Shown here: piece after piece, positions 1-64,000 of the stretch
Position numbering within the stretch: the stretch's first letter is position 1
Layout of the letters: every line of letters starts with the position of its first letter
Origin: Bacillota bacterium
GTDB lineage: Bacteria > Bacillota > Dethiobacteria > DTU022
Direction: 5' to 3'
Length of the DNA stretch: 64,000 bases
Assembly (NCBI GenBank): GCA_033549065.1
Contig: JAWSUE010000001.1
Coordinates: forward strand, 179,136-243,135
Made by a program: the position numbers and the translations under genes
Notes under the pieces: generated by a model
Told to the model about the DNA's origin: nothing
What the model saw: the letters and a program-made list of their open reading frames with translations, nothing else
The model's database searches: none

Positions 1-2130
1 TTGTTGAGCTAATACTGTTGTAGGAACTAGTACTGCTACCTGTTTTCCTTCCATAATAACTTTAAAAGCTGCACGCATAGCCACTTCCGTTTTTCCATAA
101 CCTACATCACCACAAATCAATCGATCCATAGGATGGCTCTTTTCCAGATCCAGCTTAACCTCTTGAATAGCACGCATTTGATCCTGTGTCTCATCATAAG
201 GAAAATACGACTCAAAATCCTGCTGCCACGGATGATCAGGACCGTACTGATAACCTTCAGTAGCTTCTCTGGCAGCATAGAGCGCCAGCAATTCACCCGC
301 CAGTTCTTCAACCGAACGGTGAACCCTGCTCTTCAATCGCTGCCATTCGCTGCCGCCTAAACTATGCAGCCGTGGCGGAGGTGCATCTCCTCCCGAATAT
401 TTTTGGATTAGCTGAACCTGTTCCACAGGGATGAAAAGCTTATCAGTTCCCCTGTATTTTAAATGAAGGTAATCACGTTTTACTCCGCTTATTTCCAAGG
501 TTTTTATCCCTTGGTACTTTCCTATACCATGCTGTTCGTGAACCACATAGTCACCAGGTTCAAGTTCACGATAATTACTTAAACGTATTCCCCCATAATC
601 GGCCGGTTTTCGCTTCTTTTTATGTCGGGGAAGCAAATGTTGGGTGGAAATAACTGCTAATTTTATACTGGAAATAAGAAAACCTTCGTCAAGATTTGCT
701 ACGCGTATCGGTAGTGGTTCTGTCAAATAGCTTTTTAAACCTTTACTCTCCTGCTCCGATGTTGCACAAATTATTACCTTAAATCCTTCTTTCTTAAAGG
801 TCTGGTAGTCGCTGTTAAAAAGCTGCCATTGCCCGTGATAATAGGGGATACTTTTACTTTCGATACAGTAATCCTCACTTGTTTGTAGTAAATTTTTCCC
901 CTCCGGAAATAATGAAAAACTTACCAGGGGACAGGATATATTGGTATAAAGCTCATTTTCTTTCAGAATAAAATCTCTTCCGGCAGCCAATTCCAGAAGT
1001 TCAATAATCTTGTTAACACTATGGTCATTGATCTCATTTCGTAATGTATTCCCTTTTTCAAAGAGGATTCCAGGTTCCTCTACTAAAACCAGGTAATCTG
1101 AGTCGATATAATCAAGCAGCGAAGAACCGTTTCCATAAAAGTAAGGGAAATAAATACTCAGCATATCCAGGCCATCAGGTTGCATTAACCGTTCCAGATG
1201 ACTTTCAACCTGTTGATTTAAAAAAGAAGCTGATTCATGATCTCCCCGCCTGCGAAGGTTGGCAGCCGCTTTGTCAAGTTTCAGGCGAATCTCTTTCTCG
1301 CCGGTTTCCTTTAGATCTCCTGAAATAATAAGTTCGCTGGCCGGTAGTATTAAAAGTTGATCTACATTTTTTGTTGAACGCTGGGTAAGGGGATCATAAT
1401 TCCTAATAGATTCAACCAGGTTATCATAAAGCGCTAGACGATGAGGGTGGTTTCGTCCGGTTGGATAAATATCTATGATATCGCCCCTTACGCTGAACTG
1501 ACCTCCTTTTTCTGCTAAAGTAACTCTTTCATAACCAAGATCAACCAATTGAGCAATCAGATTTTCCCGGTTGAGAGTGGAACCCGGTTTAACTTCTATT
1601 GCCAGGCTGTACCAAATCTCCGGAGGGATAACCCTGGTAAGCAGTGCCTGGTTTGTTGTTACATATACACCGGAGCCCCTGTTCCCAAGCCACTCGTAAA
1701 ATCCCATTCGCATTGCTGAATATTCTTCACTGCGAGATATTACTTCACTGCTTATGAATAACTCTCTGGAAGGTAATGATCTGACTTTGCCTGGTAAAAA
1801 TACAGATAAATCGGCATACATCTTTTCTGCACGGGCATTATCAGCAGTGATCACAATAGCAGGTTTTTCATTGTTTAATACCAATGCTGCCATGAAAAAT
1901 GCTCTTGCGCTACCATCAAGACCACTAACTGACAACCTGGTTTTGTTGTTATTAGTCAACTTAGTTATAATCTCATTGAAGAGTTCAAGGTCTCTCCATA
2001 ACCCTAATATGTCATTAAACAATAGAAAGTTCTCTCCGTTTCCTGCTGATATGAGTACAACAAAAGAAAGGGGATTTTTTATCCCCCAGGCAAGTGAATA
2101 AATTATATCTTTCGGGCCAGTTAGAGTCAA
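1..2130 (-). CDS. mfd: Transcription-repair coupling factor Mfd, partial (N-terminal ~700 aa; C-terminus runs off the window start). It is absent from the ORF track because no stop codon falls inside the window.
   Basis: My own minus-strand translation gives the N-terminal '...LSVSGLDGSARAFFMAALVLNNEKPAIVITADNARAEKM...' and, near nt 90-150, the helicase motif I 'LICGDVGYGKTEVAMRAAFKVIMEGKQVAVLVPTTVLAQQ'. It sits next to pth, as mfd does in Bacillus. The start is probably TTG at 2130, with an in-frame TAA at 2138-2140; the start is uncertain. Confidence 0.75.
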   Translation of the reverse strand, partial: MTLTGPKDIIYSLAWGIKNPLSFVVLISAGNGENFLLFNDILGLWRDLELFNEIITKLTNNNKTRLSVSGLDGSARAFFMAALVLNNEKPAIVITADNARAEKMYADLSVFLPGKVRSLPSRELFISSEVISRSEEYSAMRMGFYEWLGNRGSGVYVTTNQALLTRVIPPEIWYSLAIEVKPGSTLNRENLIAQLVDLGYERVTLAEKGGQFSVRGDIIDIYPTGRNHPHRLALYDNLVESIRNYDPLTQRSTKNVDQLLILPASELIISGDLKETGEKEIRLKLDKAAANLRRRGDHESASFLNQQVESHLERLMQPDGLDMLSIYFPYFYGNGSSLLDYIDSDYLVLVEEPGILFEKGNTLRNEINDHSVNKIIELLELAAGRDFILKENELYTNISCPLVSFSLFPEGKNLLQTSEDYCIESKSIPYYHGQWQLFNSDYQTFKKEGFKVIICATSEQESKGLKSYLTEPLPIRVANLDEGFLISSIKLAVISTQHLLPRHKKKRKPADYGGIRLSNYRELEPGDYVVHEQHGIGKYQGIKTLEISGVKRDYLHLKYRGTDKLFIPVEQVQLIQKYSGGDAPPPRLHSLGGSEWQRLKSRVHRSVEELAGELLALYAAREATEGYQYGPDHPWQQDFESYFPYDETQDQMRAIQEVKLDLEKSHPMDRLICGDVGYGKTEVAMRAAFKVIMEGKQVAVLVPTTVLAQQ

Positions 2131-2363
2131 CCAGGTTTAATGAACTCCAATATAACCAGCTTAACCATTCCTTTTTACGTCTGACATGTGACCTTTATAC
2201 GTCATTTCTATGCCCGCATTTTTAATCAAATATGTTGCTTAACACGCGCTATATGAGAGCTTTATAAAAATATTAAATTTCTTTTTATCCGGATCACCTT
2301 TGAAACTCGTGATTTATGCTAATCAGATTAAAAATATATTTTATAGTTTTCTGTCACAAATGT

Positions 2364-2379
2364 TGGCATGAAGATTGCT
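2364..2379 (+). promoter_or_regulatory. Sigma-54 (-24/-12) promoter TGGCAT-N5-TTGCT upstream of the FNT gene
   Basis: The sequence tGGCATgaagaTTGCt fits TGGCAC-N5-TTGCW with GG/GC spacing exactly right, about 65 nt upstream of ATG 2445. A sigma-54 activator is encoded 4 kb downstream. Confidence 0.6.
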
Positions 2380-2444
2380 TTATAGTAACTCAGAGGAACA
2401 GTAAATTTGCTTCTAAATATTATTAAAGAAAGGAGGCAGTAATA

Positions 2445-3533
2445 ATGGCTGAGAAATGTTCATTCTGGAACGAGTACGATTCGATTGCAGGGCATGTTTG
2501 CTACTGTGAATTAGCTGCCTTCAACAGACCGGTAAATACCAACTTTCTGTCTGCAATCGGCTGTACTCCTGAAAAACGAAAGGAGTGCATGCTGAAGATG
2601 GAAAATGTGACCGGCATTGGAGTTGTACCTGAGGAACTCCCGGTTCCGGTATCTGTCCCGGCGGCAACTACACCCGTAACTTCATGCGATACCCCGGCAG
2701 AAATTGCCAGATCCGTTGTCGGTGTAGCTCAGAAAAAAGCTGCTACCGCGCCGGTTTCATTGATTATGCTTGCTCTTCTGGCTGGAGCATACATTGCGCT
2801 TGGAGCAGTTATGTTCACCATCATCACCAATGATCTTGCTGTATATATTGGTGATGGTCTTAGTCGTTTGGTCGGTGGCATATCTTTCTCCATCGGTCTG
2901 ATTCTGGTAATCCTCGGAGGGGCTGAACTTTTTACAGGAAATAACCTGTTGGTCACAGGATATCTGGATAAAAAAGTGAGCGGCAGGCAGGTTTTGAACA
3001 ATTGGGTATGGGTTTACCTGTTCAACTTTGCCGGAGCACTATTAGTGGTTGCCTTATTCTACTTCTCAGGCATCTGGAAAGCTAACGACGGCAGCATCGC
3101 TCTCAGGGTCATCAATATCGCTTATGCCAAATCAACTCTCACCTGGGGTGAGGCGCTTTTCAGAGGCATACTGTGCAATTGGCTGGTCTGCCTCGCAGTT
3201 TGGTTATCCCTGGCAGGAAAAGATGCCATAAGCAAGATCCTGGGAATAATGATTCCGATTACAGCATTTGTCGCTGCTGGATTTGAGCACTCAATTGCCA
3301 ACATGTATTTTGTCCCAATGGGTATTATGGTTAAAAACAATATATTTATTCAGGGACTGGTTTCTCCGGCAATACTGCAGTCTATCAGCTGGCAGTCATT
3401 TTTCCTGAACAACCTGATTCCCGTTACTATAGGCAACATCATAGGTGGAGTTGTTTTTGTTGCTGTTGCTTACTGGACATGTTACCTTCGCCCGACCATG
3501 TCAGATAAACTAATCACCAATGGAAGATCCTAG
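2445..3533 (+). CDS. Formate/nitrite transporter (FNT) family channel with a ~70-aa N-terminal cysteine-rich cytoplasmic domain plus a Pro/Thr linker
   Basis: FNT signature 'AAGFEHSIANMYFVP' and six TM segments are present. The N-terminus 'CSFWNEYDSIAGHVCYC...GCTPEKRKEC..MENVTGIGVVPEE' is paralogous to ORF 3575-3838. A strong RBS 'aaaggagg' precedes the start. Confidence 0.8.
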   Translation: MAEKCSFWNEYDSIAGHVCYCELAAFNRPVNTNFLSAIGCTPEKRKECMLKMENVTGIGVVPEELPVPVSVPAATTPVTSCDTPAEIARSVVGVAQKKAATAPVSLIMLALLAGAYIALGAVMFTIITNDLAVYIGDGLSRLVGGISFSIGLILVILGGAELFTGNNLLVTGYLDKKVSGRQVLNNWVWVYLFNFAGALLVVALFYFSGIWKANDGSIALRVINIAYAKSTLTWGEALFRGILCNWLVCLAVWLSLAGKDAISKILGIMIPITAFVAAGFEHSIANMYFVPMGIMVKNNIFIQGLVSPAILQSISWQSFFLNNLIPVTIGNIIGGVVFVAVAYWTCYLRPTMSDKLITNGRS

Positions 3534-3574
3534 CTGCAGACAGCCCTGGATTTAAAAGGTGAGGAGGGAGTATC

Positions 3575-3838
3575 ATGAAAAAGATGGTTAACTGCACAAA
3601 TTGGAAAGAGTACCAGAGTTTGAACGGTTGGGTTATGTTCTGCAGTGCCGGGGCTTACGGCCGCAAGTTAACCGTTGAAGAAGCAAGAAGCTGCGGCTGC
3701 ACCGAATTGCAGAGGCAAAAATGCAAGAAATTGATGGAAAACAATGTAGGCTTTGGCCTTGTTCCTGAAGTAAATGAAGAATCTTTTGTTCTCGAAAAAC
3801 ATACCCACCTAGAACCGATTCTTACCAGGAAGCATTAA
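3575..3838 (+). CDS. Small standalone Cys-rich protein, paralog of the FNT N-terminal domain
   Basis: Four Cys align between the two copies. The conserved pattern is C-x2-W-x-EY-x-S-x2-G-x-V-x2-C ... GCT-x-E-x-R-x2-C-x-K-x-MEN-x2-G-x-G-x-VPE. RBS is GGAGGG. Confidence 0.6.
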   Translation: MKKMVNCTNWKEYQSLNGWVMFCSAGAYGRKLTVEEARSCGCTELQRQKCKKLMENNVGFGLVPEVNEESFVLEKHTHLEPILTRKH

Positions 3839-3875
3839 TATTATGAAGATTAGCCCATTGACATTATTTAATAAA

Positions 3876-3908
3876 GAGCCCCGGCTTTTCTTTCGGGGCT
3901 TTTTATTT
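3876..3908 (+). terminator. Rho-independent terminator after the small Cys-rich gene
   Basis: GC hairpin GCCCCGG...CGGGGC followed by TTTTTATTT. Confidence 0.6.
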
Positions 3909-3990
3909 CAGAATTGAAGGATAAAGAAAGCATTTTACCGAATACTTGAGCAAAATATACTGAAATTATTTCCAAAGGAAGGTCCGAAAT

Positions 3991-5160
3991 ATGTATATCA
4001 GCAAATTTGTGACCCCGGAAATAATCTTTGGCACCGGCTCATTAAACCAAATAGGCGAATGCTGCAGCCGGCTCGGTTCATCGAAGGTATTTCTTGTTGC
4101 CGACCAGGGAGTTGTCCGCTGCGGGTGGGTTAATAAAGCTCTATCCTTTCTAGAGGAAGCCGGCATGGAATACCGTATATGGTCGGATTTTTCAGCCAAC
4201 CCCCGCGACTACGAAGTTGAAGATGGGCTTAAGCAGTATATGGAAGCAGGCTGTGATGCAGTTTTAGCAATCGGCGGGGGAAGCGCTGTCGATGCAGCCA
4301 AAGCGGTTGCAACACTGTCGACAAACAAGGGGAAAATCCACGACTTTGAAGGCATTGACATGATTGATGAACCACTGCCGCCATTGATAGTTGTTTCCTC
4401 TACGGCCGGTTCTGGTGCAGAAGTATCCCAGTTTGCCATAATTTCTGATAGCCACAGAAAGATTAAGATGACTATTATTTCCAAATCACTGGTCCCTGAT
4501 ATAGCAATTTCTGATCCTCTGATTTTATCTACGATCAACAGCAAGGTAACCGCCCACACCGGTATGGAGGCATTGAGCCATGCAATTGAAGCCTATTTAT
4601 CACTGGCTGCAACTGATATAACTGATATTCATGCTCTTCAGTCCATTAAACTAATCTCTTCAAATCTTCGTTCTTCGGTAGCCAGCCAGGTCGATGAGGC
4701 AGCTAAAATCGCCATGGCACAAGCCAGTATCCATGCCGGTATTGCCTTTTCCAATGCAGTGCTTGGCCTGACACATGCCATGACGCATCAGGTGGGTGGT
4801 CTTTTAGACCTTCCAATCGGAACTATCAGCGCTGTTTTACTTCCCTATGTGATGCGCTTTAACCTGTTAGCCTGTGTAGACAAGTACGCATCCATAGCGA
4901 GGGCTATGGGAGCACAGACCGAGCATTTATCAAAAAGAGAAGCAGCTGAAAAAGCGATCGAACTTGTACAGGAATTGTCACATGATGTAGGCATACCTGC
5001 CGGATTGGCAGATCTGGGATTACCTGAGAAATCTATCCCGGAACTGAGCAGGAATGCCATGAACGATGCGTGCTTTATAACAAATCCCCGCGATGCAGAC
5101 GAAGAAGATATTGCCAGTATATTCCATGCAGCGCTTGAAATGCCTGGAGGTTTATGCTAA
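3991..5160 (+). CDS. Iron-containing (group III) alcohol dehydrogenase
   Basis: 'GGGSAVDAAKAVA' NAD-binding motif and His-rich metal-site region 'THAMTHQVGG', typical of Fe-ADH (FucO/EutG/DhaT-like). Confidence 0.8.
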   Translation: MYISKFVTPEIIFGTGSLNQIGECCSRLGSSKVFLVADQGVVRCGWVNKALSFLEEAGMEYRIWSDFSANPRDYEVEDGLKQYMEAGCDAVLAIGGGSAVDAAKAVATLSTNKGKIHDFEGIDMIDEPLPPLIVVSSTAGSGAEVSQFAIISDSHRKIKMTIISKSLVPDIAISDPLILSTINSKVTAHTGMEALSHAIEAYLSLAATDITDIHALQSIKLISSNLRSSVASQVDEAAKIAMAQASIHAGIAFSNAVLGLTHAMTHQVGGLLDLPIGTISAVLLPYVMRFNLLACVDKYASIARAMGAQTEHLSKREAAEKAIELVQELSHDVGIPAGLADLGLPEKSIPELSRNAMNDACFITNPRDADEEDIASIFHAALEMPGGLC

Positions 5161-6332
5161 TGGTTATTCAAAGTAAAAAAATATTAATTGAAAAATTAAC
5201 CGGGGTTCATAGCTCTAAGAAATCTTATTATGTGGCCCTGAAAAATAAAATAAACGAGTTGCTCGAAATCAAACGTGACTGGGAAGTCACCTTTTCTGCA
5301 GTAACCGATTTGCTTGTATTTATCAACAACAATTACGAAATACAGCGGGTAAATCAAGCTGCAATTGATTTTTTTACCATGCCGGAAAGCGATATAATAG
5401 GTTCAAAATGTTATCATCTTTTTTATGGGCGTGATACAAAATGTACCCCCTGCCTTGGGGATCAGGTATTAAGCTCTCAAAAGACATCATATTTACAATC
5501 GAGAACCCGGTTTAACCGTGTTCTCGATATTTTTGCTTACCCTGCATTTACAGAACTTTTTGAACCTTACGGCGTTACATACTATGCAAAGGATGTAACC
5601 CGTCTCGTCGACTCCATAAAATTAGTATCAATGGGTGAGATGTCTGCCGGTGTGGCACATGAGTTAAATAGCCCTTTAACTGCTATAGTTGGCAACTCAC
5701 AACTGCTGCTGCGGGAAACTCCTGAAGATAATCCACAATATCAACTAATCAAGGATATCCACAGTAGTGGCATAAGGTGTCAGCGAATTATTAAGAACCT
5801 GCTGACATTCTCCAGGCAGGAGGAGCTAAATTTCGAAGAAGTGGACATTAACACAGTTGTTGACAGCGCCCTTGCCCTGGCTGCATTTCAAATAGAAAAG
5901 AGCAAGATCCGGTTGGCAGTCAATAAAACTGCCGGTATACCAATGTTAACAGGCAGTCCTAACGGACTCGAACAGATAATTGTAAACCTCCTTCTTAATG
6001 CGAAGGATGCTGTTGAAGAAAAATTGAATAATGAAGGGAAAGGAGCAAAAGGAAAAATTGCTATTTCTACTAGAATTCACCCGGAAGGCGAACTGGTAAT
6101 AATCGATATAAAAGACAACGGCAGTGGGATTGCTGAAGAATATATTCCCCAGATCTTTAATCCATTTTATACCACTAAAAAAAGCGGCAAGGGAACCGGA
6201 CTCGGATTATCTGTGAGCCTCGGCATCGCCCAGGCACACGGCGGTTTTATCGATGTTGATACTGCTGTTGGCGAAGGAAGCACATTCAGTTTGATTCTGC
6301 CACTGCACAAAACAGAAAAAAACAACATTTAA
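5154..6332 (+). CDS. Cytoplasmic PAS-domain sensor histidine kinase (NtrB-like)
   Basis: No TM segment. PAS-like region with 'CYHLFYGRDTKCTPC'. H-box 'AGVAHELNSPLTAI'. HATPase N/G boxes 'NLLLNAKDA','DNGSGI','GTGLGLS'. Confidence 0.8.
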   Translation: MLMVIQSKKILIEKLTGVHSSKKSYYVALKNKINELLEIKRDWEVTFSAVTDLLVFINNNYEIQRVNQAAIDFFTMPESDIIGSKCYHLFYGRDTKCTPCLGDQVLSSQKTSYLQSRTRFNRVLDIFAYPAFTELFEPYGVTYYAKDVTRLVDSIKLVSMGEMSAGVAHELNSPLTAIVGNSQLLLRETPEDNPQYQLIKDIHSSGIRCQRIIKNLLTFSRQEELNFEEVDINTVVDSALALAAFQIEKSKIRLAVNKTAGIPMLTGSPNGLEQIIVNLLLNAKDAVEEKLNNEGKGAKGKIAISTRIHPEGELVIIDIKDNGSGIAEEYIPQIFNPFYTTKKSGKGTGLGLSVSLGIAQAHGGFIDVDTAVGEGSTFSLILPLHKTEKNNI

Positions 6333-6388
6333 TCTATATTTGATGCATTGAAAAGTATCTTAATTTCCTTTTAGCCGGAGGACTAAGC

Positions 6389-7897
6389 ATGACCAGGAAA
6401 GCAAAATTCTTCATTGTCGATGATGAACGGGAAGTATGCAATTTTTTCAGTTATCTTCTTCACCAAAAAGGCCATGATGTTGTAACTGCAACATCAGGAG
6501 TAGAAGCTACTGCAAAACTTAAAGAGCATAAATTTGATACTGCCCTCGTTGATTTAAAGCTGCCTGATGCAAATGGGCTTGATATTCTGAGAGAAATCAA
6601 GAAGAATCAACCCGACTGCGAAGTGATAATTATAACCGGTTATTCAACCGTTAAATCGGCTGTAGAAGCTATTCAGCTTGGCGCCTTTGATTATGTGGAA
6701 AAACCATTCGCCGATATTGAGGAAATGGAAAATTTACTGGAACGTTCATTGAACGTAAGAGAAGACACAGAAAAATTATTTCTTGAACAGCAGGAGCTTG
6801 GATTTATAATCGGGAAAAGCCACCGGATGATTAACCTGATATCTGCTGCTCAAAAAATCGCAAAAAAAAATATAACGGTTTTGATCCAGGGAGAAACAGG
6901 AACCGGCAAAGAAGTTCTGGCCAGATACATACATTCCGTCAGCCACCGTACTGATCGTCCATTTCTCGCTTTTAACTGCGGTGCATTTACAGAAACCCTG
7001 CTCGAAAGTGAGCTTTTCGGACACGAAAAGGGATCATTTACCGGGGCAACACACAAGAAAAAAGGCATTTTTGAACTGGCCCATAAAGCAACATTATTTC
7101 TTGATGAAATTGATTCGGCCAGTCCGGCTATTCAGATTAAACTGCTCCGGGTACTTGAAACTGGAGAATTCCTCAGGGTTGGCGGGGAAGAAATGTGCAA
7201 GGTTGATGTCAGAATTATTACAGCTACTAATGCAAATCTGGCGCAAAAAGTTGCAAACAATGAGTTCAGGGAAGATCTTTTCTACCGCCTCGATGTCGCA
7301 TCTCTTCATATACCACCCCTTCGTGAAAGACCTGAGGACATTGAGCTGTTTATTGATTACTTCCTGGACAAAGAATCCCAATTAAAACAAATACCTATGA
7401 AAAAATTCTCTACTGAAGCTATTGAACTGATAAAAAAACATGATTGGCCGGGAAATATCCGGGAGCTCTCAAACACTGTTGCCCAGTCACTACTGCTCAG
7501 CAAAGGATCACTTATTGAGGTTGAAGATCTTCCGGAAAGAATCAGCAGATGTCTACCGGAACAGGCACCCGATAAGGCATATGATGACCCTTCTGCTGCC
7601 GGAAAACAATTCGAATCATTTATATCTGTTGATTCCGAAGGTGCAAATCTGGCAGAACAGTTAATTAAGTTCGAGAATATACTCTTTAAGACTATAAATT
7701 ACCGGAGAGGCTTTAATTTTGAGCTTTTCAGTAATGAAATAAACTGTTGGCGGGATAACTTGATGGCAAAAATCATTGAAAATGCACTTGAAGATACTTA
7801 CGGAAATCAGGTTAAAGCAGCTCAATTGCTGGGCATAACTCCCCGTGCACTAAGATACCATCTGCAAAAACCAAAAAATTCGTCGACCCGCAGATAG
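6389..7897 (+). CDS. Sigma-54-dependent response regulator (NtrC family: REC + AAA+ + Fis HTH)
   Basis: REC 'FFIVDDE...VDLKLPD'. Walker A 'GETGTGKE'. GAFTGA-type 'EKGSFTGA'. C-terminal HTH 'AAQLLGITPRALRYHLQK'. Confidence 0.85.
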   Translation: MTRKAKFFIVDDEREVCNFFSYLLHQKGHDVVTATSGVEATAKLKEHKFDTALVDLKLPDANGLDILREIKKNQPDCEVIIITGYSTVKSAVEAIQLGAFDYVEKPFADIEEMENLLERSLNVREDTEKLFLEQQELGFIIGKSHRMINLISAAQKIAKKNITVLIQGETGTGKEVLARYIHSVSHRTDRPFLAFNCGAFTETLLESELFGHEKGSFTGATHKKKGIFELAHKATLFLDEIDSASPAIQIKLLRVLETGEFLRVGGEEMCKVDVRIITATNANLAQKVANNEFREDLFYRLDVASLHIPPLRERPEDIELFIDYFLDKESQLKQIPMKKFSTEAIELIKKHDWPGNIRELSNTVAQSLLLSKGSLIEVEDLPERISRCLPEQAPDKAYDDPSAAGKQFESFISVDSEGANLAEQLIKFENILFKTINYRRGFNFELFSNEINCWRDNLMAKIIENALEDTYGNQVKAAQLLGITPRALRYHLQKPKNSSTRR

Positions 7898-7925
7898 CAA
7901 ACTCCTAAATAGTTGTTACAGAAAA

Positions 7926-8753
7926 TTACCGGTGAACCGGATATGAACCGAGCAGCTTTAAAAAGGGAACAGCCCCTTCAATGCTCTTCCATAATTCTTC
8001 TCTTCCAGGTTCATTTCGGTGCCCTTCACAGTCTATAAAAAACAGCCAATCTCCGATTATCTGCCTTGAAGGACGAGATTCAATCCGGGTCAGGTTAATA
8101 TTACGCTCAGCAAAAAATCCTAAAATCTTGTACAGACTGCCGGCACCGTCGGGTATAGTCATAACCAGGGAAGTCTTGTCATTTCCTGTGGGAGGATGAT
8201 CAGCATGGGAAAGCACAATAAACCTGGTTTGGTTTTCTACAACATCCTGAATTCCTTCCTTTAAAATACAGAGATTAAATAGATCAGCTGCTCTTTTAGG
8301 AGCAATCGCAGCAGCATCCTGAAAACAGGAAACCAATCTGGCAGCAGCAGCAGTGCTCTCAACAGGGATAAGCTCAGCATGCTTGAATTTATTTTCAAGA
8401 AATCCAGCACACTGACCCAAAGCATGAGGATGAGAAATAACCTGTAGGATATCTTCAAATTTTATTTTTTCAACAGCCATCAGGCACTGCCTGATGGGAC
8501 AAATAATTTCATGACTGATATAAATCTCTGACAAACGCACCAGGTGGTCAAGAGTTGCCGCTATCCCCCCTTCTAGATTATTATCAAGAGGTACGATACT
8601 TTCTTCAACCTCTGAATCGACCACTGCTTTTATTACAGAAGGAATCGTTGGATATTCAATTAATTCCATATCTCTTTTACGACAATAGATCATAGCTGCT
8701 TCTTCGGAAAAAGTACCTCCCGGACCCAAAAAACCTAATTTTTTTCGTATCAA
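7926..8753 (-). CDS. pheA: Prephenate dehydratase (PDT + ACT domain)
   Basis: 'TRIESRPSR' ACT region and PDT-domain conservation. 275 aa. Confidence 0.75.
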   Translation of the reverse strand: MIRKKLGFLGPGGTFSEEAAMIYCRKRDMELIEYPTIPSVIKAVVDSEVEESIVPLDNNLEGGIAATLDHLVRLSEIYISHEIICPIRQCLMAVEKIKFEDILQVISHPHALGQCAGFLENKFKHAELIPVESTAAAARLVSCFQDAAAIAPKRAADLFNLCILKEGIQDVVENQTRFIVLSHADHPPTGNDKTSLVMTIPDGAGSLYKILGFFAERNINLTRIESRPSRQIIGDWLFFIDCEGHRNEPGREELWKSIEGAVPFLKLLGSYPVHR

Positions 8754-8754
8754 T

Positions 8755-9804
8755 TTATACCCTACCTTCCTTCTGAATACTATTCTGCGAAGGCATAGAT
8801 CTATTCATGGCAAGCGCAATCGGTGTTACGGCTTCCAGTAATTTCTCATAGTTTTCAGGGGTCAAAGACTGAGGGCCATCACACAAAGCTTCAGCAGGCT
8901 TGTGATGAACCTCTATCAATAAACCATCAGCTCCAGCTGCAACTGCCGCCTGAGAAAGGGGTGCCGCTAATCGCCAACTACCGCTTGAATGACAGGGATC
9001 TGCGATAACCGGTAGATGACTTAACTCTTTTGCCTGTGGTATTGCGCTGATATCAAGTGTGCTGCGGGTAGACGTTTCAAAAGTTCTAATTCCCCTTTCA
9101 CAAAGTATAACCTGAAAGTTATTTTCGGCAAGAATATACTCAGCTGCCATCAGCCATTCCTCCAGGGTGGCCGCAAGACCTCTTTTTAAAAGGACAGGTT
9201 TATTACTGCGGCCAGCTTCACGAAGCAGAGAGAAGTTTTGCATATTTCTGGCACCGATCTGGAGAATATCTGTATAGCATGCAACCATTTCCACCTCCTG
9301 GGGGTTTAACACTTCGGTAACAATTTTTAGACCGGTCTCCAGCCTGGCAGTTTCCAGCATTTTAAGGCCATCCAATTCCAGTCCCTGAAAACTGTAAGGT
9401 GAAGATCGAGGTTTAAAAGCACCCCCTCTGAGAACCTGGGCGCCTGCTGCTTTCACTAAACGGGCAATCGTTAAAAGTTGTTCTTCATTTTCCACTGCAC
9501 AAGGTCCAGCCATAAATATAAGTTCTTTTCCACCTATTTCGAGATCACCAATCTTGATCACACTATTAGTTTCTTTTGCCTGACGGCTTACCAGTTTGTA
9601 AGGAGCAGTTATCGGCACTACCCGTTCAACGCCAGCTAAAACTTCCAACCCGGTGGGGAATACTACCTTTTGTTCACCTACTGCACCAATTACTACCCTG
9701 CCCACACCTTGTATCCGGTGTGGCGAAAATCCCAATTCAACTAATTTTTCTTCAACATTCTCAACTTCTTTTTGAGCAGCTGACTGTTTCATTACAATAA
9801 TCAT
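8755..9804 (-). CDS. aroF: 3-deoxy-7-phosphoheptulonate (DAHP) synthase, type I-beta, with N-terminal regulatory domain
   Basis: 'GPCAVENEEQLL...LRGGAFKPRSSPYSFQG' DAHPS/KDO8PS-fold motifs. Abuts pheA. Confidence 0.75.
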   Translation of the reverse strand: MIIVMKQSAAQKEVENVEEKLVELGFSPHRIQGVGRVVIGAVGEQKVVFPTGLEVLAGVERVVPITAPYKLVSRQAKETNSVIKIGDLEIGGKELIFMAGPCAVENEEQLLTIARLVKAAGAQVLRGGAFKPRSSPYSFQGLELDGLKMLETARLETGLKIVTEVLNPQEVEMVACYTDILQIGARNMQNFSLLREAGRSNKPVLLKRGLAATLEEWLMAAEYILAENNFQVILCERGIRTFETSTRSTLDISAIPQAKELSHLPVIADPCHSSGSWRLAAPLSQAAVAAGADGLLIEVHHKPAEALCDGPQSLTPENYEKLLEAVTPIALAMNRSMPSQNSIQKEGRV

Positions 9805-9844
9805 TTATTGTTACCCCTTTTTAAAATCTACTGTACTTTTTTCG

Positions 9845-10150
9845 CATCAATATAAATAATAAATAAAAAATCCGCCCTTTAAGGGACGGATTAAAATCCG
9901 CGGTACCACCCAAATTGATGATTATCCACTCAATAAGTACGGGCATAAGATTTAATTCTGCCGATACCCTCTCCCTGTAACGGGGAAGAACCGTTAACAC
10001 CTACTTTGCCTTATGAATATCCGGTTTTCAGTGCAAAACTTCGAAGGGAACTTCAACAAGCAGTTTCCCGGCCGGATTTTCAGCCATTGATCCAACCTCT
10101 CTGGAGAGTTGCTATGCTTGCCTACTTTCCTTCTGCATTGTTTTTTAAAT
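9845..10150 (-). promoter_or_regulatory. T-box riboswitch leader (probably Phe-responsive) upstream of aroF-pheA
   Basis: Minus-strand T-box sequence AAUUUGGGUGGUACCGCGG (9898-9916) is followed by a terminator hairpin AAUCCGUCCC-UUAAA-GGGCGGAUUUUUU (9865-9896). The upstream stem-I-like region contains GAAGUUCCCUUCGAAG with UUC codons. Confidence 0.7.
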
Positions 10151-10175
10151 ATATATTGTGAGTAATCTTAACATA

Positions 10176-10784
10176 TTAATCCTCTGAAGACAACCCCTGG
10201 TTAAAATTATTCATGGCTGTGTCAATACCGTCATTAATGAAGGTTAAAACTGCTTCTGCTGATTGGTCAACAGCACGATCAAATATCTCCTGATCCGGCT
10301 TTTCAATTTGCAGTAAAACGTAATCCGTAACTTCCAAATAATCTGGCGGTTGGCCAATACCGATTCGTAATCTTAAAAACTGATTGGTATCCAGAGAATC
10401 AATTACAGATTGGATTCCTTTATGGCCACCGCTCCCACCCTGCTTACGAATTCTGATCATTCCGGGAGGAAGATCCAGATCATCATAGATCACGAGCATA
10501 TGCTCTAAATCTACCTGTAGATTGCGAAGGAGCTCAAAAACCGCCTTTCCGCTGAGATTCATATAGGTTAGAGGTTGAGCCAGGACAACCTCCTTATTAT
10601 TATAAAAAGCTTTTGCAATAAGTGACCAGTGCTTCTGTTCAGGGTTCCCGGTTTTCAATCGCCGTGACAGGGCTTCAATTACCCGAAATCCTAAATTATG
10701 CCTGCTGCCTGCATATTTACTTCCCGGATTTCCAAGGCCGACAATAAGGTACATAAAACCACCCACTTCAAGGATATCAACCAT
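10176..10784 (-). CDS. pth: Peptidyl-tRNA hydrolase
   Basis: 'LIVGLGNPG..Y..RHN.GF' N-terminus, 202 aa, conserved position after ctc. Confidence 0.85.
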   Translation of the reverse strand: MVDILEVGGFMYLIVGLGNPGSKYAGSRHNLGFRVIEALSRRLKTGNPEQKHWSLIAKAFYNNKEVVLAQPLTYMNLSGKAVFELLRNLQVDLEHMLVIYDDLDLPPGMIRIRKQGGSGGHKGIQSVIDSLDTNQFLRLRIGIGQPPDYLEVTDYVLLQIEKPDQEIFDRAVDQSAEAVLTFINDGIDTAMNNFNQGLSSED

Positions 10785-10843
10785 TTGAAAAAAACAATGC
10801 CCCTCCGAAGAGGGGCATTTCTGAAAAAGACGGCTGTAATAAA

Positions 10844-11527
10844 TTAACTTTCCTCTTCTGTTTCTTCTTCAGCAGGCTCTTCTTCAGTAACTTCTTCTCC
10901 AGCAGCTTCCTCGCCTTCTTCGAGTTCTTCCTCAACTGCCGGTTCAAGTTCTTCTTCCGCCATCGGGGCAAGGACTTGTGCCAGAGTAGTATCAGGAGGC
11001 GTGATCAATTCAAAAGCGCTCCCCAGATTAATACTCTCTGCTGTGATACTGTCGCCAATATTCAAATCTGATATATCAATATCAAATTGTTCAGGAATAT
11101 CTGCGGGCAGACATTTAATGAGAACTTCACGGGTCGGCAGGGAAACAACTCCGCCTTCCGAGACTCCCACCGGTTCACCGGTAAAGTTCAGGTGAACAGC
11201 AACCTCGATCTTATCAGTCATGGAGATACGGATAAAATCAACATGTAAAATCCGATCATGATAGATCATATCTCTTTGAATATCTCTGAACATAACGGTT
11301 TCCTGACGGGTCTTTTTCCCTTTTGCTTTAACAGCGAGGTCAATCAGAACGTTGCTTCCGCCAGTTGTAAGAACCTGTCTTAAAGAACGTCCGTCCAGAA
11401 CCAGGGGAAGGGTGTCGTCGCCCTTACCGTAAATAACCGCCAACACCTTGTCTTCTCCACGCAATTGATGGCGCTGACCCTTGGTCAAAGACGGGCGGGC
11501 TTGTGCTTCTAAAACCATTCTTTCCAT
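10844..11527 (-). CDS. ctc: Ribosomal protein L25 / general stress protein Ctc, with a highly acidic C-terminal tail
   Basis: L25/Ctc fold conservation and the prs-ctc-pth synteny. Tail 'EEELEEGEEAAGEEVTEEEPAEEETEEES'. Confidence 0.75.
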   Translation of the reverse strand: MERMVLEAQARPSLTKGQRHQLRGEDKVLAVIYGKGDDTLPLVLDGRSLRQVLTTGGSNVLIDLAVKAKGKKTRQETVMFRDIQRDMIYHDRILHVDFIRISMTDKIEVAVHLNFTGEPVGVSEGGVVSLPTREVLIKCLPADIPEQFDIDISDLNIGDSITAESINLGSAFELITPPDTTLAQVLAPMAEEELEPAVEEELEEGEEAAGEEVTEEEPAEEETEEES

Positions 11528-11580
11528 TCATTCCAGCCTCCTTCTGCAATAGTATACTTCAGGAAGCGTTTAAGATCAAC

Positions 11581-12534
11581 TCAATCAAAGAGTTCACTGA
11601 CAGAAATTTTATTTTGAATACGCATTATTGCTTCTCCAATTAACGGCGCTACGGATAACTCCTTAAAACAACCACGTAGTCCCTTCAGCAAACCTTTGTC
11701 AACCGGTATAGTATTTGTATAAACTACTTCCGTAATTCTCGAGTCACTCAGGCGTTTCAGGGCGGGTCCTGAGAAAACCGGATGAGTGCAGCAGGCGTAC
11801 ACCTCTCTGGCTCCTTCTTCAAGAAGTGCTTCAGCACCCAGTGTTATTGTACCGGCGGTATCAATCATGTCATCAATAAATATTGCAGTTTTATCCTTAA
11901 CATCACCGATGATATGCATAATTTCCGCTTTATTGGGAGCTGGTCTCTTTTTATCAATAATTGCTATAGGCATCATAAGCCGGTTAGCCAGTTCTCTTGC
12001 CCTGGTAACACCGCCAAGATCCGGTGATACTACAACTCCATTTATAATTTTTTTCTGCTTAATATAATTAGCCAAAATAGGTAGAGCCGTGAGGTGATCG
12101 AGGGGAATATTAAAAAACCCCTGTATCTGGCCTGCATGCAAATCCATTGCTACTACACGGTTTGCCCCGGCGGCAGTTATCAGATCTGCCAACAGCTTTG
12201 CGGTAATAGGATCACGAGCCCTGGTTTTTCGGTCCTGCCGAGCGTAAGCATAATATGGAACGACGGCATTAACTGATTTCACTGAAGCTCTCCTCAGGGC
12301 GTCAATTATGATTAAAAGTTCCATAATGCTTTCATTGATTGGGCTGCTCAAGGGTTGAATTAAAAAGGAGTTGGTACCTCTAACGCTTTCCCTGATACTT
12401 ATCGCAATTTCTCCGTCGCTAAATCTGCTGACTTCACAGTCTCCGAGTGGGACGCCAATATAACAGGCAATTTGCTCCGCCAGGTTCCGGTTAGCGCTGC
12501 CACAGAAAATTTTCAACTCTTCGCCATTTACCAA
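11581..12534 (-). CDS. prs: Ribose-phosphate pyrophosphokinase
   Basis: PRPP-synthetase motifs '[11 protein letters not shown]' and '[10 protein letters not shown]'. Confidence 0.9.
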
Positions 12535-12657
12535 TTTAAACCCTCCTGCTGAGTACTTTGCATGCCAGACAGTGTTTTCTTCTCTTTTTCAATAATTATT
12601 TCCTGCCGTAGAAATCGTAATTTGTCAAATCATTAATATAACAACCCATAGGATTGC

Positions 12658-13650
12658 TTACGAAAGATTTGAAAAGAGATCTATCACAGTATTACTCTTA
12701 ATTATGCTGTTTTCGACTGCGGAGAATCGTATAGCTACACCGTTATGAATTTTAGAGTTTTTCAGGTGAACATTTGGCCCGATAATACATTTATTCCCAA
12801 TTGTTGTGTTCTTTTCAATAACTACATTAGGATAAATAATCGTATCCTGGCCGATAACAACATCATAATCAATGTATACAGAATCCGGGTCGAGCATGGT
12901 TACACCTCCGAGAAGCAGCTTTCGGTTTATCTTTTTTCTCATCAATCTTGTTGCTTCAGCCAACTGCTCGCGATCGTTGATCCCCAATCCAACCCTGCTG
13001 TCTCCTATCTTATATACTCCGACCTTATAACCATCCTTAGACAGCAAGGAAATAACATCGGTTAAATAATATTCCTTCTGAGCGTTATTATTTTTTATTA
13101 AATGGATATAATAATGAAGCAGCTTAAGATCAAAACAGTACATACCGGTATTAATTTCATGTATATCTTTTTCAGGCAGGGCAGCATCTTTTTCCTCGAT
13201 AATTTTTTCTACGAGACCGAAGCGGTTCCGGATAATCCGGCCGTAGCCTGTGGGATTGTCCATCTCTACTGTGGCAACTGCTGCAGCTAAATTTTCTGAC
13301 TGTGCAACAAGGCTTTCCAGATGATTGGCTTCTACCAGGGGGGTATCTCCACATAAAACCAGCAATTTCCCATCATCGGCCATTTCGTTTAATGCCTGTC
13401 TGACAGCATGACCTGTCCCAAGCTGTTTTTCCTGTAAAACAGCTCGCAATTGGCTGCCCAAAACCGGTTTGACAAGCGAAGCGCCGTGACCGATGACAAC
13501 TGTAAGATCTGCTGTCAGGGTTACGGCGCTTTCAATAATATAATCGATCATTGGCCTGCCACAAAGAGGATGTAATACTTTGGGTAGTTTTGATCTCATC
13601 CTCTTGCCTTCTCCGGCAGCCAAGACCACAGCTCTGAGCTTTTCCATCAT
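12658..13650 (-). CDS. glmU: GlmU-like UDP-N-acetylglucosamine pyrophosphorylase, apparently C-terminally truncated (330 aa; the acetyltransferase half of the LbH domain is missing)
   Basis: 'LAAGEGKRMRS..PKVLH' uridyltransferase N-terminus. LbH hexapeptides begin, but the ORF stops about 120 aa short. Only 123 nt remain before prs and they contain no LbH-like ORF in any frame. Confidence 0.7.
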   Translation of the reverse strand: MMEKLRAVVLAAGEGKRMRSKLPKVLHPLCGRPMIDYIIESAVTLTADLTVVIGHGASLVKPVLGSQLRAVLQEKQLGTGHAVRQALNEMADDGKLLVLCGDTPLVEANHLESLVAQSENLAAAVATVEMDNPTGYGRIIRNRFGLVEKIIEEKDAALPEKDIHEINTGMYCFDLKLLHYYIHLIKNNNAQKEYYLTDVISLLSKDGYKVGVYKIGDSRVGLGINDREQLAEATRLMRKKINRKLLLGGVTMLDPDSVYIDYDVVIGQDTIIYPNVVIEKNTTIGNKCIIGPNVHLKNSKIHNGVAIRFSAVENSIIKSNTVIDLFSNLS

Positions 13651-13729
13651 CAGTCCCCCAGATGTTGATTTACCATGCTGTCATTATACTGTAGATGGCC
13701 TTCGAAGAGCAAAAAATCAAAAAAATAAA

Positions 13730-14005
13730 TTATACCTCTGATACAGTGCTCTCCACTTCTCTTGAGTATGCTTCCAAAACCGAATGCTGTATTTCTTCTC
13801 TTGTTTCCGCGTTAATAGGATGCGCAATATCCCGAAACTCCCCATTCGGTGTCCTCTTACTGGGCATAGCAACAAACAAACCACTATTACCCTCAATAAT
13901 CCGTACATCATGAACTACAAATTGATCGTTAAGAGTAATCGAAACAATTGCTCTCATCTTCCCTTCCTGTGTTAACCTCCTGATGCGCACATCGGTAACC
14001 TTCAC
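13730..14005 (-). CDS. spoVG: Septation protein SpoVG
   Basis: '[11 protein letters not shown]...[48 protein letters not shown]' is near-identical to the SpoVG family. Confidence 0.9.
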
Positions 14006-14351
14006 CCGGTCGTCACTCCTCCCAGCTTGTCTGTAAATAATAATAATTATGATTACTTACTTTTTCATAACTTCGACAACTTAGAGATAAATCCTTCTTG
14101 CATGAGAAATCATTCACTTAATTTACAAAACATATACCCATAACAACAATTAAAATTACTATCCTTATTTGAAGGATTAAATTAACCACGCAGAAATACC
14201 AACCTGCCAAACCCCATAAACAAGAGTAAAATAATATGTTATTATAATATTATAAACAAATTTAAGAGTTTTTCCAATTTATAACTTTACATTTTTTTGA
14301 ACAGCAATGTGCGAAAAAGCGTAGGAGCATCTGGGAAATTAGTAAAAGAGG

Positions 14352-15248
14352 ATGGTAAGAGTGAACCTTTCCGAGTTTGGCTTATTGGTAAAATCATTAC
14401 GTGAGAGCAGTATGGATCCTTATGGTAACCGTTGGACACGTGAAAGCTTAAGCAGAGCGATTCACCTCAGTCCAAACCAGCTGGGTCGGCTGGAGAGAGG
14501 AGACAGGAAATACCTGGATAATCATATTCTTCAGCTATTGGCCGACTGCTTTAATCTTACCGCCCTGGAACGTAAGGAATTCTTATCTGCTGCTGTCGGG
14601 TTAGCAGATGAAGAGCTGTTTAACAAGGAAGAACCGGTGTTACAGCTGCAAAAATTGATGAATACCATCGAAAATCTTCAAATACCTGCTTTTATAATAG
14701 ATGTTTACACTGATATTATAGCTTCCAATCATGCAATGATGAACCTTTTTTTAATTACTCCTGAAGTTTTTGATTACAGAAAAACGCTCCCGGCCGGAGA
14801 TAACCTGCTTAACATAATCTATTCTTCTGAATTCGGCTGCAGGGAAATATTTGGTCCAGGTTGGAGAGATGTAGCCAATATTGAAATATTATTATTCCGC
14901 CGGTCGACATTGCGTTATAGAAATACAGCTTATTTTCAATATCTTTTCAAGGAACTGCTGAAAGAAAAACAGTTCGACATAGACTGGTATTCGAGTCACC
15001 GTGACCTCAAACACTATGACTTGACTTATGAGTTGTTTGATTACTGTCATCCCCGGTACGGACAGTTAAAATATATTGCAACAGAAACAATTATTAATAC
15101 CCGAAAAGGTGACTTATACTCGATATTATATAATCCAATCGATCATGCCACTAAAGAAATTTTTACCGGATTGATCAGCCCTGAAGGCAACAAAGTAATA
15201 CCCGTTGGGGATTGGCCTGAAAAAAAGATGCATAGAAGAGTTCGGTGA
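14352..15248 (+). CDS. XRE-type HTH transcriptional regulator with C-terminal ligand-binding domain (MmyB-like)
   Basis: HTH 'LSRAIHLSPNQLGRLERG' followed by a ~200-aa PAS-like C-terminal domain. The architecture matches MmyB-family regulators; the family assignment is from memory. Confidence 0.5.
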   Translation: MVRVNLSEFGLLVKSLRESSMDPYGNRWTRESLSRAIHLSPNQLGRLERGDRKYLDNHILQLLADCFNLTALERKEFLSAAVGLADEELFNKEEPVLQLQKLMNTIENLQIPAFIIDVYTDIIASNHAMMNLFLITPEVFDYRKTLPAGDNLLNIIYSSEFGCREIFGPGWRDVANIEILLFRRSTLRYRNTAYFQYLFKELLKEKQFDIDWYSSHRDLKHYDLTYELFDYCHPRYGQLKYIATETIINTRKGDLYSILYNPIDHATKEIFTGLISPEGNKVIPVGDWPEKKMHRRVR

Positions 15249-15261
15249 CCAGGATAACTGA

Positions 15262-16041
15262 TTAATTTAACTGGAAAAATTCCGGAGTTGATGACAAAAT
15301 CTCCTTTACCAGGTCAAGGTCACTGGGTTTGTCTACATCAATTCCCACTTCAACACAATCACACTGCACCGCTTTTGCTTTTAAGTACATCAGCTTTGAT
15401 AAATACTTTTCAAGATCTACCAGTGAAAGGGTTTTTAAGAAATACTTGATAATCAGAATCAAGGGCAAAATGCGCATTAATTTAAGTGGTTTTTTACGGT
15501 AAGATACAAACATTTCCAACCGTTTCCGGTTTTTTAGGTACCAGTCAGAACGAACAAGCGCAACATTTCCACCAGTCAGATAGCCCTCTTTTAGCCGTAC
15601 ATATGTCCTGATGTTTTTCGGGTATTTCTCCATACAAGTTTCCCTGGTCAGCACAGGGTAATAGAGATCAGCATCATGAGGAAGACAAAGTTCAATAAAT
15701 CGATCAATTACTTTGCTGGTAATCAGCGGAATGTCACCGGTCACAATTAAACATAAACTATCGCGCTCAATTATTTCAAATCCTGCGGCCAAATTTTCTA
15801 ACATACTCTCCTTTTCTGCAACAATATCAAATTTAAAACCCTTCTGGCGCAGGGTTTCGAGATCTTCAGCCGGTCCTACAACAATAATTTTTTTTACCGA
15901 TTCTGAACTCTCAAGCGCTTCAATAATATAAGCAAGCAAAGTCTTCCTGTAAATTTCAATAAAAGCTTTATTGAAAACCCCTTGCTGTTCGGTCAGCGCA
16001 TCAGACTTTCCGCTGCCTGCCAGCACAATAGCGTTAAACAT
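15262..16041 (-). CDS. Nucleotidyltransferase-family protein (MobA-like NTP transferase domain)
   Basis: N-terminal 'AIVLAGSGKS' NTP-transferase glycine-rich loop. Overlaps the ispE stop by 8 nt. Confidence 0.5.
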   Translation of the reverse strand: MFNAIVLAGSGKSDALTEQQGVFNKAFIEIYRKTLLAYIIEALESSESVKKIIVVGPAEDLETLRQKGFKFDIVAEKESMLENLAAGFEIIERDSLCLIVTGDIPLITSKVIDRFIELCLPHDADLYYPVLTRETCMEKYPKNIRTYVRLKEGYLTGGNVALVRSDWYLKNRKRLEMFVSYRKKPLKLMRILPLILIIKYFLKTLSLVDLEKYLSKLMYLKAKAVQCDCVEVGIDVDKPSDLDLVKEILSSTPEFFQLN

Positions 16042-16927
16042 CTAACCACTCCTCATTGCCAGACATTGTCCAGCATAAATATGCTGAATCTCCTTCCTGG
16101 TTAATTGCATGGGAGACATTACGGGCCAACGAATATTGCTCAAAAAGCATAAATAAAGTAGGTCCGCTTCCTGAAAAAAGAGGCATCAGCCCAAGATTAA
16201 CGAGCCTTCGCTTTAACTGCTGCACTTTATCGAAACCTGGGCCCCTTACAGTTTCCAACGTGTTTGTTTTCCCTGCTTGAAGCCAGTCAAGTATACCTCG
16301 TTTTGATTTATTTCTGATCGCCTCAATCAATGGTATAATAACAGGGTTTCCGAAATTTCTTTGATCCAGGGCACCGTAAGCCTCAGCCGTCAATATTTTT
16401 ATCCCTTTTGGTACAGCCAAAACCACCCAAAAAAATGGTAGAGCAGGAAGCCTTTCAATTATTTCTCCCCTGCCCATTGCCAATGCCGTACCCCCGCCCA
16501 GACAAAAAGTAACGTCGGAACCTAACTGGGATGCTAAGTTATTTAATTCATCTTTACTAAAACCTAAATTCCAGAACCTGTTTAATCCAATTAATGCAGC
16601 GGCTGCATCGCTGCTTCCGCCAGCCAATCCTGCCTCTAAAGGTATATTTTTATAGAGGGTTATTGCTACACCACCGAGTTTTTCCCCTGCTTTCTCCTCC
16701 AGAAGTTGAACAGCTTTAAAAACCAGGTTATCCGGACCGGATAACGCCTGAACTGTACAGCTAAACCTACAATTCTTGTCAGGATACGGCTCAAGTACGA
16801 TTAGATCGGCCAGTGATATCTGCTGCATGACTGACTCCAGTTCATGATAACCATCAGGACGGCGGCTTAGTACATTCAGCCCAAGGTTTATCTTTGCTGA
16901 AGCCCTGATTACCTGTCTAGTTCTCAT
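16034..16927 (-). CDS. ispE: 4-diphosphocytidyl-2-C-methyl-D-erythritol kinase
   Basis: GHMP kinase motifs 'KINLGL' and 'PLEAGLAGGSSDAAA'. Confidence 0.85.
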   Translation of the reverse strand: MRTRQVIRASAKINLGLNVLSRRPDGYHELESVMQQISLADLIVLEPYPDKNCRFSCTVQALSGPDNLVFKAVQLLEEKAGEKLGGVAITLYKNIPLEAGLAGGSSDAAAALIGLNRFWNLGFSKDELNNLASQLGSDVTFCLGGGTALAMGRGEIIERLPALPFFWVVLAVPKGIKILTAEAYGALDQRNFGNPVIIPLIEAIRNKSKRGILDWLQAGKTNTLETVRGPGFDKVQQLKRRLVNLGLMPLFSGSGPTLFMLFEQYSLARNVSHAINQEGDSAYLCWTMSGNEEWLDV

Positions 16928-16929
16928 TT

Positions 16930-17970
16930 TTATTTCACTTTTACCAACCGTTTATTTTCGGTTATTCCAGGAATACGCCCCCGCTTGGCTAAAACTTTAC
17001 CCTTAACTTCTTTTAAATCCATAGTCATATCGATTGCAGGAGCCCTGGAAATATAACTGCCAACACCAAAGGCATCTGCTCCTGCTTCTACCAACAAACT
17101 AATTCTTTCCGGGTTCAAACCTCCTGATACAACGATTTTAACATGTTCATAACCAGCCTGATTCAACCTTGCTCTTGTTTCTTTAACTAATCCGGGGGTT
17201 ACGCCTCCACGTTCTCCGGGAGTATCAAGGCGGATTCCGTCAAGTTTTTTCCCAAGCGCCTCTGCTACTCTCAAAGCCTCTTCAGTTTCGTCTTTAAAGG
17301 TATCAACCAAAATAATCCTTGGAGCATCTTCAGGGACGAACCGGTCATAAGCTGCTGCCAGTTCCACGGTATCTCCCACAATTAGAAATGCAGCATGGGG
17401 GATGGTTCCTACTGGAGTCCTGTTTAAGAGCAGGGCACCAAGAATACAACTGCAGGCATCTGCACCCCCAATAACTGCCGCCCTTTCCATAACAGGAGCG
17501 ACTGCCGGATGCAGATGTCGAGCGCCGTAACAAATTACAGTACACTCACCGGCAGCTTCCTTACAAGTTCTGGCAGCTGTTGCCCAACCACTTGAACTGG
17601 CCAATATCCCTAATAATGGGGTTTCATAAATCCCAAAGTCCCCATACTGCCCTTTGATTCTCAATACTACTTCCTTTTCTTCAATTTCTGCACCTTCAGG
17701 CAGAGCCCATATTTCGAGATTACGGTTACGAAGCAAGTATAGTGACTCATCTATTCCGGCAAGGATACCCGGTCTTGAGGAAAATATTTCAGCAGTTACT
17801 TCTGTGTCGGCAAGCTTCATAGAGCCAAGTAAATCCCTTGTCCGGACAAAGTAAACATCGCTTGTCAGCCCGCATTCAATTTCTGAGGCTGTAGCTGAAA
17901 ATAACCTGTTGTCCACTTCGAGTTTAATTGATGCAATATCCTTCAAGGTAACAAAATCATTTGAGTTCAT
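16930..17970 (-). CDS. Nicotinate phosphoribosyltransferase (short archaeal/class-II type)
   Basis: PRTase type II fold motifs 'VDTFKDE' and 'RLDTPGERGG'. Adjacent to a nicotinamidase gene. Confidence 0.55.
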   Translation of the reverse strand: MNSNDFVTLKDIASIKLEVDNRLFSATASEIECGLTSDVYFVRTRDLLGSMKLADTEVTAEIFSSRPGILAGIDESLYLLRNRNLEIWALPEGAEIEEKEVVLRIKGQYGDFGIYETPLLGILASSSGWATAARTCKEAAGECTVICYGARHLHPAVAPVMERAAVIGGADACSCILGALLLNRTPVGTIPHAAFLIVGDTVELAAAYDRFVPEDAPRIILVDTFKDETEEALRVAEALGKKLDGIRLDTPGERGGVTPGLVKETRARLNQAGYEHVKIVVSGGLNPERISLLVEAGADAFGVGSYISRAPAIDMTMDLKEVKGKVLAKRGRIPGITENKRLVKVK

Positions 17971-17989
17971 AAGATTCCTCCGGGTATCT

Positions 17990-18505
17990 TCAGATAAGAG
18001 TTACTCCCAGCGTTTTTTCCATTTCTCTAAGGGCAAAATTATGTGCGTCGTGATCAAAACTGGCTACAGCCTCAACCGGAACCGTTACCCTGTAGCTCAG
18101 CATGCGGGCCAGAGCAGCAGTGTATAAAATACAAATATTTGTTACGCAACCAACCAGTTCTACATCTGAAACACCATGATCTCTAAGTGTCAAATCAAGG
18201 TCAGTGCCAAAAAAAGCGCTATACCTTCTTTTATGTATTATTTGTTCATTGTCAAGTGGAAGCAGTTCAGAGACTATTTCATCTCCCCCGGATCCTTTCA
18301 AACTGTGTGGGGGAAACATCTCAAACTCACGATCATCATTAAGGTGGCGATCGCATATGTATATTACTAATTTATTTTCTGAACGGTATATATCAATTCT
18401 TTCCTTGACAGCAGGGACAAGTATATCAGCAACCGGGCCTATATATAAAGCTCCTCCAGGATCAATAAAATCATAAATCATATCAATTACCAACAGTGCT
18501 TTCAT
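17990..18505 (-). CDS. pncA: Isochorismatase-family hydrolase, probably nicotinamidase
   Basis: 'ALLVIDMIYDF', a catalytic Cys in 'VELVGCVTNICI', and a PRTase neighbour. Confidence 0.6.
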   Translation of the reverse strand: MKALLVIDMIYDFIDPGGALYIGPVADILVPAVKERIDIYRSENKLVIYICDRHLNDDREFEMFPPHSLKGSGGDEIVSELLPLDNEQIIHKRRYSAFFGTDLDLTLRDHGVSDVELVGCVTNICILYTAALARMLSYRVTVPVEAVASFDHDAHNFALREMEKTLGVTLI

Positions 18506-18647
18506 CTGTCTACCTCCTTCGCATCAATCACTAATTGTCAGCCCTATTTTTCGCTATTCTACAAAAGCATTTATAATCCTGCCCATATGGCTTCCGGTAC
18601 TCGCTTACTTGTATTCATAGAAAGCTTTACCTGTCTTTTTTAACAAA

Positions 18648-18677
18648 ATAAAACCGGATCTTTAAATGACCCGGTTT
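18648..18677 (-). terminator. Terminator hairpin downstream of veg
   Basis: AAACCGG-N13-CCGGTTT followed by a U-rich run on the minus strand. Confidence 0.45.
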
Positions 18678-18764
18678 AAATTTAACTCATCCTTGTGGAG
18701 GCACCCTATATCCATTTTCTTTCTGCGGACTGGGCAGTTGATCATAATTTCTCCTGCTTATAAA

Positions 18765-19031
18765 CTACAATCCCACTGATCGCCTCATGCTTCCTTCACC
18801 AAAACTCAGTTCCACAGTTTCGGTAAGTACATCTGCGTAACTGAAAGAAAGCCTTTGATAATAATTGTTCTCATCTACTCTTACAATAAAGATTGAAGGG
18901 TAGATACTTTCTAACACACCTTCTTTTTCATACGTCTTACGACGACCGCGGTTGGCGCGAAGCTTGATCTTTTCACCAAGGTGTGATTCCAGCTTTTTGC
19001 GGATTTCAAATAGGACATCTTTAGCCACCAT
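18765..19031 (-). CDS. veg: Veg protein (biofilm-stimulating small protein)
   Basis: '...LRANRGRRKTYEKEGVLESIYPSIFIV...SFSYADVLTETVEL' matches the Veg family. Conserved position near ksgA. Confidence 0.8.
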   Translation of the reverse strand: MVAKDVLFEIRKKLESHLGEKIKLRANRGRRKTYEKEGVLESIYPSIFIVRVDENNYYQRLSFSYADVLTETVELSFGEGSMRRSVGL

Positions 19032-19183
19032 TTAAAACCACCTTATAAGTATTCTAATCGTAATTATAACATAATTTCAGACAATTAGTCAAGAAAGACC
19101 AAGTTAAAGGACGTAAGCAAAAGAAGGCGGGTAATAAACCGTGGATCAGAATGGAAATAAGCCTCAATAGGCCATACTATCCC

Positions 19184-19660
19184 TTATTTGGTAAACCGAT
19201 CTGCAACCGTAGTGGCTCCAAATGAATCTGGCTTGATACAGGCCTGGTAGCCGCTGCCGATGACAATCCCAACAACTTCTTTGATTATATCTCTGGTTTC
19301 ACCCTTTTCTCCGACATCCAGGTGAATTTCAACATTAAGATGAAGATCACTGTTCTGGGCTAACTTTTCTGTCAGGCGGGTCGCCACTTCCAGGCTTAAG
19401 AAAGTTTCATAGTAAATACGCTGCCTCAGGCTTTCCATATAGCGTGTTTTCTGTTTATGATAATAAAAACGTCCACCTTTACCAATACGGTGAACGACCA
19501 CAGCAGTAACAAATATGACACAGTCATTTAAAAAGGAATGTGAATCGGTTCCGATGATCAATTTGTAGGAGTCATCAGGGTATTCATTGGTATATTTTAC
19601 TAATTCAGCAAATAAATCTTCAAACTCAATCTGCCCTCTGGACGGGCTGGTAAAAAGCAT
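19184..19660 (-). CDS. RNase H-like protein of unknown function (DUF458/YkuK-like)
   Basis: 'IIGTDSH' motif and ~160 aa size. Family recalled from memory. Confidence 0.45.
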   Translation of the reverse strand: MLFTSPSRGQIEFEDLFAELVKYTNEYPDDSYKLIIGTDSHSFLNDCVIFVTAVVVHRIGKGGRFYYHKQKTRYMESLRQRIYYETFLSLEVATRLTEKLAQNSDLHLNVEIHLDVGEKGETRDIIKEVVGIVIGSGYQACIKPDSFGATTVADRFTK

Positions 19661-19675
19661 TAAGGTAACGACCTT

Positions 19676-20554
19676 TCAGCTTAATTTGCTAAGAACATTA
19701 TAAGTGATTCTGGATAGCAATGCAAACTGTTCAACCGACAGCTGTTCCGGCCTGATTCCGGGATCTATTGCTGCTTCACTCAATAGAAGATGAATCTGTT
19801 CTTTTGAGAGCGGCATATTTTCTTTAAGACTGTTAAGGATTGTTTTTCGACGCTGCTGAAAAGCAGCTTGTACTATTTGCCAGAATAGCTTTTCTTCACC
19901 TGCATTTACTGTGTGAATTTTCGGATGTAAATTAATTACAGCCGAACTTACTTTTGGTTTCGGCCAAAAAACATTCTTTGAAATGTCAAAAAGATACCGC
20001 CCTTCGGCATAATAACTGCATATTACAGAGAGACTGCCATAATTTTTCTCTCCCGGTTTTGCCAAAAGCCTATCTGCAACCTCTTTCTGAAACATCAATA
20101 TTGCATTTGAAAAAGGAAATGACGCCCTGAAAAGATTATACATAAAGGGTCCGGAAATATTATATGGCAGGTTGGAAATTAGCTTAACAGTTGCCGGTAT
20201 ATTAAATAGCTTAAAAAAATCTGTCCAGTTTATTTTGAGAACATCCTTTTCTATAATGCGAACATTATCCTCATGTCCGTAGAAATCATCCAGTAGATTT
20301 ACAAGCCCACTATCTATCTCAATCACAAAGAGATCTGCTCCCACACCGGCAATTGCACCGGTAAGAGCACCTGCACCGGGACCGACCTCAATAATTGTAT
20401 CATCTGCAGATATGTCGGCAGCATCAACAATTTTTCGTACAACATTGGAATCAATCAAGAAATTTTGCCCATACTGCCGCAGAGGGTGTAATCCATATCG
20501 GTCAAAAAGCATTACGATTTCTCGCGGTGAAGTAACATTTGGCTTTTGAGACAT
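19676..20554 (-). CDS. rsmA: 16S rRNA (adenine1518/1519-N6)-dimethyltransferase
   Basis: 'QNFLID' and SAM motif 'IIEVGPGAGALT'. Confidence 0.9.
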   Translation of the reverse strand: MSQKPNVTSPREIVMLFDRYGLHPLRQYGQNFLIDSNVVRKIVDAADISADDTIIEVGPGAGALTGAIAGVGADLFVIEIDSGLVNLLDDFYGHEDNVRIIEKDVLKINWTDFFKLFNIPATVKLISNLPYNISGPFMYNLFRASFPFSNAILMFQKEVADRLLAKPGEKNYGSLSVICSYYAEGRYLFDISKNVFWPKPKVSSAVINLHPKIHTVNAGEEKLFWQIVQAAFQQRRKTILNSLKENMPLSKEQIHLLLSEAAIDPGIRPEQLSVEQFALLSRITYNVLSKLS

Positions 20555-20841
20555 GCCTATACTCCTCCTGAATCCTGCTGAACTGATTTTTATTCTACAT
20601 TCTAAGCTTTGCTAGAGTCAAATATATTATTAATTATCGCAATTGCTTTAAAATTACTATTTGGGATTGATTAATCTCAAAAATATGATGACAAATCAGC
20701 TTAAATGCTTTATAATATATTTTACAATAGTAATAATTCACCTGTTTAAGCAATTTCAGTTCCGAAAGGAGGGCAGTAATTCGCTTTAAACTTATTCCAA
20801 ACCGTTATACTTGAAATTATTTTAAGGAGGCGTTATTTTTA

Positions 20842-21168
20842 ATGGCAGACTTAAAAGAAATATTAGGCAACCTTACTACAAAAATTGAAGCAGCCGACCC
20901 GGCAAAAATGAAAGGGGTTAGTGCTGTATACCAGTTTGACCTTACTGGAGACTGTGGAGGAGTATTCCATGTCGCTGTAGATGATGGAAAACCAACCGTG
21001 GTTGAAGCTGCTCATGACAACCCGAATATAACCATTTCCATGGCCGCGGAAGACTTCAACAACATGCTGGACGGCAAGCTAAATGCTACTTCTGCATTTA
21101 TGGCCGGTAAACTTAAAGTAAAAGGTGATATGTCTCTGGCAATGAAGCTTCAGAGCCTGCTTGGTTAA
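20842..21168 (+). CDS. SCP-2 sterol-carrier-like domain protein
   Basis: 'AEDFNNMLDGKLNATSAFMAGKLKVKGDMSLAMKL' is a typical SCP2 C-terminal motif. Confidence 0.6.
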   Translation: MADLKEILGNLTTKIEAADPAKMKGVSAVYQFDLTGDCGGVFHVAVDDGKPTVVEAAHDNPNITISMAAEDFNNMLDGKLNATSAFMAGKLKVKGDMSLAMKLQSLLG

Positions 21169-22021
21169 GTATCTGCTTCAGAAAGGATTGAATTCCGTGT
21201 TCAACCTGGAAGGCAAAGTTGCCCTTGTAACAGGGGGGTCCCGAGGCCTGGGCAGAGCAGATGCTCTTGCTTTAGCCAAAGCCGGAGCAGATGTGATCAT
21301 TACAGATATCTTACTGGAAAGCGATCAATCTAATGATGTTAACCGGTTTGGACCTCTTGCCCAGGTGATGAAAAGCAAGGGCATAGTTTATACAGAACAG
21401 ACTGCGAAAGATATTATAAAAATGAACCGCCGGGCAGCTGCCTTTAAAATGGATGTTACCAACCGGGAGCAGGTGGCTGAGGTTATATCCGGGGTTGTGG
21501 AAGAATTTGGTCGCATTGATATACTGGTCAACAATGCAGCTGCTCTGGATCATGTAGCTACCATTGAAAATCAGAGCGATGAGCTTTGGGAACGAGATTT
21601 GAAAATTAATCTAACCGGTGCATACAACTGTGCAAAAGCTGTCTGGCCATATATGAAATCACAGCAATGGGGCAGAATAATAAATATGGCTTCTGTTGCC
21701 GGCACGATGGGTGGCTTTGGCCAGGCCAGCTATTCTTCAACAAAAGCTGCTGTGCTTGGTTTAACAAAGAGCCTGGCCCTGGAGGGTGCACGATATAATA
21801 TTACTGTCAATGCTATAGTTCCAGGCATTATTGGAACGGAAGCATGGAAAAGCGGTAACCCTAAAATGAATGAACGAATGATCGCCCGCACTGCTTTCCG
21901 AAAGCCGGGCGAGCCGGAAGATATTGCTCATGCCATAGTATTTCTGGCTACAGAAGAAGCCCGTTATATAACCGGCGTAGGCCTCAATGTTTCCGGAGGC
22001 ATAGAGCTTTTTACTTTTTGA
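21161..22021 (+). CDS. Short-chain dehydrogenase/reductase (SDR) family oxidoreductase
   Basis: 'VTGGSRGLG', 'NNAA' and 'YSSTKAAVLGLTK' (YxxxK). Start overlaps the SCP2 gene by 8 nt. Confidence 0.8.
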   Translation: MVKYLLQKGLNSVFNLEGKVALVTGGSRGLGRADALALAKAGADVIITDILLESDQSNDVNRFGPLAQVMKSKGIVYTEQTAKDIIKMNRRAAAFKMDVTNREQVAEVISGVVEEFGRIDILVNNAAALDHVATIENQSDELWERDLKINLTGAYNCAKAVWPYMKSQQWGRIINMASVAGTMGGFGQASYSSTKAAVLGLTKSLALEGARYNITVNAIVPGIIGTEAWKSGNPKMNERMIARTAFRKPGEPEDIAHAIVFLATEEARYITGVGLNVSGGIELFTF

Positions 22022-22050
22022 ACTGGTAAAAACTAATTTTCTGTTTTTTA

Positions 22051-22091
22051 AAAACGCTTCTCTTTTTACTTTGAAAAGAAGAAGCGTTTTT
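22051..22091. terminator. Bidirectional hairpin terminator between the SDR gene (+) and tatD (-)
   Basis: AAAACGCTTCTC...GAAGAAGCGTTTTT, U-rich on both sides. Confidence 0.5.
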
Positions 22092-22129
22092 ATATGTTCA
22101 TCATACTATGCCGTTTTCTTAAGTATTAC

Positions 22130-22957
22130 CTAATCCCGATCCACCAGATTATCAGAAAAAAGACGTATAGCATTTAAATATACTTGCCCGGCAAGTTTAT
22201 CAAGATCTTGATGCAGTTCCAGTGCAACCCTTTCATAAGTGAGAAGTATGTATGCAGGTTCGTTACGCTGACTGCGATAAGCCTGTGGTGGCAAATACGG
22301 TGCATCTGTTTCAAGCAATAACCTGTCCGGGGGAATATGTTTCAATAGATCACGAAGTTCGTGTGAACGAGGATATGTAACCGGGCCGGCAATAGATATA
22401 TAAAAACCCAAACCGAGAAATTCCTCAGCCTGCTTGATACTGCCTGAAAAGCAGTGCATAACTCCCACTTTATCAGGCAGGTACTCTTCTTTCAAAATTT
22501 GCAAGGTCTCAGGATGAGCTTCACGGCTATGAATAATTAAAGGTTTATTCACCCTACAGGCTAAACGAACATGATCCCGAAAAACCTCTTCCTGTTTTTC
22601 CCGGGGTGAAAGATTACGGTAAAAATCCAGGCCCGTTTCACCAATAGCTAAAACTATATCTGAACGAGCCATCACTTCCAGTCTCTCAAACCACCCGTAA
22701 GCTGCCCTTGTTGCACTGTGTGGGTGTATACCAACTGAAGCGCTGATAAATGGGTATTTCTTGCTTAGTTCAACTGACTTCATCGAACTGGTTTCATCAG
22801 CTCCGGCATTAAGTATTGCTACTATTCCGGCACCTCTGGCTCGATCAATTACCTGGTCCAGATCATTTTTGTACTGGGGGAAATCCAGGTGGGCATGTGA
22901 ATCAATGAGAACAGTCAAATCAGCTAACCCTGCTTCCGGGACTGATCGGTTTTTCAA
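22130..22957 (-). CDS. tatD: TatD-family metal-dependent deoxyribonuclease (true start is probably the TTG near 22918, just after the metG stop)
   Basis: 'LIDSHAHLD' TatD N-terminal motif. The ORF-track start overlaps metG by 38 nt, so the later start is preferred. Confidence 0.8.
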   Translation of the reverse strand: MKNRSVPEAGLADLTVLIDSHAHLDFPQYKNDLDQVIDRARGAGIVAILNAGADETSSMKSVELSKKYPFISASVGIHPHSATRAAYGWFERLEVMARSDIVLAIGETGLDFYRNLSPREKQEEVFRDHVRLACRVNKPLIIHSREAHPETLQILKEEYLPDKVGVMHCFSGSIKQAEEFLGLGFYISIAGPVTYPRSHELRDLLKHIPPDRLLLETDAPYLPPQAYRSQRNEPAYILLTYERVALELHQDLDKLAGQVYLNAIRLFSDNLVDRD

Positions 22958-24959
22958 CAGCGGTTAACGCAAGCCGGCCTTCCTGGTCGGTAGCAGCTAA
23001 AAGCATACCCTGGGAAAGGACACCGCGTAGTTTAACCGGCTTAAGGTTTGCCACAAAAAGCACCTGTTTCTCGATCAGTTCATCGGGTTTATAGTGTTCG
23101 GCTATTCCAGCCACAACCTGCCGCCGTTCACTTTCCCCCAGAGAAACTTCTATTTTCAGCAGTTTATCAGACTTTGGAATTTTTTCTGCAGCTATTATTG
23201 TCGCTACACGCAAATCAACTGTCTGAAATTGATCGAGGCTGATCAAACCTTCATCCTTTTCAACAGTATCTGAAGATGCTTCTACATCTTGTGTTTGTCC
23301 ACCCTGCATTTCCCTGATTTCTGCCTGTAAGTTGAGGCGGGGGAATAAGTCTTCGCCCCTCTCTACGATAGTACCCGGCTGCATAAGTCCCCAACTCATC
23401 AAACTTTCCCAGCTCTGCAATTCCTTTTTATCTCTCACTCCGAGCTGACTCCAGATCAATTCCGGAGATCTCGGTAAAAATGGCTGTAACATAGCAGCAA
23501 TGAAACGGATACTTTCAATCAGATTATATATAACGGTGCCAAGACGCCCCTGTTTCGCTGGATCTTTAGCCAATTCCCATGGCATGTTCTCATCGATATA
23601 TTTATTGCTGCGTCGGACTAATTTCCAGAGTTCAGCTAAAGCATCACTGGTTTTAAGTTGATCCATAAATACTTCCATAACTTTAGGAGTCTCCAGTGCC
23701 AGATTTTTTAATTCTCTGTCGCTGGTTTCATTATCAATTTCCGGAGAAGGAAGTTCTCCATCGAAGTATCGTTCTGCCATTGTCAGAGTCCTGCTGACCA
23801 GATTGCCCAGATCATTTGCCAGATCACTATTAATTCGTGTAATAAACGATTCAAGACTGAAAATACCATCCTGTCCGAAAGGAATTTCTCTTAAAAGAAA
23901 ATAACGCAGAGCATCAGAGCTGTAACGCTCTGCCAATACAAGAGGGTCAACCACATTGCCTTTTGATTTTGACATTTTCCCATCCTGTAGCATCAACCAA
24001 CCATGGCCAAAAACTGTTTTTGGCAAAGGTTGATCGAGGGCCATTAGGAAAATAGGCCAATATATAGTATGAAATCGCAAAATATCTTTTCCGATTAACT
24101 GAACATCAGCAGGCCAAAAAGTTTCGTAAATACTACCCTCTTCACCAAAACCTAAAGCAGTAATATAATTACTCAGAGCATCAAGCCACACATAGATTAC
24201 ATGAGATGGATCAAAAGGAACAGGAATGCCCCAGTTAAAAGAAGTTCTCGATACACAGAGATCCTCTAATCCCGGTTTAAGAAAATTGTTGATCATCTCG
24301 TTTTTTCTTGATGCAGGCAGGATAAATTCAGGATTATTTTCTATATGCTCCATCAGTCGATCGGCGTATTTAGACATCCTGAAAAAGTATGCCTCTTCAG
24401 CAATCAGTTCAACATCACGGCCACAATCAGGACATTTACATTCAACTAACTGCCGTTCTGTCCAGTATGCTTCACAGGGTGTACAATACCATCCTTCATA
24501 CCTCCCCTTGTAAATATCACCCTTTTCATAGAAATGGGTAAATATACGGGCAACTTTTTCCTTATGTCGTTCTTCTGTAGTCCTTATAAAGTCATCATAG
24601 GATATATCAAGCTCTTTCCATAAACCCTTTATCCAGGCCACAATTTCGTCAACAAAAGCCATGGGGGGTTTTCCTGCTGCATCAGCCTGGCGCTGTATTT
24701 TCTGCCCGTGTTCATCGGTTCCTGTAAGAAACCAAACCTTATAACCTGTCAGGCGCTTAAACCGGGCCATCGCATCAGCAGCAACCGTGGTATAGGAATT
24801 CCCTACATGAAGTTTGTTACTCGGATAATAGATGGGGGTTGTTATATAAAATGTTTTATTTCCCGCCAATTTCCGGCCTCCTCCACTGCCATAAGATGTC
24901 GTTATTATATCAGAGCATAAATTACTGTCAAGGTAATCAGAAATTGGGAATACTTCCAT
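22920..24959 (-). CDS. metG: Methionyl-tRNA synthetase with C-terminal tRNA-binding (EMAP-like) domain
   Basis: 'PIYYPSNKLHVGN' HIGH region, 'KMSKS', Zn knuckle 'CPDCGRD', C-terminal OB domain. Confidence 0.9.
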   Translation of the reverse strand: MEVFPISDYLDSNLCSDIITTSYGSGGGRKLAGNKTFYITTPIYYPSNKLHVGNSYTTVAADAMARFKRLTGYKVWFLTGTDEHGQKIQRQADAAGKPPMAFVDEIVAWIKGLWKELDISYDDFIRTTEERHKEKVARIFTHFYEKGDIYKGRYEGWYCTPCEAYWTERQLVECKCPDCGRDVELIAEEAYFFRMSKYADRLMEHIENNPEFILPASRKNEMINNFLKPGLEDLCVSRTSFNWGIPVPFDPSHVIYVWLDALSNYITALGFGEEGSIYETFWPADVQLIGKDILRFHTIYWPIFLMALDQPLPKTVFGHGWLMLQDGKMSKSKGNVVDPLVLAERYSSDALRYFLLREIPFGQDGIFSLESFITRINSDLANDLGNLVSRTLTMAERYFDGELPSPEIDNETSDRELKNLALETPKVMEVFMDQLKTSDALAELWKLVRRSNKYIDENMPWELAKDPAKQGRLGTVIYNLIESIRFIAAMLQPFLPRSPELIWSQLGVRDKKELQSWESLMSWGLMQPGTIVERGEDLFPRLNLQAEIREMQGGQTQDVEASSDTVEKDEGLISLDQFQTVDLRVATIIAAEKIPKSDKLLKIEVSLGESERRQVVAGIAEHYKPDELIEKQVLFVANLKPVKLRGVLSQGMLLAATDQEGRLALTAVEKPISPGSRVS

Positions 24960-25000
24960 GTAATATTTTTGTAAAGCTGAATATATTGGGAAAAAAACTA

Positions 25001-25030
25001 TTGACTTGCCATGTCAATTACTGGTATAAT
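25001..25030 (+). promoter_or_regulatory. Sigma-70-type promoter for abrB (TTGACT-18-TATAAT) containing an inverted repeat ATTGAC..GTCAAT
   Basis: TTGACT at 25001-25006 and TATAAT at 25025-25030. The palindrome overlaps the -35 element, a possible autoregulatory operator. Confidence 0.6.
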
Positions 25031-25075
25031 ATCCAAACCAGCCTTGCTCCATTATGAAGAAAAGGAGGAAATGAT

Positions 25076-25318
25076 TTGAAATCAACAGGGATTGTAAGAA
25101 AAGTTGATGAACTTGGCCGGGTAGTTATTCCTATTGAATTACGACGTACACTGGGGATAGAAGTCAAAGATGCTCTTGAAATTTACGTAGATGCTGAAAA
25201 AATTATCCTTAAAAAATATGAACCTGCCTGCTTATTCTGTGGAAATGCCGATAATGTTAAACACTTCGGAAATCGTATCGTTTGCCGGGAGTGTATTGAC
25301 AAATTAGCAAAAGATTAA
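25076..25318 (+). CDS. abrB: AbrB-family transition-state regulator with a C-terminal 4-Cys tail
   Basis: N-terminus 'MKSTGIVRKVDELGRVVIPIELRRTLGI' is near-identical to AbrB. C-terminus 'CLFCGNADNVKHFGNRIVCRECIDK' is a CxxC...CxxC zinc ribbon. Confidence 0.85.
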   Translation: MKSTGIVRKVDELGRVVIPIELRRTLGIEVKDALEIYVDAEKIILKKYEPACLFCGNADNVKHFGNRIVCRECIDKLAKD

Positions 25319-25337
25319 TATTTTTGTTAAATCCTAA

Positions 25338-25360
25338 GGGGCACGGTCTTACCGTGCCCC
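25338..25360. terminator. Hairpin between abrB (+) and yaaT (-)
   Basis: GGGGCACGG-tctta-CCGTGCCCC. The flanking U-tracts are weak. Confidence 0.4.
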
Positions 25361-25365
25361 AGTCA

Positions 25366-26166
25366 TTATGGCATATCAACCTCTTCGACCGGAAATTCTC
25401 TTATATAGCCCGACTCAGATAATTTTACTATAACAGTTTGTTTTCTATGGTTTATATCCTTTACTTCCCCTTCTCCATCAGGGGTTAGTACAAGTGATCC
25501 CTGCTTGGGGAGTTCTGCACGGGCATCTTCATACGAACTTGCTTCATAACGAAGGCAACACATTAACCTACCGCAAACTCCCGATATTTTTGTAGGGTTT
25601 AGTGATAAATTCTGTCCTTTTGCCATTCGAATCGACACCGGTTCAAAATCTTCGAGAAATGTACTGCAGCAAAAAGCCCGCCCACAGGGGCCAATACCAC
25701 CTTTTATCTTGGCTTCATCCCGAACTCCAATTTGCCTCAACTCAATACGGGTTTTAAATATTGAAGCTAAATCTTTTACCAGTTCTCTGAAATCTACCCG
25801 CTCTTCAGAAGTAAAATAAAAAATGATCTTATTACGATCAAAAGTATATTCAACAGTGACAAGCTTCATATCCAGTCCGTGTTCTTTAATTTTTTGCTGA
25901 CACTTTTCGAAAGCAGCAGCTTCCTTCTCAACATTCTCCTCCGCCTGACGGCAATCAGCTTCGGAAGCAACTCTAATCACTTTTTTCAGGGGTAATACCA
26001 ATTCTACTTCAGGCACTTCCCTGACATCCAAAACAACATTTCCTATTTCCTGACCCCTTGCAGTTTCAACAATAACCCGATCACCCTGCGTTAATCTATC
26101 TGATCCAGGCTCGAAATAATAAACCTTTCCGGCTGGTTTAAACCTAATCCCGACTACTGTTGGCAT
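25366..26166 (-). CDS. ricT: PSP1-domain protein YaaT/RicT
   Basis: PSP1 Cys motifs 'GPCGRAFCCSTF' and 'CGRLMCCLRYE'. Confidence 0.8.
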   Translation of the reverse strand: MPTVVGIRFKPAGKVYYFEPGSDRLTQGDRVIVETARGQEIGNVVLDVREVPEVELVLPLKKVIRVASEADCRQAEENVEKEAAAFEKCQQKIKEHGLDMKLVTVEYTFDRNKIIFYFTSEERVDFRELVKDLASIFKTRIELRQIGVRDEAKIKGGIGPCGRAFCCSTFLEDFEPVSIRMAKGQNLSLNPTKISGVCGRLMCCLRYEASSYEDARAELPKQGSLVLTPDGEGEVKDINHRKQTVIVKLSESGYIREFPVEEVDMP

Positions 26167-27143
26167 CTGCTTAACCTCCCCTGAGTAATAATAAGCATTT
26201 TTTCTATCAATAAGCGACGATTAACATTGGTTTCTGCAAGTTGATTGGCGGTTTCGTTAATCAATAGTATGGTCTCTTCCAAAATATCCGGAGTCAGATT
26301 ATCCAGCCCCGATGATGTTTGATCCGGATTTGCTGTAAATCTTTCATTTTTAATAAACAGCCTGACTATGCTATCGCGAAATATCATACATAAAAGCTCT
26401 AAAAAAGATATAAGATCCTCTCTCTCTGCCAGGGTGGCAGCCCAAGAGATTAGCTGGCGGACTGAATCGCGTCCTGAGGCCAGGTTCGAAACAAGTGTTT
26501 TTGCCTCTTCAAACCGATTTGCAAAATCTTCATTGTGGGCAAGATTCAATGCATAGCCCGGTATACCGCCTGAGATACCGGCCATTAAATAAGCGTGCTC
26601 TTCTGAAACATTAGTTCTGTCCTGCAATAACTCTATTATTTCAGTTCTGCTCAACGGCTGCAAGGTATATCGTTGGCACCTTGATAAAATGGTATCAATT
26701 ATCTTCCCGGGCTGTTCAGATAGCAAAATAAAATATAACCTATCCGGCGGTTCCTCGAGTATCTTCAGCATCGATGATGAAGCTTCAGCTGTCATGGTTT
26801 CTGCCTGTTCAATCAGACAAACCTTATTTCCGCCAAGCAGAAAAAATTTTTCACGAAGATTTCTAATCTGATCAATCTTTATATTACGTCCATCAGGTTT
26901 AACAATAAAATATTCAGGATGATTCCCACTAAGAAAACGACGACAGGGATCACATACCTGGCATGATTCAACTCCATCACGGTCTTTACAGAACAAGGCC
27001 TGGGCAAGCGCACTGCCCCAACTTTTCTTTCCAATTCCTGCCTGCCCGGTTATTAATATTGCATGGCTTACTTGGTGTAAATCTAGATTTTTTGACAATA
27101 ATTCACGAGCTTCTGGTTGCCCTATTAATAAAGTTGAATTCAT
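26154..27143 (-). CDS. holB: DNA polymerase III delta-prime subunit
   Basis: 'HAILITGQAGIGK' P-loop, Zn module 'C..C..C', conserved position after tmk. Confidence 0.8.
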   Translation of the reverse strand: MNSTLLIGQPEARELLSKNLDLHQVSHAILITGQAGIGKKSWGSALAQALFCKDRDGVESCQVCDPCRRFLSGNHPEYFIVKPDGRNIKIDQIRNLREKFFLLGGNKVCLIEQAETMTAEASSSMLKILEEPPDRLYFILLSEQPGKIIDTILSRCQRYTLQPLSRTEIIELLQDRTNVSEEHAYLMAGISGGIPGYALNLAHNEDFANRFEEAKTLVSNLASGRDSVRQLISWAATLAEREDLISFLELLCMIFRDSIVRLFIKNERFTANPDQTSSGLDNLTPDILEETILLINETANQLAETNVNRRLLIEKMLIITQGRLSRCQQ

Positions 27144-27785
27144 TTAAACTTCCTTTGTTAACCTTTTATTTGTCAATTCTTTCACATAACCGCCGATCAG
27201 TTTTTCCTGATCCTCAATTCCCTTAGAGGCATTGATAACGATAAAGCGATGTGGTTCCATCCGGGCCAATTCCAGATATCCATCCCTTACTCTATGGTAA
27301 TAAGCCAGATCATTTTGCTCCATTCTGTCATTATTATTACCTCTTCTGGAAAAAGCTTCGGAAACCGGCAAATCGAGCAAAAAGGTCAGGTCTGGAGAAA
27401 TTCCCCTTGTTACCTTGTGATTTAATTCACGGATCCAAGAAATATCAGCGCCTCCACCATATCCCTGGTAAGCAAGAGTAGAATCAGTATAGCGATCACA
27501 AATAACCAGTTTGCCGGCCAACAAAGCAGGAATTATAATCTGATCGGCTAATTCAGACCGTGCGGTCATATAGAGGAGTAGCTCACACTGCAGTGAAAGA
27601 GGGTAATCATTCTGTAATAGTATTTTCCTGATGTCTTCTCCGGCGGGAGTTCCACCCGGTTCACGAACTGAAACAAATGGGATATTTTGCCATGAAAGAA
27701 ATTGCTGCAACCTGCTAACCTGGGTTGATTTTCCGCAGCCGTCAATTCCTTCAAGAGTTATTAAGTATCCTCGCGAGATAAACAC
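27144..27785 (-). CDS. tmk: Thymidylate kinase
   Basis: 'ITLEGIDGCGKSTQ' P-loop and the 'DRY' motif. Confidence 0.9.
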   Translation of the reverse strand: MFISRGYLITLEGIDGCGKSTQVSRLQQFLSWQNIPFVSVREPGGTPAGEDIRKILLQNDYPLSLQCELLLYMTARSELADQIIIPALLAGKLVICDRYTDSTLAYQGYGGGADISWIRELNHKVTRGISPDLTFLLDLPVSEAFSRRGNNNDRMEQNDLAYYHRVRDGYLELARMEPHRFIVINASKGIEDQEKLIGGYVKELTNKRLTKEV

Positions 27786-27893
27786 CCTTTCATCTAGCTA
27801 TTTGTTCTTTTATCCGATAATCCAATTATCTTCAGTTTACCAAAAAAATGCAGACTTATACAGTCTGCAGTAGTAAGTAGATGAAAACAGATT

Positions 27894-29453
<1,560 letters not shown>

Positions 29454-29505
29454 TTATTTTAAAGCGAATTCATTTATGAGTATCTAAACTGGAAGAGGTG
29501 AATGC

Positions 29506-30276
29506 ATGCCGTATATCGAGATAAATTCGGTACGCTGCTATTACAGCCAAAGAAATGGAACGGGAACGCCGATACTTTTTTGCCATGGCTCAGGTGGAGG
29601 ACATCACCACTGGCTTTTCCAACTGAAGAATTTACCTGACTCATTAGAGCCTATAGCAGTTGATCTGCCCGGTCATGGTCGCTCGGAAGGCCCACCGGCA
29701 AGTAATATTGAAACATACAGAGACTGGCTGCACCAATTTACAGAAAGCTTGAAACTCAAAGATTTTCTGTTAGCCGGCCATTCAATGGGCGGAGCTATTG
29801 CTATGGCTTATGCGATGAAATACCCTGATCACGTTTTGGGGCTTGTACTTATCGGCACCGGGTGCCGTTTAAAGGTATTACCTGAATTGCTCAGTTCTCT
29901 TAAAAAAGAAACTATGCCAGCTGATTTTATTCAATATCTATACGGGGAGAATGCGTCGGATGAACTGCTCAACCGTGCCAGAGAAGAATTAACTGCTACT
30001 AATCCTGTTTTATTATATTCTGATTTATCAGCCTGCAATAATTTTAACATCACTGACAAACTAGCCCTAATAATGCAGCCATCATTGGTAATCTGTGGCA
30101 GTAAAGACTTACTGACTCCGGTTAAATACAGCAGATTTCTTAGCGATAAACTGCCCCGGGGAGAAATTGATATAATTACTGACGCGGGACATATGGCAAT
30201 GATTGAAAAACCCGATGAAGTTAACAATTCAATTGTTCTTTTTCATAATAAATTGCACAATTCGGGGGAATATTAA
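29506..30276 (+). CDS. Alpha/beta-fold hydrolase
   Basis: 'ILFCHGSGGG' and the nucleophile elbow 'AGHSMGG'. Confidence 0.7.
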   Translation: MPYIEINSVRCYYSQRNGTGTPILFCHGSGGGHHHWLFQLKNLPDSLEPIAVDLPGHGRSEGPPASNIETYRDWLHQFTESLKLKDFLLAGHSMGGAIAMAYAMKYPDHVLGLVLIGTGCRLKVLPELLSSLKKETMPADFIQYLYGENASDELLNRAREELTATNPVLLYSDLSACNNFNITDKLALIMQPSLVICGSKDLLTPVKYSRFLSDKLPRGEIDIITDAGHMAMIEKPDEVNNSIVLFHNKLHNSGEY

Positions 30277-30277
30277 T

Positions 30278-30901
30278 ATGAGCAAAAAACAAAGCTTTTT
30301 TAACCTGGATGTCACTTTGGAGCATGCCGTTAAACAGTTTAGCAGGAATGTTCCCGATAAAATGGCTGAACAGGCTGATGTCCCTTATGACCAACATGAC
30401 TCAATTCATACAGTCCGTTTTATCGATTCAGATTACCTGGTTCAATATCCATCAGGAAATGTAACCTTGAAAAACGGCGAACCCGCTTCCACATATGTTG
30501 CAATAATAATTCTACACTATATGATCACAGCAAACGGTCAGAAGCTGACCGGACGTTGGATTGCATACAGGCATTTACCAGGCGGTGATATATATATCGA
30601 TCCTTTTAACAACAAGGCTGTGAAACCTTTTCTCAGGACTTTCGGAGAAATTCCCGATGAATATGAAAAGTCTGCTCTTGCCATGGGAGGGACCAGGCTC
30701 TCAATGAGCGGCATCAGTATAATGATTCCTGTATTGCCGAGAGTGCCTATATGCTTTCAATTATGGCCGGGTGATGATGAAATGCCTGCATCTGCAAATA
30801 TTCTTTTTGACGAAACAGCTTCCGGTTATCTTCCAACCGAAGATTATGCCCACCTGCCGGCAATGGTAGTTGGAGCGATGAAAAATTATATGAAGACTTA
30901 A
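30278..30901 (+). CDS. Conserved hypothetical protein (start taken as ATG 30278 rather than the ORF-track 30203)
   Basis: ATG one nt after the upstream stop, with a GGGGGA RBS. No motif I can assign with confidence. Confidence 0.45.
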   Translation: MSKKQSFFNLDVTLEHAVKQFSRNVPDKMAEQADVPYDQHDSIHTVRFIDSDYLVQYPSGNVTLKNGEPASTYVAIIILHYMITANGQKLTGRWIAYRHLPGGDIYIDPFNNKAVKPFLRTFGEIPDEYEKSALAMGGTRLSMSGISIMIPVLPRVPICFQLWPGDDEMPASANILFDETASGYLPTEDYAHLPAMVVGAMKNYMKT

Positions 30902-30910
30902 AATGTTTTT

Positions 30911-31519
30911 TTACATTTCCCTGCGCCCTTCAAGAGCTCTGCTAAGCGTTAAATCATCTGCATATTCAATATCCCCACCAACCGGCAAGCCAAAAGCAAT
31001 TCTTGTAACTCTTATTTCCAGTGGTTTCAAAAGCCTTGCCAGGTAACCTGCAGTTGCATCTCCCTCTACATTTGGATTGGTGGCAATAATAACTTCATTA
31101 ATACCTTCTTCTTCTATTCTGTTCACTAATCTATCCAGCTTAAGTTCTTCCGGGCCAATACCGTCCAAGGGAGAGAGGGCACCATGTAATACATGATAGA
31201 GCCCCCTGTACTGACCGGTTCGTTCAAGGACTAATACATCCCGTGGTTCCTGTAACACACAGATCAAACTTTTATCACGTTTCGAATCCTGGCAATAAGC
31301 GCATCCTTCTTTTTCGGACAAACACCCGCAAACTTCACAAAAGGTGAGCTTATCTTTTGCGTCAACCATCGCCCTGGCTATAGTAACTACTTCTTCCCTT
31401 GAACAGCCAAGTAAGAAAAAAGCCAATCTTTGAGCTGTTTTTGGTCCGACTCCCGGGAAACGGCATAATACCTCGATCAGTCTCTTGAGCGCATTTGGAA
31501 AAGCCATTGACTGTTTCAA
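30911..31519 (-). CDS. recR: Recombination protein RecR
   Basis: HhH 'GVGPKTAQRLA', C4 zinc finger 'CEVCGCLSEKEGCAYC', Toprim. Confidence 0.9.
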   Translation of the reverse strand: MKQSMAFPNALKRLIEVLCRFPGVGPKTAQRLAFFLLGCSREEVVTIARAMVDAKDKLTFCEVCGCLSEKEGCAYCQDSKRDKSLICVLQEPRDVLVLERTGQYRGLYHVLHGALSPLDGIGPEELKLDRLVNRIEEEGINEVIIATNPNVEGDATAGYLARLLKPLEIRVTRIAFGLPVGGDIEYADDLTLSRALEGRREM

Positions 31520-31534
31520 CTGCCTTTCTGATAA

Positions 31535-31855
31535 TTACATCAAGCCGGGAGGAAGACCAAGACCGCCAGCCATTTTCTGCATCTCTTGTGCAACCATTTC
31601 ATCAACTCGATGAAATGCTTCATTGACCGCTGCAATGATCAAATCTTCAAGCATTTCACGGTTCTCCTCAGATATAACTTCCGGATCTATCTGAATTGAC
31701 ACCAGATTTTTCTGGCCGTTGGCAATAACCTTTATCGCACCACCACCGCTAGTACTCTCAACAGTTCTTTTTGCAATTTCTTCCTGAAGCCTGCTCATAT
31801 CCGCCTGGGCTTTTTGCAGTTGTTTCATCATTTTGGCCATACCACCATTGGACAT
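31535..31855 (-). CDS. ebfC: Nucleoid-associated protein YbaB/EbfC
   Basis: 106 aa with 'MMKQLQKAQ...GGGAIKV' family motifs, lying between dnaX and recR. Confidence 0.85.
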   Translation of the reverse strand: MSNGGMAKMMKQLQKAQADMSRLQEEIAKRTVESTSGGGAIKVIANGQKNLVSIQIDPEVISEENREMLEDLIIAAVNEAFHRVDEMVAQEMQKMAGGLGLPPGLM

Positions 31856-31871
31856 TATTCTCCAACTCCTT

Positions 31872-33518
31872 TCAATCGGAATCTATTAATTCACCACCAA
31901 ATAGTTTTACAGCATCTTCAGCGCTTGTTGATTTTTTTACAGCCTCTGATACCTTCCTGTCAGAAATCTTTTCGCTAATATCTTTTTCAGCTGTATTCTC
32001 TGTTTCCTCTGTCAATATTGCTTTAATATGAACAGATTTACGGCAGAACGCAGAGAGCGCATCTTCAACCAATTTACGATGAGCATCACCCATTATTCGC
32101 TCCCGGTGAATAGCATATTCAGGTTTATATGACAGAGAAATCAAATGTCCTTTAAAATCTTCTATTTCTGCCGGTTCCAACCAGGCCGCAGTACTCTTCT
32201 GTTTTCTTTTTAATTGATGAACTATTTCGGGCCAGGCCTCTCTCAATTTATTAAGATTTTCGGTAAGATCAGGAGTAGCTGTTTTTTCAGTTGAATTTTC
32301 ATTTGAGATATAAGCAACCTCAGGTATTTTGCCAAGGTCAGTATCCGAAGAACTTACCGGGGGCTCCTCTGAAAGTTTGGTACTTTCCATTTTGTCCCGG
32401 GATGAAACTTGCTCCACTCTCCCATGTAGAAGCCTGATTAGCCGGATCAGGGCAACTTCAAGAATATACTGCGGAAAATGAGCATGCCGAAGTTCTCCTC
32501 CTACCATATGAAGCATCTCTATAACATCTAAAATCGATTGGCGGGACAATCGTTTTTTATTAACGTGAATAATATCTTCGAACCCATACATACTTACGAC
32601 TGTTTTTTTATCTTCTTTTTCATCTGCCAAAAGCATCCTGCTAAATACAAAAATTAAATCGCGAATAAGCAGCTGTAGATCACGGCCGCTGTATACAATA
32701 TTTTCAAGAGACTCCAAGCCGGTATCCAGATTGTCGTTTACCAAAGATTCAACCAGAGTCCTGATTGTTTCAACCCTGGTGGAACCGGTAACGGCACGAA
32801 CATGATCAGCGGTAATTCGTTCTTCTCCGTATGCAGCAGATTGTTCAAGGATTCCCAATGCATCCCTAAGTGAACCATCCGCCAATCGTGATATCAATAT
32901 CAGGGCATCATCTTCGGCTTTCCATTTTTCCAATTCAAGAATCTGTAATAGCCTTGTCTTAATTTGCTCAAGTGATAAAAGGTGAAAATCAAACCGCTGA
33001 CAACGTGATACAATTGTCGAAGGTAGGCGTGACGGATCAGTGGTAGCCAGAATAAAAACCACGTTTTGAGGAGGTTCTTCGAGGGTTTTTAAAAAAGCAT
33101 TACAAGCCTCGGGTGTAAGCATATGGGCTTCATCTATAATATATACTTTATAGCGGCATTCTCCGCTGGCAAAGCGCGTTCTTTCTCTTAATTCACGTAT
33201 TTCATCAATCCCCCGGTTTGAAGCTGCATCCATTTCAATTACATCTATCGAAACACCGGCTAAAATGTTTTTACAGGTTACACACTGCCCACAGGGTTCT
33301 GCCACCGGATACTTTTCACAGTTCATGGCGCGTGATAATATTTTCGCTGCAGTAGTCTTACCCGTGCCCCTGGGACCACAGAAAAGGTATGCATGGGCCA
33401 GGTTATCCCTCCTGAGAGCATTGCTCAATGTCCGGGTTATATGTTCCTGGCCAGTCATCTCTGCAAATGTCATCGGTCTTTGTCGCCTGTACAAGCTTAG
33501 ATATGGCACCTTATCCAC
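31872..33518 (-). CDS. dnaX: DNA polymerase III gamma/tau subunits
   Basis: 'GPRGTGKTT' Walker A, Zn module 'CGQCVTC', 'SRCQRF' sensor. Confidence 0.9.
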   Translation of the reverse strand: MDKVPYLSLYRRQRPMTFAEMTGQEHITRTLSNALRRDNLAHAYLFCGPRGTGKTTAAKILSRAMNCEKYPVAEPCGQCVTCKNILAGVSIDVIEMDAASNRGIDEIRELRERTRFASGECRYKVYIIDEAHMLTPEACNAFLKTLEEPPQNVVFILATTDPSRLPSTIVSRCQRFDFHLLSLEQIKTRLLQILELEKWKAEDDALILISRLADGSLRDALGILEQSAAYGEERITADHVRAVTGSTRVETIRTLVESLVNDNLDTGLESLENIVYSGRDLQLLIRDLIFVFSRMLLADEKEDKKTVVSMYGFEDIIHVNKKRLSRQSILDVIEMLHMVGGELRHAHFPQYILEVALIRLIRLLHGRVEQVSSRDKMESTKLSEEPPVSSSDTDLGKIPEVAYISNENSTEKTATPDLTENLNKLREAWPEIVHQLKRKQKSTAAWLEPAEIEDFKGHLISLSYKPEYAIHRERIMGDAHRKLVEDALSAFCRKSVHIKAILTEETENTAEKDISEKISDRKVSEAVKKSTSAEDAVKLFGGELIDSD

Positions 33519-33660
33519 ACCTCAGATCTTAATTGGTTCCCGGTTATGTTAAAACTTTTTCTTAGCAGTATATGCCCTAAGATGAAAGCATTGCGATTCA
33601 ATCGAAAGATGCCCAGAGTTTCGGGTAACAGGGATAGCTGAAGCTTTATCATAATATTAA

Positions 33661-33930
33661 AGGCCGTGCACCTGCCTTTGACCGGCAACCCCAGGCGCCT
33701 TCCAGGCAGTTAGCTCCAACCCGGCGCTCCCGTGGCACCCGCAAATACTCACTTACCGCTGCTTCCTTCCGGACCTGACGGGGTTCATAAGCTTGCGCCG
33801 CACGGGACCAGGCCTTCGACACCACTTACCCGGTGCTGACCCTAAAGCTGCACGACCGGGGGCAGGAATTCAACCCCGCTATAGCGGATTGCGGGTTCAG
33901 GGCACCGCTACCTCCCCGTCTAGCACGGCC
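33661..33930 (-). ncRNA. ffs: Signal recognition particle RNA (long Bacillus-type scRNA)
   Basis: Domain IV motif GUCAGGUCCGGAAGGAAGCAGC. Terminal helix GGCCGUGC / GCACGGCC. Overall collinear with B. subtilis scRNA. Conserved position upstream of dnaX. Confidence 0.8.
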
Positions 33931-33943
33931 AAACCAAAAAAAT

Positions 33944-34039
33944 TGGCGGAGAGAGAGGGATTCGAACCCTCGAGACAGGGTTTTGCCCCATCTACTCGCT
34001 TTCCAGGCGAGCGCCTTCGACCAACTCAGCCATCTCTCC
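33944..34039 (-). tRNA. tRNA-Ser (anticodon GGA), long variable arm
   Basis: Minus-strand GGAGAGAUGGCUGAGUUGG...CUCGCCUGGAAAGCGAG...GGUUCGAAUCCCUCUCUCUCCGCCA. CCA is encoded. Confidence 0.8.
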
Positions 34040-34066
34040 ACGCCGGACGAAATACTCAACTGTCAT

Positions 34067-34095
34067 ATTATACAATGAAAAAGCCACCCATTCAA
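34067..34095 (-). promoter_or_regulatory. Sigma-70 promoter (TTGAAT-17-TATAAT) for the tRNA-Ser/SRP RNA transcript
   Basis: Minus strand TTGAATgggtggctttttcattgTATAAT, about 27 nt upstream of the tRNA 5' end. Confidence 0.55.
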
Positions 34096-34167
34096 CTGTT
34101 ACAATTTAACATAAAATGCTTTTACAGAGGTGGCTTAACCAATTAGATAAATATGCAGTTAGCTATT

Positions 34168-35154
34168 TTACGGGTTATAGCAGGCAACCCACTGTCCGTT
34201 TCCAAGATCGGTTCTTTCCGGTTCAACCTCACGGCATATGGGCAATACCCGACTACAGCGGGTATGGAAATAGCATCCACCCGGTGGATTTACCGGGCTT
34301 GGCACATCACCTTCGAGGATTATTCTCTTTCTTTGCCGTTCGACAACAGGATCGGCAATCGGAACTGCAGAAAGGAGAGCCTTCGTGTAGGGGTGCTGTG
34401 GGGTTTTATATAGGTTATCACTGGTCAGCAGTTCAACTATTTTGCCAAGGTACATAACCGCTACCCGGTCAGAAATATATTTAATCATGGACAAATCATG
34501 GGCAATAATCAGATAAGTTAAACCCAGTTCGTCCTGCAGCTTTTCAAGCATATTAATAATCTGAGCCTGGATGGAAACATCTACTGCTGATATTGGTTCG
34601 TCACAAACAATTAAATCAGGCTCAACTGCAAGTGCCCTGGCTATTCCAATACGCTGTCTCTGACCGCCACTGAATTCGTGAGGGTAACGGTTTATATGTT
34701 CGGGGTTCAAACCAACCAGTTCAAGAAGCTGCTGTGTTCTTTCAAGTCTTTCGGATTTACTGCCTGCAAGATGGTGGATATCAATTGGCTCTCCCACTAT
34801 ATCGCCTACGGTCATTCTTGGATTTAGTGAAGAGTAAGGATCCTGAAAGATCATCTGCATCTGACGCCGGTAAATAGCCCATTTATTAGTATCAGCTTTA
34901 ACCAAATCTTCACCTTTATACAGTACACTACCTGAAGTCGGCTTGTAAAGTCCAATTAAAGTCCTGCCAACAGTTGTTTTTCCACATCCGCTCTCTCCGA
35001 CTAAACCAAGAGTTTCTCCATGGTAAATATCAAATGAAACTCCGTCGACAGCCTTGACTGTGAGCGGTTTCCCGATCATACCCGATGTTTTTACAAAATG
35101 TTTTTTTAGATTTACTGTTTCAATCATTTTTTGCCCGGTTAATATGGCTGTCAC
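34168..35154 (-). CDS. oppF: Oligopeptide ABC transporter ATP-binding protein OppF
   Basis: Walker A 'GESGCGKTT', 'LSGGQRQR', and the C-terminal oligopeptide-ABC Cys-rich extension. Confidence 0.85.
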   Translation of the reverse strand: MTAILTGQKMIETVNLKKHFVKTSGMIGKPLTVKAVDGVSFDIYHGETLGLVGESGCGKTTVGRTLIGLYKPTSGSVLYKGEDLVKADTNKWAIYRRQMQMIFQDPYSSLNPRMTVGDIVGEPIDIHHLAGSKSERLERTQQLLELVGLNPEHINRYPHEFSGGQRQRIGIARALAVEPDLIVCDEPISAVDVSIQAQIINMLEKLQDELGLTYLIIAHDLSMIKYISDRVAVMYLGKIVELLTSDNLYKTPQHPYTKALLSAVPIADPVVERQRKRIILEGDVPSPVNPPGGCYFHTRCSRVLPICREVEPERTDLGNGQWVACYNP

Positions 35155-36164
35155 TTTTCAACAACCTCCCTGGAATACCGATCTACTTTTGGAGCCTGGG
35201 GATGTTCAAGCCAGCAGCGGACCTTGTTTGGGCCAAAAGGTTCGGGCATCTCGATATTGCAGATCTCCATTGCGTAGTCACAGCGTGGAGAAAAAGGACA
35301 GCAATTAAAACTCTGCAAAAGATCCGGAGGTTGACCCCAGATGGGAACGAGTTTCTTTGATCGATCCATATCAAGCCGGGGAAGTGAACGAAGAAGCCCC
35401 CACGTATAAGGGTGAGTAGGTGTTTTCAGCACTTCGTCAACTGTTCCGGTTTCAACAATCTGACCGGCATACATAACCATAACGCGATCTGCTATCCCTG
35501 CTACAACGCCCAAATCATGGGTAATCAGGATCAAAGACATATTTAAACGCTCTTTAATCTCTTTGATCACCTCCAGAATCTGAGCCTGAATAGTAACATC
35601 CAGTGCAGTTGTCGGTTCATCGGCAATAAGAAGTTTGGGATCACAGGTAAGGGCCATGGCAATCATCACCCTTTGCCTTAACCCTCCACTCAGTTCGTGG
35701 GGGTACTGCCTTAACCTGGTTTCAGGAGCCGGAATACCGACAAGACTTAATAGAGCTAGAGCATGTTTTTCTGCAGCACTGCTGCTCATAGAAACATGCT
35801 GTCTCAGGCTTTCTATGATCTGGGTTTTCACAGTCAGCACAGGATTAAGGGATGTCATCGGGTCCTGGAAAATCATGCTGATTGTATTACCCCTGATTGA
35901 GCGCATCTGCCGCTCGGATAAGTCAAGGATTTCACGACCGTCAAACATTACTTTTCCATTCGTTATTTTTCCCGGCGGTTCAGGGATCAGTCGCATGATC
36001 GATTGTGCTGTAACACTCTTTCCACAACCTGATTCACCGACTATCGCTAAAACTTCACCGGTATCAAGCTCAAAGCTGACTCCGCGAACTGCCTCAACAA
36101 CTCCGGCATAAGTTTTGAACTGAACATGCAAGTTATCTACCTCTAGTAGTTTACCCACAGCCAT
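35151..36164 (-). CDS. oppD: Oligopeptide ABC transporter ATP-binding protein OppD
   Basis: 'GESGCGKSV' and 'LSGGLRQR' motifs. Confidence 0.85.
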   Translation of the reverse strand: MAVGKLLEVDNLHVQFKTYAGVVEAVRGVSFELDTGEVLAIVGESGCGKSVTAQSIMRLIPEPPGKITNGKVMFDGREILDLSERQMRSIRGNTISMIFQDPMTSLNPVLTVKTQIIESLRQHVSMSSSAAEKHALALLSLVGIPAPETRLRQYPHELSGGLRQRVMIAMALTCDPKLLIADEPTTALDVTIQAQILEVIKEIKERLNMSLILITHDLGVVAGIADRVMVMYAGQIVETGTVDEVLKTPTHPYTWGLLRSLPRLDMDRSKKLVPIWGQPPDLLQSFNCCPFSPRCDYAMEICNIEMPEPFGPNKVRCWLEHPQAPKVDRYSREVVEK

Positions 36165-36170
36165 ATCCTC

Positions 36171-37109
36171 CTATTTACGCATACGCGGATCAAGAGCATC
36201 GCGTAAACCGTCACCAAGAAAATTAAAAGCCAGCAGAGTCAAACAAATTGCTAACGCCGGGAACAAGAGCAGGTGAGGAAAAGAACGAAGTGATGTTAAG
36301 GCGTCTGAAGCCAGCATTCCCCAGCTGGCTCGTGGCGCTGAAACACCAAGACCGATAAAACTTAAAAATGCTTCGGTAAAGATGGCTTCCGGGATTGACA
36401 AAGTTGCAGTAACAATTATCGGACCCATAGCATTGGGTATCAGGTGCCGGAACAATATTTTCCATTTTGGAGCACCAATTGTCTGGGCGGCAAGGGCAAA
36501 TTCCTGTTCTTTTAAAGATAAGATTTGACCCCGGACTATTCTGGCCATGGGTAACCAGAAGACGAGACCGAGTGCGATGAAGATACTGTAGAGTCCGGCA
36601 CCACCTCCGGTTGCCGGGAATAGTTCCCTGAAGAGAACCATGAGCATAATGACCCAGAGTAGAAATGGTATGCTGTACAATATATCGACAATTCTCATCA
36701 TTACATTATCCACTTTCCCACCAAGGTAACCGGATATCCCCCCATAGATTACCCCGATAAAAAATGTAGTTATGGAAGCAACAAATCCAACGGCAAGGGA
36801 AATCCTCGCTCCGTGCATTACCCTGACCAGCTGATCTCTACCAAGTGTATCTGTACCAAACCAGTGTTCAGCGCTCGGCCCCTGGTTTCTGCGATCAAAA
36901 TCCTGGTCGGAATAAGTATATTGGGATAAGAAAGGCCCGATCAATGCCACGATCAAGAGCAGAACAATAAATGCCAGACTGACAATGGCAACCGGGTTTT
37001 GCTTCAAGCGCCGCCAGGCGTCCTGCCAGTAGGTAATACTGGGGCGCACCATTTCAGCTTGAACAGTTTTTTCTGCAACAGGCCTGAATAATTCTACAGG
37101 GTACTGCAT
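36171..37109 (-). CDS. oppC: Oligopeptide ABC permease OppC
   Basis: C-type permease ending 'LGDGLRDALDPRMRK'. Confidence 0.85.
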   Translation of the reverse strand: MQYPVELFRPVAEKTVQAEMVRPSITYWQDAWRRLKQNPVAIVSLAFIVLLLIVALIGPFLSQYTYSDQDFDRRNQGPSAEHWFGTDTLGRDQLVRVMHGARISLAVGFVASITTFFIGVIYGGISGYLGGKVDNVMMRIVDILYSIPFLLWVIMLMVLFRELFPATGGGAGLYSIFIALGLVFWLPMARIVRGQILSLKEQEFALAAQTIGAPKWKILFRHLIPNAMGPIIVTATLSIPEAIFTEAFLSFIGLGVSAPRASWGMLASDALTSLRSFPHLLLFPALAICLTLLAFNFLGDGLRDALDPRMRK

Positions 37110-37112
37110 AGC

Positions 37113-38054
37113 TTACTCCTTCCCACCCAGAAGTTTAATCCGTGGATCAATCATTGTATAAGCAAAATCAACGAACATATTCAACCCGATTAAAAGAATG
37201 CTGTAAAATATGGTCAACCCGAGAATAACTGTATAATCCCTGTTGTATATGCTTGTTACAAAGTGTTTGCCCAAACCTGGGATGGCAAATATGTTTTCAA
37301 CAATAAAGCTACCGGTTAAAATTGCTGCCAGCAAGGGCCCGGAATAGGTTATTACCGGGATGATCGCGTTTTTTACTGCATGAATCCAGATGATACGCCA
37401 GCGGGGAAGTCCCTTGGCCAAAGCTGTTCTCATATAATCCTGGTTCAGGACATCGAGCATGCTGGAGCGGGTCAGGCGGGCGATAAAAGCAGTAGGCAGT
37501 CCGGCAAGTGCCATGGCCGGCATGATTATATGTTGTGGGGTACCCCACATTGCTGCCGGAAGCAAGCCCCATTTAAAAGCTAAAAAGTACATTAATAAAG
37601 TACCTAAAATAAAACTGGGAACAGATATTCCGATGGTTGAGAAAAACATGGTGATATAATCGGGAATCCTGCCCTGGTAAAGCGCGGCAAGAATACCGGC
37701 GCCCACTCCGACGATTATTGCAATGGTAAAGGTAAGCAAACCGAGCTGCATTGATATCGGGAACCGTTCGGCAATAATTCCGTTTACAGTCTGGCCGCGG
37801 TATTTAAAAGAAGGACCGAGATCACCTCTCACAACATGGCTGAGATAATCAACATACTGAATATGAAGCGGTTGATCCAACTTGTAACGGGCTTCAATAT
37901 TCGCCTTTATGGCCGGAGGAATTGCTTTTTCTGTTTGGAAAGGTCCACCTGGAATAGCATGCATAAAAACAAAGGTAACAGTTATAACAATCCAAACAGC
38001 AAAAATCGCTGATAATATTCGTCGAATAAGGTAGCCAAGCATCGGTGCAGGCAC
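37113..38054 (-). CDS. oppB: Oligopeptide ABC permease OppB
   Basis: B-type N-terminus 'YLIRRIL' and C-terminal 'IDPRIK'. Confidence 0.85.
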   Translation of the reverse strand: MPAPMLGYLIRRILSAIFAVWIVITVTFVFMHAIPGGPFQTEKAIPPAIKANIEARYKLDQPLHIQYVDYLSHVVRGDLGPSFKYRGQTVNGIIAERFPISMQLGLLTFTIAIIVGVGAGILAALYQGRIPDYITMFFSTIGISVPSFILGTLLMYFLAFKWGLLPAAMWGTPQHIIMPAMALAGLPTAFIARLTRSSMLDVLNQDYMRTALAKGLPRWRIIWIHAVKNAIIPVITYSGPLLAAILTGSFIVENIFAIPGLGKHFVTSIYNRDYTVILGLTIFYSILLIGLNMFVDFAYTMIDPRIKLLGGKE

Positions 38055-38132
38055 CTCCAGAGGTAAATAAGAGGTATACCGAGGAGAATTAACGGCCCCT
38101 GGTATACCTCTTTAAGCTTATTTCAAATGGGT

Positions 38133-39761
38133 TTATTTCTCAATATAAGCAGTCTTAAAGTCCAAACCGCCTACGGCTGCTTTGCTGTAACCTTTCACAT
38201 AATCTTTAATCATAATCGGTAATGTATAGTAATAGATTGGTGCTATTGGCATCTCTTCCATCAGGATGTCCTCAAGCTGGTGCATCATTTCCATGCGGGC
38301 AACTTCGTCATCAAGCATCCGCACCTCGGTTAAAATGCGATCGTAATCTGCATTGCTCCAGCGGGAGTTGTTGTTACCACCACCAGTTACCCACATATCG
38401 AGGAAGGTGTAGGGGTCGAGGTAATCACCAATCCAGCCGGCGCGGGCGATCATGAAGTCACCCTCGTCACGGGTATTCAAATAAACCCCCCATTCCTGGT
38501 TAGTCAGGGTTACATTTTCAATGCCCAGGTTCTGCTTCCACATTTCCTGAATGGCCTCAGCTATTAATTTATGCATTTCAGAGGTGTTGTATAGAATTTC
38601 CACTGAGGGGAATCCAACCCCATCCGGATAGCCCGCATCAGCAAGCAGCTGTTTGGCTGTTTCCGGATCATAAGTGAAATAATCGCCACCGTTTTCACGG
38701 AAGTCACTGCCGTCAGCTTCGGGAATTCCACTCGGCACATATGCATATGCTGGAAGCTGGCCACCCTGGGTTACATTGGTAACCAGAGCATCCCGATCGA
38801 TCGCCAGGGTTAAAGCTTTCCGGACCCTGACATCATCAAGCGGCGGCTTTTCAACCTGGAAGATGTAGTAGTAGGTACCGAAATAGGGGAAAATATAAAG
38901 CTCACCGGTTTGCTGTAGACGTGGTATTTCAGGTCCGGGTACGGTATGGGTAACATCAATTTCACCGGTTTCATACATAGTCAGTTCGGTGCTCTCATTC
39001 TCGACCATTGTGAAGACCAGGCGGTCCAGAATAACGGCATCTGCATCATAGTAATTTTCATTGGGTACAAAATCCATCTGACCCTGGGCCCAGCTTTCGA
39101 GTTTAAATGGCCCATTACCAATGATTGTATCAGCGCTTAGATGCCATCCTTCCGGGTCCGCTTCTATGGCCGGTTGATACAATGGATAGTATGTTTTAAA
39201 TGCTACCAGTGACATGAAAAACGGTGTTGGCGCTTCAAGGGTAACCTGAAGGGTTTTCTCATCAAGCGCTTCGACCATTACGCCATCTACACTGCCTGTT
39301 CCGGTATTATATGCTTCAGCTCCTTTAATATAGTAGAGCATGTAAGCATAATCAGCAGCCAGTTCAGGATCAAGAGCACGCTTCCAGGAAAGCTCAAAAT
39401 CTTCGGCTGTCAGCTGTTCGCCATTCGACCAAACCAGACCATCGCGAAGATGGAAGGTGTAAATCAGATCATCCTCACTGACTTCGACAGATTCGGCAAG
39501 GGCCAGTTCAGGTAAGCTGTCATTATTTAACCTTGCCAACCCTTCATAGATCTGAAGCATTATGGTTGCTTCCGGAACTCCGGTAGAAAGATGTGGATCC
39601 ATTGTTTCCGGCTCAGTTCCCACATTATGCACAAGGACCATTTCCTCGCCAGGTGCGTCTCCGCCATCTCCACCATCCCCGCCGGTATCACCGCCGCACC
39701 CGGATGTTAACAAAACCACACTTAGCAATAGAGCGATCAGTAAAAATGAAAAACGTTTCAA
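38133..39761 (-). CDS. oppA: Oligopeptide-binding lipoprotein OppA (SBP family 5)
   Basis: Lipobox 'LTSGCGG', acidic Gly/Asp linker, family-5 solute-binding protein conservation. Confidence 0.85.
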   Translation of the reverse strand: MKRFSFLLIALLLSVVLLTSGCGGDTGGDGGDGGDAPGEEMVLVHNVGTEPETMDPHLSTGVPEATIMLQIYEGLARLNNDSLPELALAESVEVSEDDLIYTFHLRDGLVWSNGEQLTAEDFELSWKRALDPELAADYAYMLYYIKGAEAYNTGTGSVDGVMVEALDEKTLQVTLEAPTPFFMSLVAFKTYYPLYQPAIEADPEGWHLSADTIIGNGPFKLESWAQGQMDFVPNENYYDADAVILDRLVFTMVENESTELTMYETGEIDVTHTVPGPEIPRLQQTGELYIFPYFGTYYYIFQVEKPPLDDVRVRKALTLAIDRDALVTNVTQGGQLPAYAYVPSGIPEADGSDFRENGGDYFTYDPETAKQLLADAGYPDGVGFPSVEILYNTSEMHKLIAEAIQEMWKQNLGIENVTLTNQEWGVYLNTRDEGDFMIARAGWIGDYLDPYTFLDMWVTGGGNNNSRWSNADYDRILTEVRMLDDEVARMEMMHQLEDILMEEMPIAPIYYYTLPIMIKDYVKGYSKAAVGGLDFKTAYIEK

Positions 39762-39951
39762 ATCAAGAACCCCCCTAAAATTTGAATTGCAAAACCTTTC
39801 AAGTTTAGCAATGCCGTCCCCGCATCACCTCCATATAAGCGAATCCAGCAAATACAGTAAAGAGGTTCAATCAGCTAGATTATCCTCCTTTTGTGATCAT
39901 TATGCAATATTATTTCAAAAGACAAATATTAATTACATTTTTAAGTAAAGT

Positions 39952-39983
39952 AAAGGGATTGCGGATATAACCGCAATCCCTTT
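39952..39983 (-). terminator. Perfect 13-bp stem hairpin downstream of tRNA-Ser(CGA)
   Basis: AAAGGGATTGCGG-atataa-CCGCAATCCCTTT. Confidence 0.5.
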
Positions 39984-39998
39984 ATCCATAGTGCTTGT

Positions 39999-40089
39999 TG
40001 GCGGAGAGAGTGGGATTTGAACCCACGGTGCCTTTCGACACACACGATTTCGAGTCGTGCGCCTTCAGCCGGACTCGGCCATCTCTCCA
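39999..40089 (-). tRNA. tRNA-Ser (anticodon CGA)
   Basis: Minus-strand GGAGAGAUGGCCGAGUCCGG...CACGACUCGAAAUCGUG...GGUUCAAAUCCCACUCUCUCCGCCA. Confidence 0.8.
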
Positions 40090-40175
40090 CAATAGTCAGT
40101 TAGCAACACATAAAATATTATATCAGTTAAGACATCTTTGTAAACCCGCAGACGTTATCAAACATAATAAGATAA

Positions 40176-40628
40176 TCATTCTCTTTTTTCACGGAAAAAC
40201 TCCTTTAAAAGCCCGGAACACTCTTCCTCCATGACCCCACCGGTGACTTCCATGGTATGATTCAGTCGGTCATCCTGCACAATATTCAGAAGAGTCCCTG
40301 CTGCTCCTCCTTTTGGATCATGAGCACCGAATACCAGTCGATCAATACGGGCTAATACCAATGCTCCAGCACACATGGGACATGGTTCCAGGGTAACATA
40401 TACCGTACAACCCGGCAGCCGCCAACCAGCAAGCATATTGCCTGCCTGGCGTATCACCAGAACCTCGGCGTGAGCTGTAGCGTCATTCAGTTCTTCTCTT
40501 CTGTTACGGTCTGCTGCAAGTATTTTACCATCCTGGACGATGACAGCTCCAATCGGCACTTCTCCACAACGACCAGCAAGTATTGCCTGATCAACTGCCT
40601 GGCTCATGTAAAGTTCGTCTTTTGTCAA
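40176..40628 (-). CDS. tadA: tRNA-specific adenosine deaminase
   Basis: 'HAEVLVIR' and 'TLEPCPMCAGA' CDA zinc motifs. Confidence 0.9.
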   Translation of the reverse strand: MTKDELYMSQAVDQAILAGRCGEVPIGAVIVQDGKILAADRNRREELNDATAHAEVLVIRQAGNMLAGWRLPGCTVYVTLEPCPMCAGALVLARIDRLVFGAHDPKGGAAGTLLNIVQDDRLNHTMEVTGGVMEEECSGLLKEFFREKRE

Positions 40629-40735
40629 CTTAAATCACCACTATCACCTATTATAGCATTCCACAAAGAGAGTGATCAAAAAAGCCCTTTTATTAAAGGG
40701 CTTTCCTGGCAAGATGATACTTAAAGATAAAATTT

Positions 40736-41389
40736 TTAACGTTCAAAACGCAGATCATTAATAACATTTCTGAAATCTGCGTCAGTCACCCTTTCCAGGT
40801 TGATCTCAATCCCATCCCATGTGTCGATGATGTTGACAAATTCATTGTCGATAAAAATCACCTGGGCAATTCGTTCCCATTCTGCCAGTCCGCGATGATA
40901 GAGCTCAAGGTAAGTATTTGCTTCACCTGAAACCAGTCGATACTGGGTTCTGAACCAATAACCTTCAGATGGAACAGCAAGATTCACCATCTCGTTTGGC
41001 AGAAACTGAAAATATACTTCATTATCTGCACTCGTCCCCTTCCAGGAACCGACAAGATCGCCGGTAACAGTGCCTCCTGCAGAAGGTACATCACCGCTGC
41101 GGAATAAGAACCAGTAACCGGCACCGGCGCCGACAACAAGGAGCAGGACAAGGATTATTACAGGTATTACCCAACGGTTACCCTTCTTTACCGAAGCTTT
41201 TTTGTAGGTTTCACTCTGACGGGGAGCTAAAACCTTTTTCTCCCGATCACTTTTAACCGATCCTGTTTGTTCAGCCTTAACGGCAGCGGGTGCCGGGGCA
41301 TCTTCCAGCATTGATTCACAATATCTACATTTTATAGCCCTCGAAGGGATATCTTCTAAGCAAAACGGACAGGTTTTAAAATCAGCCAT
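40736..41389 (-). CDS. Membrane protein with N-terminal zinc-ribbon and extracytoplasmic domain
   Basis: 'CPFC...CRYC' zinc ribbon, one TM segment 'VIPVIILVLLLVVGAGAGYWFLF', ~120-aa C-terminal domain. Confidence 0.45.
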   Translation of the reverse strand: MADFKTCPFCLEDIPSRAIKCRYCESMLEDAPAPAAVKAEQTGSVKSDREKKVLAPRQSETYKKASVKKGNRWVIPVIILVLLLVVGAGAGYWFLFRSGDVPSAGGTVTGDLVGSWKGTSADNEVYFQFLPNEMVNLAVPSEGYWFRTQYRLVSGEANTYLELYHRGLAEWERIAQVIFIDNEFVNIIDTWDGIEINLERVTDADFRNVINDLRFER

Positions 41390-41590
41390 TCTCCAACCTC
41401 CTGAACCTAATATAACAAAACTATTATCCTGATCAAACTATAGATTACATTATAACATAATCTGATTAATGGCAACCAACTATTGCATTTATGATTTTAT
41501 TAAGTTATAATTCATAACGATAAGCCCGTTGCTTTAAATCAAAGAGCGGGCTTGTAATTTCAGAAAGGTCTTTTCTAAGGAGGAACCTGC

Positions 41591-42163
41591 ATGCCTAAAC
41601 TCAAGACCTTATTTATCCTGATCCTGATTCTCGTGCTTTCTTCTTTACTAATCGGTTGTGGGCTGCTTGCATCCGACAGCAGTGAGCCGGGAAATCAATC
41701 AGGAGTGCAAAATGGAGACCTGCCCGGATGGCTATTACTGGCCCATCGTTCTGTTGAAGGAGCCGGAAGTGATATTGATGATCCTCTGAACCCGAAGGAT
41801 CCCGAAGTTGAGGATAATGGAGAAGAACCTGAAGCAACACCGGAAGATTCAGGCACATCACCCACACCGACTCCCGCCCCGGCAACGCCGGCACCGGCAA
41901 CACCGGTTCCATCACCGACCCCCACTCCCGGTGGAAGCGGACGCTTAAGCCCATCGGAGCAGGCTGAAGTTAACCGTGCTCTTGCAGCGCTTGACAGCAT
42001 TATTGCTGATTATAAAAATACAACAGATTTCACCGAAAGATCAGAACTGCAAAGTCAGTTTGATCAAATCGTCAGGGCGCTTAAAACCAAATATGATATT
42101 AATTATCCTAAAAAAATTGATGGATCCGGAGATAACATCAGTGACTGGTGGGAAGTAAATTAA
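41591..42163 (+). CDS. Lipoprotein with an acidic Pro/Thr-rich linker and small C-terminal domain
   Basis: Lipobox 'LLIGC'. Low-complexity 'TPTPAPATPAPATPVPSPTPTP'. Confidence 0.5.
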   Translation: MPKLKTLFILILILVLSSLLIGCGLLASDSSEPGNQSGVQNGDLPGWLLLAHRSVEGAGSDIDDPLNPKDPEVEDNGEEPEATPEDSGTSPTPTPAPATPAPATPVPSPTPTPGGSGRLSPSEQAEVNRALAALDSIIADYKNTTDFTERSELQSQFDQIVRALKTKYDINYPKKIDGSGDNISDWWEVN

Positions 42164-42216
42164 CTGCAGCAATTTAAAGGTCATCAATGAAATAAAAATG
42201 AATTAGAAAATGTTAA

Positions 42217-42243
42217 AGGCCTCATCACGATGCGATGAGGCCT
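42217..42243. terminator. Bidirectional hairpin terminator
   Basis: AGGCCTCATC-acgatgc-GATGAGGCCT with U-tracts on both strands. Confidence 0.55.
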
Positions 42244-42265
42244 ATTCCTAGATATTTTTCCAGTA

Positions 42266-43276
42266 CTAATTATTCATAACCATTCTGCCACCACCTATCT
42301 CTATAAAAAAGTGGCAGGCAGCCATATGCCCCGCTTTCATCTCCCCTGCAGAACGTAGTTCGGGAGCTTCAACACCGCATCTCTCGACTGCATAGGGGCA
42401 GCGGGTATGAAAACGGCAGCCTTCAGGTGGATCTATTGAAGATGGAACATCTCCCTTAAGCACAATCCGTTCTCTTTTTCGCCCCGGCCTGGGTACCGGT
42501 ATGGCAGACAACAGCGCCCGGGTGTAAGGATGTTTGGGGTTATCAAAAAGTGAATATTTATCGGCTATTTCCACGATTTTGCCCAGGTACATGACCAGGA
42601 TCCGGTCCGAGATATGACGGACTACCCCTAAGTCATGAGAAATGAATAGATAGGTCAACTGAAAATCTCTCTGCAGCTGCTTCAGGAGGTTTAAAATCTG
42701 CGCCCTGATCGAAACATCAAGAGCAGAAACTGCTTCATCACAGACAATTAGCCTTGGATTTAGCGATAGCGCCCGGGCTATTCCGATGCGCTGCCTCTGC
42801 CCGCCGCTGAATTCATGGGGATAGCGATCTGCATGATAAGCAGCTAAACCAACAGTTTCAAGCAGTTCAATCGCACGCTTCCTTCGTTCTTCCCGGGGAA
42901 CTATATTTTGAATCTGCATCGCCTCTGAAAGAACCTGGGCCACCATCTGCCGCGGGTTGATCGATGCATAGGGATCCTGAAATATGATTTGCATATTTTT
43001 TCGCATGGCACGCATAGCTTTTTTATTCAGGGATGTAAGATCAATCCTATCAAAATATACCTTTCCGGAGGTTGGTTTTTCCAAGTACAGTATTGCCCTG
43101 CCGGCAGTAGATTTACCGCATCCTGATTCCCCCACGATACTTAATGTTTCGCCTTCAAATACTGTAAAAGATATATCATCTACAGCTTTCACCTGATTAA
43201 CTGTCCGGCCGAGAAAGCCACCCTTGATCGGATAGTATAATACCAGGTTTTCGACTCTGAGCAGTTCATTAATCAC
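42266..43276 (-). CDS. Peptide/nickel-type ABC transporter ATP-binding protein (F-type). Start moved to the GTG at 43276 that overlaps the upstream TAA.
   Basis: 'GESGCGKST' and 'SGGQRQR'. GGGAGGTG RBS with a GTGATTAA start/stop overlap. Confidence 0.8.
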   Translation of the reverse strand: MINELLRVENLVLYYPIKGGFLGRTVNQVKAVDDISFTVFEGETLSIVGESGCGKSTAGRAILYLEKPTSGKVYFDRIDLTSLNKKAMRAMRKNMQIIFQDPYASINPRQMVAQVLSEAMQIQNIVPREERRKRAIELLETVGLAAYHADRYPHEFSGGQRQRIGIARALSLNPRLIVCDEAVSALDVSIRAQILNLLKQLQRDFQLTYLFISHDLGVVRHISDRILVMYLGKIVEIADKYSLFDNPKHPYTRALLSAIPVPRPGRKRERIVLKGDVPSSIDPPEGCRFHTRCPYAVERCGVEAPELRSAGEMKAGHMAACHFFIEIGGGRMVMNN

Positions 43277-44282
43277 CGGATCTGAGCACCTCCCTGCGGC
43301 CTTTCCAGTTACTGCTGTAAATCCAGCAGCGGACAAGGCGGTTGGATGTAAGATTTTCTAATCCAGGTAATTCCTTAATACATATTTCTTCAGCATAAGG
43401 ACAGCGGGGAGCAAAACGGCACCCTGCAGGGAGCTCCGAAGGGCTGGGCACCGATCCCTTAATAGCTTCCAACTCATCCCGATCAATATCATGCCGTGGA
43501 AGCGAATTAAATAAACCAGCTGTGTAAGGATGCTTCGGATCATTAAAGAGCGAATCTACATCGGCGTACTCAACTATACTACCGCTGTACATAACAGCCA
43601 CATAATTGCATGTTTCCGCAACAATCCCAAGATCATGGGTAATGATTATAACCGACATACCCAATTTATCCTGAAGCTCCTTGATCAACTCCAGGATCTG
43701 GGCCTGGATTGTTACATCCAAAGCTGTTGTAGGCTCATCTGCTATAAGCAGTTCAGGAACACAGGCCAGAGCCATGGCGATCATCACTCTCTGTCTCATA
43801 CCACCTGACAGTTCAAAGGGATACTGATCAATTCTTTTTTCCGGAGTGGGGATGCCAACCAGTTTAAGCATCTCGACAGACTTAGATCTCGCTTCTTTGT
43901 TACCCATATTCTGGTGTACATGCAGTGCTTCCCTGATTTGCTCTCCCACCGTTAAAACCGGGTTCAGTGATGTCATCGGCTCCTGGAAAATCATAGAAAT
44001 CTGGTTGCCCCTTATCGATAGCATTTCCTTTTCACTCTTATTTATTATATTCTCACCTTTGAAGAGTATTTCTCCCCTGATAATTCTACCGGGTTTTTCA
44101 ACAAGCCTGAGAACTGACAGGGCCATTACGCTTTTCCCACATCCGGATTCCCCGACAACACCTAATGTTTCTCCTTTTGGTATATCGAGCGAAACACCGT
44201 CAATCGCTTTTATTTCACCTTCATCGGTAAAAAACGAAGTGCAGAGATTATTGATTTTTAAAATTGGCTCAACCCGGGACAC
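43269..44282 (-). CDS. Peptide/nickel-type ABC transporter ATP-binding protein (D-type)
   Basis: 'GESGCGKSV' and 'LSGGMRQR'. Confidence 0.85.
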
Positions 44283-44315
44283 TTAACACACCTCTTTTTA
44301 AATCTTAGTTGTATA

Positions 44316-45236
44316 TTAATTAAGATCGATTCTTTTATTCAGATAACGATATGAAATATCAACGAGCATATTAACCAGGACGAATGTCAGGGCAAAAACC
44401 AGAACAATACCCTGTACAAGGGGGAAATCGCGAGCCCTGATGGCATCTATCGCCAGGCGTCCCATGCCATTTATAGCAAATACTGTCTCGGCAAGCACTG
44501 TTCCGGAGAGCAGCATACCAGCTTCAATTCCGATAACCGTGACTACCGGGATTAGGGCATTCTTCAGACCGTGTTTATAGATCACTACCCTCTCTTTGAG
44601 CCCCTTCGCCCGTGCTGTCCGGATATAATCCTGGTTGATCACATCCAACATACTCGACCTGGTCATCCGGGCAATGATAGCCGCGCCTCCCGTTCCAAGT
44701 GTTAAAACCGGCAGTATAGCCTGCTGCCAGGTTCCCCAACCAGAAGGTGGCACGAGAGCCAGCTCAATTGCAATATACTTGATCAACATCAAGCCCAGCC
44801 AAAAATTGGGCATGGATAATCCGAATAAGGCAACAACCATCAAAAGGGAATCAAGCAAGCTGTACTTACGGACAGCCGATATAACACCGGCGATCAGGCC
44901 GATAAAAATGCTTACTACCATGCTGTAAATGGCAAGCCTCATTGTGATCCAGAACCTGGCCTGTATCTCACCTGTTACAGGCCTGCTGCTCCGGATCGAT
45001 TGCCCCAGATCACCCTGCAGTAGGTTGCCCATGTATCTTAAGTACTGGATCGGTATGGGATCATTTAAACCCAACCTCTCCCTGATTGCTTCCACCTGGG
45101 CTGCGGGGGCTGCTTCACCGGCTATGATCTGGGCCGGATCACCGGGGATAAGGTGCATCAGGGAAAAAACCAATATGGTTACGCCGATGACGACGGGGAT
45201 TGTCTGGATAAGTCTCCGAACAAAAAATTGAAGCAA
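44316..45236 (-). CDS. ABC permease, OppB/DppB type
   Basis: N-terminus 'FVRRLIQTIPVVIGVTILVF' is B-type. Confidence 0.8.
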   Translation of the reverse strand: MLQFFVRRLIQTIPVVIGVTILVFSLMHLIPGDPAQIIAGEAAPAAQVEAIRERLGLNDPIPIQYLRYMGNLLQGDLGQSIRSSRPVTGEIQARFWITMRLAIYSMVVSIFIGLIAGVISAVRKYSLLDSLLMVVALFGLSMPNFWLGLMLIKYIAIELALVPPSGWGTWQQAILPVLTLGTGGAAIIARMTRSSMLDVINQDYIRTARAKGLKERVVIYKHGLKNALIPVVTVIGIEAGMLLSGTVLAETVFAINGMGRLAIDAIRARDFPLVQGIVLVFALTFVLVNMLVDISYRYLNKRIDLN

Positions 45237-45252
45237 ATATTACACCTCTTTT

Positions 45253-46146
45253 CTACGCTTTCATTTTAGGATCAAAAGCATCCCGTAATCCATCACCGAA
45301 GAGATTAAAGGCCAAAACAACTGTCACAATAGCCAACCCGGGAAATAGAGCCACATGTGGATGATCGAACATATAACTACGCCCCGAGCTTAGCATGGCT
45401 CCCCATTCAGGAGTAGGCGGTTGTGCGCCCAGACCGAGAAATGATAAGCCGCTGGCGATTAAAATAGCGATTGCAATTCGGATTGTAGCCTGAACAATAA
45501 TTGGCGATAAGATATTTGGTAATATGTGTAAAACTATAATACGCAGATCGCTTGCGCCCAGAGCTCTTACAGCATCAATGTATTCCAATTTACTCACAGC
45601 CATGGTAGAGCCTCTTACAATCCGGGCAAACCCGGGGACAGAAAAAACACCAACAGCGAGAATCACGTTGAATATGCTCCCACCAAGAACTGACACAAGG
45701 GCAATTGCCAGTAATATACCCGGGAATGCAAGCAGTACATCAATGCAGCGCATTATTATGGAGTCATATATCTTTCCGTAGTAACCGGAAATAATACCCA
45801 GGGGAACGCCTATCACCGCTCCGACCAGAACTGATAGAAATCCAATATAGAGGGTAATGGATGTTCCGTGGACAAGTCGGGTAAAAATATCCCGCCCGTT
45901 GTGATCCGTTCCAAGCCAGTGTGTTGATGACGGGCTGAGCAGTTTGGTAGAATAGTCAACTCTGAAAGGGTCGTACACAGTTAAAGAAGGACCGATTATG
46001 GCAACAACTATTAACAGCAGAATTAGATATCCACCGATTAGAGCTGCTTTATTCCTGCTTAATTTTTTATAAATCACCTTCCAGCCTGAATTACTTTTCA
46101 GATCAGAATTAGAGGCTGCAGGGTTTTCGGTTGACAGGCTGCGCAT
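45253..46146 (-). CDS. ABC permease, OppC/DppC type
   Basis: C-terminus 'FGDGLRDAFDPKMKA' is C-type. Confidence 0.8.
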   Translation of the reverse strand: MRSLSTENPAASNSDLKSNSGWKVIYKKLSRNKAALIGGYLILLLIVVAIIGPSLTVYDPFRVDYSTKLLSPSSTHWLGTDHNGRDIFTRLVHGTSITLYIGFLSVLVGAVIGVPLGIISGYYGKIYDSIIMRCIDVLLAFPGILLAIALVSVLGGSIFNVILAVGVFSVPGFARIVRGSTMAVSKLEYIDAVRALGASDLRIIVLHILPNILSPIIVQATIRIAIAILIASGLSFLGLGAQPPTPEWGAMLSSGRSYMFDHPHVALFPGLAIVTVVLAFNLFGDGLRDAFDPKMKA

Positions 46147-46380
46147 AAAATTTATTATTCCCTTCTGAAATGATCAGATCCGGGCCTTTAAATCTTTAAA
46201 TATGTCTATATTTCTATACAATTAAATCATAATATGCTTTCTATACTTTCCAAAAGATGTTACTCTATAGTATAATCAATTATGCTGCATTTTTGTAGGT
46301 TAAATTTTTTTAAATCAAATTTACATTAAATTACATAAAATGCGGCACATAAAAAGTAAACCTTAAAGGGGGAAGAAAAG

Positions 46381-47964
46381 ATGAGAATTGCTCGTGTTTT
46401 TGGGATTGTATTACTCCTGGTATTGGTGCCCTTTCTGGTGGTAGCCTGTGGACCTGCAGACGATGTAGGTGAAGGGGAACCAATTCCTGAGGGTGGCGGA
46501 GACCTGATTATTGCTACTCTATCAGACGCCGTCTCTATGGACCCGCATGGTTCCAACGATGTTCCTTCAAGCAACATAGCCTATAACATCTATGAATCAC
46601 TGGTTTATTTTGATATGAACAGTGAACTGCAGCCTTTACTGGCAACAGAGTGGGAAGCTTTAGACGACACAACATGGGAATTTACCCTGCGCGAAGGGGT
46701 TAAATTCCACGATGATACTGACTTTACCGCTGAAGCTGTAAAAGCTACCTTTGACCGTCTGCTGGATCCCGACATCGCATCACCCAGGCTCTTCCTGTTT
46801 GGAATGATCGAAGAGGTAATTGTAGTTGATGACTATACTGTTCAATTTGTAACCCAATTCCCGTTTGCCCCGCTGCCGGCTCACCTTGCTCATAACGGAG
46901 GCGCTATTATCAGTCCGGCAGCAATCGAAAAAGATTATGCTGAAATGGCAGCAGGAAATGAACCGGGGACTTACCTGTCACAAAATCCCGTAGGTACCGG
47001 CTTTTTCCGGTTTGAGAACTGGACACCGGGTAGCGAATTAACCCTGGTCCGCTATGAAAATTACTGGGGTGAACCTGCTCAACTGGAAAGTGTTACATTC
47101 AAGGTTGTTCCTGAAAACCTGACCCGCCTGTCCGAACTGGAAACCGGCTTTGCTCATATTGCCGATCCGATTCAACCCAGTGATTTAAGCCGTGTAGAAA
47201 ATATGCCAAATGCACATATCTATACGCAGTCAAGCACCTCATTGGCTTATATAGGCTTCCAGTGTGAGAAAGAACCTTTCAATGATGTTCGGGTACGTCA
47301 GGCAATTTCCATGGCAATCAACAAAGATGATATTATTGAAGGGGTTTACGAAGGAACAGCTATTCCTGCAGTTGGTCCTATTGCTCCAGGGGTTTTCGGA
47401 TACGATCCTTCCGTGAGCACAATTCCTTATGATGTTGACCAGGCTCGTGAATTGCTGGTTGAAGCAGGTTATGCAGATGGATTTTCAACCTCAATCTGGA
47501 CCAATGATAACCCTGCCCGTATCCAAATTGCCGAATATGTGCAGTCTAAGCTGAGTGAGTTAAATATTGATGTAAGTATCGAAGTAGTTGAGTGGGGAGC
47601 CTACTTGGATGGCACAGCAGAAGGTAACCATGAGATGTTTATCCTCGGTTGGTCAACTCCCACACTAGATGCAGATTATGCAACTTATGCACTATTCCAT
47701 TCCAGCAATATTGGCGCTCCCGGCAACCGTTCATACTTCAGCGATCCCGAAGTAGATGAATTGCTGGATCTGGGTCGCCAGGAATCAGATCCCGATCTGC
47801 GTCTTCAGTACTATCGGGAAGTACAGGAAAAACTGGTTGAATTAGCTCCCATGCTTTATCTCTTACACATTGAAGATTTGGTCGGTGTAAGTGACAGTGT
47901 CAAGAATTTTGAAATGACTTCAGCCAGAATATTCCAGCTTCGCAATGTATATATTGAGCAATAA
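46381..47964 (+). CDS. Family-5 solute-binding lipoprotein (peptide/nickel), divergent from its ABC operon
   Basis: Lipobox 'VVACG' and SBP_bac_5 conservation. Confidence 0.8.
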   Translation: MRIARVFGIVLLLVLVPFLVVACGPADDVGEGEPIPEGGGDLIIATLSDAVSMDPHGSNDVPSSNIAYNIYESLVYFDMNSELQPLLATEWEALDDTTWEFTLREGVKFHDDTDFTAEAVKATFDRLLDPDIASPRLFLFGMIEEVIVVDDYTVQFVTQFPFAPLPAHLAHNGGAIISPAAIEKDYAEMAAGNEPGTYLSQNPVGTGFFRFENWTPGSELTLVRYENYWGEPAQLESVTFKVVPENLTRLSELETGFAHIADPIQPSDLSRVENMPNAHIYTQSSTSLAYIGFQCEKEPFNDVRVRQAISMAINKDDIIEGVYEGTAIPAVGPIAPGVFGYDPSVSTIPYDVDQARELLVEAGYADGFSTSIWTNDNPARIQIAEYVQSKLSELNIDVSIEVVEWGAYLDGTAEGNHEMFILGWSTPTLDADYATYALFHSSNIGAPGNRSYFSDPEVDELLDLGRQESDPDLRLQYYREVQEKLVELAPMLYLLHIEDLVGVSDSVKNFEMTSARIFQLRNVYIEQ

Positions 47965-47976
47965 ATGCTGATTATC

Positions 47977-48012
47977 AAGGGGGGCGGCAAAATGCCGCCT
48001 CCCTTTTTTATT
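47977..48012 (+). terminator. Rho-independent terminator
   Basis: GGGGGGCGGC-aaaat-GCCGCCTCCC followed by TTTTTTATTT. Confidence 0.7.
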
Positions 48013-48145
48013 TATTTTTTATCAACAAGGAAGGTTATTTTTTTTGTTTATTGAATGATTTTAATCAAGAAACTATATAACTATATTCCACGCTGTGATA
48101 AACCGAATGCGGACAATAACAGTCAGATCTTCGGAGGGTTATGGT

Positions 48146-49087
48146 ATGAATGAAATCCATAAGATCCTGGCTAATGTAAGCAGAGTAATCATCGGCAAGG
48201 AAGATAAGATAAAAATCTTACTGGCCGCAATATTTTCCAACGGACATATCTTGATTGAAGATGTTCCCGGCACAGGAAAAACCACCCTTGCCAAGGCAAT
48301 AGCCAAATCTCTGGGTTGTACTTTTAAACGAATACAATTCACCCCGGATCTAATGCCCTCGGATATTATCGGCTTATCGGTCTATGATAAACATAAAGAC
48401 GATTTTATTTTTAAGCCCGGTCCTGTACTTAGCCAATTTATTCTTGCCGATGAGATAAATCGGACATCCCCTAAAACCCAGTCCGCTTTGCTGGAGGCAA
48501 TGGCTGAAAAACAGGTAACTGTAGATGGATTTACCCACCTTCTGCCAGTACCGTTTATTGTGATCGCCACTCAGAATCCTATAGAATACGAAGGAACATA
48601 TCCTCTTCCTGAAGCCCAGCTTGACAGATTTATGCTCTCCATATCAATCGGCTATCCTGATCCCCTGGATGAGCAAAAAATCTTAAAACTTCAACCCGGC
48701 AGCGACCTTCTTTTAGAAGTTGATACTGTTATACAGTCAAATGAGCTAATCAGTATTCAGGAAAAGGTTACAACCGTTCATATTTCTATGGCGGTAGAAG
48801 AATATATTGTTAAACTGACCCAGGCAACCCGTATTCATCCGGATATCTTACTGGGTATCAGCCCAAGGGGTTCTCAATATCTTTATAGCGCTGCCAGGGG
48901 CTTTGCCTTTTTGCATAATCGGGAGTACGTATTACCTGACGACATTAAAATGCTGGTTATTCCCGTTTTTTCGCATCGCCTGATTCTCAAGCCACAGGCA
49001 CGTTTGAAAGGCAAAACCGCTTCAGATGTTTTGGGTGAGATTTTGGATAAAACCCAGGTGCCGGTGAGTTTCAATGTTACAGATTAA
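48146..49087 (+). CDS. MoxR-family AAA+ ATPase
   Basis: Walker A 'VPGTGKTTLAKA' and 'ADEINR'. Start chosen at ATG 48146 with a GGAGGG RBS. Confidence 0.85.
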   Translation: MNEIHKILANVSRVIIGKEDKIKILLAAIFSNGHILIEDVPGTGKTTLAKAIAKSLGCTFKRIQFTPDLMPSDIIGLSVYDKHKDDFIFKPGPVLSQFILADEINRTSPKTQSALLEAMAEKQVTVDGFTHLLPVPFIVIATQNPIEYEGTYPLPEAQLDRFMLSISIGYPDPLDEQKILKLQPGSDLLLEVDTVIQSNELISIQEKVTTVHISMAVEEYIVKLTQATRIHPDILLGISPRGSQYLYSAARGFAFLHNREYVLPDDIKMLVIPVFSHRLILKPQARLKGKTASDVLGEILDKTQVPVSFNVTD

Positions 49088-50264
49088 AAAACCGGTTTAT
49101 ATTTATGGAGTCATTTTATTGGGGATTATCGCTCTAATGGTTGGTGGCAAATTCCCCTATCTTTTTTTCTATATCTCGGTTTTAATCTTCCTCTTTCCTT
49201 ACTTATGGCTCTCATTCAGCTTACGCAATTTAAGCGGATCAATCCGTGTATCTTCTACCCATGCCGAAGTCGGCCAATTTATTACTGTGACTTATGAAAT
49301 AAAAAACTCACGTAACGGTAGATTTCCTTACCTGGAATTAACGGATATTATCGGACAAACTTTCCAGGTTCCCACTGAAAAGAAATTTGTCAGCCTCAAT
49401 TCGGAAGAAACAATTATTGTCGAAAAAGAAGTTATATGTTCACGCAGAGGAAGATACGACCTTAAGGAATTTCAGGTAAAAACAGGGGATCCTTTTAACT
49501 TTTTTCAGTTAAGCAAACCGCTTGCTACAGGTGAAGAAATAAGGGTCTACCCAAAGTTAAAAATTCTCCAGGGCATAACGCCGAGCGCAAAACAGCATTT
49601 TGGCAACCTGGCTGTTCAGGAACTGTACTATGAGAGCTACAGCCAGATATCAGATTTGAGGGAGTGGCAGTACGGAGATAGTGTAAAAAAAATACACTGG
49701 AAACAATCTGCCAGACAAAACCGTCTTATTGTAAAAAATTTTGACCATAAGGGAGATGCAACATTAAATATTTTTATTGACATGCGGATAAAAAGCTTTC
49801 AACACGATAATAACTATCAATTAGAAGATTTAGCTATCGAAACTGCAGCCTCTGTATTATTCACCAGCCTGGGTAATAATATGCCTGTAGAGGTATTTTC
49901 CGAACTAATTTCAGCCGGCAGCCTGGTTGGTAGACATTACAACGATTACTGGGATATTATGGATACACTCATTACATTTTCTCCTAAAAGTAAGACAGAT
50001 TTCAGTATATATTTAGTCAACCAGAGTTTTTATCTACCCCCCGGCAGTTGCCTTTTTCTCATTACACCTCTGATCAATTTACAGGATGCTGCAACCTTTA
50101 TGAGCCTTAAACAAAAGGGATACATAATTAACCTATTCTTCCTTACTTTTAATGAATTAAGCAAGAGCGAAAGAACCATCCTTGATCGTTTAAACTGTAC
50201 AGGCGTTAAAGTTTTTGTACTGAATCCATCGGAGGTCACCGAAGATGGCAGCCGAACAATTTGA
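49074..50264 (+). CDS. DUF58-family protein (MoxR partner, vWA-like)
   Basis: 'DLREWQYGDSVKKIHWKQSARQNRLIVKNFD' DUF58 signature. Two N-terminal TM segments. Confidence 0.75.
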   Translation: MLQIKKPVYIYGVILLGIIALMVGGKFPYLFFYISVLIFLFPYLWLSFSLRNLSGSIRVSSTHAEVGQFITVTYEIKNSRNGRFPYLELTDIIGQTFQVPTEKKFVSLNSEETIIVEKEVICSRRGRYDLKEFQVKTGDPFNFFQLSKPLATGEEIRVYPKLKILQGITPSAKQHFGNLAVQELYYESYSQISDLREWQYGDSVKKIHWKQSARQNRLIVKNFDHKGDATLNIFIDMRIKSFQHDNNYQLEDLAIETAASVLFTSLGNNMPVEVFSELISAGSLVGRHYNDYWDIMDTLITFSPKSKTDFSIYLVNQSFYLPPGSCLFLITPLINLQDAATFMSLKQKGYIINLFFLTFNELSKSERTILDRLNCTGVKVFVLNPSEVTEDGSRTI

Positions 50265-52470
50265 TATTGACCGTAAGATTCGCCTTACTATTATCTTTGT
50301 AATGAGCGCCGCTATGGCCACAGCGCTTATCCAGGGGTTAGGCTATATAGTTCCAGGGTTTTTTGCCCGATCATTATATGTCTTACTGTTTTTAGCACTA
50401 TACACCGTAATCCATTATTTCCCTCTGGTCTCAATTATTTTTCCATTACTCCTCACAGCCGTGGTTACTATTTTCTTCTGGAATACACCTCTGCTAATTG
50501 CAAAAATTACACCTCTATTTATCATGCCGCAACCATCCGACTCTTTGTTCTGGCCTCTTGCCACAATTTTAGCCATAACTTTATTTCATTACCTGGTAGT
50601 ATTCAAATTTAAAAATACCCTGATTCTTCTCATTGCCGGTCTGTTTGCTTTCATACCCCTCTGGTATCTTTATGTTGACTCAGCATATCCTTCTGCAATA
50701 TTTTATACCACAAGCTGGCTTATGCTAATCAGCTATGAAAGAGGAGCAGGTATCTGGGTAAGAGCAGTAAAAAGCAAGAAGGAAGTAAAAGATTTATCGG
50801 AAATGCGACAAAGCTGGCTTACTTACACGAGCATAATTTTATCAGTTGCCATATTTACTACTTTGATTCTGCCTAAAGAGATAGCTCCATTACCGTTTCC
50901 CAGGCTGCATATCTGGGTTAACCAAAACTTAACTTTCCTGAAAAACCTTAGAACTACTGATGATCCGGATATCAGGGGAGATGGAGGCGATTTTGACCTT
51001 TTTACATTTGGGTTTGAGGAAGGAGCTATTCTGGGCGGTCCGCTTTATCAAGATGATAAAGTTATGCTGGAGGTAACAGGAAAAGGAGGTTTTTACCTCC
51101 AGGGTACATTTCGTGATTACTATACCGGACAGAACTGGATAAACAGCTCTGAATTTATTGAAGGAAGTGATTTCAATAAACCAAAAGAAATAATGGATAA
51201 TTACCTTTCTGAAACCGAACTCACTATAAGACATATCCGTTTGAGAACCAGAACTGTTTTTTCAATCCCCTTTCCGGCTGAAATATCACAGCTGCCCGGC
51301 ATAATGCTGAAAGACAGGCACGGCGGGATAGTAATGTCCCAAAGCATACCTCTATATTACGAATACAGTGTCAATGGACATTACCTCGCCTACAGAACGA
51401 ATTTTTCCCTCTTAGAAGAAGAGAGCGGTATTCCGGAAACAATACACAATTATCTAAGGCTGCCTGTTAGTCTCCCGGAGAGAGTGCATAAACTGGCTTA
51501 TGAGTTAACTGCAGACACAGACGGATACTATGCTAAAATAAAAGCGATCGAGACATACCTGCGCAATAATTATACATATACGACTGAATTACCAAGTTTG
51601 CCTGAGAATAGGGATTTCGTAGACTTTTTCTTGTTTGATCTTAAAGAAGGTTACTGTACTGCATTTGCTTCAGCTTTAGCTATTATGGGCAGAGCTGCCG
51701 GCATTCCAACCCGCTATGTTGTAGGATTTATTATACCTGAATCTCCTTCCACCGGGGGAAAATACCGGATTGCCGGCTCAAATGCACATGCCTGGGTTGA
51801 GGGATACATCCCAGGAATAGGTTGGCTGCCTTTCGAAGCCACACCGGGCTTCAGAACAACTGACGACCTCCCTTTAGCCAGGAATCAGCCATATCATGAT
51901 TTCTCAATCGCACCAGATGGTGACTTCAGAATTGCAACCGCCCGGAGCCGCGAACTTCTCGACTTTGAGGATAATTACTATCCGGAATTTTCAACCATAG
52001 ATAACAGTGTCGATTCGATTAGCTTTCTCAAAGGGTTGGTCCGGGTATTAATTGCCGCTACAGTTATTACCCTGCTTATTATCGGCATCTTTATCTACCG
52101 CCGTTATAAGTATGTAAAGAAAAAGATCCGGAATATGAAAAGCAAAGAACCCAGGCAAAAAATTGTAGCTTTCTATAACTTGTCTCTCCAACTGTTGGAT
52201 AGGATCGTATTGGGTAAAATAGCCGGAGAGACTCCCCTGGAATACAGCCGCAGAATAAAGCGAGATGTTCATTCCTGGACTCTAAATTTCGCGACTATAT
52301 CCGAAGAGGTTAGTGTTGCATTATACAGCAAAGATGAGGTGTCAGAAGATCTGGCTCACCAGGCAGAAATGTTTTTCTTCCATATCTTTGATCGGTACCT
52401 GGCCCAGGTCGGAAAGGTCACTGCCTTTATAGAAATTCTGATCCAGGGCAGGTACTTTACCAGTTATTAA
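50245..52470 (+). CDS. Polytopic membrane protein with transglutaminase-like cysteine-protease domain
   Basis: 'EGYCTAFASALAIMGRAAGIPTRYVVGF...AHAWVEGYI' TGase core (Cys-His-Asp). Six or more N-terminal TM segments. Confidence 0.8.
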   Translation: MAAEQFDIDRKIRLTIIFVMSAAMATALIQGLGYIVPGFFARSLYVLLFLALYTVIHYFPLVSIIFPLLLTAVVTIFFWNTPLLIAKITPLFIMPQPSDSLFWPLATILAITLFHYLVVFKFKNTLILLIAGLFAFIPLWYLYVDSAYPSAIFYTTSWLMLISYERGAGIWVRAVKSKKEVKDLSEMRQSWLTYTSIILSVAIFTTLILPKEIAPLPFPRLHIWVNQNLTFLKNLRTTDDPDIRGDGGDFDLFTFGFEEGAILGGPLYQDDKVMLEVTGKGGFYLQGTFRDYYTGQNWINSSEFIEGSDFNKPKEIMDNYLSETELTIRHIRLRTRTVFSIPFPAEISQLPGIMLKDRHGGIVMSQSIPLYYEYSVNGHYLAYRTNFSLLEEESGIPETIHNYLRLPVSLPERVHKLAYELTADTDGYYAKIKAIETYLRNNYTYTTELPSLPENRDFVDFFLFDLKEGYCTAFASALAIMGRAAGIPTRYVVGFIIPESPSTGGKYRIAGSNAHAWVEGYIPGIGWLPFEATPGFRTTDDLPLARNQPYHDFSIAPDGDFRIATARSRELLDFEDNYYPEFSTIDNSVDSISFLKGLVRVLIAATVITLLIIGIFIYRRYKYVKKKIRNMKSKEPRQKIVAFYNLSLQLLDRIVLGKIAGETPLEYSRRIKRDVHSWTLNFATISEEVSVALYSKDEVSEDLAHQAEMFFFHIFDRYLAQVGKVTAFIEILIQGRYFTSY

Positions 52471-52489
52471 CCTGAAATAGTTGATCATT

Positions 52490-53134
52490 TTAAAAATCTG
52501 GATGCATAAATGACGAAGCAGGATGCTGCAAGTGGCACGACTCATTCATCCTGACAATTATAAAACCCTGCCCTCGTTTATATTCAATCATATGAACCGA
52601 ACAGGGATCCATCTTGATCTTCCAAAAAGACTCAGGACCCGCATTCATGACATGCAGGATAATAAGTTTAATTATAACCCGGTGACTAACAATACCGATA
52701 ATCTTACCCTGATTAGATTCAGCCAATCTCTCAAATTCAGGGAATGCCCTTTCCAGCACTTCTTTCATGGGCTCTATCCCCGGAATATCGTGCTGATGTG
52801 GTGTTTCCCGCCATTTTCGTATTTCTTCCGGATAAAGTTTGGCAAGTTCCCTGTATGGCTTACCTTCCCAGGGTCCGAAGCTCATATCGGTAAGTGCCTC
52901 CCGGGGCTGTGGTTTTATATCTCTGCTGTTACAGATTGCCTCTGCAGTCTGCATCGCCCGGGAAAGCGGTGAACTGTAAATCGCACTAAACTCCAAATCG
53001 ATTAACATTTCTGCTGTGGCCGCGGCCTGAAGCAAACCATGATCATTTAAGGGAACATCACTTCGTCCCCTGAATATTTCTTCCTTATTCCAAACGGTCT
53101 CGCCATGCCTGATTAGAACAATTCCTGTATCCAT
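52490..53134 (-). CDS. Histidine phosphatase family protein (phosphoglycerate mutase-like)
   Basis: 'LIRHGETVWN' RHG motif. Confidence 0.8.
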   Translation of the reverse strand: MDTGIVLIRHGETVWNKEEIFRGRSDVPLNDHGLLQAAATAEMLIDLEFSAIYSSPLSRAMQTAEAICNSRDIKPQPREALTDMSFGPWEGKPYRELAKLYPEEIRKWRETPHQHDIPGIEPMKEVLERAFPEFERLAESNQGKIIGIVSHRVIIKLIILHVMNAGPESFWKIKMDPCSVHMIEYKRGQGFIIVRMNESCHLQHPASSFMHPDF

Positions 53135-53333
53135 AGAATAGTAATCCCCCTGAATTAAATTAATTACTGAAATAAAATAATCATTCCTAACATTAATTAG
53201 TTTATTTAAATAAAACTTGCCCTGATCCTTTATAATAAAAATATTTCCAGCTATGCCCGATGGAACAAAAAAGGTTATTTAATGATCAGAAAGAATAGGT
53301 TACATAATCTTAATCCTCTGGAAGTGATGAATA

Positions 53334-54290
53334 ATGAAAAACATCTCTATTTGCCTGTTACTGATATTATCAATATTTCTTTTCACAACATCGTGTACTG
53401 AAACAGACAGTCAACTTCCCGAAGTTTCCCCGGAAGAAGTTGCGGATAATGATGAAGCAGTAGACTTTGACAACAGCCAGGTAGAAGAACCGGAATTTAC
53501 ATTCCCCGAACCGAGTGCAGTAGAAAACAACTATCATTTAGAAGAGGCTTTCCCTGGTCTATTTTTTACACGACCGCTGGATCTACAGAATGCAGGTGAT
53601 GGAAGCGGTCGCTTATTCGTGGTAGAACAGGCAGGGATGATCTATGTTGTTGAAGGCCCGGCTTACTCCGAAAAAGAGGTTTTTCTGGATATCCGTGACC
53701 TGGTTGATGACAGTGGCAATGAAATGGGTCTTCTTGGTCTTGCTTTTCACCCCCAATATATAGAAAATGGTTATTTTTATATAAACTATACCGACAGATC
53801 AGGTACGGTAATAGCCAGATTTAATGCTTCCGGTAATATCGCAGAACCAGCCAGTAGAAAAACTATTATGAGTTTCAGCCAACCATACCGAAACCACAAC
53901 GGAGGTCAGTTATCCTTCGGCCCGGATGGTTATCTCTATATTTCTACCGGTGATGGAGGAAGTGGGGGAGATCCCCAGGGACATGGCCAAAACCTTCAGA
54001 CCATTCATGGCAATATCCTGCGGATTGATGTTAACAGTGAAAGATCTGAAGATAATTATACAATACCTCCCGACAATCCTTTTACAAACAGTGATGAGGG
54101 TGCCCTCGAAGAAATATACGCTTACGGATTGCGTAATCCATGGCGCTTCAGCTTTGATCCGATGACCGGGAATCTCTGGGCAGCAGATGTTGGCCAGAAT
54201 AGAGTTGAAGAGATAAACATAATTGATGAAGACCTAAAGATCTATTTGACAGCATTTGACGGAAAAGTTTACAGGCTAAAAAAGAATTAG
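53334..54290 (+). CDS. PQQ-dependent sugar (glucose/sorbosone) dehydrogenase-like lipoprotein, apparently C-terminally truncated
   Basis: Lipobox 'TTSC'. Beta-propeller motifs 'LGLAFHP' and 'NHNGGQLSFGPDGYLYISTGDGG'. Only ~250 aa of propeller where about 330+ are expected. Ends 27 nt before tRNA-Arg. Confidence 0.55.
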   Translation: MKNISICLLLILSIFLFTTSCTETDSQLPEVSPEEVADNDEAVDFDNSQVEEPEFTFPEPSAVENNYHLEEAFPGLFFTRPLDLQNAGDGSGRLFVVEQAGMIYVVEGPAYSEKEVFLDIRDLVDDSGNEMGLLGLAFHPQYIENGYFYINYTDRSGTVIARFNASGNIAEPASRKTIMSFSQPYRNHNGGQLSFGPDGYLYISTGDGGSGGDPQGHGQNLQTIHGNILRIDVNSERSEDNYTIPPDNPFTNSDEGALEEIYAYGLRNPWRFSFDPMTGNLWAADVGQNRVEEINIIDEDLKIYLTAFDGKVYRLKKN

Positions 54291-54317
54291 AACCGGAAAT
54301 TCTGTCCGGTTCCAATT

Positions 54318-54395
54318 TGGTGCGCCCGGCAGGATTTGAACCTGCGACCTGCTGATTCGAAGTCAGTCACTCTATCCGGGCTGAGCTACGGGCGC
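54318..54395 (-). tRNA. tRNA-Arg (anticodon UCG)
   Basis: Minus strand GCGCCCGUAGCUCAGCCCGGAUAGAGU...CUUCGAA...GGUUCAAAUCCUGCCGGGCGCACCA. Confidence 0.75.
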
Positions 54396-54423
54396 ATATA
54401 TTAAGTCTGGATTTATTAAATTA

Positions 54424-55374
54424 TCAGTTAATATCTGTCCTCGCCACGCGAAAACCGAGGCGATATATCTTATCATGAGGAGAGCGATAAAACCGGCAGG
54501 CTACACGGCAATCATTTGCCCCAAAAATCCAGCTACCCCCGCGCATAACCCGGACATGGCCGGTTAACGCACCAACGGGATTGACTACTTCTTGATCCGG
54601 ATACAGATCGTAGTAATCATGGCACCATTCCCAAACGTTTCCACTCATGTCGTAAATCCCGAGTTCGTTTGGCATTTTCTGCCCTACCGGCTGGGTTGAC
54701 TTTCCTTCATATAAAGTGGCACCATGCCTGGAATAATCAACTTGCAGTGAAGACCCGGTATATTTCCATTCATCTCCCGAATTATTGAAATACCATGCAA
54801 CCTCATCTATATCATCGCTTCCGGCGTAGAGGAATCTTGGTGGTGTGGGCAGGGCTTCGTGACCACCCGAAGCTGCATACTCCCACTCTGCATCAGTAAG
54901 CAAACGATAACCTTCCACTTTAGTTATGTCAGTCGTCACTTCACCATTTACATCAAGTAATTCACCATCTTGACTGTAGGCTGGTTTTAACTTTTCCTGT
55001 TCACTTAACCAGTTGCAGTAGGCCACTGCATCCCACCAGTTGACATGGATTACCGGCCGATCCTCCCGACCCCAACCGTGATCATAGGCAGGGTTTCTTT
55101 CTGTTGACCGGCAAAAATCATCATATTCATTAAATGTTACAGGATATTTGCCAACCCAATAATCATAAGTAAAAGTAACAGCATGCACCGGTTTCGTGCC
55201 ATCCCAGAGATCCCCGATCTCGTCACCCATCTTAAAGCTGCCGGCTTTGACCAGAATCATATCAGGGGCGACATGTTTATCGCTGCTGCAGCCGATCAAG
55301 GCAATTTTAAACAGAAGAATGGTGATCAGAACAATCGTTTTTAAAATAAAAGTGCGCTGCTGCCGGTAATCCAT
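54424..55374 (-). CDS. Formylglycine-generating-enzyme (FGE/SUMF1) family lipoprotein
   Basis: C-terminal 'RVMRGGSWIFGANDCRVACRFYRSPHDKIYRLGFRVAR' FGE-sulfatase motif. Confidence 0.7.
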   Translation of the reverse strand: MDYRQQRTFILKTIVLITILLFKIALIGCSSDKHVAPDMILVKAGSFKMGDEIGDLWDGTKPVHAVTFTYDYWVGKYPVTFNEYDDFCRSTERNPAYDHGWGREDRPVIHVNWWDAVAYCNWLSEQEKLKPAYSQDGELLDVNGEVTTDITKVEGYRLLTDAEWEYAASGGHEALPTPPRFLYAGSDDIDEVAWYFNNSGDEWKYTGSSLQVDYSRHGATLYEGKSTQPVGQKMPNELGIYDMSGNVWEWCHDYYDLYPDQEVVNPVGALTGHVRVMRGGSWIFGANDCRVACRFYRSPHDKIYRLGFRVARTDIN

Positions 55375-55424
55375 CCAGTTCCTCCAAAGGCAAAGAACAA
55401 ATTAAAAGTAAACTACTGCATAAG

Positions 55425-56303
55425 CTATTCCCCACTGACCTGGAGATACCAGTCCAGTATTTCCTCTCCGGTCATAAAGATAACTCCCTGGTGCTGCTTC
55501 GCATATTCAAAGACCTGTCTGAAATACTTGATACGGTGAGCAACACCCGATACATAAGGATGAACAGAAATGCACATTATTTTTGGCAGAACAATACTTT
55601 CAGCGTATAGAGTATCAAATTGATCACGGGCTCTTTCAAAAAGTTCATGTGATGGCCGCTGTTGGATTAAATGCAGCACTATGTCATTCAGTTCAAGAGT
55701 ATAAGGAAGAGCATATAACCTTCCAGATTTAGTATTTAATTTATAGGGTAGATCATCATTCACCCAGTCCGCAACATATTCAATACCTTCCTCAGCCAGG
55801 ATATCCAGGGTATATTCAGTCTCGGAAAGACCCGGGCCCATCCACCCCCGCATCGGTTTATTGGATGCTTTTTCAAGCAGTTCACGGGTCATCCTGATTG
55901 ACTTTCTTTCATCTGGTTCCTTGCTCATAACCTGCTGAAGATAGTTGTGCCCCAACAGTTCCCATTTACTCTCCACAAACTTTCCAACCATTTTAGGGTG
56001 GGTTTCACAAAGTACACCGTTAATGCTTGCCGTTGCGCGAATTCCAAGTTCGTCAAGAACATCTTTGATACGCCAAATCCCTACACGCAACCCGTATTCA
56101 AACCAGCTGTAGTTAGCCACATCTGGGACGACCGGAATACCCTGGGGGTAAGGTAGTAAAGTCCGGGGAAGAGGGGCGTTAAAATCCCATACTTCCACGT
56201 TTACTACAGGCCAGATTACCATTCGCGCCTCTCCGGGCAGTTTGATCGCAGGTCTTTCATTTATCGGTTGATATTCAACTCTGCTGCTGGTATACTCAGG
56301 CAA
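55425..56303 (-). CDS. Polysaccharide-deacetylase-family protein (PuuE allantoinase-like)
   Basis: Collinear with PuuE: 'SWFEYGLRVGIWRI', 'LLGHNY', 'DWVNDDLPYK'. Confidence 0.6.
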   Translation of the reverse strand: MPEYTSSRVEYQPINERPAIKLPGEARMVIWPVVNVEVWDFNAPLPRTLLPYPQGIPVVPDVANYSWFEYGLRVGIWRIKDVLDELGIRATASINGVLCETHPKMVGKFVESKWELLGHNYLQQVMSKEPDERKSIRMTRELLEKASNKPMRGWMGPGLSETEYTLDILAEEGIEYVADWVNDDLPYKLNTKSGRLYALPYTLELNDIVLHLIQQRPSHELFERARDQFDTLYAESIVLPKIMCISVHPYVSGVAHRIKYFRQVFEYAKQHQGVIFMTGEEILDWYLQVSGE

Positions 56304-56468
56304 TTGGGTTCCCTCCTCGGATGTTCAGATATACCTTTAATATTATAACCGTTACAAAAAGACCAGTCCATATCCCACAATGTTAATACAGTAATAGTTC
56401 GGGAGTCATCAAAGCCTGGTTACGGTGTCGGGAGGGAAAACTCGGGAATATTCCCTTAAAAGATGAAA

Positions 56469-57098
56469 TCAACTTAAAGGTTTGCAAATGTACCAGGAAG
56501 CTCTTTTATCTACATGGATTACTTTTACCTCGGAAAAACAGTTCTTCATCTCTGTAACACAATCTCGCATCTCTGGTTCAGCATGCTTAATAAAATGGAA
56601 GTAATCGCCGCCTTCCAGCCATTCAATGACTGTTACTGGCAAAGATCTTTTATCGTTATAGTCATATATTACAACCCAGTGTTCGGCGACGCGACTCATT
56701 TCAGCATACATCTTTCTTCGTTCCTCAGACTTCAATCCATGGGCCACATAAGAAGCAACAGCAATATCAAAACTTTTATCCTCTACAGGCAATGTTTCCA
56801 AAACGTCGGCCTGAATAAAATTAATGTTGATATTTTCCGGTTTAGCCATGGCTATATCGAGCATTTTCTTTGCCGGATCAATTCCGGTCACAGTCAAACC
56901 CATTTCATACAGGACTGAACATAACGCACCTGTTCCACAGCCAATGTCAATAATTGTTCTGAAGGATGCTATATCCAGATCTTTCTCTACCCCCTTCAGA
57001 ACCTCGGAATATCGCTTTTTCTGTATATTATAAAATAATCCATAGGCGGGTGCTATCAAATTAAATAAGAAAGTACTATTGCTTTTAGCCAATTGCAT
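56469..57098 (-). CDS. Class I SAM-dependent methyltransferase
   Basis: Motif I 'IIDIGCGTGAL'. Confidence 0.75.
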   Translation of the reverse strand: MQLAKSNSTFLFNLIAPAYGLFYNIQKKRYSEVLKGVEKDLDIASFRTIIDIGCGTGALCSVLYEMGLTVTGIDPAKKMLDIAMAKPENININFIQADVLETLPVEDKSFDIAVASYVAHGLKSEERRKMYAEMSRVAEHWVVIYDYNDKRSLPVTVIEWLEGGDYFHFIKHAEPEMRDCVTEMKNCFSEVKVIHVDKRASWYICKPLS

Positions 57099-57197
57099 AC
57101 ACCTCTTATAATAATCTTAACAATTTATGCAGAATCAAGCCAGTAGGCGCTGTTGTTGGATAGAGTTTCGAATGTTCACTTTCAGAAACCATTATTT

Positions 57198-57279
57198 TGG
57201 TGCGCCCGACAGTTAATACCTCTGACCTATCGATTTGTAATCCTGAATGAGAACATGGCTAATAGACTTCTGCGCACTC
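57198..57279 (-). repeat. tRNA-Arg-like degenerate remnant (copy A of a tRNA-derived repeat)
   Basis: It ends with the identical 11-nt tRNA-Arg 3' terminus CGGGCGCACCA and shares AGGUC-GAGGU with the intact tRNA-Arg, but it does not fold as a tRNA. Its 5' ~38 nt recur at 60071-60109. Confidence 0.45.
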
Positions 57280-57401
57280 TTTTTATTAATATTTAGTTAA
57301 TTATTCTAGCCCATGTCTGCTTGCTTTACAAGCAGGGTAGAAATAAAAGTAGCTTATTAAAATGTAAATATCTGTAGCGGTGTGATCCTTTTCATGAGGA
57401 G

Positions 57402-59951
57402 GTGCTTCCATTGGTTGAAAAGAAAGCTTTCCAGGTACCTATTGATGTAAAGAGTGATCAAATAAATAGAAAAAAAATCCCACGCAGGAAAAAACACCGT
57501 GTGATAATGATAATTATTCTGATCTTTTTCCTATCATTTTTGATCACCGGTGGCGCTGCTGCAACAGTGGTAGTCAGCTATATTAATGAGGCTCCGTACA
57601 TCGATCACTCACTATTAGAAACCCCGGAAACTTCATATCTTTACGATATCAATGGCGAAGAGATTACCCGGTTACATGGCGACCAGAACCGTATTACGGT
57701 TAAACTGGAAGAAGTACCTGAACATGTTCTACAGGCATTTATCGCTATTGAAGATGAGCGCTTCTATCAACATTTCGGTTTTGACATCATCGGTAGCATC
57801 AGGGCTGCCTACATCAATCTAAAAGCCGGATCCATTGTGCAAGGTGCAAGTACCATATCTCAACAGCTGGCTCAAAATGCTTTTTTAACTACTGAAACCA
57901 GCTATAAACGTAAAATTCAGGAGATCTGGCTGGCTATTCAGCTAGAGAAAGTTTACAGTAAAGAAGAGATCATGGAGCTTTACATAAACCGGATCTACTT
58001 TGGCAACACAGCCTATGGGATCGAGGCTGCCGCTCAAACTTATTTCGGAAAGAGTGTTATGGAATTAAACATAGCGGAGTCGGCAATGCTGGCCGGCGCA
58101 GTGCGATCGCCAAATTACTACAACCCTATCGATAACAAAGCTGCCGCTGAAGAACGTATGCGTAGTGTTTTGGTCAATATGGTCAGGCTTGGTTTTATTT
58201 CAGAATCTCTGTATGGACGAATAATTGAACAAGGACTCAATTATACAGAGTCAGATAGCGCCAATTACCCATATCCCTACTTTGTCGATTATGTTGTTCA
58301 TAACGAGTTGATAAAGATTCTGACTACAATACCTTCAATCGGAACCCGTGAGGAAGCTTACAAGACTATATATAATGGCGGCTTACATGTCTATACCACC
58401 CTGGATCCACTAATTCAAAGCCATGTGGAAAACGTTTTGGAGCAGACCGTTCTTTACCCTACAACAATCTATGTCGATATTGCAAAGGCAAGGGAAGCAA
58501 TATCCAAACTGCTTCCGGACGAGGAACTGTCAAGCAGCCAGTTAGAGGAACTTATAAATGAAGAAAACGGCATACCACAGCCCCAGTCAGCAGTAGTCGT
58601 TGCTGATCCAGGTACCGGTCAAATAAAAGCTCTGGGCGGGGGGCGTGAATACAGCAAGGGTACAAACGAGGTACTACGCTTTATCAGCCTACGCCAACCC
58701 GGTTCTGCAATTAAGCCGATTATCACTTACAGCCCTGCCTTCGAGGAGGGAATCCTGGCCGGAGCCAGCTCAACTCTGGATGATTCTCCTTATATCGGTC
58801 CACGGGGGGACTGGTTTCCGGAAAATTTTGACTACCAGTTCCGTGGAATGATCCCGGTCAGAAAGGCTTTGATCTATTCATATAATTTACCGGCGGTTCG
58901 CGCTTTCGAAGCGCTTGGCACCCGAACCGGCGCAGCATACGCAGAAAAGATGGGTATTTCAACCATAACCCCGGAAGAGATAGACAACTTAAGCCTGACC
59001 CTTGGAGGCTTTCATATAGGAGTCAGCACTGTTGCTATGGCCCAGGCTTACGGAGTCCTGGCTAACCAGGGGTTAAAAGTTGACCTGCACACTGTTGAAA
59101 AAATTATAGACCGGCAGGGAAATATAATATATGAATTTAAACCTGAGCCGGAAAAGATTTTAAGCCCTCAAACTGCATTCCTGATCAACGACATCCTGCA
59201 GGAATTCGTGACCGATTATCTCGGCCGGGAGCTGCGAATCGATCGACAGATTGCCGCCAAAACCGGCACTACTAATGATTGGAGAGATGTTTATCTTGTT
59301 GCTTATACACCCAACCTGGTTACCTCTTTCTGGATGGGTTATGATGAGCCGAGGATAGGCAGAATTGAACAGGGTTGGCGATACTCAACCAGATTTTTAC
59401 GTGAAGTTTTTTTGGAAGTTTTTAAAACACTGGAAATAAAGGAATTCGAACAACCGGACGGGATCGTCAAAATGTCGGTCTGCAATAAATCAGGGTTGAA
59501 GCCAAATAGTGACTGCAATGCAGCCGGAACCATAATCCGCGATTACTTCATAGCCAACCTGGCGCCCACAGCAACCTGCAATATGCATGAAAACGGTTAT
59601 TATAATCGTCCACCATATATTACAACAGATCAACGTTGGTCAGGTAAAGGCGGACCTGGAAGAGGGCCCAAAGATGCCATAGAAATGCTTTCCGAGGAAG
59701 ATGCCATGGCGAACACTGGCTTTTTTGTCCAACAAACTACAGGGCTTGCCCAAGTGCCTGATGTACGAGGGGAAAATCTACAAATTGCTGAGACACAGAT
59801 CAATCGGGCAAACCTAAGAGTGGGTAATATTGAAAAGCAATATAGCACTGAAGTTTCTGCTAACCGTGTGATCCGGCAATCGCCCAAACCCGGAACAATA
59901 GTGAACAGGGATAGTAAAGTTCACCTGATCGTTTCTAAAGGCCCTCAGTAA
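57402..59951 (+). CDS. Class A penicillin-binding protein (PBP1A: transglycosylase + transpeptidase + C-terminal PASTA)
   Basis: GT51 motifs 'EDERFYQH' and 'GASTISQQLA'. TP 'SAIKP' and 'KTGTT'. The start could instead be the TTG at 57411, 10 nt after the GAGGAGG RBS. Confidence 0.9.
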   Translation: MLPLVEKKAFQVPIDVKSDQINRKKIPRRKKHRVIMIIILIFFLSFLITGGAAATVVVSYINEAPYIDHSLLETPETSYLYDINGEEITRLHGDQNRITVKLEEVPEHVLQAFIAIEDERFYQHFGFDIIGSIRAAYINLKAGSIVQGASTISQQLAQNAFLTTETSYKRKIQEIWLAIQLEKVYSKEEIMELYINRIYFGNTAYGIEAAAQTYFGKSVMELNIAESAMLAGAVRSPNYYNPIDNKAAAEERMRSVLVNMVRLGFISESLYGRIIEQGLNYTESDSANYPYPYFVDYVVHNELIKILTTIPSIGTREEAYKTIYNGGLHVYTTLDPLIQSHVENVLEQTVLYPTTIYVDIAKAREAISKLLPDEELSSSQLEELINEENGIPQPQSAVVVADPGTGQIKALGGGREYSKGTNEVLRFISLRQPGSAIKPIITYSPAFEEGILAGASSTLDDSPYIGPRGDWFPENFDYQFRGMIPVRKALIYSYNLPAVRAFEALGTRTGAAYAEKMGISTITPEEIDNLSLTLGGFHIGVSTVAMAQAYGVLANQGLKVDLHTVEKIIDRQGNIIYEFKPEPEKILSPQTAFLINDILQEFVTDYLGRELRIDRQIAAKTGTTNDWRDVYLVAYTPNLVTSFWMGYDEPRIGRIEQGWRYSTRFLREVFLEVFKTLEIKEFEQPDGIVKMSVCNKSGLKPNSDCNAAGTIIRDYFIANLAPTATCNMHENGYYNRPPYITTDQRWSGKGGPGRGPKDAIEMLSEEDAMANTGFFVQQTTGLAQVPDVRGENLQIAETQINRANLRVGNIEKQYSTEVSANRVIRQSPKPGTIVNRDSKVHLIVSKGPQ

Positions 59952-60070
59952 CTGACATACTATATATTACCACAAAATAATAGCCTTAGCTTTAACAACA
60001 TCGCCATTCAGACATAAATTATGTAGTAACGCATGATCACTCAAACATTTAAAAATCTTTCTTACTACTA

Positions 60071-60109
60071 CCTAATGACGGGAACTGTGCTTATAGACTT
60101 CTGCGCAGC
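60071..60109 (-). repeat. Copy B of the tRNA-derived repeat (5' portion only)
   Basis: About 30/38 identical to 57242-57279, including the core TAGACTTCTGCGCA. Same orientation. Confidence 0.45.
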
Positions 60110-60263
60110 TAACAGAATATCATTTAAAAAGAAGATTATGTATTCAATAAGTGAAATATCCGTGATACCTCGCTGCTGTGGTTAGTAATCAGCCCTGGAT
60201 AAGGGTTGATCCGATCACTATCAAAAACGACTGCTGATGAGTTAAATAGTATTAATAAAAGGA

Positions 60264-60638
60264 GTGTTATCTATGTCAATCAAGGGTTATTTTGAAAATC
60301 TTAGATATGAACGGGAAAAACAACAAAGAAAAGAAAGCGCAATTAAGATTCTGTCCGGGTTGGCAATTGGAGCTCTGATCGGCGGAGTTGTAGGTGTCCT
60401 CTATGCACCAAAGGCCGGCAAAGAGACAAGGCATGAAATTGCCGAAAAGGTCAAAGAAACTGCCGCTGCCACCAGGGAGAAAGTAAAAGAGACAGTTAAG
60501 GAAGTAAAAGAAAAAGTAGATGACCTGAAAGACAAAAGGGTAGCCGTTGTTGATAAAACAACCGATTCCAAAAACGCAGTTAAGGAATCGGGAGAAGTAT
60601 TAACAGCTGCCAAGAGAGATGGCAAGAATAAGATTTAA
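60264..60638 (+). CDS. YtxH-like membrane-anchored protein
   Basis: TM 'GLAIGALIGGVVGVLYAPKAGKETR' followed by a Lys/Glu-rich helix. Confidence 0.6.
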   Translation: MLSMSIKGYFENLRYEREKQQRKESAIKILSGLAIGALIGGVVGVLYAPKAGKETRHEIAEKVKETAAATREKVKETVKEVKEKVDDLKDKRVAVVDKTTDSKNAVKESGEVLTAAKRDGKNKI

Positions 60639-60667
60639 TAATCATCTAGATAAATATATACAGGTAG

Positions 60668-61132
60668 GTGGATGAGAAAATGAATGTCAATTTAACTTTA
60701 TATGACCTAGGCCTACTCATATTATTTGTGTTGGTGGTGGTGGCGGTGATTTATTTTATTATCATCGCCAGAAAGTTTAATGACCTGATCGGAAAAGTGC
60801 ATAAGACTTTAGAAACAAATGAAGTTAATATCAATAAAACGCTTGCTATATTGCCCGAAATGCTTGAAAAAACTGATGACATCGCATCCAATATGCAGTT
60901 AGGCGCCCGGGAGTTTGGAACCTCAGCTCCAACTATTTTACATAATTTCAGCGCTATGTCTGACTCGTTAAAAGATAGCGCTAATCTGGTCGTTAGCTCG
61001 GTGGATCTGATTGGGACAGGAATCAGTGAAACGGTCTACAACGTAAAAAATAGGTCAGGTGATGTAGTCAGCTACATCAAGACCATCATGGATGCTTTGC
61101 ACTATCTGGTTAACTATTTAACGACCAAATAA
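60668..61132 (+). CDS. DUF948-like membrane-anchored coiled-coil protein
   Basis: N-terminal TM plus a helical domain. Pairs with ytxH as in Bacillus ytxG/ytxH; family assignment is from memory. Confidence 0.45.
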   Translation: MDEKMNVNLTLYDLGLLILFVLVVVAVIYFIIIARKFNDLIGKVHKTLETNEVNINKTLAILPEMLEKTDDIASNMQLGAREFGTSAPTILHNFSAMSDSLKDSANLVVSSVDLIGTGISETVYNVKNRSGDVVSYIKTIMDALHYLVNYLTTK

Positions 61133-61765
61133 ACTGAATTACCTGTAGAGAAGAGGCCTGTCACTATCCGTCATAACGTCATAAAAGGATGAGATATGCA
61201 TGGATACATTGGAGAAAGACTATGAGGCGGGGTTTTAGAAAAATGTAATCCCCCCTGCCTATCGCTATATCAGCCAACTCACGGGCACTATCCGGATAAT
61301 AAACGCAACCCGATCAACTACCAGAACCTAACGAAAGTGCTGAAGGCGATACTGCCGCGGAATTTTACAAGAAACGAGGCCCAGCGCTACTTTGCCCCAT
61401 TTTTTACCCTGGCTGAAAACCGCGATTATTGAAACCACACCATCTACGGTCTGGCAATGCTCGGCTTAAGGGATTTCTCCCGAGGCTACAGGCTTCAAAA
61501 AACGGTTGCCGAGATGGCTATCGTGGCTGATAGTTTCTACATCAAACCGCTGAGACGTATCCTTCAGATAGTTGACCGATACTATATCCTCGGCCTTAAT
61601 CGCCATGGGATAAGGCTCTTTGCCTGACAAGCAAAAAGAAGCTTCAGACAAACTTCAAGTCATAAGTTTTGGCAATGTACAACAAGGAATTTAAATTCCA
61701 CACACAATACGCACATTAAAAGGGTCTTAGGATTTATTGTTAACCCTACGACCCTTATTTTATCG

Positions 61766-61806
61766 TGGTGCGCCCGGCAGGATTTGAACCTGCGATCTCC
61801 TGATTT
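61766..61806 (-). repeat. Orphan 3' fragment (~40 nt) of a tRNA-Arg gene
   Basis: Identical over 30 nt to the 3' end of tRNA-Arg at 54318-54347 (UCGCAGGUUCAAAUCCUGCCGGGCGCACCA), then diverges. No 5' half is present. Confidence 0.6.
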
Positions 61807-61893
61807 TGTTATTAAATATTTAACGCATAATTAAATCTTAGCGATACCTCAGAGACTCTCTGATTCAGTTAGCTAATGTTGATATCGCTCAGC

Positions 61894-62322
61894 CTAATAT
61901 GAGTATATCTTTTTACCGCTTACTATAGGTATGTTATTATTCTTAAGCGTTTTAAGGGCATCGGCAATCTTTTCCACACGTATCATGATAATTGCATTGT
62001 GGGCCGGCTTATCAATAAAAGAGTAAAGATACTCAATATTAATACCAGCATCGTTTAAGCATGCTAAAATACCTGCCAGCCCTCCCGGTTTGTCCGGTAC
62101 CTCGACTGCAATCACTTCGGTTACAGTGGCCATAATCCCATATTCTTTCAATGTACTTAAAGCCTTCTCAGGCTGGTTCACTATTAACCTCAAAATGCCA
62201 AAGTCAGATGTATCTGCAATTGATAACCCACGTATGTTTATTTTTGCCTCTTCAAGTACCTTTGAAACTTTAACCAGTCGACCTGATTTATTTTCTAAAA
62301 AGATAGATATCTGCTTAATCAT
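61894..62322 (-). CDS. Tandem ACT-domain protein
   Basis: Two ACT-like repeats 'ISIFLENKSGRL' and 'IAVEVPDKPGGL'. Partner of the phenylacetate-CoA ligase family gene. Confidence 0.6.
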   Translation of the reverse strand: MIKQISIFLENKSGRLVKVSKVLEEAKINIRGLSIADTSDFGILRLIVNQPEKALSTLKEYGIMATVTEVIAVEVPDKPGGLAGILACLNDAGINIEYLYSFIDKPAHNAIIMIRVEKIADALKTLKNNNIPIVSGKKIYSY

Positions 62323-62337
62323 CCTCTAATCTCTCCC

Positions 62338-63636
62338 TTACTTAAGTAAACGTTTATCAATTACGCGCTGGGCTTTACCTTCGCTGCGGGGAATATTTTT
62401 TGGTTCAACGAGTTTTACATCTGCTGAAACACCCAGCATATTTTCTATCTCCACATGTATTTTATTTTCAAGAGATTCAAGCCCTCGTATATAATCCGAA
62501 AACATTTGCTCAGATACTTCAACTAATACCTGTAGCGTATCGAGTGAGCCAACCCTGTCTACAACCAATTGATAGTGTGGTTCAGTTTCACCCATCTCTA
62601 AAAGAATACTTTCTATTTGAGATGGAAATACATTAACTCCGCGAATGATAAGCATGTCATCACTACGACCACTGACTTTTGTCATCCTGCTATGAGTCCT
62701 TCCACAGGAACATAGCTTACTGTTCAAGTTTGTAATATCGCGAGTCCGGTAACGAATCATCGGCAATGCTTCCTTACTGATAGTAGTAATGACAAGTTCC
62801 CCGGTAGCCCCTTCCGGTAAAACTTCACCTGTAGAAGGATCGATAATTTCAGGGATAAAATGATCTTCGCTTAGATGTAACCCACTTTTTGCAATACATT
62901 CATAGGATACACCGGGTCCAATTATCTCACTTAAGCCATAAATATCAAAGGCATCAATTTGCAATTTTTCCTCAATTACCCGACGCATATTTTCTGACCA
63001 TGGTTCAGCGCCAAAAACACCTGAACTCAATTTTAGATCACTCGGTTTAAGATCCATTTCAGCAATTGTTTCAGCTATAAATAACGCATAGGATGGTGTG
63101 CAGGCGAGCAGAGTTGTTCCAAGATCCTTCATCATCTTAACCTGCCGTTTCGTTTGCCCACCTGAAATAGGAACCACCGTAGCCCCAATCTTTTCTGCTC
63201 CATAGTGGACGCCAAGTCCTCCGGTAAAGAGACCATACCCATAAGCAATGTGTACCACCGATTCGCTGGTTGCGCCTCCGGCAGTAAGAGTGCGGGCCAT
63301 CAATTCAGCCCATGTTTCAAGATCGTTTCTAGTGTACCCAACTACCGTGGGTATTCCTGTTGTTCCTGAGGAAGAGTGAATACGTACCACTTCGTTTAAA
63401 TCAACTGTAAAAAGGCCATAAGGAAAATTATCTCTCAGGTCGTCTTTAACTGTAAAGGGAAGTTTTTTTAGATCTTCCAGGGAACGAATGTCCCCTGGCT
63501 CAACACCTGCTGTTTGGAAACTTTTTCTATAATAGGGAACCAACTGATAAACTCTTTCTATTGTCTGTTTTAACCTCAGAAATTGTAAAACCTGCAACTT
63601 CTCGCGATCCATTTCTTCGTATTTACGGTTCCACAT
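62338..63636 (-). CDS. paaK: Phenylacetate-CoA ligase family adenylate-forming enzyme
   Basis: '[10 protein letters not shown]' AMP-binding P-loop. 432 aa, PaaK-like. Confidence 0.75.
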
Positions 63637-63708
63637 TTACTGTTTTTCCTCCAATCTCGAGATACCAATTCAGAAATTATATTGAAGAGCTTGTCGGCTG
63701 TCATAAAA

Positions 63709-64000
63709 TCATTTTAGAAGGTTTGGCAAAAACAACGCAATAGCAGGGAACTGGGTTAATATTGCTATACATAAGATAATAGCTAAGAGATAAAACCCAA
63801 CGCCCCGAAAGATTTCCATTACCGGTGTTGATCGATCGACACCGGCAACAACATATACATTAGCCCCTACTGGTGGTGTTATCACTCCCATTCCCAAGGC
63901 TAAAACAATAATCACCCCGAACCATATAGGATCAAAGCCGAGCGAGACAGCAACCGGAAAAAATATTGGTACGGTTAATAAAATAAGAGCCAAAGCATCT
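63709..64000 (-). CDS. TRAP transporter large permease (DctM-like), C-terminal fragment; the gene continues beyond the window end
   Basis: 'ITPPVGANVYVVAGV' is a typical DctM C-terminus. Confidence 0.6.
   Translation of the reverse strand, partial: DALALILLTVPIFFPVAVSLGFDPIWFGVIIVLALGMGVITPPVGANVYVVAGVDRSTPVMEIFRGVGFYLLAIILCIAILTQFPAIALFLPNLLK

Follow-up and report, generated by a model that had tools for sequence, protein, structure and literature searches.

A five-gene unit of Dethiobacteria-like Firmicutes: probable sigma-54 control of a formate-type membrane channel through a kinase and a proposed alcohol dehydrogenase-like sensor protein

The 64-kb stretch of DNA analyzed here (the window) contains a five-gene unit that is common to uncultured anaerobic Firmicutes (Dethiobacteria-like). 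The unit most likely places a formate-type membrane channel under the activating control of an alcohol dehydrogenase (ADH)-like sensor protein, a histidine kinase and a sigma-54 activator. Regulators of this kind were known already, but the channel has an undescribed four-cysteine domain, of which a free copy is produced alongside it. The block consists of two transcription units. One, the sigma-54 target, contains the FNT channel gene and a small Cys gene; the other contains the Fe-ADH, kinase and activator genes (Table 1). All five open reading frames called in the initial annotation were present at their positions, and Pfam and NCBIfam searches confirmed their domains.

Table 1 Features of the five-gene unit and its presumed control elements (positions in the window)
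Feature	Position	Strand	Detail
Presumed UAS, imperfect palindrome GTGACC-TTTATA-CGTCAT (GTGACCTTTATACGTCAT)	2188..2205	.	Sole window match to GTGACS-N6-CGTCAY
Sigma-54 −24/−12 promoter TGGCAT-N5-TTGCT (TGGCATGAAGATTGCT)	2364..2379	+	Read directly; 66 nt upstream of FNT gene
FNT-family channel, 362 aa	2445..3533	+	PF01226 3e-80, residues 86–344
Free four-Cys paralogue, 87 aa, soluble	3575..3838	+	39% identity over 59 residues with FNT 5–63, E 1e-15
Intrinsic terminator closing the FNT–small-protein operon	3870..3907	+	15-pair stem, then UUUUUAUUU
Sigma-H-like promoter of sensor operon (tentative)	3917..3943	+	AAGGATAAA, then GAAT 18 nt after AGGA
Fe-ADH-like protein, 389 aa, proposed kinase co-sensor	3991..5160	+	Best NCBIfam match ErcA (regulatory ADH)
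Cytoplasmic PAS histidine kinase, 392 aa	5154..6332	+	HisKA and HATPase_c clear; H-box His 169
Sigma-54 enhancer-binding response regulator, 502 aa	6389..7897	+	PF00072, PF00158, PF25601, PF02954

The gene set was conserved. All five genes occurred in the same order in 34 of 55 genome loci, 16 more agreed up to the end of the contig, and additional copies of the module turned up beyond these 55; all of the loci compared came from metagenome-assembled genomes. The flanking genes were as first described, with mfd running leftwards from about 2050 out of the window, and pheA and aroF at 7926–9804 on the minus strand. The block had been taken for an accessory island, and a recently acquired island for sulfide or metal detoxification would fit the facts that it breaks the pth–mfd linkage usual in Bacillota and sits elsewhere in other clades. 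Synteny and composition already contradict that reading, and we regard it as extremely unlikely. In 16 related genomes, with Mfd identities of only 42–55%, the module occupies the interval between mfd and pth, and its G+C content (42.3%) matches the value for the window (42.7%). Positions 1–12000 showed no integrase, transposase or repeat borders, and the block had no similarity to detoxification genes.

The near-consensus −24/−12 promoter reported directly before the FNT gene is real and conserved. TGGCATGAAGATTGCT is the sole exact match to TGGCAY-N5-TTGCW in the 64 kb. Such a match is weak by itself (0.21 expected; at least one match in 17 of 100 shuffled sequences), and with one mismatch allowed the window had 3 matches versus 4.9 expected. 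An equivalent element was found 37–89 nt upstream of the orthologous FNT ATG in 50 of 56 loci, and these elements accounted for 50 of the 66 matches that a scan of approximately 0.70 Mb of locus DNA on both strands (1.40 Mb in total) returned. The promoter call is therefore persuasive because of position and conservation, and not because of the motif match alone. From the usual geometry of such promoters, transcription is predicted to start near 2389–2391.

No obvious palindromic upstream activating sequence (UAS) had been recognized in the initial annotation, but one is present: GTGACCTTTATACGTCAT, centered about 168 nt upstream of the −24 element, is the window copy of a conserved enhancer-like palindrome. 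Its pattern was matched once in the window, with 0 matches expected. We then scored half-sites out of 12 bases against GTGACG-N6-CGTCAC in 742 kb of window and locus DNA. All 23 matches with at least 11 of the 12 bases lay 60–220 nt upstream of an FNT sigma-54 promoter, and at 10 of 12 bases the figure was 18 of 23; overall, the palindrome was present in 37 of 50 loci. Because the UAS is conserved, the link between activator and promoter now goes beyond proximity. The site is presumed to be bound by the adjacent two-component activator, which is very likely the regulator of this promoter. A distant sigma-54 activator, with the adjacent one incidental, would fit the observation that in Syntrophaceticus and three other loci (L036, L046 and L049) the channel gene, mostly accompanied by the promoter, has no Fe-ADH–kinase–activator triad beside it. 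However, promoter, palindrome and triad co-occur across two deep clades in different chromosomal contexts, the palindrome is missing from the Syntrophaceticus locus, where channel and promoter stand without an adjacent activator, and the adjacent activator is the only sigma-54 enhancer-binding protein within the window. We consider control from a distance very unlikely.

The channel gene is preceded by the ribosome-binding site aaggagg. Its product has a four-Cys domain (residues 1–62), a Pro/Ala-rich linker (approximately 63–83) and a FocA-like core (84–350). When the core was compared with solved structures, as had been proposed for assigning its substrate, FocA chains scored best (181–184 bits), against 108 for the hydrosulfide channel, 92 for NirC and 69 for PfFNT, a lactate carrier. 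All nine conserved FocA pore residues were kept: D88(E), T91, K156, N172, E208, H209, S210, N213 and N262. With a FocA-like core and all nine pore residues, formate is the likely cargo. A gene for an FdhA-type formate dehydrogenase or FdhD was also found 0.1–6 kb away in five related lineages (L044, L030, L055, L067/68 and L049). Nothing pointed to the detoxification of sulfide or metal that had been suggested for the system, nor to that of nitrite.

The same circuit might instead carry another small anion, mainly acetate, or else lactate, nitrite or hydrosulfide; we judge this possible but somewhat unlikely. Acetate is the carbon product of ethanol oxidation, and a soda lake is too alkaline for it to leave as free acid. 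FocA-type channels pass other small monocarboxylates too, E. coli FocA conducting acetate and lactate in vitro, and the window channel falls below the cut-off of the curated NCBIfam FocA families (254.5 vs. 290). The nearest NCBIfam relatives of the kinase and activator are AtoS and AtoC, regulators of short-chain-acid use; in other loci the neighbors of the module include a divergent thiolase gene (L001) and a downstream gene for acetyl-CoA synthetase (L036). Against this, the AtoS and AtoC scores were far under their cut-offs (204 vs. 646 and 420 vs. 714, respectively), and the bit scores of the core, the intact FocA pore and the recurrent formate dehydrogenase neighbors all favor formate.

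By sequence comparison, the N-terminal 60 residues of the channel and the small protein are paralogues of one unannotated four-Cys domain, a relationship that the initial annotation had missed. The conserved cysteines are C5, C21, C40 and C48 in the channel and C7, C23, C42 and C50 in the small protein. All four were invariant in 60 full-length relatives of the channel; among 44 clusters homologous to the small protein, C23, C42 and C50 were invariant and C7 nearly so, and none of these clusters was named or had a Pfam domain. The small gene has a strong ribosome-binding site (gaggagg, 7 nt upstream) and was found directly 3′ of the FNT gene in nearly all loci. With a maximum KD19 of 0.53, its product has no membrane segment. 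With 43 representatives among 1.84 billion, the domain is uncommon; it is at times joined to HTH DNA-binding domains, an arrangement frequent among sensor domains. Structure models of the domain were of low confidence (pLDDT 63–73), and a fold search with them gave no match. The domain probably binds a metal or an Fe–S cluster and may gate the channel or dock a partner; the free paralogue would modulate that gating or docking.

The terminator that separates the two transcription units folded with −21 kcal/mol (z = −5.4), and 0 of 200 shuffled sequences folded as well. Inspection by eye revealed a GC-rich hairpin at this position in most of 30 loci, and 16 of the 30 passed a strict hairpin-plus-T-run test. 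Upstream of the Fe-ADH gene is a motif that we tentatively assign to sigma-H, based on the B. subtilis consensus. A strict form of the pattern (A[AG]AGG[AG]DWW, 10–13 nt, N-N-N-GAAW-H) had 55 matches on both strands of approximately 0.69 Mb of locus DNA (1.38 Mb scanned); 26 of these, in 26 of 44 loci, were within 200 nt upstream of the Fe-ADH start. The window copy misses the strict pattern because G replaces the first A. Neither rpoN nor sigH was seen within the 64 kb.

The Fe-ADH had been described as lying between transporter and regulators; it is instead the first gene of the sensor operon, ErcA-like and with an altered metal site, and its 3′ end overlaps the beginning of the kinase gene by 7 nt. 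It scored 465.5 bits against ErcA (cut-off 550), and the next NCBIfam family scored 357. The protein retains the GGGS NAD motif. Its presumed metal site is E193-H197-H262-I276 versus the canonical D-H-H-H. In alignments to solved catalytic Fe-ADHs, these changes replace an Asp by Glu and the His of the conserved P-H-G motif by Ile; we take that Asp and His to be metal ligands in the catalytic enzymes. Among 95 protein clusters with identities of 69% or more, 94 have E and I (or M or V) and one has G at the first position, whereas the next 25 relatives (at most 63% identity) have D and H. One member of the clade has lost two further His (EQHQV). A score under the ErcA cut-off, together with an ErcA profile that favors D and H at the positions of E193 and I276, means that the protein is not an ErcA orthologue. 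Because E, H and H might still hold a metal, catalysis is possible. In two lineages (L045 and L053) kinase and activator are present without an intact Fe-ADH, which is therefore not indispensable.

The kinase, as the initial annotation had noted, is cytoplasmic and carries a Cys cluster: no hydrophobic or membrane segment was found (maximum KD19 1.15), and CYHLFYGRDTKCTPC at residues 86–100 places C86-x10-C97-x2-C100 in the PAS domain. Matches to PAS_4 and PAS_9 were weak and under the Pfam cut-offs. The Cys triad was identical in all 41 orthologues examined and was also present in the kinases of loci L062 and L064. The activator has a REC domain (D55), an AAA+ domain with GSFTGA at residue 215, and a C-terminal HTH_8; all orthologues have GSFTGA or GAFTGA. 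The pairing of an FNT gene with a dedicated NtrB/NtrC-type pair had been called unusual, and we found no description of one in the sigma-54 regulon studies consulted.

An alternative is that the Fe-ADH catalyzes a step in a small catabolic or detoxification route that the channel feeds, and that the kinase alone senses redox state or metal, as first suggested, through its three-Cys PAS domain. The surviving NAD motif, the three residues that could still bind metal (E193, H197 and H262), the invariant PAS Cys triad, and the two lineages that work, or at least persist, without an intact Fe-ADH are consistent with this. Nevertheless, we consider it unlikely. A terminator separates the Fe-ADH gene from the channel genes; it has its own promoter-like motif and is translationally coupled to the kinase gene. 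Only in this clade have the Asp and the fourth His been lost throughout, and the EQHQV member lacks two more His as well; such losses are the pattern of a pseudoenzyme. The triad exists in Desulfoscipio without any FNT gene, and the C1 or C2 acids carried by FNT channels need further enzymes, none of which is present, to become ADH substrates. Judged from its sequence and gene arrangement, the Fe-ADH belongs to the sensor and not to a pathway.

Several known systems share parts of this arrangement. ErcA and ErcS are described as a regulatory pair for ethanol oxidation in Pseudomonas (PA1991/PA1992 in P. aeruginosa; yiaY/PP_2683 in P. putida); there too, the gene for an Fe-ADH-family protein that regulates rather than bulk-catalyzes lies beside a sensor kinase gene. 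The differences are that the ErcA profile favors the canonical Asp and His, that ErcS is a hybrid kinase classed as membrane-associated, and that the output is a LuxR-type cascade for PQQ-dependent dehydrogenases rather than the sigma-54 promoter of a channel gene. In D. vulgaris Hildenborough, DVU2394, a sigma-54 response regulator that shares the GSFTGA variant, activates the adh-hdr operon DVU2405–2397, and DVU2396 is listed as a low-abundance Fe-ADH (Adh2). DVU2395 is presumably the kinase of the DVU2394–DVU2396 operon, which, by description only, has the same parts as the unit here; the validated DVU2394 site is a direct repeat, whereas the window UAS is a palindrome. In Desulfoscipio geothermicus (L062), a triad of Fe-ADH, GAF/kinase and sigma-54 response regulator adjoins genes for AOR and a second Fe-ADH, both with −24/−12 elements. 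Its kinase has the same C-x10-C-x2-C PAS motif, but its Fe-ADH keeps D-H-H-H. Both systems target sigma-54-dependent alcohol-metabolism genes (adh-hdr-flx and AOR/ADH, respectively); here the target is a channel.

FhlA of the E. coli formate regulon and the clostridial alcohol-gene activators AdhR and AorR likewise place formate or alcohol metabolism under sigma-54 promoters with an upstream inverted repeat. They are one-component proteins that bind the effector themselves, in contrast to the phosphorylated response regulator and two-protein sensor proposed here, and no FNT gene has been reported among their targets. AtoS/AtoC also combines a PAS kinase with an NtrC-type regulator, but AtoS is a membrane protein, whereas the window kinase is soluble, and no ato genes are present here. 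Enterobacterial FocA, of the same fold family as the channel core and its best solved relative, has a short N-terminus without a Cys domain and no free paralogue, and focA is co-transcribed with pflB from sigma-70 promoters. The cytoplasmic N-terminus of FocA is nonetheless used for control, through interaction with PflB.

The reading that we favor, and hold to be reasonably probable, is a self-contained, two-operon regulatory circuit for a formate-type channel. The sensor operon would be transcribed from its own sigma-H-like promoter, supplying the regulators independently of sigma-54. The Fe-ADH-like protein, with its NAD(H) motif kept and its metal site degenerate, would be a ligand-binding partner of the cytoplasmic kinase, and together they would report alcohol or aldehyde, or the NADH/NAD+ state that accompanies alcohol oxidation. 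The kinase would phosphorylate D55 of the activator, and the activator would bind the palindrome and remodel the sigma-54 holoenzyme on the −24/−12 promoter. The resulting bicistronic mRNA, starting near 2390 and ending at the terminator, would yield a FocA-type pentameric channel, most likely for formate/formic acid, and a soluble copy of its cytoplasmic N-terminal four-Cys domain. Cultured Dethiobacteria include syntrophic oxidizers of ethanol or acetate, whose carriers may be H2 or formate. In physiological terms, with formate carrying electrons in soluble form for syntrophs that oxidize alcohol or acetate, the circuit would open a route for formate when alcohol-derived reducing power needs disposal.

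Five plus-strand genes make up the module, and the initial annotation had described them accurately: an FNT-family channel, a small Cys protein, an iron-type alcohol dehydrogenase-like protein (Fe-ADH), a soluble PAS histidine kinase and a sigma-54 activator, the last three of which are referred to here as the triad. Comparisons were made with 55 genome loci (L-numbers) encoding the channel N-terminal domain, plus more loci found by exact-protein look-up. The relatives of the window are labelled Dethiobacteria or Syntrophomonadaceae, and their sources were soda-lake sediments and biogas reactors. Syntrophaceticus-type channels were under-sampled, because the narrow alignment used for the genome scan was biased to the YCELAAFN type.

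Features of the module and its surroundings (window positions, except in the last row)
Feature	Position	Strand	Basis or remark
mfd	start near 2050, reads leftwards	-	
Putative UAS (presumed activator site) GTGACCTTTATACGTCAT	2188-2205		only GTGACS-N6-CGTCAY match in 64 kb; none expected
Sigma-54 -24/-12 element TGGCAT-N5-TTGCT	2364-2379	+	66 nt before channel ATG
FNT channel gene	2445-3533	+	Pfam/NCBIfam
Small gene, 87 codons	3575-3838	+	paralogue of channel N-terminus
Intrinsic terminator, strong	3870-3907	+	-21 kcal/mol, z = -5.4; between small gene and Fe-ADH gene
Sigma-H-like motif AAGGATAAA...GAAT	3917-3943	+	GAAT 18 nt after AGGA; sigma factor assignment tentative
Fe-ADH gene	3991-5160	+	Pfam/NCBIfam
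Soluble PAS histidine kinase gene	5154-6332	+	Pfam/NCBIfam
REC-AAA+-HTH_8 activator gene	6389-7897	+	Pfam/NCBIfam
pheA, aroF, pth, ctc, prs	after activator gene	-	
Second channel copies in related loci	L033:3682-4701; L048:2057-3130; L059:5939-7006; L060:737-1804; L067:9001-10062		

Sigma-54 promoters were recognized by GG and GC dinucleotides 10 nt apart in TGGCAC-N5-TTGCW at a suitable distance 5' of a gene. The element upstream of the channel gene, which had been read accurately in the initial annotation, has this structure. Its exact motif is unique in the window, where 0.21 occurrences are expected and 17 of 100 shuffled sequences contained at least one; because such window-only statistics do not establish a promoter, we relied on comparative data. 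Using the pattern TGG[CT]A[CT]-N5-[TC]TGC[ATC], we found that orthologous loci retain an equivalent element, 37-89 nt 5' of the channel start codon, in 50 of 56 cases, and that these 50 account for the majority of the 66 matches obtained when approximately 0.70 Mb of locus DNA was scanned on both strands (1.40 Mb in all). This like placement, with few matches elsewhere, settles the -24/-12 element as a predicted conserved functional site. No rpoN gene (sought by its RpoN box), second activator or other good sigma-54 site was found within the 64-kb window. An Rfam scan of positions 1900-8100 gave no match that would point to a riboswitch or small RNA as an explanation of the leader. On the minus strand, at 2102-2130, lies a near-consensus sigma-70 promoter (TTGACT-17-TATAAT, 11/12), followed in the mfd leader by a GC-rich hairpin with a T-run at 2069-2087. 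Because the sigma-70 promoter faces mfd and the sigma-54 element faces the channel gene, the 380-nt intergenic region appears to hold divergent promoters of two sigma classes.

Although the initial annotation had reported no palindromic UAS, alignment of upstream regions by eye and k-mer counting revealed a conserved palindrome with the consensus GTGACG-N6-CGTCAC. In 742 kb of DNA (window plus loci), 23 sites matched at least 11 of the 12 half-site bases, every one of them located 60-220 nt 5' of a channel promoter; of another 23 sites that matched 10 bases, 18 were so placed. The palindrome is thus nearly exclusive to this place, at the distance expected for the site of an enhancer-binding protein (EBP; about 100-200 bp from the promoter). 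It is present in 37 of 50 loci; locus L001 was not counted because the spacer of its palindrome is 5 nt. The activator has REC, AAA+ and C-terminal Fis-type HTH domains (PF00072, PF00158, PF25601, PF02954), an acceptor Asp (D55), a Walker A motif (GETGTGK at 168) and GSFTGA at 215, which are all the domain features of an NtrC-type response-regulator EBP. Because promoter, palindrome and activator gene travel together across loci, the adjacent activator is predicted to drive the channel promoter; this co-occurrence is the best evidence short of experiments, and it upholds the sigma-54 circuit with a dedicated two-component activator that had been proposed earlier. The Syntrophaceticus locus (L004) has the channel and promoter without neighboring regulators and without this palindrome upstream.

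The same Syntrophaceticus locus contains a UAS-like palindrome, GATGTGCCGTAATTACGACACATC, with half-sites GTGCCG/CGACAC, 3' of the channel gene (L004:9284-9307). Approximately 420 nt beyond it is a second sigma-54 element, TGGCATGATATTTGCT (L004:9718-9733), identical to the channel-gene element and heading approximately 450 nt without a long ORF, then a 54-codon ORF. A MAG labelled Desulfovibrionaceae, probably misbinned, contains the channel and small genes with a sigma-54 promoter and UAS-like site (L036:2902-7719); instead of the triad, a GAF-HisKA_3 kinase, a LuxR-type response regulator and an acetyl-CoA synthetase follow the small gene.

The five genes are probably divided into two transcription units. 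The terminator after the small gene was missed by a consensus scan because its loop exceeds 8 nt, and was shown by folding of positions 3860-3915. A GC-rich hairpin was seen by eye at this place in most of 30 related loci, 16 of which passed a strict hairpin-plus-T-run test. On its 3' side the loci share a conserved motif, AAAGGATTT, followed by GAAT 17-18 nt after AGGA. The sigma-H consensus of Bacillus subtilis is RNAGGAWWW, 11-12 nt, RNNGAATWW, and the motif 5' of the Fe-ADH gene tentatively fits it. A strict sigma-H-like pattern gave 55 matches when approximately 0.69 Mb of locus DNA was scanned on both strands (1.38 Mb in all). Of these, 26 were 5' of an Fe-ADH start, and the motif is conserved there in at least 26 of the 44 loci. 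A sigma-70-like match at 3934-3961 overlaps the sigma-H-like motif and was dropped because only the latter is conserved. Since a terminator and then a separate promoter-like motif precede the Fe-ADH gene, the predicted sigma-54 target is the bicistronic operon of channel and small genes. The regulatory genes would have their own promoter, and therefore the circuit need not prime itself. In several biogas-clade genomes, a second Cys-domain channel gene separates the small gene from the Fe-ADH gene; upstream of the copies in L033, L048, L059 and L060 is a sigma-H-like motif (AAAGGAATTTACG...GCGAATA), not a sigma-54 element.

The proposal that the block is an accessory island was not borne out. 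The module occupies the same slot, flanked by mfd and pth, in 16 related genomes with Mfd identities of only 42-55%, its G+C content equals that of the window, and no flanking mobility genes were found in window positions 1-12000. It thus appears to be an old resident at this position and not a recent horizontal acquisition. In the biogas clade the module was found in other chromosomal contexts, so it has moved during evolution. An aroF-pheA pair separates the module from pth only in the window (7926-9804) and L017 (14548-16422); of the 14 other syntenic genomes with sufficient sequence, most have pth within approximately 0.1 kb after the activator gene, and two (L011 and L014) have it within approximately 2 kb.

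The channel belongs to the FNT family (PF01226, 269 bits vs. a cut-off of 34.6; TIGR00790, 257.9 vs. 232.3). It contains all nine FNT pore residues (Escherichia coli FocA numbering D/E88, T91, K156, N172, E208, H209, S210, N213 and N262) as E161, T164, K229, N245, E281, H282, S283, N286 and N331, which are invariant in 60 relatives. Its scores were below the FocA equivalog cut-offs (TIGR04060, 254.5 vs. 290.1; NF008069, 208.7 vs. 440), and by these profiles it is FocA-like but is not assigned as a FocA orthologue. In phmmer comparisons the core (residues 84-350) scored 181-184 bits with FocA, 108 with the hydrosulfide channel, 92 with NirC and 69 with PfFNT, an order that argues against the sulfide or metal function suggested in the initial annotation. 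An FdhA-type formate dehydrogenase subunit or FdhD is encoded within 0.1-6 kb of the module in five lineages (L044, L030, L055, L067/68 and L049); one truncated FdhA-type fragment scored 628.6 bits with TIGR01591 vs. a cut-off of 666. Because the core is nearest FocA, the pore residues are kept and FdhA or FdhD are neighbors, formate is the most likely cargo. Acetate is a possible one, because thiolase and acetyl-CoA synthetase are also among the neighbors. Cultured Dethiobacteria include syntrophic ethanol and acetate oxidisers. A formate route induced upon alcohol oxidation would make physiological sense.

The Fe-ADH matched best the NCBI family of alcohol dehydrogenase-like regulatory proteins ErcA (NF041833), with 465.5 bits, below the cut-off of 550 and 108 bits ahead of the next-best family (357 bits). 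Its gene overlaps the kinase gene by 7 nt, and the pairing is kept in at least 34 loci; we infer that the two proteins act together. A role for the Fe-ADH within the uptake and detoxification circuit of the initial annotation is difficult to reconcile with this best family, with the gene overlap and with a separate promoter-like motif. Both Pfam halves (PF00465/PF25137) match at 1e-49 to 1e-55 and the dinucleotide-binding GGGS is retained (residues 95-98), but the site residues are E193, H197, H262 and I276 rather than the catalytic Asp-His-His-His. All of the solved catalytic Fe-ADHs aligned have D and the His of P-H-G where the window protein has E193 and I276; from FucO, we take these positions to be metal ligands. 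Both substitutions are present in 42 of the 43 module orthologues with the site aligned (the other is cut before I276 and reads E-H so far) and in 94 of 95 protein clusters at least 69% identical, the exception having G in the first place. D and H are found in the 25 relatives that come next (at most 63% identity). Restoring D or H raised the ErcA profile score by 3.0 and 6.2 bits, and the substitutions are therefore special to this clade and not an ErcA trait. Another relative, P0303 (61% identity), has E-Q-H-Q-V at five positions and has lost two further His, as expected if metal binding is no longer selected in part of the family. We regard the clade as one of putative pseudoenzymes, Fe-ADH-derived sensors. 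Two Dethiobacteria-type loci have the other four genes only: the Fe-ADH gene is absent from L045 (5740-7015) and is reduced to its first 50 codons in L053 (7307-7456).

The kinase is of the HisKA type (PF00512 and PF02518; H-box HELNSP at residue 169). Its Cys cluster (residues 86-100) was as described in the initial annotation, and the PAS motif C-x10-C-x2-C is invariant in all 41 module orthologues examined and in the kinases of Desulfoscipio geothermicus (L062) and a high-GC MAG (L064). Neither regulator reached the AtoS/AtoC equivalog cut-offs (kinase, 204.4 vs. 646; activator, 420.2 vs. 714). The N-terminal peptide of the kinase, LIEKLTG-x-HSSKK-x-YY (residues 1-35, window 5154-5260), is 67-82% identical in a clade in which a GAF domain is inserted directly after it, and is also seen in L064 and in the stand-alone GAF protein of Desulfoscipio. 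This peptide may be a contact for the Fe-ADH-like partner.

Similar sets of sensor genes occur elsewhere. In D. geothermicus, an isolate, the set encodes an Fe-ADH, a kinase with a GAF protein beside it, and a sigma-54 regulator; it adjoins an aldehyde:ferredoxin oxidoreductase (AOR) gene and a second Fe-ADH gene, each of these two preceded by a -24/-12 element (TGGTATATATGTTGCA and TGGCACGACCCTTGCG; L062:11655-15149). In Desulfovibrio vulgaris, GSFTGA is likewise present in the sigma-54 regulator DVU2394, the activator of the adh-hdr operon DVU2405-2397, and DVU2396 is listed as a low-abundance Fe-ADH, Adh2. The L064 locus has all five module genes, but its Fe-ADH is canonical. Pseudomonas ercA is described as adjoining the kinase gene ercS and as taking part in the regulation of ethanol use. 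We conclude that the triad probably represents an already known type of sigma-54 system, responsive to alcohol or redox state, with a new target and a decayed Fe-ADH. Being cultured, D. geothermicus could serve for its experimental study.

The really new element is the pair of four-Cys domains on a FocA-type channel. Channel residues 1-62 are paralogous to the 87-residue protein (39% identity, E 1e-15), and both have four invariant Cys residues spaced C-x15-C-x18-C-x7-C and an end of G-x-G-x-VPE. A profile search of 1.84 billion representative proteins yielded only 43 members, namely free-standing small proteins, fusions to FNT channels, and two or three proteins in which the domain is joined to an HTH DNA-binding domain; two large hits (P0196 and P0207) were rejected as spurious, low-complexity Thr/Ser-rich proteins. 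A free copy follows the channel gene in nearly every locus. The domain had no Pfam or NCBIfam match at 0.01. When 39 members were scanned with the limit relaxed to E = 10, the matches were scattered and regarded as noise; DUF2769 ranked first, matching two members at 0.016. A Foldseek search of the PDB with the poor AlphaFold model of the small protein (pLDDT 63.5) found nothing below E = 3, and in the full-length channel model the domain had a pLDDT of only 63-73. Assigned by eye, an XRE-type HTH is N-terminal to the domain in P0191 and P0185, and an excisionase/MerR-like HTH is at the C-terminus of the four-Cys protein P0168. Because the domain is fused to HTH DNA-binding domains, we suggest that it can act as sensor input of transcription factors. 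For the channel, we favor a control or docking role for the domain, which would be cytoplasmic and metal- or redox-binding and would have the free protein as its soluble competitor.

A bolder interpretation, which we consider rather doubtful, takes the four-Cys domain as a new FNT control module and also the Fe-ADH as a true pseudoenzyme receptor. The four-Cys module would be metal-, Fe-S- or thiol-based and tethered to each protomer by a Pro/Ala linker, where it would gate the pore or dock a cytoplasmic formate-producing enzyme, and the co-expressed free paralogue would compete with or cap it. Channel activity would thus be set post-translationally by redox or metal state, atop the transcriptional switch. 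The Fe-ADH would be an enzyme fold converted into a ligand receptor of the soluble histidine kinase. If both parts held, the widespread Fe-ADH-kinase-sigma-54 triads of anaerobes would together form a general class of sensors for alcohol or redox state that derive from enzymes. If instead the module is a new wiring of familiar parts, it would be useful mainly for annotating these MAGs.

In anaerobic digesters and soda-lake sediments, formate is a main currency of interspecies electron transfer, and to our knowledge the regulation of its passage across the membrane in syntrophs is poorly known. The module offers a compact case whose promoter and enhancer are defined, whose sensor comprises three proteins and whose output comprises two, and it is conserved in dozens of uncultured genomes. 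An Fe-ADH clade with a decayed metal site and its kinase link kept could explain how ErcA-type "regulatory dehydrogenases" work, and an FNT channel that has a presumably folded Cys domain in the cytoplasm, together with a free twin, bears on the N-terminal control of FocA-type channels.

Follow-up and report, generated by a model that had tools for sequence, protein, structure and literature searches.

A four-cysteine domain in free and FNT-tethered copies, probably a regulatory module for formate handling in uncultured anaerobes

Related channels and sensor systems

Besides formate, channels of the FNT family transport nitrite, HS-, lactate and acetate. FNT gating in E. coli depends on the N-terminal helix together with pyruvate formate-lyase, a partner that is missing in many anaerobes. 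Syntrophic and alkaliphilic anaerobes rely on formate as the key electron carrier. The N-terminal cytoplasmic helix of FocA is required for formate translocation and gates it via the partner PflB (PMC11841067). The conserved pore Thr and His of FNT channels are T91 and H209 in E. coli FocA, and their roles are described in PMC9380403.

The locus described here belongs to a 64-kb window, by which is meant the whole stretch of Bacillota DNA (64,000 nucleotides) that was analysed, and it encodes a channel that is comparable to FocA–PflB (PMC11841067), a pentameric FNT whose cytoplasmic N-terminus serves as the regulatory handle and whose soluble partner is required for translocation and controls it. 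The window channel keeps the FocA-like N-terminal helix and the Thr/His pore motifs (Table 1). Unlike FocA, it carries an extra domain with four conserved cysteines, called here the Cys4 domain, covalently ahead of this helix, and its putative partner is a small paralog of the same domain, whereas that of FocA is a glycyl-radical enzyme.

Two further transport systems show a similar organization. GlnK, the partner of AmtB, belongs to the PII proteins and responds to 2-oxoglutarate, ATP and uridylylation. In AmtB–GlnK, as in the present locus, an oligomeric small-solute channel is co-transcribed with a small soluble protein that would bind the cytoplasmic face of the channel and adjust flux to a metabolic signal. 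However, the two systems are unrelated in sequence and fold, and the partner here is a Cys4 domain of which one copy is fused to the channel. A small cytoplasmic four-cysteine protein, FeoC, is also encoded beside the Feo iron transporter, and the likeness lies in a cytoplasmic Cys4 protein of ~80 aa that is genetically coupled to a membrane transporter and is proposed to regulate it.

The Cys4 genes are part of a cassette with the order FNT fusion, free copy, terminator, ErcA-like iron-dependent alcohol dehydrogenase (Fe-ADH), PAS/GAF kinase and sigma-54 response regulator. P. putida offers a precedent for the sensor part, with a sensing complex in which an Fe-ADH is physically associated with a histidine kinase (PMC12551699). 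The sensor part of the cassette resembles the ErcA/ErcS system (YiaY/YiaZ) of Pseudomonas, in that the Fe-ADH-like gene of the window is nearest to ErcA and overlaps the kinase gene. The best NCBIfam match of the Fe-ADH-like protein is the ErcA model NF041833, with 465.5 bits, which is below the cut-off of 550. Unlike in ErcA/ErcS, the window kinase is short and soluble and contains a PAS domain (GAF-PAS elsewhere), and the regulator is sigma-54-dependent. The outputs differ as well, being an FNT channel and Cys4 proteins in the window and PQQ alcohol dehydrogenases in ErcA/ErcS.

The Fe-ADH-like gene is found in the cassette at nearly all loci, the sigma-54 response regulator is retained across loci, and the five-gene cassette persists even in the most divergent members (26–35% identity). 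The original prediction had called for a survey of whether homologs are always linked to FNT channels or to sigma-54 systems; they almost always occur with FNT channels and a sigma-54 system, and an HTH/FdhA context exists besides.

Table 1. Features of the Cys4 locus, in positions of the 64-kb window
Feature	Position	Strand	Description
Putative enhancer (UAS)	2189..2204	+	Imperfect palindrome TGACCTTTATACGTCA, consensus TGACG-N6-CGTCA, 175 nt upstream of the promoter
Predicted sigma-54 (-24/-12) promoter	2364..2379	+	TGGCATgaagaTTGCT, TGGCAT-N5-TTGCT, 81 nt upstream of the FNT start codon
FNT-fusion gene	2445..3533	+	362 aa
Tethered Cys4 domain copy	2445..2639	+	FNT residues 1-65; Cys5, Cys21, Cys40, Cys48
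Linker, FNT residues 66-82	2640..2690	+	Pro/Val/Thr-rich; ELPVPVSVPAATTPVTSC; ends in Cys81 (SCDTP)
FNT channel core	2691..3533	+	FocA-like N-terminal cytoplasmic helix (residues ~83-105); pore motifs
Free 87-aa Cys4 protein	3575..3838	+	Domain = residues 1-66; Cys7, Cys23, Cys42, Cys50
Predicted intrinsic terminator	3870..3907	+	Hairpin + U-run; closes the bicistronic FNT-fusion/free-copy unit
Fe-dependent alcohol-dehydrogenase-like protein	3991..5160	+	Pfam Fe-ADH, ADH_Fe_C; 7-nt overlap with the kinase gene
Soluble PAS histidine kinase, AtoS-like	5154..6332	+	Pfam PAS_4, HisKA, HATPase_c; AtoS is the best NCBIfam match
Sigma-54-dependent response regulator, AtoC/NtrC-like	6389..7897	+	Response_reg, Sigma54_activat, HTH_8

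The Cys4 domain and its two copies

The N-terminal ~65 residues of the FNT protein and the 87-aa protein are confirmed, at the level of sequence, as paralogs of one cytoplasmic domain, as had been predicted for a domain present both fused to the FNT and standalone. In a single BLASTP comparison, FNT residues 5–63 align with residues 7–65 of the free protein without gaps, with 23 of 59 positions identical (39%) and E=1e-15, and the similarity is therefore far above chance. The tethered copy gives a local profile match of 98 bits. Residues 67–87 of the free protein form a variable acidic tail, and its gene is preceded by the ribosome-binding site GAGGAGG at 3561–3567.

Judged from its reading frame, the Cys4-FNT protein is a true in-frame fusion, because the window has no in-frame ATG, GTG or TTG between the Cys4 domain and the FNT core, a strong ribosome-binding site (AGGAGG, 2431–2436) stands ahead of the ATG at 2445, and the fused frame of domain and FNT is maintained in 53 distinct orthologs. 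The flexible linker expected ahead of the channel is present as a segment rich in Pro, Val and Thr. It is poorly conserved across orthologs, and its Cys81 is only partly conserved (75%).

Behind the linker, the match to PF01226 covers residues 86–344 (E=3.3e-80, 269 bits against a cut-off of 34.6) and leaves residues 1–85 unassigned, and the FocA models begin to match at residues 83–90. The score against TIGR00790, 257.9 bits, exceeds its cut-off of 232.3, whereas the FocA equivalog models are matched below their cut-offs (TIGR04060, 254.5 against 290.1; NF008069, 208.7 against 440). The translation contains the pore Thr/His motifs GAELFTGN and GFEHSIANM. The window FNT is FocA-like, and formate would be its substrate.

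The free 87-aa protein has 44 close homologs of 67–90 aa, and its exact database match is a hypothetical protein from a Bacillota MAG. Its ORF shows dN of 0.07–0.22 with saturated dS, and dN/dS of 0.05 or less where computable; by these ratios it is evolving under strong purifying selection. The AF2 model of the free protein, of moderate confidence (pLDDT 77), consists of a β-hairpin (residues 10–23) and two helices (residues 34–40 and 44–58).

The cysteines of the domain follow the spacing C-x15-C-x18-C-x7-C and, numbered as in the free protein (C7, C23, C42 and C50), are 99–100% conserved in 113 distinct copies from the fetched loci and at least 98% conserved in the 53 distinct FNT-fused copies. 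The shared motif with four invariant cysteines quoted in the original prediction holds, and the check on whether the cysteines vary found all four kept across all homologs. Besides the four cysteines, the domain has conserved W, Y, G, A, R, M, G and P: in 38 diverse homologs with a mean column identity of 33%, C7, G18, C23, A27, C42, M54 and G59 are invariant and G41, R47, C50 and P64 are conserved at 90% or above. A fifth cysteine in each window copy, C19 in the fusion and C40 in the free protein, is not common to both, and the position of C19 is occupied by Ser in 53% of the FNT fusions. The alignment of the diverse family is without any conserved stretch of 7–10 columns.

The domain has no conserved CxxC of the kind that forms the CxxC or CxxH pairs of zinc ribbons and treble-clef knuckles, and the ferredoxin-type [4Fe-4S] motif CxxCxxCxxxCP is absent from both copies. 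Both patterns are likewise absent from the family consensus, in agreement with the early description of the domain as neither a CxxC zinc ribbon nor a ferredoxin motif. Pfam assigned no family above threshold to the window copies or to 38 members, as anticipated for a domain that was not recognised as a named one. The Cys4 domain of the window copies is also unmatched in NCBIfam, and no match to it was found among PDB sequences by single-sequence or profile search. Comparison of the AF2 model with PDB folds gave no significant structural match, and no paper on cysteine domains at FNT N-termini, or on this cassette, turned up in the literature search. The Cys4 domain defines a new protein family deserving a database entry.

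An exhaustive profile search placed the family in 46 representative clusters among 1.84 billion. The family is known exclusively from MAGs or metagenomes and not from any cultured host, and the genome matches are MAGs labelled Bacillota, Syntrophomonadaceae or Dethiobacteria, except for two Desulfovibrionaceae-labelled bins. The host MAGs come from sulfidic soda-lake sediments and digesters. When the FNT N-domain alone was the query, a word-indexed homolog search gave a single match, and the FNT fusions were recovered via the exhaustive representative search and a genome scan. One protein of 3404 aa with 8 matching stretches (P0085) is a repetitive cell-surface protein without the Cys pattern, and was treated as spurious.

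It is very improbable that the domain is a divergent member of a known Cys-rich family (DUF2769, a zinc ribbon or a ferredoxin-like family) or a product of chance or compositional similarity. DUF2769 (PF10967) comes closest, through its small size, its anaerobe-rich distribution, the local pattern CP-x-(W/Y)...(L/M)FC...GC and weak matches of 2–3 of the 38 members (E 0.026–0.047, 14.7–15.5 bits). However, all these scores lie below the gathering score of 22.8, and the window proteins have no DUF2769 match in Pfam. The family profile was compared by hhalign with 15 DUF2769 proteins, fetched with a DUF2769-like query which itself matches PF10967 at E 2e-20, and the resulting probability of 2.2% (E 0.022, 34 columns) led to the rejection of this kinship. 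DUF2769 has 8 invariant cysteines, including CxC and CxxC, which the Cys4 domain does not possess, and 3 of the 8 align with it. Also against a known family stand the absence of CxxC pairs and the strength of the paralogy between the two copies, and DUF2769 is itself uncharacterised.

Pairing, the formate dehydrogenase context and the proposed function

The free copy lies directly 3' of the FNT fusion in 48 of 52 cases, and the remaining 4 fusions come directly after a free copy; counted from the other side, 46 of 51 free copies stand behind an FNT fusion. This pairing of free and FNT-tethered copies recurs in dozens of uncultured anaerobes. For at least 3 orphan free copies and the tandem gene, the source MAGs also contain the full cassette. 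The tandem gene encodes a natural protein (P0045; L050:1297-1809) in which a half of the tethered type precedes one of the free type, an arrangement that is Rosetta-stone evidence for an interaction of the two types; the AF2 model of P0045 from the single sequence has a pLDDT of 35, too low to be informative. The mean core charge is -0.9 for the tethered type and +1.2 for the free type (p=5e-10), a modest difference with overlapping distributions, and such opposite charges may lean slightly toward complementary pairing. The proposal that the free paralog is a partner is upheld indirectly, by the obligate co-occurrence of the two types and by the natural tandem fusion.

A second, independent context of the family was found on three contigs (L064, L070 and L071), where a free 66-aa copy is followed by a fusion of HTH_3 (XRE) with Cys4 and then by FdhA. 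This FdhA scores 870 bits against TIGR01591 (cut-off 666), and contains an in-frame TGA in CARL*HSATVAG, corresponding to selenocysteine. In one FNT cassette, the free copy itself bears a C-terminal HTH_17-like segment (P0048, with an HTH_17 match of 24.5 under the Pfam gathering score of 27). The HTH fusions and the linkage to a selenocysteine formate dehydrogenase (FDH) broaden the reading of the domain from a channel gate to a portable regulatory module for formate handling.

The link to FdhA genes in the second context is also compatible with a docking or adaptor role without sensing, in which a Cys4 fold with structural Zn would tether a cytoplasmic enzyme that makes or consumes formate (FDH or PFL), or another partner, at the channel mouth as a metabolon, the free copy being a subunit or a competitor of the tethered complex. 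The arrangement would resemble that of PflB on FocA, a channel that acts via a protein partner at its N-terminus, and four invariant cysteines would also fit a metal site that is purely structural. Such a role is nevertheless unlikely: the DNA-binding HTH fusions are hard to reconcile with pure enzyme docking, FDH or PFL genes are not in the conserved FNT cassette, and both the pairing and the tandem fusion favour self-association of the two types over binding of a third protein.

The Cys4 domain probably represents a new module that regulates formate handling, because the pairing recurs in anaerobes and also on a DNA-binding protein beside formate dehydrogenase genes. Put forward tentatively, though as a quite possible reading, is the more specific proposal that the domain forms a signal-responsive module of free and tethered copies, which gates the channel or controls the HTH protein. 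The module would consist of two copies acting together, one of them attached to the effector and the other free. The tethered copy would be held on the flexible Pro-rich linker ahead of the FocA-like gating helix, and the state of the Cys4 site (a metal, an Fe-S cluster or thiol chemistry) or a small ligand, for example formate, would set the binding or release of the free copy. The metal-, Fe-S- or redox-dependent gate of the original prediction would be one form of this mechanism, and the finding that bears on it is the conservation of the four cysteines. This binding or release would reposition the helix, and the pentameric channel would open or close. In other genomes, the same pair is wired to the XRE-type HTH ahead of the selenocysteine formate dehydrogenase operon. 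The analysis shows the paralogy, the conserved cysteines, the lack of a known family, the cassette with its promoter, enhancer and terminator, the pairing in two contexts, the tandem fusion and the link to formate; the heterodimerization of free and tethered copies, the gating of the channel, and the identity of signal and cofactor are inferred.

The Cys4-FNT, with a free paralog predicted to be co-transcribed, offers a compact and expressible system in which regulated FNT gating can be tested. The presence of the Cys4 domain on an HTH protein beside a selenocysteine FDH suggests a general, as yet unnamed, formate regulatory module. A still stronger version, which is somewhat unlikely, regards Cys4 as a sensor of a new class, for small molecules or redox state, acting as an obligate free/tethered heterodimer on both the FNT gate and the XRE-type factor controlling the selenocysteine FDH. 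Formate would be the most parsimonious ligand, with the Arg47/Met54/Cys site as a candidate pocket, and formate flux would then be under one sensor fold at both the post-translational and the transcriptional level. If this version is true, the protein would also be the first FNT channel having a built-in ligand- or redox-controlled gate.

The chemistry at the cysteines could instead be that of a thiol switch, in which the invariant cysteines are modified by aldehydes such as formaldehyde, or are persulfidated by sulfide or polysulfide, and so couple the ADH-based aldehyde/alcohol sensor to formate export (FNT) and oxidation (FDH), or to HS- export. Precedents for formaldehyde- or aldehyde-reactive cysteines are FrmR and HxlR, and some FNTs are HS- channels. 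The Fe-ADH-like protein, nearly always in the cassette and translationally coupled to the kinase, would fit such a switch, as would the sulfidic habitats of the Dethiobacteria- and Syntrophomonadaceae-labelled hosts and a Cys arrangement unlike that of classical metal knuckles. A thiol switch is nonetheless improbable, in that four invariant cysteines exceed the needs of known thiol switches, the FDH link favours formate itself, and the FNT is nearest to FocA-type models.

Sigma-54 control and the terminator

Expression of the proposed formate module is predicted to depend on sigma-54. The promoter ahead of the FNT fusion is the sole match to TGGYAY-N5-TYGCW on both strands of the 64-kb window, and a sigma-54 element is found 52–83 nt upstream of the first FNT-fusion gene at 41 of the 44 loci having upstream sequence. 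The same element precedes the orphan free copies and the tandem gene. Of the 48 distinct upstream regions, 30 contain the enhancer palindrome with at most one mismatch, compared with 0.4% of shuffles. Most of these palindromes lie at -130 to -200 from the sigma-54 promoter, and they precede FNT operons, orphan free-copy genes and the tandem gene alike.

The FNT-fusion/free-copy unit has both a correctly spaced promoter and a regulator with a Sigma54_activat domain, as is expected of a sigma-54 operon, and is classed as one on these predicted elements. The promoter and the TGACG-N6-CGTCA enhancer would drive the expression of the channel and the free copy, the presumed driver being the adjacent unit of ADH-like protein, PAS kinase and sigma-54 regulator. 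This enhancer defines a small sigma-54 regulon, whose only recognisable outputs are proteins of the Cys4 family.

Since all the family genes in this lineage share one type of sigma-54 promoter and enhancer, the Cys4 proteins may also be considered as feedback elements of the two-component system. The free protein would then tune expression by binding the kinase, the ADH-like protein or the sigma-54 activator, and the FNT copy would report the abundance or activity of the channel to this system, with the transporter serving as a co-sensor. The strict conservation of the cassette and the HTH-like tail of one free copy are in keeping with such feedback. Its probability is nevertheless small, as the pairs in the FDH context have no sigma-54 promoter or two-component system nearby, so that such a system cannot be what the domain needs for its core function.

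In the bicistronic unit that would encode the channel and free halves of the formate module, the transcript is predicted to end shortly behind the free copy. The terminator hairpin has a folding energy of -21 kcal/mol (z=-5.1), and none of 200 shuffles was as stable (RNA fold). At 29 of 58 loci, a hairpin of -10 kcal/mol or lower with a T-run lies 3' of the free gene. A simple terminator scan missed the window hairpin because its loop is longer than 8 nt; the hairpin was found by direct folding.

The free and tethered copies of the four-cysteine domain

The ~65-residue four-cysteine (Cys4) domain occurs twice in the window, at the N-terminus of a formate/nitrite transporter (FNT) channel and as a free 87-aa protein. 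The duplication claimed in the original prediction is real, since in BLASTP the N-terminal region of the FNT protein aligns with the 87-aa protein over 59 ungapped residues with 39% identity (E=1e-15). Pfam places the FNT domain at residues 86–344 of the 362-aa protein (E 3e-80) and makes no assignment for residues 1–85 or for the 87-aa ORF, for which NCBIfam has no model either. The fusion is genuine: the window sequence contains no in-frame start codon between the Cys4 domain and the FNT core, AGGAGG is located 8 nt 5' of the ATG at 2445, and the fused reading frame is retained in 53 distinct orthologs, where the linker is poorly conserved. The 87-aa ORF has a ribosome-binding site of its own and is under strong purifying selection (dN 0.07–0.22, dS saturated, dN/dS ≤0.05).

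The domain is rare: among 1.84 billion representative proteins, searched exhaustively by HMM, just 46 clusters reached E≤1e-3. A word-indexed search with the free protein gave 44 close homologs, all of 82–90 aa except one 67-aa fragment; the few that are named are hypothetical proteins of Bacillota MAGs, and the sequence identical to the 87-aa protein is likewise annotated as hypothetical, in a MAG named "Bacillota bacterium". In an alignment of 38 diverse members, with a mean column identity of 33%, no substitution occurs at C7, G18, C23, A27, C42, M54 or G59, and conservation reaches 90% or more at G41, R47, C50 and P64. The four cysteines are 99–100% conserved in the 113 distinct copies from the fetched loci, and their spacing, C-x15-C-x18-C-x7-C, includes neither a CxxC knuckle nor a ferredoxin motif, as had been predicted. 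Each window paralog has one additional cysteine, unshared between the two and without family-wide conservation.

Membership in a known Cys-rich family was considered and is rejected, as no match was found in Pfam, NCBIfam or PDB sequences, by single sequence or by profile. A few Cys4 members match DUF2769 weakly (E about 0.03–0.05, under the gathering score); against 15 genuine DUF2769 proteins the profile-profile probability is 2.2%, and of the eight cysteines invariant in DUF2769 just three find a counterpart. To our knowledge, DUF2769 is itself uncharacterised. Neither observation named beforehand as speaking against a novel domain, a match to a well-characterised family or cysteines unconserved among homologs, was made, because no known family matches and the four cysteines are conserved.

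Promoter, cassette and distribution

Features of the window
Feature	Position	Strand	Remarks
ORF divergent from FNT operon	1-2136	-	exceeds left window end
Palindrome TGACG-N6-CGTCA	2189-2204		one mismatch; about 130-200 nt further upstream than the sigma-54 promoter
Sigma-54 promoter TGGCAT-N5-TTGCT	2364-2379		81 nt upstream of FNT start
FNT-fusion protein	2445-3533	+	362 aa
Free Cys4 ORF	3575-3838	+	87 aa; starts 41 nt after FNT gene
Strong intrinsic terminator	3870-3907		after free gene; -21 kcal/mol, z -5.1
Histidine kinase, residues 86-100	5409-5453	+	PAS region
ORF downstream of T-box leader	7926-8753	-	
ORF downstream of T-box leader	8755-9804	-	
T-box leader	9879-10147	-	Rfam RF00230; 102 bits (gathering score 93)
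Housekeeping RNAs: large bacterial SRP RNA and three tRNAs	33664-33928, 33947-34039, 40002-40088, 54321-54395	-	

The proposed linkage to sigma-54 is borne out by the promoter, the sole such match within the 64-kb window and conserved in 41 of the 44 loci having upstream sequence, and by a sigma-54 response regulator in the cassette. The palindrome, a putative enhancer, recurs in 30 of the 48 distinct regions upstream when one mismatch is allowed, as against 0.4% of shuffles. The free gene is followed by a terminator, and therefore the regulated unit is exactly the FNT fusion and the free copy. The putative enhancer and the promoter both lie in the intergenic region 2137–2444; the divergent ORF beyond it is read as Mfd/TRCF from sequence and synteny with locus L001.

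Scanning GTDB, with each species represented by one genome, yielded 54 Cys4 loci, every one in a MAG. Most of these MAGs bear the label Bacillota, Syntrophomonadaceae or Dethiobacteria, and many originate from soda-lake sediments and anaerobic digesters. All labels are Bacillota-type except for the cassette contigs L051 and L062, from bins labelled "uncultured Desulfovibrionaceae", which points to mis-binning or lateral transfer. Local phmmer mapping reveals a fixed cassette of N-domain FNT, free copy, Fe-ADH, PAS or GAF-PAS histidine kinase and sigma-54 response regulator, also present around the most divergent Cys4 members (26–35% identity). Over 59 distinct loci, the free copy is directly 3' of the fusion in 48 of 52 FNT fusions, the other four being second fusions directly after a free copy; conversely, 46 of 51 free copies come after an FNT fusion, in line with the expected linkage to FNT channels. 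The second fusions (L031, L033, L035, L043; order fusion, free copy, fusion, ADH) are more divergent and have no sigma-54 promoter of their own.

Five orphan free copies (L004:7915-8178, L059:3327-3512 and relatives L032, L034, L037) bear the same sigma-54 promoter, and four of them also have the palindrome, mismatched at one position at most. The orphans of L004 and L059 have BipA/TypA on one side and, on the other, a DUF432 protein with an MscS-type mechanosensitive channel, once more a channel neighbour.

The best match of the Fe-ADH is the regulatory ADH ErcA (465 bits, not reaching the cut-off of 550), and the Fe-ADH and kinase genes share 7 nt. Because of this overlap, and because in Pseudomonas a histidine kinase is physically associated with an Fe-ADH in an alcohol-sensing complex (PMC12551699), the ADH, kinase and regulator are best read as a sensor unit. 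The soluble kinase has a cysteine triad in its PAS region, C86-x10-C97-x2-C100 (KCYHLFYGRDTKCTPC), which may give the sensor itself a metal or redox site.

A putative regulatory module linked to formate

The Cys4 domain is also found in other architectures. In protein P0045 (173 aa; ortholog at L050:1297-1809) the first half is of the tethered type and the second of the free type, and this tandem, by a Rosetta-stone argument, indirectly supports interaction of the two types. Of the predicted roles of the free paralog, partner or antagonist, it is the partner that thereby gains indirect support. The slightly acidic cores of the tethered type and slightly basic cores of the free type (p 5e-10) are weakly consistent with pairing. 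The tandem gene also bears the sigma-54 promoter and palindrome, and the source MAGs of at least three orphans and of the tandem gene also contain the full cassette. In one cassette the free copy has a C-terminal HTH_17-like segment (E 3e-5, under the gathering score). In metagenomic P0062 (199 aa) a tethered-type domain runs straight into the central AAA+ segment of the sigma-54 regulator, as expected either from deletion of everything between in the cassette or from mis-assembly.

Three independent contigs (L064, L070, L071) each carry a 66-aa free copy and, after it, a gene for an XRE-HTH-Cys4 fusion (HTH_3, 42.9 bits, over its cut-off). Directly 3' lies a formate dehydrogenase (FDH) alpha subunit gene (TIGR01591, 870 bits, cut-off 666), which contains the selenocysteine motif CARL*HSATVAG with its in-frame TGA, and then come the NAD(P)-linked beta and gamma subunits. 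Thus the rule of one free plus one tethered copy holds in two unrelated contexts, both formate-related. A feedback element of the two-component system is disfavoured, since the FDH context is without that system. Other rivals are a non-sensing docking domain for FDH or pyruvate formate-lyase and a thiol switch for aldehydes or sulfide.

The best-supported reading, to which we give slightly less than an even chance, is that the free/tethered pair is a regulatory module. The N-terminal helix of the E. coli formate channel FocA is cytoplasmic, required for translocation and the site of channel gating by PflB (PMC11841067). The window FNT protein retains a FocA-like helix (FocA models start matching at residues 83–90) and the Thr/His pore motifs, and the Cys4 domain precedes this helix, joined via a Pro/Val/Thr-rich linker. 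The tethered copy, in a state set jointly with its free counterpart and the Cys4 site, would reposition the gating helix; such a gate may be metal- or redox-dependent, as first proposed. In the FDH context the same pair would control an HTH. Channels with a regulatory handle on the cytoplasmic side and a small partner protein are known; what is new is that here handle and partner alike consist of domains from a family not described before. We infer formate as the substrate, the protein being FocA-like yet scoring under the FocA equivalog cut-offs. A loose further link to formate comes from one cassette locus, in which a gene of the FdhD/NarQ family (formate dehydrogenase maturation; L007:14999-15787) is found ~2 kb downstream from the regulator gene.

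Elsewhere in the window, a T-box leader lies upstream of two minus-strand ORFs that, read by eye, we take to be DAHP synthase (8755-9804) and prephenate dehydratase (7926-8753); with these identities it would control aromatic amino-acid synthesis.

Follow-up and report, generated by a model that had tools for sequence, protein, structure and literature searches.

We analyzed a stretch of 64,000 nt, referred to here as the window, in which a gene for a class A penicillin-binding protein of the PBP1A type with a PASTA domain (57411..59951, plus strand; Pfam Transgly, Transpeptidase and PASTA) lies close to short pieces of tRNA sequence. The open reading frame of PBP1A opens at GTG 57402, the likely start is TTG 57411 after a GAGGAGG ribosome-binding site, and the best relatives of the protein show 76-77% amino-acid identity. 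It is followed on the same strand by ytxH (60273-60638; Pfam YtxH), a DUF948-like gene (60668-61132; weak DUF948 match in Pfam) and a truncated, stop-interrupted remnant of a baeRF-family gene (61178..61627). PBP1A, ytxH, the DUF948-like gene and the baeRF remnant form a 4.5-kb block, which is bracketed by two tRNA-Arg-derived fragments on the minus strand, psi1 (57186..57244) at the distal boundary and frag3 (61766..61805) at the proximal boundary. The baeRF remnant aligns at 78% nucleotide identity with the 5' portion of a complete gene of 402 aa in locus L090, but it contains an in-frame stop and lacks the baeRF domain (aa 151-331 in L090), and it identifies the proximal end of the PBP1A block as the site of a deletion scar. 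Beyond frag3, the ACT, PaaK and DctM genes (61894..64000, minus strand; Pfam) belong to the next block, giving the order DctM-PaaK-ACT / frag3 / baeRF'-DUF948-ytxH-PBP1A / psi1 / MTase-deacetylase-FGE. ARAGORN found three tRNAs in the window in total, one of which is an intact tRNA-Arg(TCG) (54318..54395, minus strand; Rfam tRNA 67.3 bits) followed by a strong hairpin. Pfam scans of all window genes from 48 to 64 kb revealed no integrase or recombinase.

The first-pass annotation had described a single tRNA-Arg-derived element of about 80 nt upstream of PBP1A. Our results indicate that this stretch is composite, consisting of two unrelated ordinary features, a tRNA-Arg integration scar and a promoter box, which abut at 57244/57245. 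We consider this reading about 75% probable, a figure that applies to the integration-scar and promoter-box explanations jointly. The 5' 38 nt of the supposed element belong to a separate promoter-type box, whose functional strand is the opposite one. Several observations behind the earlier description were confirmed. The last 11 nt are identical to the 3' end of tRNA-Arg (TGGTGCGCCCG on the plus strand, at 57198-57208 and 54318-54328), and AGGTC..AGGT is common to both. No tRNA is encoded by the 82-nt stretch: ARAGORN reported nothing at 57198-57279 (or at 61766-61850), Rfam gave no hit here even at E<=10, and the z-score of the fold was -0.25. The 5' part of about 38 nt does recur in the same orientation, but about 120 nt past the PBP1A stop (59951) rather than 50 nt. 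On the one hand, the chance probability of 0.03 assigned to the 11-nt match holds for one 11-mer fixed in advance; on the other hand, about two matches are expected for any 11-mer of the tRNA, according to our own arithmetic for one tRNA against 128 kb (both strands). Direct repeats of tRNA-Arg do bracket PBP1A, but the pair consists of 57198-57244 and 61766-61805, not of 57241-57279 and 60071-60109. In the same way, the suggestion of decayed att sites suits the tRNA-like half but not the 38-nt unit, which is not derived from a tRNA.

The two fragments differ in their state of preservation. frag3, a sibling that the first-pass annotation had missed, comprises the 3' 40 nt of tRNA-Arg from the anticodon loop, is identical to the window tRNA-Arg at 38 of 40 positions (E 4.7e-7), and contains at 61766 the third exact copy of the tRNA 11-mer. 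psi1 extends from the anticodon loop to the CCA end plus about 12 nt of flank, and matches the 3' half of the window tRNA at 29 of 40 positions, including the exact terminal run of 11 nt. The three copies of the tRNA-Arg 3' end in the window all have one orientation. The Rfam tRNA model gave no hit for psi1 and 18 bits for frag3, under the gathering score of 29; over 56900-62000 at E<=10, the frag3 piece was accompanied only by chance-level hits of snoRNA type. Directly after frag3 lies a terminator-like hairpin (61710..61765, minus strand; MFE -18.3 kcal/mol, z -4.25, reached by 0 of 200 shuffles). Six copies were examined for such hairpins. A strong one stands behind frag3 and tRNA-Arg(TCG) in the window and behind three copies in the closest relative, whereas psi1 has none.

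The source of these repeats had been sought in tRNA-Arg(TCG), but the parent is a tRNA-Arg(ACG) gene instead; tRNA-Arg(TCG) is a neighbor of the repeats that has its 3' half in common with the parent. The variable loop reads GCAG in tRNA-Arg(TCG) and GGAG in the repeats. Integration into tRNA-Arg(TCG) was rejected, considering that the fragments lie on its wrong side and carry the GGAG variable loop and the ACG loop of another gene. A split tRNA or an intron of group I in the anticodon loop was also rejected as the source of frag3, as no 5' exon is visible upstream of it in the window or in the relative.

The closest relative, MAG S22.Bin020, whose gene order was read from L097 and L104, carries an intact tRNA-Arg(ACG) followed by three repeats in the same orientation. 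The presence of this intact gene at the upstream end of the array was predicted before it was found. Repeats a and c of S22.Bin020 match the intact tRNA-Arg(ACG) perfectly from CTACGAA through the eighth nucleotide after the CCA end, and repeat c lies just after the ACT gene, the same place that frag3 occupies in the window. frag3 is identical to the ACG-type repeat of the relative at 39 of 40 positions, and its hairpin flank is similar to the flank of repeat b. The two genomes share the ACT-PaaK block at 88.6% nucleotide identity (blastn, 2112 nt), but the block after PaaK-ACT differs, being baeRF'-ytxH-PBP1A in the window and PALP'-PDT-DAHPS in S22.Bin020. The precomputed Pfam lists over 31 kb of the S22.Bin020 contig contained no integrase. 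ACT homologues at 75% identity were seen in a different context with no tRNA. Among 80 PBP1A loci from species genomes, none contained a tRNA-Arg or a copy of the 80-nt unit, and the flanking genes showed no synteny; class A PBPs number two or three in the relatives. Because the window PBP1A sits in a variable block of the tRNA-Arg(ACG) integration hotspot, it is probably an accessory paralogue.

Judged by their anatomy and by analogy with described islands, the repeats are a putative tandem array of scars left by integration at a tRNA hotspot, which is a known kind of structure. The tRNA-Arg(ACG) gene would be a site-specific integration hotspot in this lineage, and each integration would duplicate a segment of the tRNA that begins in the anticodon loop and ends shortly after CCA, which corresponds to the repeat length of 45-53 nt. 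Since each event would duplicate this segment, successive events would leave a one-directional array in which an intact tRNA is followed by alternating blocks and repeats. The window would then represent the distal part of such an array, with its upstream end and the putative tRNA-Arg(ACG) beyond position 64000, and psi1, which is the more decayed repeat, would be the farther and older one. Site-specific recombination is invoked on the basis of anatomy and precedent, and no integrase was seen in the blocks examined. The blocks may have lost any integrase, and the repeats would therefore be scars or, at most, sites for a recombinase acting in trans, while the blocks would be decayed or cis-mobilizable at best. 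Precedents exist in the tandem ssrA islands of Dehalococcoides with integrase-less, cis-mobilizable blocks (PMC3146451) and in tRNA fragments of attR type (PMC9897764). Among IMG/VR viral contigs, L084 and L086 carry the last ~34 nt of the tRNA 3' end but lack the tRNA body, and the sequence of a further one, L089, stops at this 3' end.

The other half of the supposed element is part of R1 (57245..57299, plus strand; nhmmer profile E 2.3e-11), a candidate promoter box for PBP1A. R1 has the core GCTAATAG from 57258, a TAGACT hexamer resembling a -35 element at 57263-57268 and a -10 hexamer TAATAT at 57287-57292, 119 nt from which lies the TTG start of PBP1A. A second box, R2 (60075..60129, plus strand; nhmmer E 6.8e-12), with TAGACT at 60094-60099 and TATCAT at 60118-60123, precedes the ytxH-DUF948 operon. 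The string TAGACTTCTGCGCA occurs exactly twice in the window, with both copies (57263 and 60094) oriented alike, and the match extends to 22 of 26 identical positions. These boxes belong to a family with the motif TTGCTAATAG..TTCT..GCA-N10-TAnnAT and the consensus aaTG.GAAc.TTGCTAATAGatTTCTaaGCAc-N9-TAnnAT, which shows no length variation and has at least 16 copies in related soda-lake Bacillota. Searches with the profile gave E-values between 1e-11 and 1e-14 and turned up further copies. The 16 copies align without indels; T45, A46 and T50 never vary, A49 is kept in 15 of them, and TAnnAT stands in the same column, essentially invariant, in all 16. Every copy (16/16) faces an open reading frame starting 23-168 nt after the -10 hexamer. 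The genes downstream encode YtxH (twice), CsbD, class A PBPs (twice), GT4, desulfoferrodoxin, small membrane proteins and others. The sequence CTGCGCA is found in the window and in L090, which has an orthologous box upstream of ytxH, and CTAAGCA is found elsewhere. In L003, L004 and L072 a homologous box follows the PBP1A gene, and there is no tRNA fragment in its vicinity; three of the 80 PBP1A loci revealed the R box. Four of seven metagenome hits to the pattern (L092, L093, L095 and L096) were chance-like, having no -10 or lying in coding or foreign sequence, and a literature search for the motif string returned only unrelated primers.

From the homology, orientation, spacing and downstream genes observed for the boxes we infer both the transcription starts, predicted near 57299 and 60130 on the plus strand, and a regulator. 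Most likely, R1 and R2 act as housekeeping-sigma promoters with a good -10, sometimes TG-extended, and a weak -35, as their sequences suggest. In both boxes the -35 hexamer TAGACT matches at 4 of 6 positions with 18-nt spacing, while other lineages have TAGCTT or TAGATT with 2-3 of 6 matches. A promoter scan flagged R2 (TAGACT-18-TATCAT), and R1 remained under the threshold of the tool. A putative regulator probably binds the TTGCTAATAG...GCA block, which is near-invariant. R2 would drive both ytxH and the DUF948-like gene, and PBP1A and the ytxH-DUF948 operon would share their control with csbD, desulfoferrodoxin and small membrane proteins, which together look like a general-stress or envelope regulon. 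Comparing by hand, we found no convincing fit of the R box to a sigma-B, sigma-54, RpoE-type, MerR-type, CIRCE, LexA, Fur/PerR, Rex or CodY site.

We weighed other explanations for both halves of the element. The tRNA-like half at 57198-57244 could be a chance resemblance, leaving only frag3 and the R boxes as real. Measured against the window tRNA, the similarity is indeed marginal: nhmmer gave E 0.8-1.8, and the score of 17 obtained with the 3' 40 nt of tRNA-Arg(TCG) was reached by 17 of 400 shuffles (p ~0.04). In addition, psi1 is the copy without a hairpin, and no orthologous copy was found in relatives. When the 3' part of the relative's tRNA-Arg(ACG) with its flank (70 nt), a parent sequence obtained independently, was compared with the window, psi1 scored 24, above all of 300 shuffles (maximum 22), and was the best non-self match in the window. 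psi1 also shares the A of the ACG anticodon and the AAAATAA flank with the parent sequence, fits the orientation of the array and is located at a gene-block boundary, and we consider chance resemblance unlikely. Alternatively, the repeats and hairpins may be kept by selection, as terminator or insulator modules or as tRNA-like processing signals at operon ends. The frequency of strong hairpins would agree with such a function, as would the 39/40 identity of frag3 to its positional counterpart while the flanks have diverged to ~60%. However, the identity to the intact tRNA includes 8 nt beyond the CCA end, which is the outcome of att duplication or repeated recombination. The fragments carry no 5' acceptor strand and therefore no tRNA-like fold is possible, and psi1 was left to decay. 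A selected function of this kind appears quite improbable. The same conservation of frag3 against diverged flanks, the identity of repeats a and c in S22.Bin020 and the permuted flanks between the two genomes hint at a bolder reading, in which the tRNA-Arg(ACG) repeats with their hairpins would be live recombination sites of an integrase-less cassette array served in trans by an unlinked recombinase. In parallel, the R box would mark a new stress and envelope regulon. We regard this combination as doubtful. If it were true, the array would move small blocks of chromosomal-type genes around between soda-lake Bacillota, and a class A PBP with its stress-type promoter would belong to one of these blocks.

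For the R boxes, recognition by an alternative sigma factor (ECF-like or another stress sigma), for example with -35 TTGCTAAT and a -10 CGT 16 nt downstream, has a minor but appreciable chance. CsbD, YtxH, small membrane proteins and PBPs are reminiscent of stress and envelope regulons under sigma control. CCGT occurs at ECF spacing, 16 nt after GCTAAT, in four of the six L094 boxes, and a gene for an ECF sigma follows an R-driven gene there. However, CGT is absent from both window boxes and from most copies, in contrast to the TAnnAT hexamer, no homologue of the L094 ECF sigma was found in the window or the other loci, and the spacings, compared by hand, are unlike the sigma-B, sigma-54 and RpoE-type consensus. 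The view of the first-pass annotation, one tRNA-Arg-derived element whose 5' 38 nt are repeated after PBP1A as att sites or SINE-like copies, draws on the adjacency of the two halves, the real repeat, and a 5' end that begins with GCGC as the tRNA does and can pair with the 3' end. We consider it very improbable, given that homologues of the 38-nt unit occur in other genomes away from any tRNA fragment, that all its copies have one constant spacing to the -10 and always face genes, that the tRNA homology ends at ~57244, and that the element folds no better than shuffled sequence. A SINE-like dispersed repeat is contradicted by the presence of only two R copies in 64 kb and by a family whose 16 members are all intergenic, gene-facing and fixed in -10 spacing. 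A regulatory RNA structure is not supported either: the folds of both strands of both copies were unremarkable and Rfam hits were at chance level only. A full-length decayed tRNA pseudogene, suggested by the tRNA-like length of 78 nt and the GCGC start, was likewise rejected, as the 5' half is homologous to R boxes without tRNA context.

The composite reading offers a cautionary case, in that abutting unrelated short features may mimic one exotic element. In addition, the motif TTGCTAATAG..GCA-N10-TAnnAT is testable and links class A PBPs, ytxH, csbD, desulfoferrodoxin and small membrane proteins in an uncultured alkaliphilic lineage.

Compared with known systems, the plus strand at 57198-57208 is perfectly complementary to the tRNA-Arg acceptor end, which recalls a T-box or a primer-binding site. 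Such pairing was rejected as an explanation: unlike a T-box or a tRNA pseudogene, the segment matches no Rfam family at E<=10, forms no cloverleaf and lies upstream of the predicted transcription start of PBP1A. The repeats differ from tandem tRNA/tmRNA islands in that none of the five blocks examined in the window and the relative contains an integrase or integration module, the blocks are small (1.4-5.3 kb) with genes of chromosomal type (TRAP transporter, PaaK, class A PBP), and the intact parent tRNA was seen in the relative only and not in the 64-kb window. On the other hand, as in those islands, the repeat corresponds to the 3' portion of the gene, from within a loop to slightly beyond the 3' end. 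The repeats have one orientation downstream of one intact gene, as seen in S22.Bin020, the blocks between them differ between genomes, some blocks are without integration genes, and a conserved base separates the repeats from the related intact gene. The R box, a candidate promoter element, departs from the consensus and spacing, compared by hand, of sigma-B (GTTTAA-N12-15-GGGTAT), sigma-54 and RpoE-type promoters. Nevertheless, it resembles the regulon promoters of Bacillota, such as those of sigma-B (csbD, ytxH) or operator-controlled sigma-A, in having a conserved block at a fixed distance from the -10, in being repeated before several unlinked genes with a common theme, and in that each lineage has its own variant across all copies.

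The first-pass annotation placed an element of about 80 nt, taken to be tRNA-Arg-derived, upstream of PBP1A (57198-57279, minus strand) and a repeat of its 5' part after the gene; the observation was partly confirmed and the interpretation partly supported. The intact tRNA-Arg(TCG) gene was identified by both ARAGORN and Rfam at 54318-54395 on the minus strand. The plus-strand sequence TGGTGCGCCCG, the complement of its end CGGGCGCACCA, has three exact matches in the window, all in a single orientation, at 54318 in the tRNA itself, at 57198 and at 61766. As had been stated, the element at 57198-57279 is not a tRNA, having no ARAGORN match and no Rfam match even at E<=10, and its fold was no improvement over shuffled sequence (z -0.25). 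The match at 61766 belongs to a clean 40-nt tRNA-Arg 3' half, frag3 (61766-61805, minus strand), which starts in the anticodon loop and showed 38/40 identity to the window tRNA (nhmmer E 4.7e-7). Frag3 and its own hairpin (61710-61765, minus strand; z -4.25) lie 88 nt past the ACT gene, were absent from the first-pass annotation and are the counterpart of the decayed copy at 57198. PBP1A is indeed bracketed by tRNA-Arg-derived repeats, although these are frag3 and psi1, a decayed tRNA-like half at 57186-57244 (minus strand) with 29/40 identity to the same 40 nt of the tRNA. The 88 nt between ACT and frag3 (61806-61893, minus strand) hold ACTGA-ATCAG, resembling the anticodon stem of the tRNA minus the loop, as well as the inverted repeat AGCGATA..TATCGCT; this stretch is about 60% identical to the matching flank in a relative. 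Either chance or another, older remnant of a tRNA could account for it.

Classic integration into tRNA-Arg(TCG) was ruled out by side, as frag3 and psi1 both lie upstream of it in the tRNA sense. Moreover, frag3 carries GGAG in the variable loop versus GCAG in this tRNA. The match of psi1 to tRNA-Arg(TCG) was marginal (score 17, equalled in 17 of 400 Markov shuffles; nhmmer E ~1). The glucose/sorbosone dehydrogenase gene (53334-54290, plus strand) ends 28 nt from tRNA-Arg(TCG); its Pfam match is limited to positions 2-213 of a 332-position profile while its final 20 residues resemble the family C-terminus, so that the gene may have an internal deletion or represent a short variant.

Considering that the fragments were on the wrong side of tRNA-Arg(TCG), we examined relatives. 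The MAG S22.Bin020 (GCA_011389985.1) encodes a homologue of the window's ACT protein at 88% identity, and the PaaK-ACT DNA is 88.6% identical over 2.1 kb. Just past ACT, in the same place as frag3, this genome has a tRNA-Arg 3' fragment with 39/40 identity to frag3, whereas the flanks reach only about 60%. Such fragments number three in this genome and share one orientation; two are identical across 53 nt and include the anticodon loop CTACGAA (anticodon ACG) and a GGAG variable loop. On this basis an intact tRNA-Arg(ACG) was predicted where the array begins upstream, and it was found on extending the contig. The order is tRNA-Ser, tRNA-Ser, tRNA-Arg(ACG), DcuC and an amidohydrolase, repeat a, two small genes, repeat b, DctPQM-PaaK-ACT and repeat c, with the tRNA and its three 45-53-nt repeats spanning 1888-13359 of contig L104. 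The repeat is the same as the tRNA sequence from the anticodon loop through 8 nt beyond the CCA end, and strong hairpins follow 5 of the 6 tRNA or repeat copies examined. The intervening blocks measure 1.4-5.3 kb, one being the TRAP-PaaK-ACT block common to the window, and no integrase gene, nor any recombinase, was found in any block of either the window or S22.Bin020. With a 70-nt query comprising the 3' part of the S22.Bin020 tRNA and its flank, psi1 scored 24, over all 300 shuffles (maximum 22), and was the best match in the window apart from the two clear copies. The match spans about 12 nt past CCA, and the A of the ACG anticodon agrees too. The tRNA-like half appears to be an integration scar of a tRNA-Arg gene other than tRNA-Arg(TCG).

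We propose that the window contains the distal part of an array in which integration scars lie in tandem at a tRNA-Arg(ACG) hotspot. Read from inside the array, the order would be DctM-PaaK-ACT, then frag3, baeRF'-DUF948-ytxH-PBP1A, psi1, methyltransferase-deacetylase-FGE and tRNA-Arg(TCG). The more distal repeat, psi1, is more decayed than frag3, as expected if new blocks are inserted beside the intact tRNA. Beside the frag3 hairpin, 61178-61627 (plus strand) is what is left of a release-factor-like gene of the baeRF family; at the nucleotide level it is about 78% identical to the 5' third of a gene in metagenome contig L090. The remnant is truncated and has an in-frame stop, whereas its counterpart is intact (402 aa), and therefore we consider that the PBP1A block was trimmed by deletion. 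Two IMG/VR contigs contain the final ~34 nt of this tRNA-Arg 3' end without the tRNA body, and a third ends at it. It is conceivable that the tRNA-Arg 3' repeats are still active in recombination, since frag3 is conserved against diverged flanks, the S22.Bin020 repeats are identical and frag3 shares a flank with repeat b; we regard this as unlikely.

The repeat itself is real: the 14-mer TAGACTTCTGCGCA occurs exactly at 57263 and 60094 only, both on the plus strand, within an extended match of 22/26 identity. Its second copy lies about 120 nt from the PBP1A stop codon (59951) rather than the 50 nt reported, and instead of being tRNA-derived it is read as the promoter of the next operon. The tRNA homology of psi1 stops at about 57244, where the first copy, R1 (57245-57299, plus strand), starts; the second, R2, occupies 60075-60129 (plus strand). 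The PBP1A relatives are soda-lake Syntrophomonadaceae/Bacillota MAGs (best amino-acid identity 76-77%), and their loci all lack a tRNA-Arg, the 80-nt unit and every flanking gene of the window. In three (L003, L004, L072), a block homologous to the 38-nt repeat lies about 130 nt past PBP1A on the gene strand, before a tiny membrane ORF, and L072 has an additional copy preceding a GT4 glycosyltransferase gene. Extra copies in L090, L091 and L094, including an R2 orthologue ahead of ytxH in L090, emerged when metagenome contigs were scanned with a degenerate pattern and then searched with a profile.

The 16 credible copies align without any indel to the consensus aaTG.GAAc.TTGCTAATAGatTTCTaaGCAc-N9-TAnnAT; no copy departs from the T, A and last T of the final hexamer, and 15 carry the fifth A. 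All 16 are oriented toward an ORF starting 23-168 nt past this hexamer, the genes being YtxH (twice), CsbD, class A PBPs (window and L094), GT4, desulfoferrodoxin, sulfur oxygenase reductase and several small membrane proteins. A simple promoter scan flagged R2 (TAGACT-18-TATCAT), and R1 (TAGACT-18-TAATAT) was one match below its threshold; the 14-mer comprises the -35-like hexamer and the 8 nt of spacer that follow it. Every box in the window and L090 has the variant CTGCGCA, and other lineages have CTAAGCA, a pattern that would be expected of co-evolution with a trans-acting factor or of concerted evolution. We therefore read R1 and R2 as putative promoters of PBP1A and ytxH-DUF948, respectively, in each of which the -10 is good and the -35 weak.

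With lower probability, the boxes may instead be alternative-sigma promoters. L094 has six of them in 12 kb, four with CCGT at ECF-like spacing, and at 847-2402 (minus strand) an ECF sigma factor gene comes after a box-driven 209-aa lipoprotein-like gene, its product being a possible cognate factor in that lineage. CCGT at ECF spacing is missing from the window boxes, and the window has no homologue of this factor. Within the promoters proposed here, a regulator probably binds at the conserved TTGCTAATAG..GCA block. The R box would be a new regulatory motif of an uncultured lineage.

The predicted PBP1A 5' leader contains a 7-bp hairpin, CTGCTTG-CTTTA-CAAGCAG (57317-57336, plus strand), which lies past the R1 -10 and ahead of the start codon and is not followed by a U-run. 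A minus-strand promoter-like site, TTGTAA-17-TAGAAT, lies at 57331-57303; if used, it would drive transcription across psi1 and the complement of R1 and on into methyltransferase-deacetylase-FGE-tRNA-Arg(TCG). Elsewhere, the window has a T-box leader (9879-10147, minus strand; 102 bits), a large-type SRP RNA (33664-33928, minus strand; 209 bits) and tRNA-Ser genes at 33944 and 39999, all ordinary Bacillota features.

In terms of known systems, tandem islands bounded by tRNA or tmRNA 3'-end repeats have been documented, among them blocks without integration genes that are possibly mobile only with their neighbours (PMC3146451), and integration commonly leaves attR-type tRNA fragments behind (PMC9897764). 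Both components, the proposed integration scars and promoter boxes, are of known kinds.

Follow-up and report, generated by a model that had tools for sequence, protein, structure and literature searches.

The stretch of DNA analysed here (64,000 nt, referred to as the window) comes from an uncultured soda-lake-type Firmicute (Syntrophomonadaceae/Dethiobacteria-like) and contains three tRNA genes according to ARAGORN and Rfam, tRNA-Arg(TCG) among them (Table 1). Two pieces of the 3' part of this tRNA gene, fragment 1 and fragment 2, are found on the same strand as the intact gene, and in the reading direction of that strand the order is fragment 1, fragment 2 and the intact tRNA, both 3' fragments lying upstream. 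The genes between the copies encode an FGE-sulfatase, a polysaccharide deacetylase, a methyltransferase, a class A penicillin-binding protein (PBP1A), YtxH and DUF948 proteins, and, as a pseudogene, a baeRF-type protein. Another tRNA-like hit, at 40746-40840, lies within an ORF and was judged to be a chance match.

Table 1. Positions of the features discussed in the text (position 1 is the first letter of the window).
Feature	Positions	Strand	Length	Description
T-box leader	9879-10147	minus		Upstream of DAHP synthase and prephenate dehydratase genes; ordinary Firmicute feature
Large SRP RNA	33664-33928	minus		Adjoins tRNA-Ser(GGA); ordinary Firmicute feature
GSDH	53334-54290	plus	318 aa	Glucose/sorbosone dehydrogenase gene beside the intact tRNA-Arg gene
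Intact tRNA-Arg(TCG)	54318-54395	minus		Source-like copy; own, different terminator hairpin downstream
Variable block	57107-61855		4,749 nt	Present in the window, missing from contig L103
Fragment 2	57198-57235	minus		Degraded second tRNA-Arg 3' copy, AATCGATAGGTCAGAGGTATTAACTGTCGGGCGCACCA
Promoter-like motif, copy 1	57251-57276	plus		GAAC-N3-GCT-N-ATAGACTTCTGCGCA
PBP1A	57402-59951	plus		Class A penicillin-binding protein (transglycosylase, transpeptidase and PASTA); largest gene of the variable block
Promoter-like motif, copy 2	60082-60107	plus		GAAC-N3-GCT-N-ATAGACTTCTGCGCA
YtxH	60264-60638	plus		Intact; upstream in the stress cluster
DUF948/YoxC-like	60668-61132	plus		Intact; upstream in the stress cluster
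Intergenic stretch	61133-61893			Between the convergent DUF948 (ends at 61132) and ACT-domain (ends at 61894) genes
baeRF-type pseudogene	61200-61622	plus		Codons 1-141 of a 378-aa baeRF_family3-type (bacterial aeRF1-like) gene
Unassigned block	61623-61855		233 nt	From the end of baeRF homology to junction J1; holds fragment 1 and the hairpin
Hairpin	61720-61756			AAGGGTCGTAGGG...CCTAAGACCCTT, flanked on either side by T-rich sequence; 9 nt past the CCA of fragment 1
Fragment 1	61766-61805	minus		Orphan tRNA-Arg 3' part, tRNA positions 37-76 (3' side of the anticodon loop to CCA)
Upstream match	61839-61824	minus	16 nt	AGATTTAAT-TATGCG, resembling positions -13..+3 of the intact tRNA-Arg gene (14/16)
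Palindrome	61847-61859	minus	13 nt	CAGAGAGTCTCTG, perfect, across J1

Fragment 1 reads AATCAGGAGATCGCAGGTTCAAATCCTGCCGGGCGCACCA on the minus strand from 61805 to 61766, and 38 of its 40 nt are identical to the resident tRNA-Arg(TCG), with 30 of 30 at the 3' end (61766-61795); within the window the match has an E-value of 2e-12 (blastn). The first-pass annotation had reported such a tRNA-Arg 3' piece without a 5' half, about 7.4 kb from the intact gene, and both observations hold, the distance from start to start being 7,448 nt and the orientation common to both. No tRNA is called at this site by ARAGORN, and the score against the Rfam tRNA model (RF00005) is 18-19.7 bits, below the gathering score of 29, so that there is no complete cloverleaf. 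When the 5' half of the tRNA was aligned to the adjacent 61806-61900, the result was no better than that of 9-21% of random windows. A tRNA 5'-half remnant upstream of fragment 1, including the CTGAATCAG palindrome of the empty site described below, was considered and rejected, its score being within the empirical background, and anticodon-stem pairing by fragment 1, taken from an Infernal truncated alignment, was likewise not above the empirical background.

Upstream of fragment 1, at a distance of 21 nt, lies the 16-nt stretch AGATTTAAT-TATGCG, the likeness of which to the start region of the intact tRNA gene is borderline (p = 0.012 against all windows, 0.068 against AT-rich windows). The Infernal glocal alignment of the fragment 1 region starts at the GCG of this stretch (61826). 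If real, the match would mean that a complete tRNA gene formerly stood at the site and has since lost positions 4-36; the same pattern would equally be produced by integration followed by deletion. On the other side of fragment 1, the hairpin at 61720-61756 is strong and terminator-like and separates the convergent ACT operon and fragment 1 from the pseudogene. It escaped a simple terminator scan because its loop is longer than 8 nt, and the predicted RNA fold of 61700-61900 has a free energy of -55.9 kcal/mol (z = -3.8 relative to shuffles). The unassigned block that holds both elements has no match at any retrieved locus except via the 30-mer of the tRNA, and none in viral contigs. Neither the hairpin nor the 25 nt upstream of fragment 1 has an exact match in viral contigs, and in searches of phage and plasmid DNA the matches were limited to the tRNA-derived 30-35 nt.

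The remainder of the intergenic stretch contains a dead gene. The longest ORFs in 61140-61760 are of 56 and 61 aa, in agreement with the first-pass annotation, which had taken this part for a decayed gene translating in shifting frames into protein-like stretches. The gene is indeed decayed: a search with its conceptual translation found 22 proteins of 378-386 aa at 51-68% identity (best E = 1e-53), all of which bear precomputed baeRF Pfam domains, and the pseudogene aligns to residues 10-141 of the intact 378-aa proteins (64-68% identity) in one frame with one stop. As to the shifting frames, the peptides that had been quoted lie in a single frame, separated by one TGA (61430-61432) in place of the TGG codon of a conserved tryptophan, and the sole frameshift is a 1-nt deletion near 61229-61236 (GGGG-TTTT), because of which the start, an ATG at 61200 (MDTLEKDYEAGF), is in another frame than the rest. 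The remnant of an integrase, recombinase or transposase for which a search of this stretch had been proposed is replaced by the N-terminus of a baeRF_family3-type protein in its usual stress-cluster context.

From within the DUF948 gene onwards, 962 nt of DNA align at 78.8% identity to the closest intact locus, on a soda-lake contig (L150), and the similarity ends exactly at 61622. No trace of the C-terminal 237 codons was found across the 64-kb window; an insertion that had split the gene was therefore rejected, since the rest of the gene had been sought there. Translations of the pseudogene region have no Pfam or PHROGs hits. In an intact homologue (P0001), PF18845 (baeRF_family3) covers residues 127-307 (E = 2.7e-45), so the stub of the window gives no Pfam hit because homology stops at residue 141, with nearly all of the domain beyond. 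The window gene is accordingly assigned as a baeRF_family3 pseudogene by its N-terminal homology alone (E = 1e-53).

In soda-lake contigs, an intact baeRF gene directly follows YtxH (L084-L088 and L151) or stands after DUF948 and before CsbD (L150), and the nearest DUF948 relatives without baeRF show the order YtxH-DUF948-CsbD. The order of YtxH, DUF948 and the stub in the window thus represents a truncated stress cluster, not mobile-element machinery in ruins. The GC3 of the pseudogene is 0.565, the only high-GC3 part of the variable block; that of the intact L150 gene is 0.57, which makes the high value a property of the gene itself. Genes of baeRF_family3 recur in such YtxH/DUF948/CsbD general-stress clusters (L084-L088, L150, L151, L152 and the window at 60264-61622). 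In the window, PBP1A and YtxH are each preceded, ~125-160 nt before the start codon, by a copy of a conserved promoter-like motif, GAAC-N3-GCT-N-ATAGACTTCTGCGCA; the two copies share 15 nt exactly, the window contains no other, and none arose in 100 shuffles. Similar sequence precedes genes for YtxH, CsbD and dodecin in several soda-lake contigs (L084-L088, L151 and L152), pointing to a common stress regulon, possibly of ECF type.

The baeRF-1 clade, comprising bacterial aeRF1-like proteins, was defined by Burroughs & Aravind 2019 (PMC6514570), who described lateral transfer of these proteins and proposed a function in ribosome rescue or translational shutdown under stress. The window copy differs from this clade in being a dead N-terminal stub from which nearly the whole Pfam domain is missing. 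The neighbours differ as well: here they are YtxH, DUF948 and CsbD, whereas the published account stresses a ribosome hibernation factor, and its main text contains no occurrence of YtxH or CsbD (PMC6514570). The location of baeRF_family3 genes in YtxH/DUF948/CsbD clusters agrees with the proposal that bacterial aeRF1-like proteins serve to shut down translation in response to stress, and these clusters with their shared motif offer a defined putative regulon that is open to testing, the more reusable by-product of the present analysis.

Fragment 2, overlooked in the first-pass annotation, lies ~4.5 kb from fragment 1 and is the more decayed of the two. It is identical to the 3' part of tRNA-Arg at ~27 of 38 positions with a 2-nt gap, its T-arm is disrupted, with much of it gone, its local alignment score is barely over the background of the window, and it gives neither a hit with the tRNA model nor an ARAGORN call. 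The window has exactly three copies of its terminal 11-mer, CGGGCGCACCA, one each in the tRNA gene, fragment 1 and fragment 2 and all on the minus strand, whereas 100 shuffles gave none; the same three sites were independently recovered as one family (D2) by repeat finding on the window. Chance origin is thereby excluded for fragment 2, as it is for fragment 1 by its E-value. Both fragments have a common 5' boundary (A37, 'AATC', just 3' of the anticodon) and both reach the CCA. The downstream flanks of the three copies are unrelated to each other, and thus the present tRNA locus has not been segmentally duplicated. The upstream flanks are AT-rich with out-of-register matches, the AGATTTAAT-TATGCG stretch being the one borderline exception.

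The two fragments lie inside a segment that varies between strains. The first-pass annotation had read the locus as the scar of a rearrangement and had called for a comparison with related strains for an empty site, and such a site exists: a metagenome contig with 97% identical DNA (L103), found via the neighbouring paaK protein and the only strain compared, is collinear with the window from 63927 to 61856 and then continues directly with 57106-55680, so that only 42 nt separate its ACT gene from the SAM-methyltransferase gene that comes next. The missing 57107-61855 contains PBP1A, YtxH, DUF948, the pseudogene, the hairpin and both fragments. The idea that the region might lack protein similarity while the fragment is a conserved feature of all relatives finds no place here: baeRF similarity was detected, and the fragment is absent from L103 and so not universally conserved. 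At the junctions J1 (61855/61856) and J2 (57106/57107), AGAG is the sole common sequence, and the block ends show no terminal inverted repeats and no convincing target duplication. Fragment 1 is 50 nt inside one end and fragment 2 is 91 nt inside the other, and L103 retains no residual att copy or hybrid fragment; since the junctions are outside the repeats and a hybrid is lacking, the strain difference did not arise from recombination between fragments 1 and 2. It came about through an illegitimate event with 4-nt microhomology. A 4-nt overlap is unable to cause mis-assembly, and the alleles of the window and of L103 are therefore probably both real. The empty allele keeps only the left arm of the palindrome that spans J1 in the window. 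Just upstream of this palindrome, both alleles carry CTGAATCAG, which mimics the anticodon-stem arms of tRNA-Arg and is not significant alone.

Foreign composition of the block was rejected, the GC content being 0.425 in the block and 0.427 in the window. PBP1A and the flanking methyltransferase are each 76% identical to proteins of the same sister MAG (JAABTH01), and this mildly favours a native block that was deleted in L103 over one gained in the window. In that MAG, the orthologous methyltransferase gene is directly preceded by a gene for an IS200-like Y1 transposase (L153, 9113-9916), indicating that the same gene boundary has been rearranged in that lineage too; tRNA-Arg is absent from that locus of the sister MAG. 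Species with 82-88% identical paaK have different genes after ACT. A scan of genome contigs with PBP1A gave 80 loci of 51-77% identity, none of them syntenic on either side. The related MAGs (L001-L080) have two to three class A PBP paralogues each, and in none does the surrounding gene order match that of PBP1A in the window, a sign of poor conservation of gene order in this lineage. The GSDH protein beside the intact tRNA-Arg gene is shorter than its ortholog in the sister MAG (420 aa) and aligns to residues 3-302 and 400-420 of it, that is, with an in-frame internal deletion of ~100 aa. With this deletion and the baeRF pseudogene, the neighbourhood is visibly decaying.

Integrase genes were sought throughout. 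Two integrases used as phmmer queries had no match among the six-frame ORFs of the window (all those of 50 aa or more), no integrase is present in the block or in the 7.4-kb interval that reaches to the intact tRNA gene, and 20 further ORFs of the window (290-400 aa) proved to be housekeeping genes without an integrase among them. Among the retrieved relatives, none has tRNA-Arg at either fragment position and none has an element carrying the flanks of the fragments.

The attP site of a tRNA-directed element carries a copy of the 3' part of the tRNA gene, and integration regenerates the tRNA while displacing the old 3' fragment, which extends from the crossover site to the CCA. We lean, though not far, towards regarding fragments 1 and 2 as non-functional relics of such tRNA-Arg-directed recombination by tyrosine integrases, left in a rearranged and decaying patch. 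Tyrosine integrases would have targeted the block of the tRNA-Arg gene from the anticodon loop to the 3' end, leaving the two fragments; the integrase and the remaining element or elements are absent from the window. The YtxH-DUF948-baeRF cluster was cut at baeRF codon 141 and acquired the frameshift and the stop afterwards, and the illegitimate event with the 4-nt microhomology has made the 4.75-kb patch variable between strains. The loss of the baeRF C-terminus and that of the integrase may belong to one deletion history. The pseudogene break at 61622 is 143 nt from fragment 1, and this gap means that the break is not an integrase junction. Fragment 2 is presumably the older, or was the earlier to be freed from selection; a near-intact fragment 1 beside a decayed fragment 2 is expected if fragment 1 was part of a working tRNA more recently.

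An attachment-site remnant had already been proposed for fragment 1 in the first-pass annotation, and the evidence bears on it in both directions. The same 5' boundary and the bracketing of the variable block in direct orientation make an att origin more likely than two truncations unconnected with each other, and the 30-mer is found next to integrase genes in viral contigs, as described below; the position of the block junctions, 50 and 91 nt beyond the fragments, speaks against it. Together with the lack of an integrase in the window, the non-canonical configuration and the weak alignment of fragment 2, these off-fragment junctions keep our preference for the relics of integrase recombination, taken as a whole, only a little above even. 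An integrase origin of the fragments would nonetheless account for their shared extent. Nothing suggests that the fragment has a present function. The locus itself is a patchwork scar from several separate illegitimate breaks (61622/61623, J1 and J2) together with the two tRNA-Arg 3' relics.

The absence of an integrase anywhere in the window agrees with two paralogous tRNA-Arg genes that decayed in place by ordinary deletions without any mobile element, as do the 14/16 match upstream of fragment 1, the start of the glocal alignment at its GCG, and the other local deletions, in baeRF at codon 141 and within GSDH. This course of events is conceivable and rather unlikely, for it requires two independent deletions to end at the same nucleotide, tRNA position 37, and the 5' half to vanish without trace while fragment 1 kept 38 of 40 nt of the 3' part; moreover, the upstream match is borderline in AT-rich sequence, and the retrieved relatives offer no tRNA-Arg at either place. 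A functional RNA, such as a T-arm/acceptor-like module which with the hairpin terminates or processes the paaK-ACT transcript, is very improbable. Fragment 1 shares the strand of the ACT gene and follows its stop codon at a distance of 88 nt, the strong hairpin comes next, and the region folds better than its shuffles; the candidate 61-nt transcript, however, folds no better than shuffles (z = -1.2), no Rfam family reaches threshold, no conservation was seen in any relative examined, and in the 97%-identical strain the whole arrangement is missing, ACT running straight into the next gene.

With att-type direct repeats near both ends of a strain-variable and integrase-less segment, the block could be a cassette that kept its att repeats and lost its recombination genes, and that a tRNA-Arg integrase acting in trans could still excise or move, in keeping with the definition of a CIME (PMC6323972). 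We hold this to be improbable: no att copy remains in the empty allele, the junctions of which, outside the repeats, have AGAG alone in common, much of the T-arm of fragment 2 is lost, and the cargo looks native in GC content and in the common relationship of PBP1A and the methyltransferase to the sister MAG. The window appears to be MAG-derived (P0023 and P0055 are 99-100% identical to NCBI MAG proteins), and 57107-61855 and its junctions in the window rest on one assembly, which raises the question of chimeric joins at short tRNA-derived repeats. Such an artefact is hardly to be expected, since a chimera at a 30-nt repeat would give one flank identical to the tRNA locus and neither flank is, since the similarity ends at position 37, inside the would-be repeat, and since J1, J2 and 61622 have no repeat able to mislead an assembler. 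Histories outside those set out here are given scarcely any weight. Relics of tRNA-Arg-directed integrase recombination thus remain the preferred explanation of the two fragments.

The locus is a fresh instance of a well-known kind of feature, an ordinary genomic scar without a working element, where the trace of tRNA-linked recombination coincides at one spot with an accessory gene cut short and an indel that separates strains. It has little import beyond annotation hygiene, where it advises caution: an orphan tRNA fragment by a gene-free stretch need not adjoin a dead integrase, and the dead gene here is unrelated cargo.

Genomic islands in tRNA genes have been catalogued by Islander, in which a site centred on the anticodon is used by 2083 of 3919 islands, the commonest class (PMC4383910). 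As in these islands, an intact tRNA gene and cognate end fragments reaching the tRNA end are on one replicon in the window, for fragments 1 and 2 alike, and all three copies share the minus orientation. Further likenesses are the 5' boundary of fragment 1 at the anticodon loop, the lack of overlap with a coding domain, and an interval of 7.4 kb, within the range of islands. The configuration, in contrast, is different: the Islander filter requires the 3' fragment downstream of its tRNA gene and rejects one upstream (PMC4383910), and both fragments are upstream of 54318-54395. The first-pass annotation had noted that the arrangement does not fit a single simple integration at the intact tRNA, and an upstream 3' fragment is just what this filter discards; the upstream configuration means that the intact tRNA gene at 54318 is not the simple partner of either fragment. 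An island carries a tyrosine integrase inside, which the interval in the window lacks; two fragments without matching integrases do not form a recognisable tandem array, and the ends of the strain-variable block are not at the fragments.

A CIME is an integrase-less remnant flanked by attL and attR (PMC6323972). The block resembles one in being integrase-less, strain-variable and placed between direct att-type repeats, and in having no integration or transfer genes of its own. Of its direct repeats, fragment 2 matches at only ~27 of 38 positions with a disrupted T-arm, and a cognate integrase would be needed to judge whether either repeat is a usable att site. Excision via att sites is not what L103, the one empty allele at hand, records, for its junction points are 50 and 91 nt away from the repeats, on their outer sides, and it keeps no att copy; no cognate ICE or integrase is known for the block. 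There is a slim chance that the three same-strand copies record a non-canonical kind of tRNA-directed integration, in which 3' fragments pile up upstream (for example, by elements carrying the 5' part of the tRNA or a whole tRNA gene), or mark a cassette without its own integrase, by which a cell-wall synthase and stress genes are passed from strain to strain with the help of a tRNA-Arg integrase acting in trans.

There are viral parallels as well. Use of the 3' part of a tRNA-Arg gene has been reported for Streptococcus phage Sfi21 and Sulfolobus SSV1. In IMG/VR, the 30-mer of fragment 1 belongs in some cases to a complete phage tRNA, and two contigs have it as an orphan fragment by a Phage_integrase gene. 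One of them (L098) has a 49-nt tRNA-like block between a phage lysozyme gene and an integrase gene, and in the other (L100) the fragment lies within the 3' end of the integrase gene. In these attP-like arrangements, a Phage_integrase gene is within ~200 nt of the block or overlaps it, whereas in the window nothing of that kind is left. The 30-nt T-arm/acceptor block itself is identical to that of the window in both contigs, and the block of L098, like fragment 1, starts in the anticodon region.
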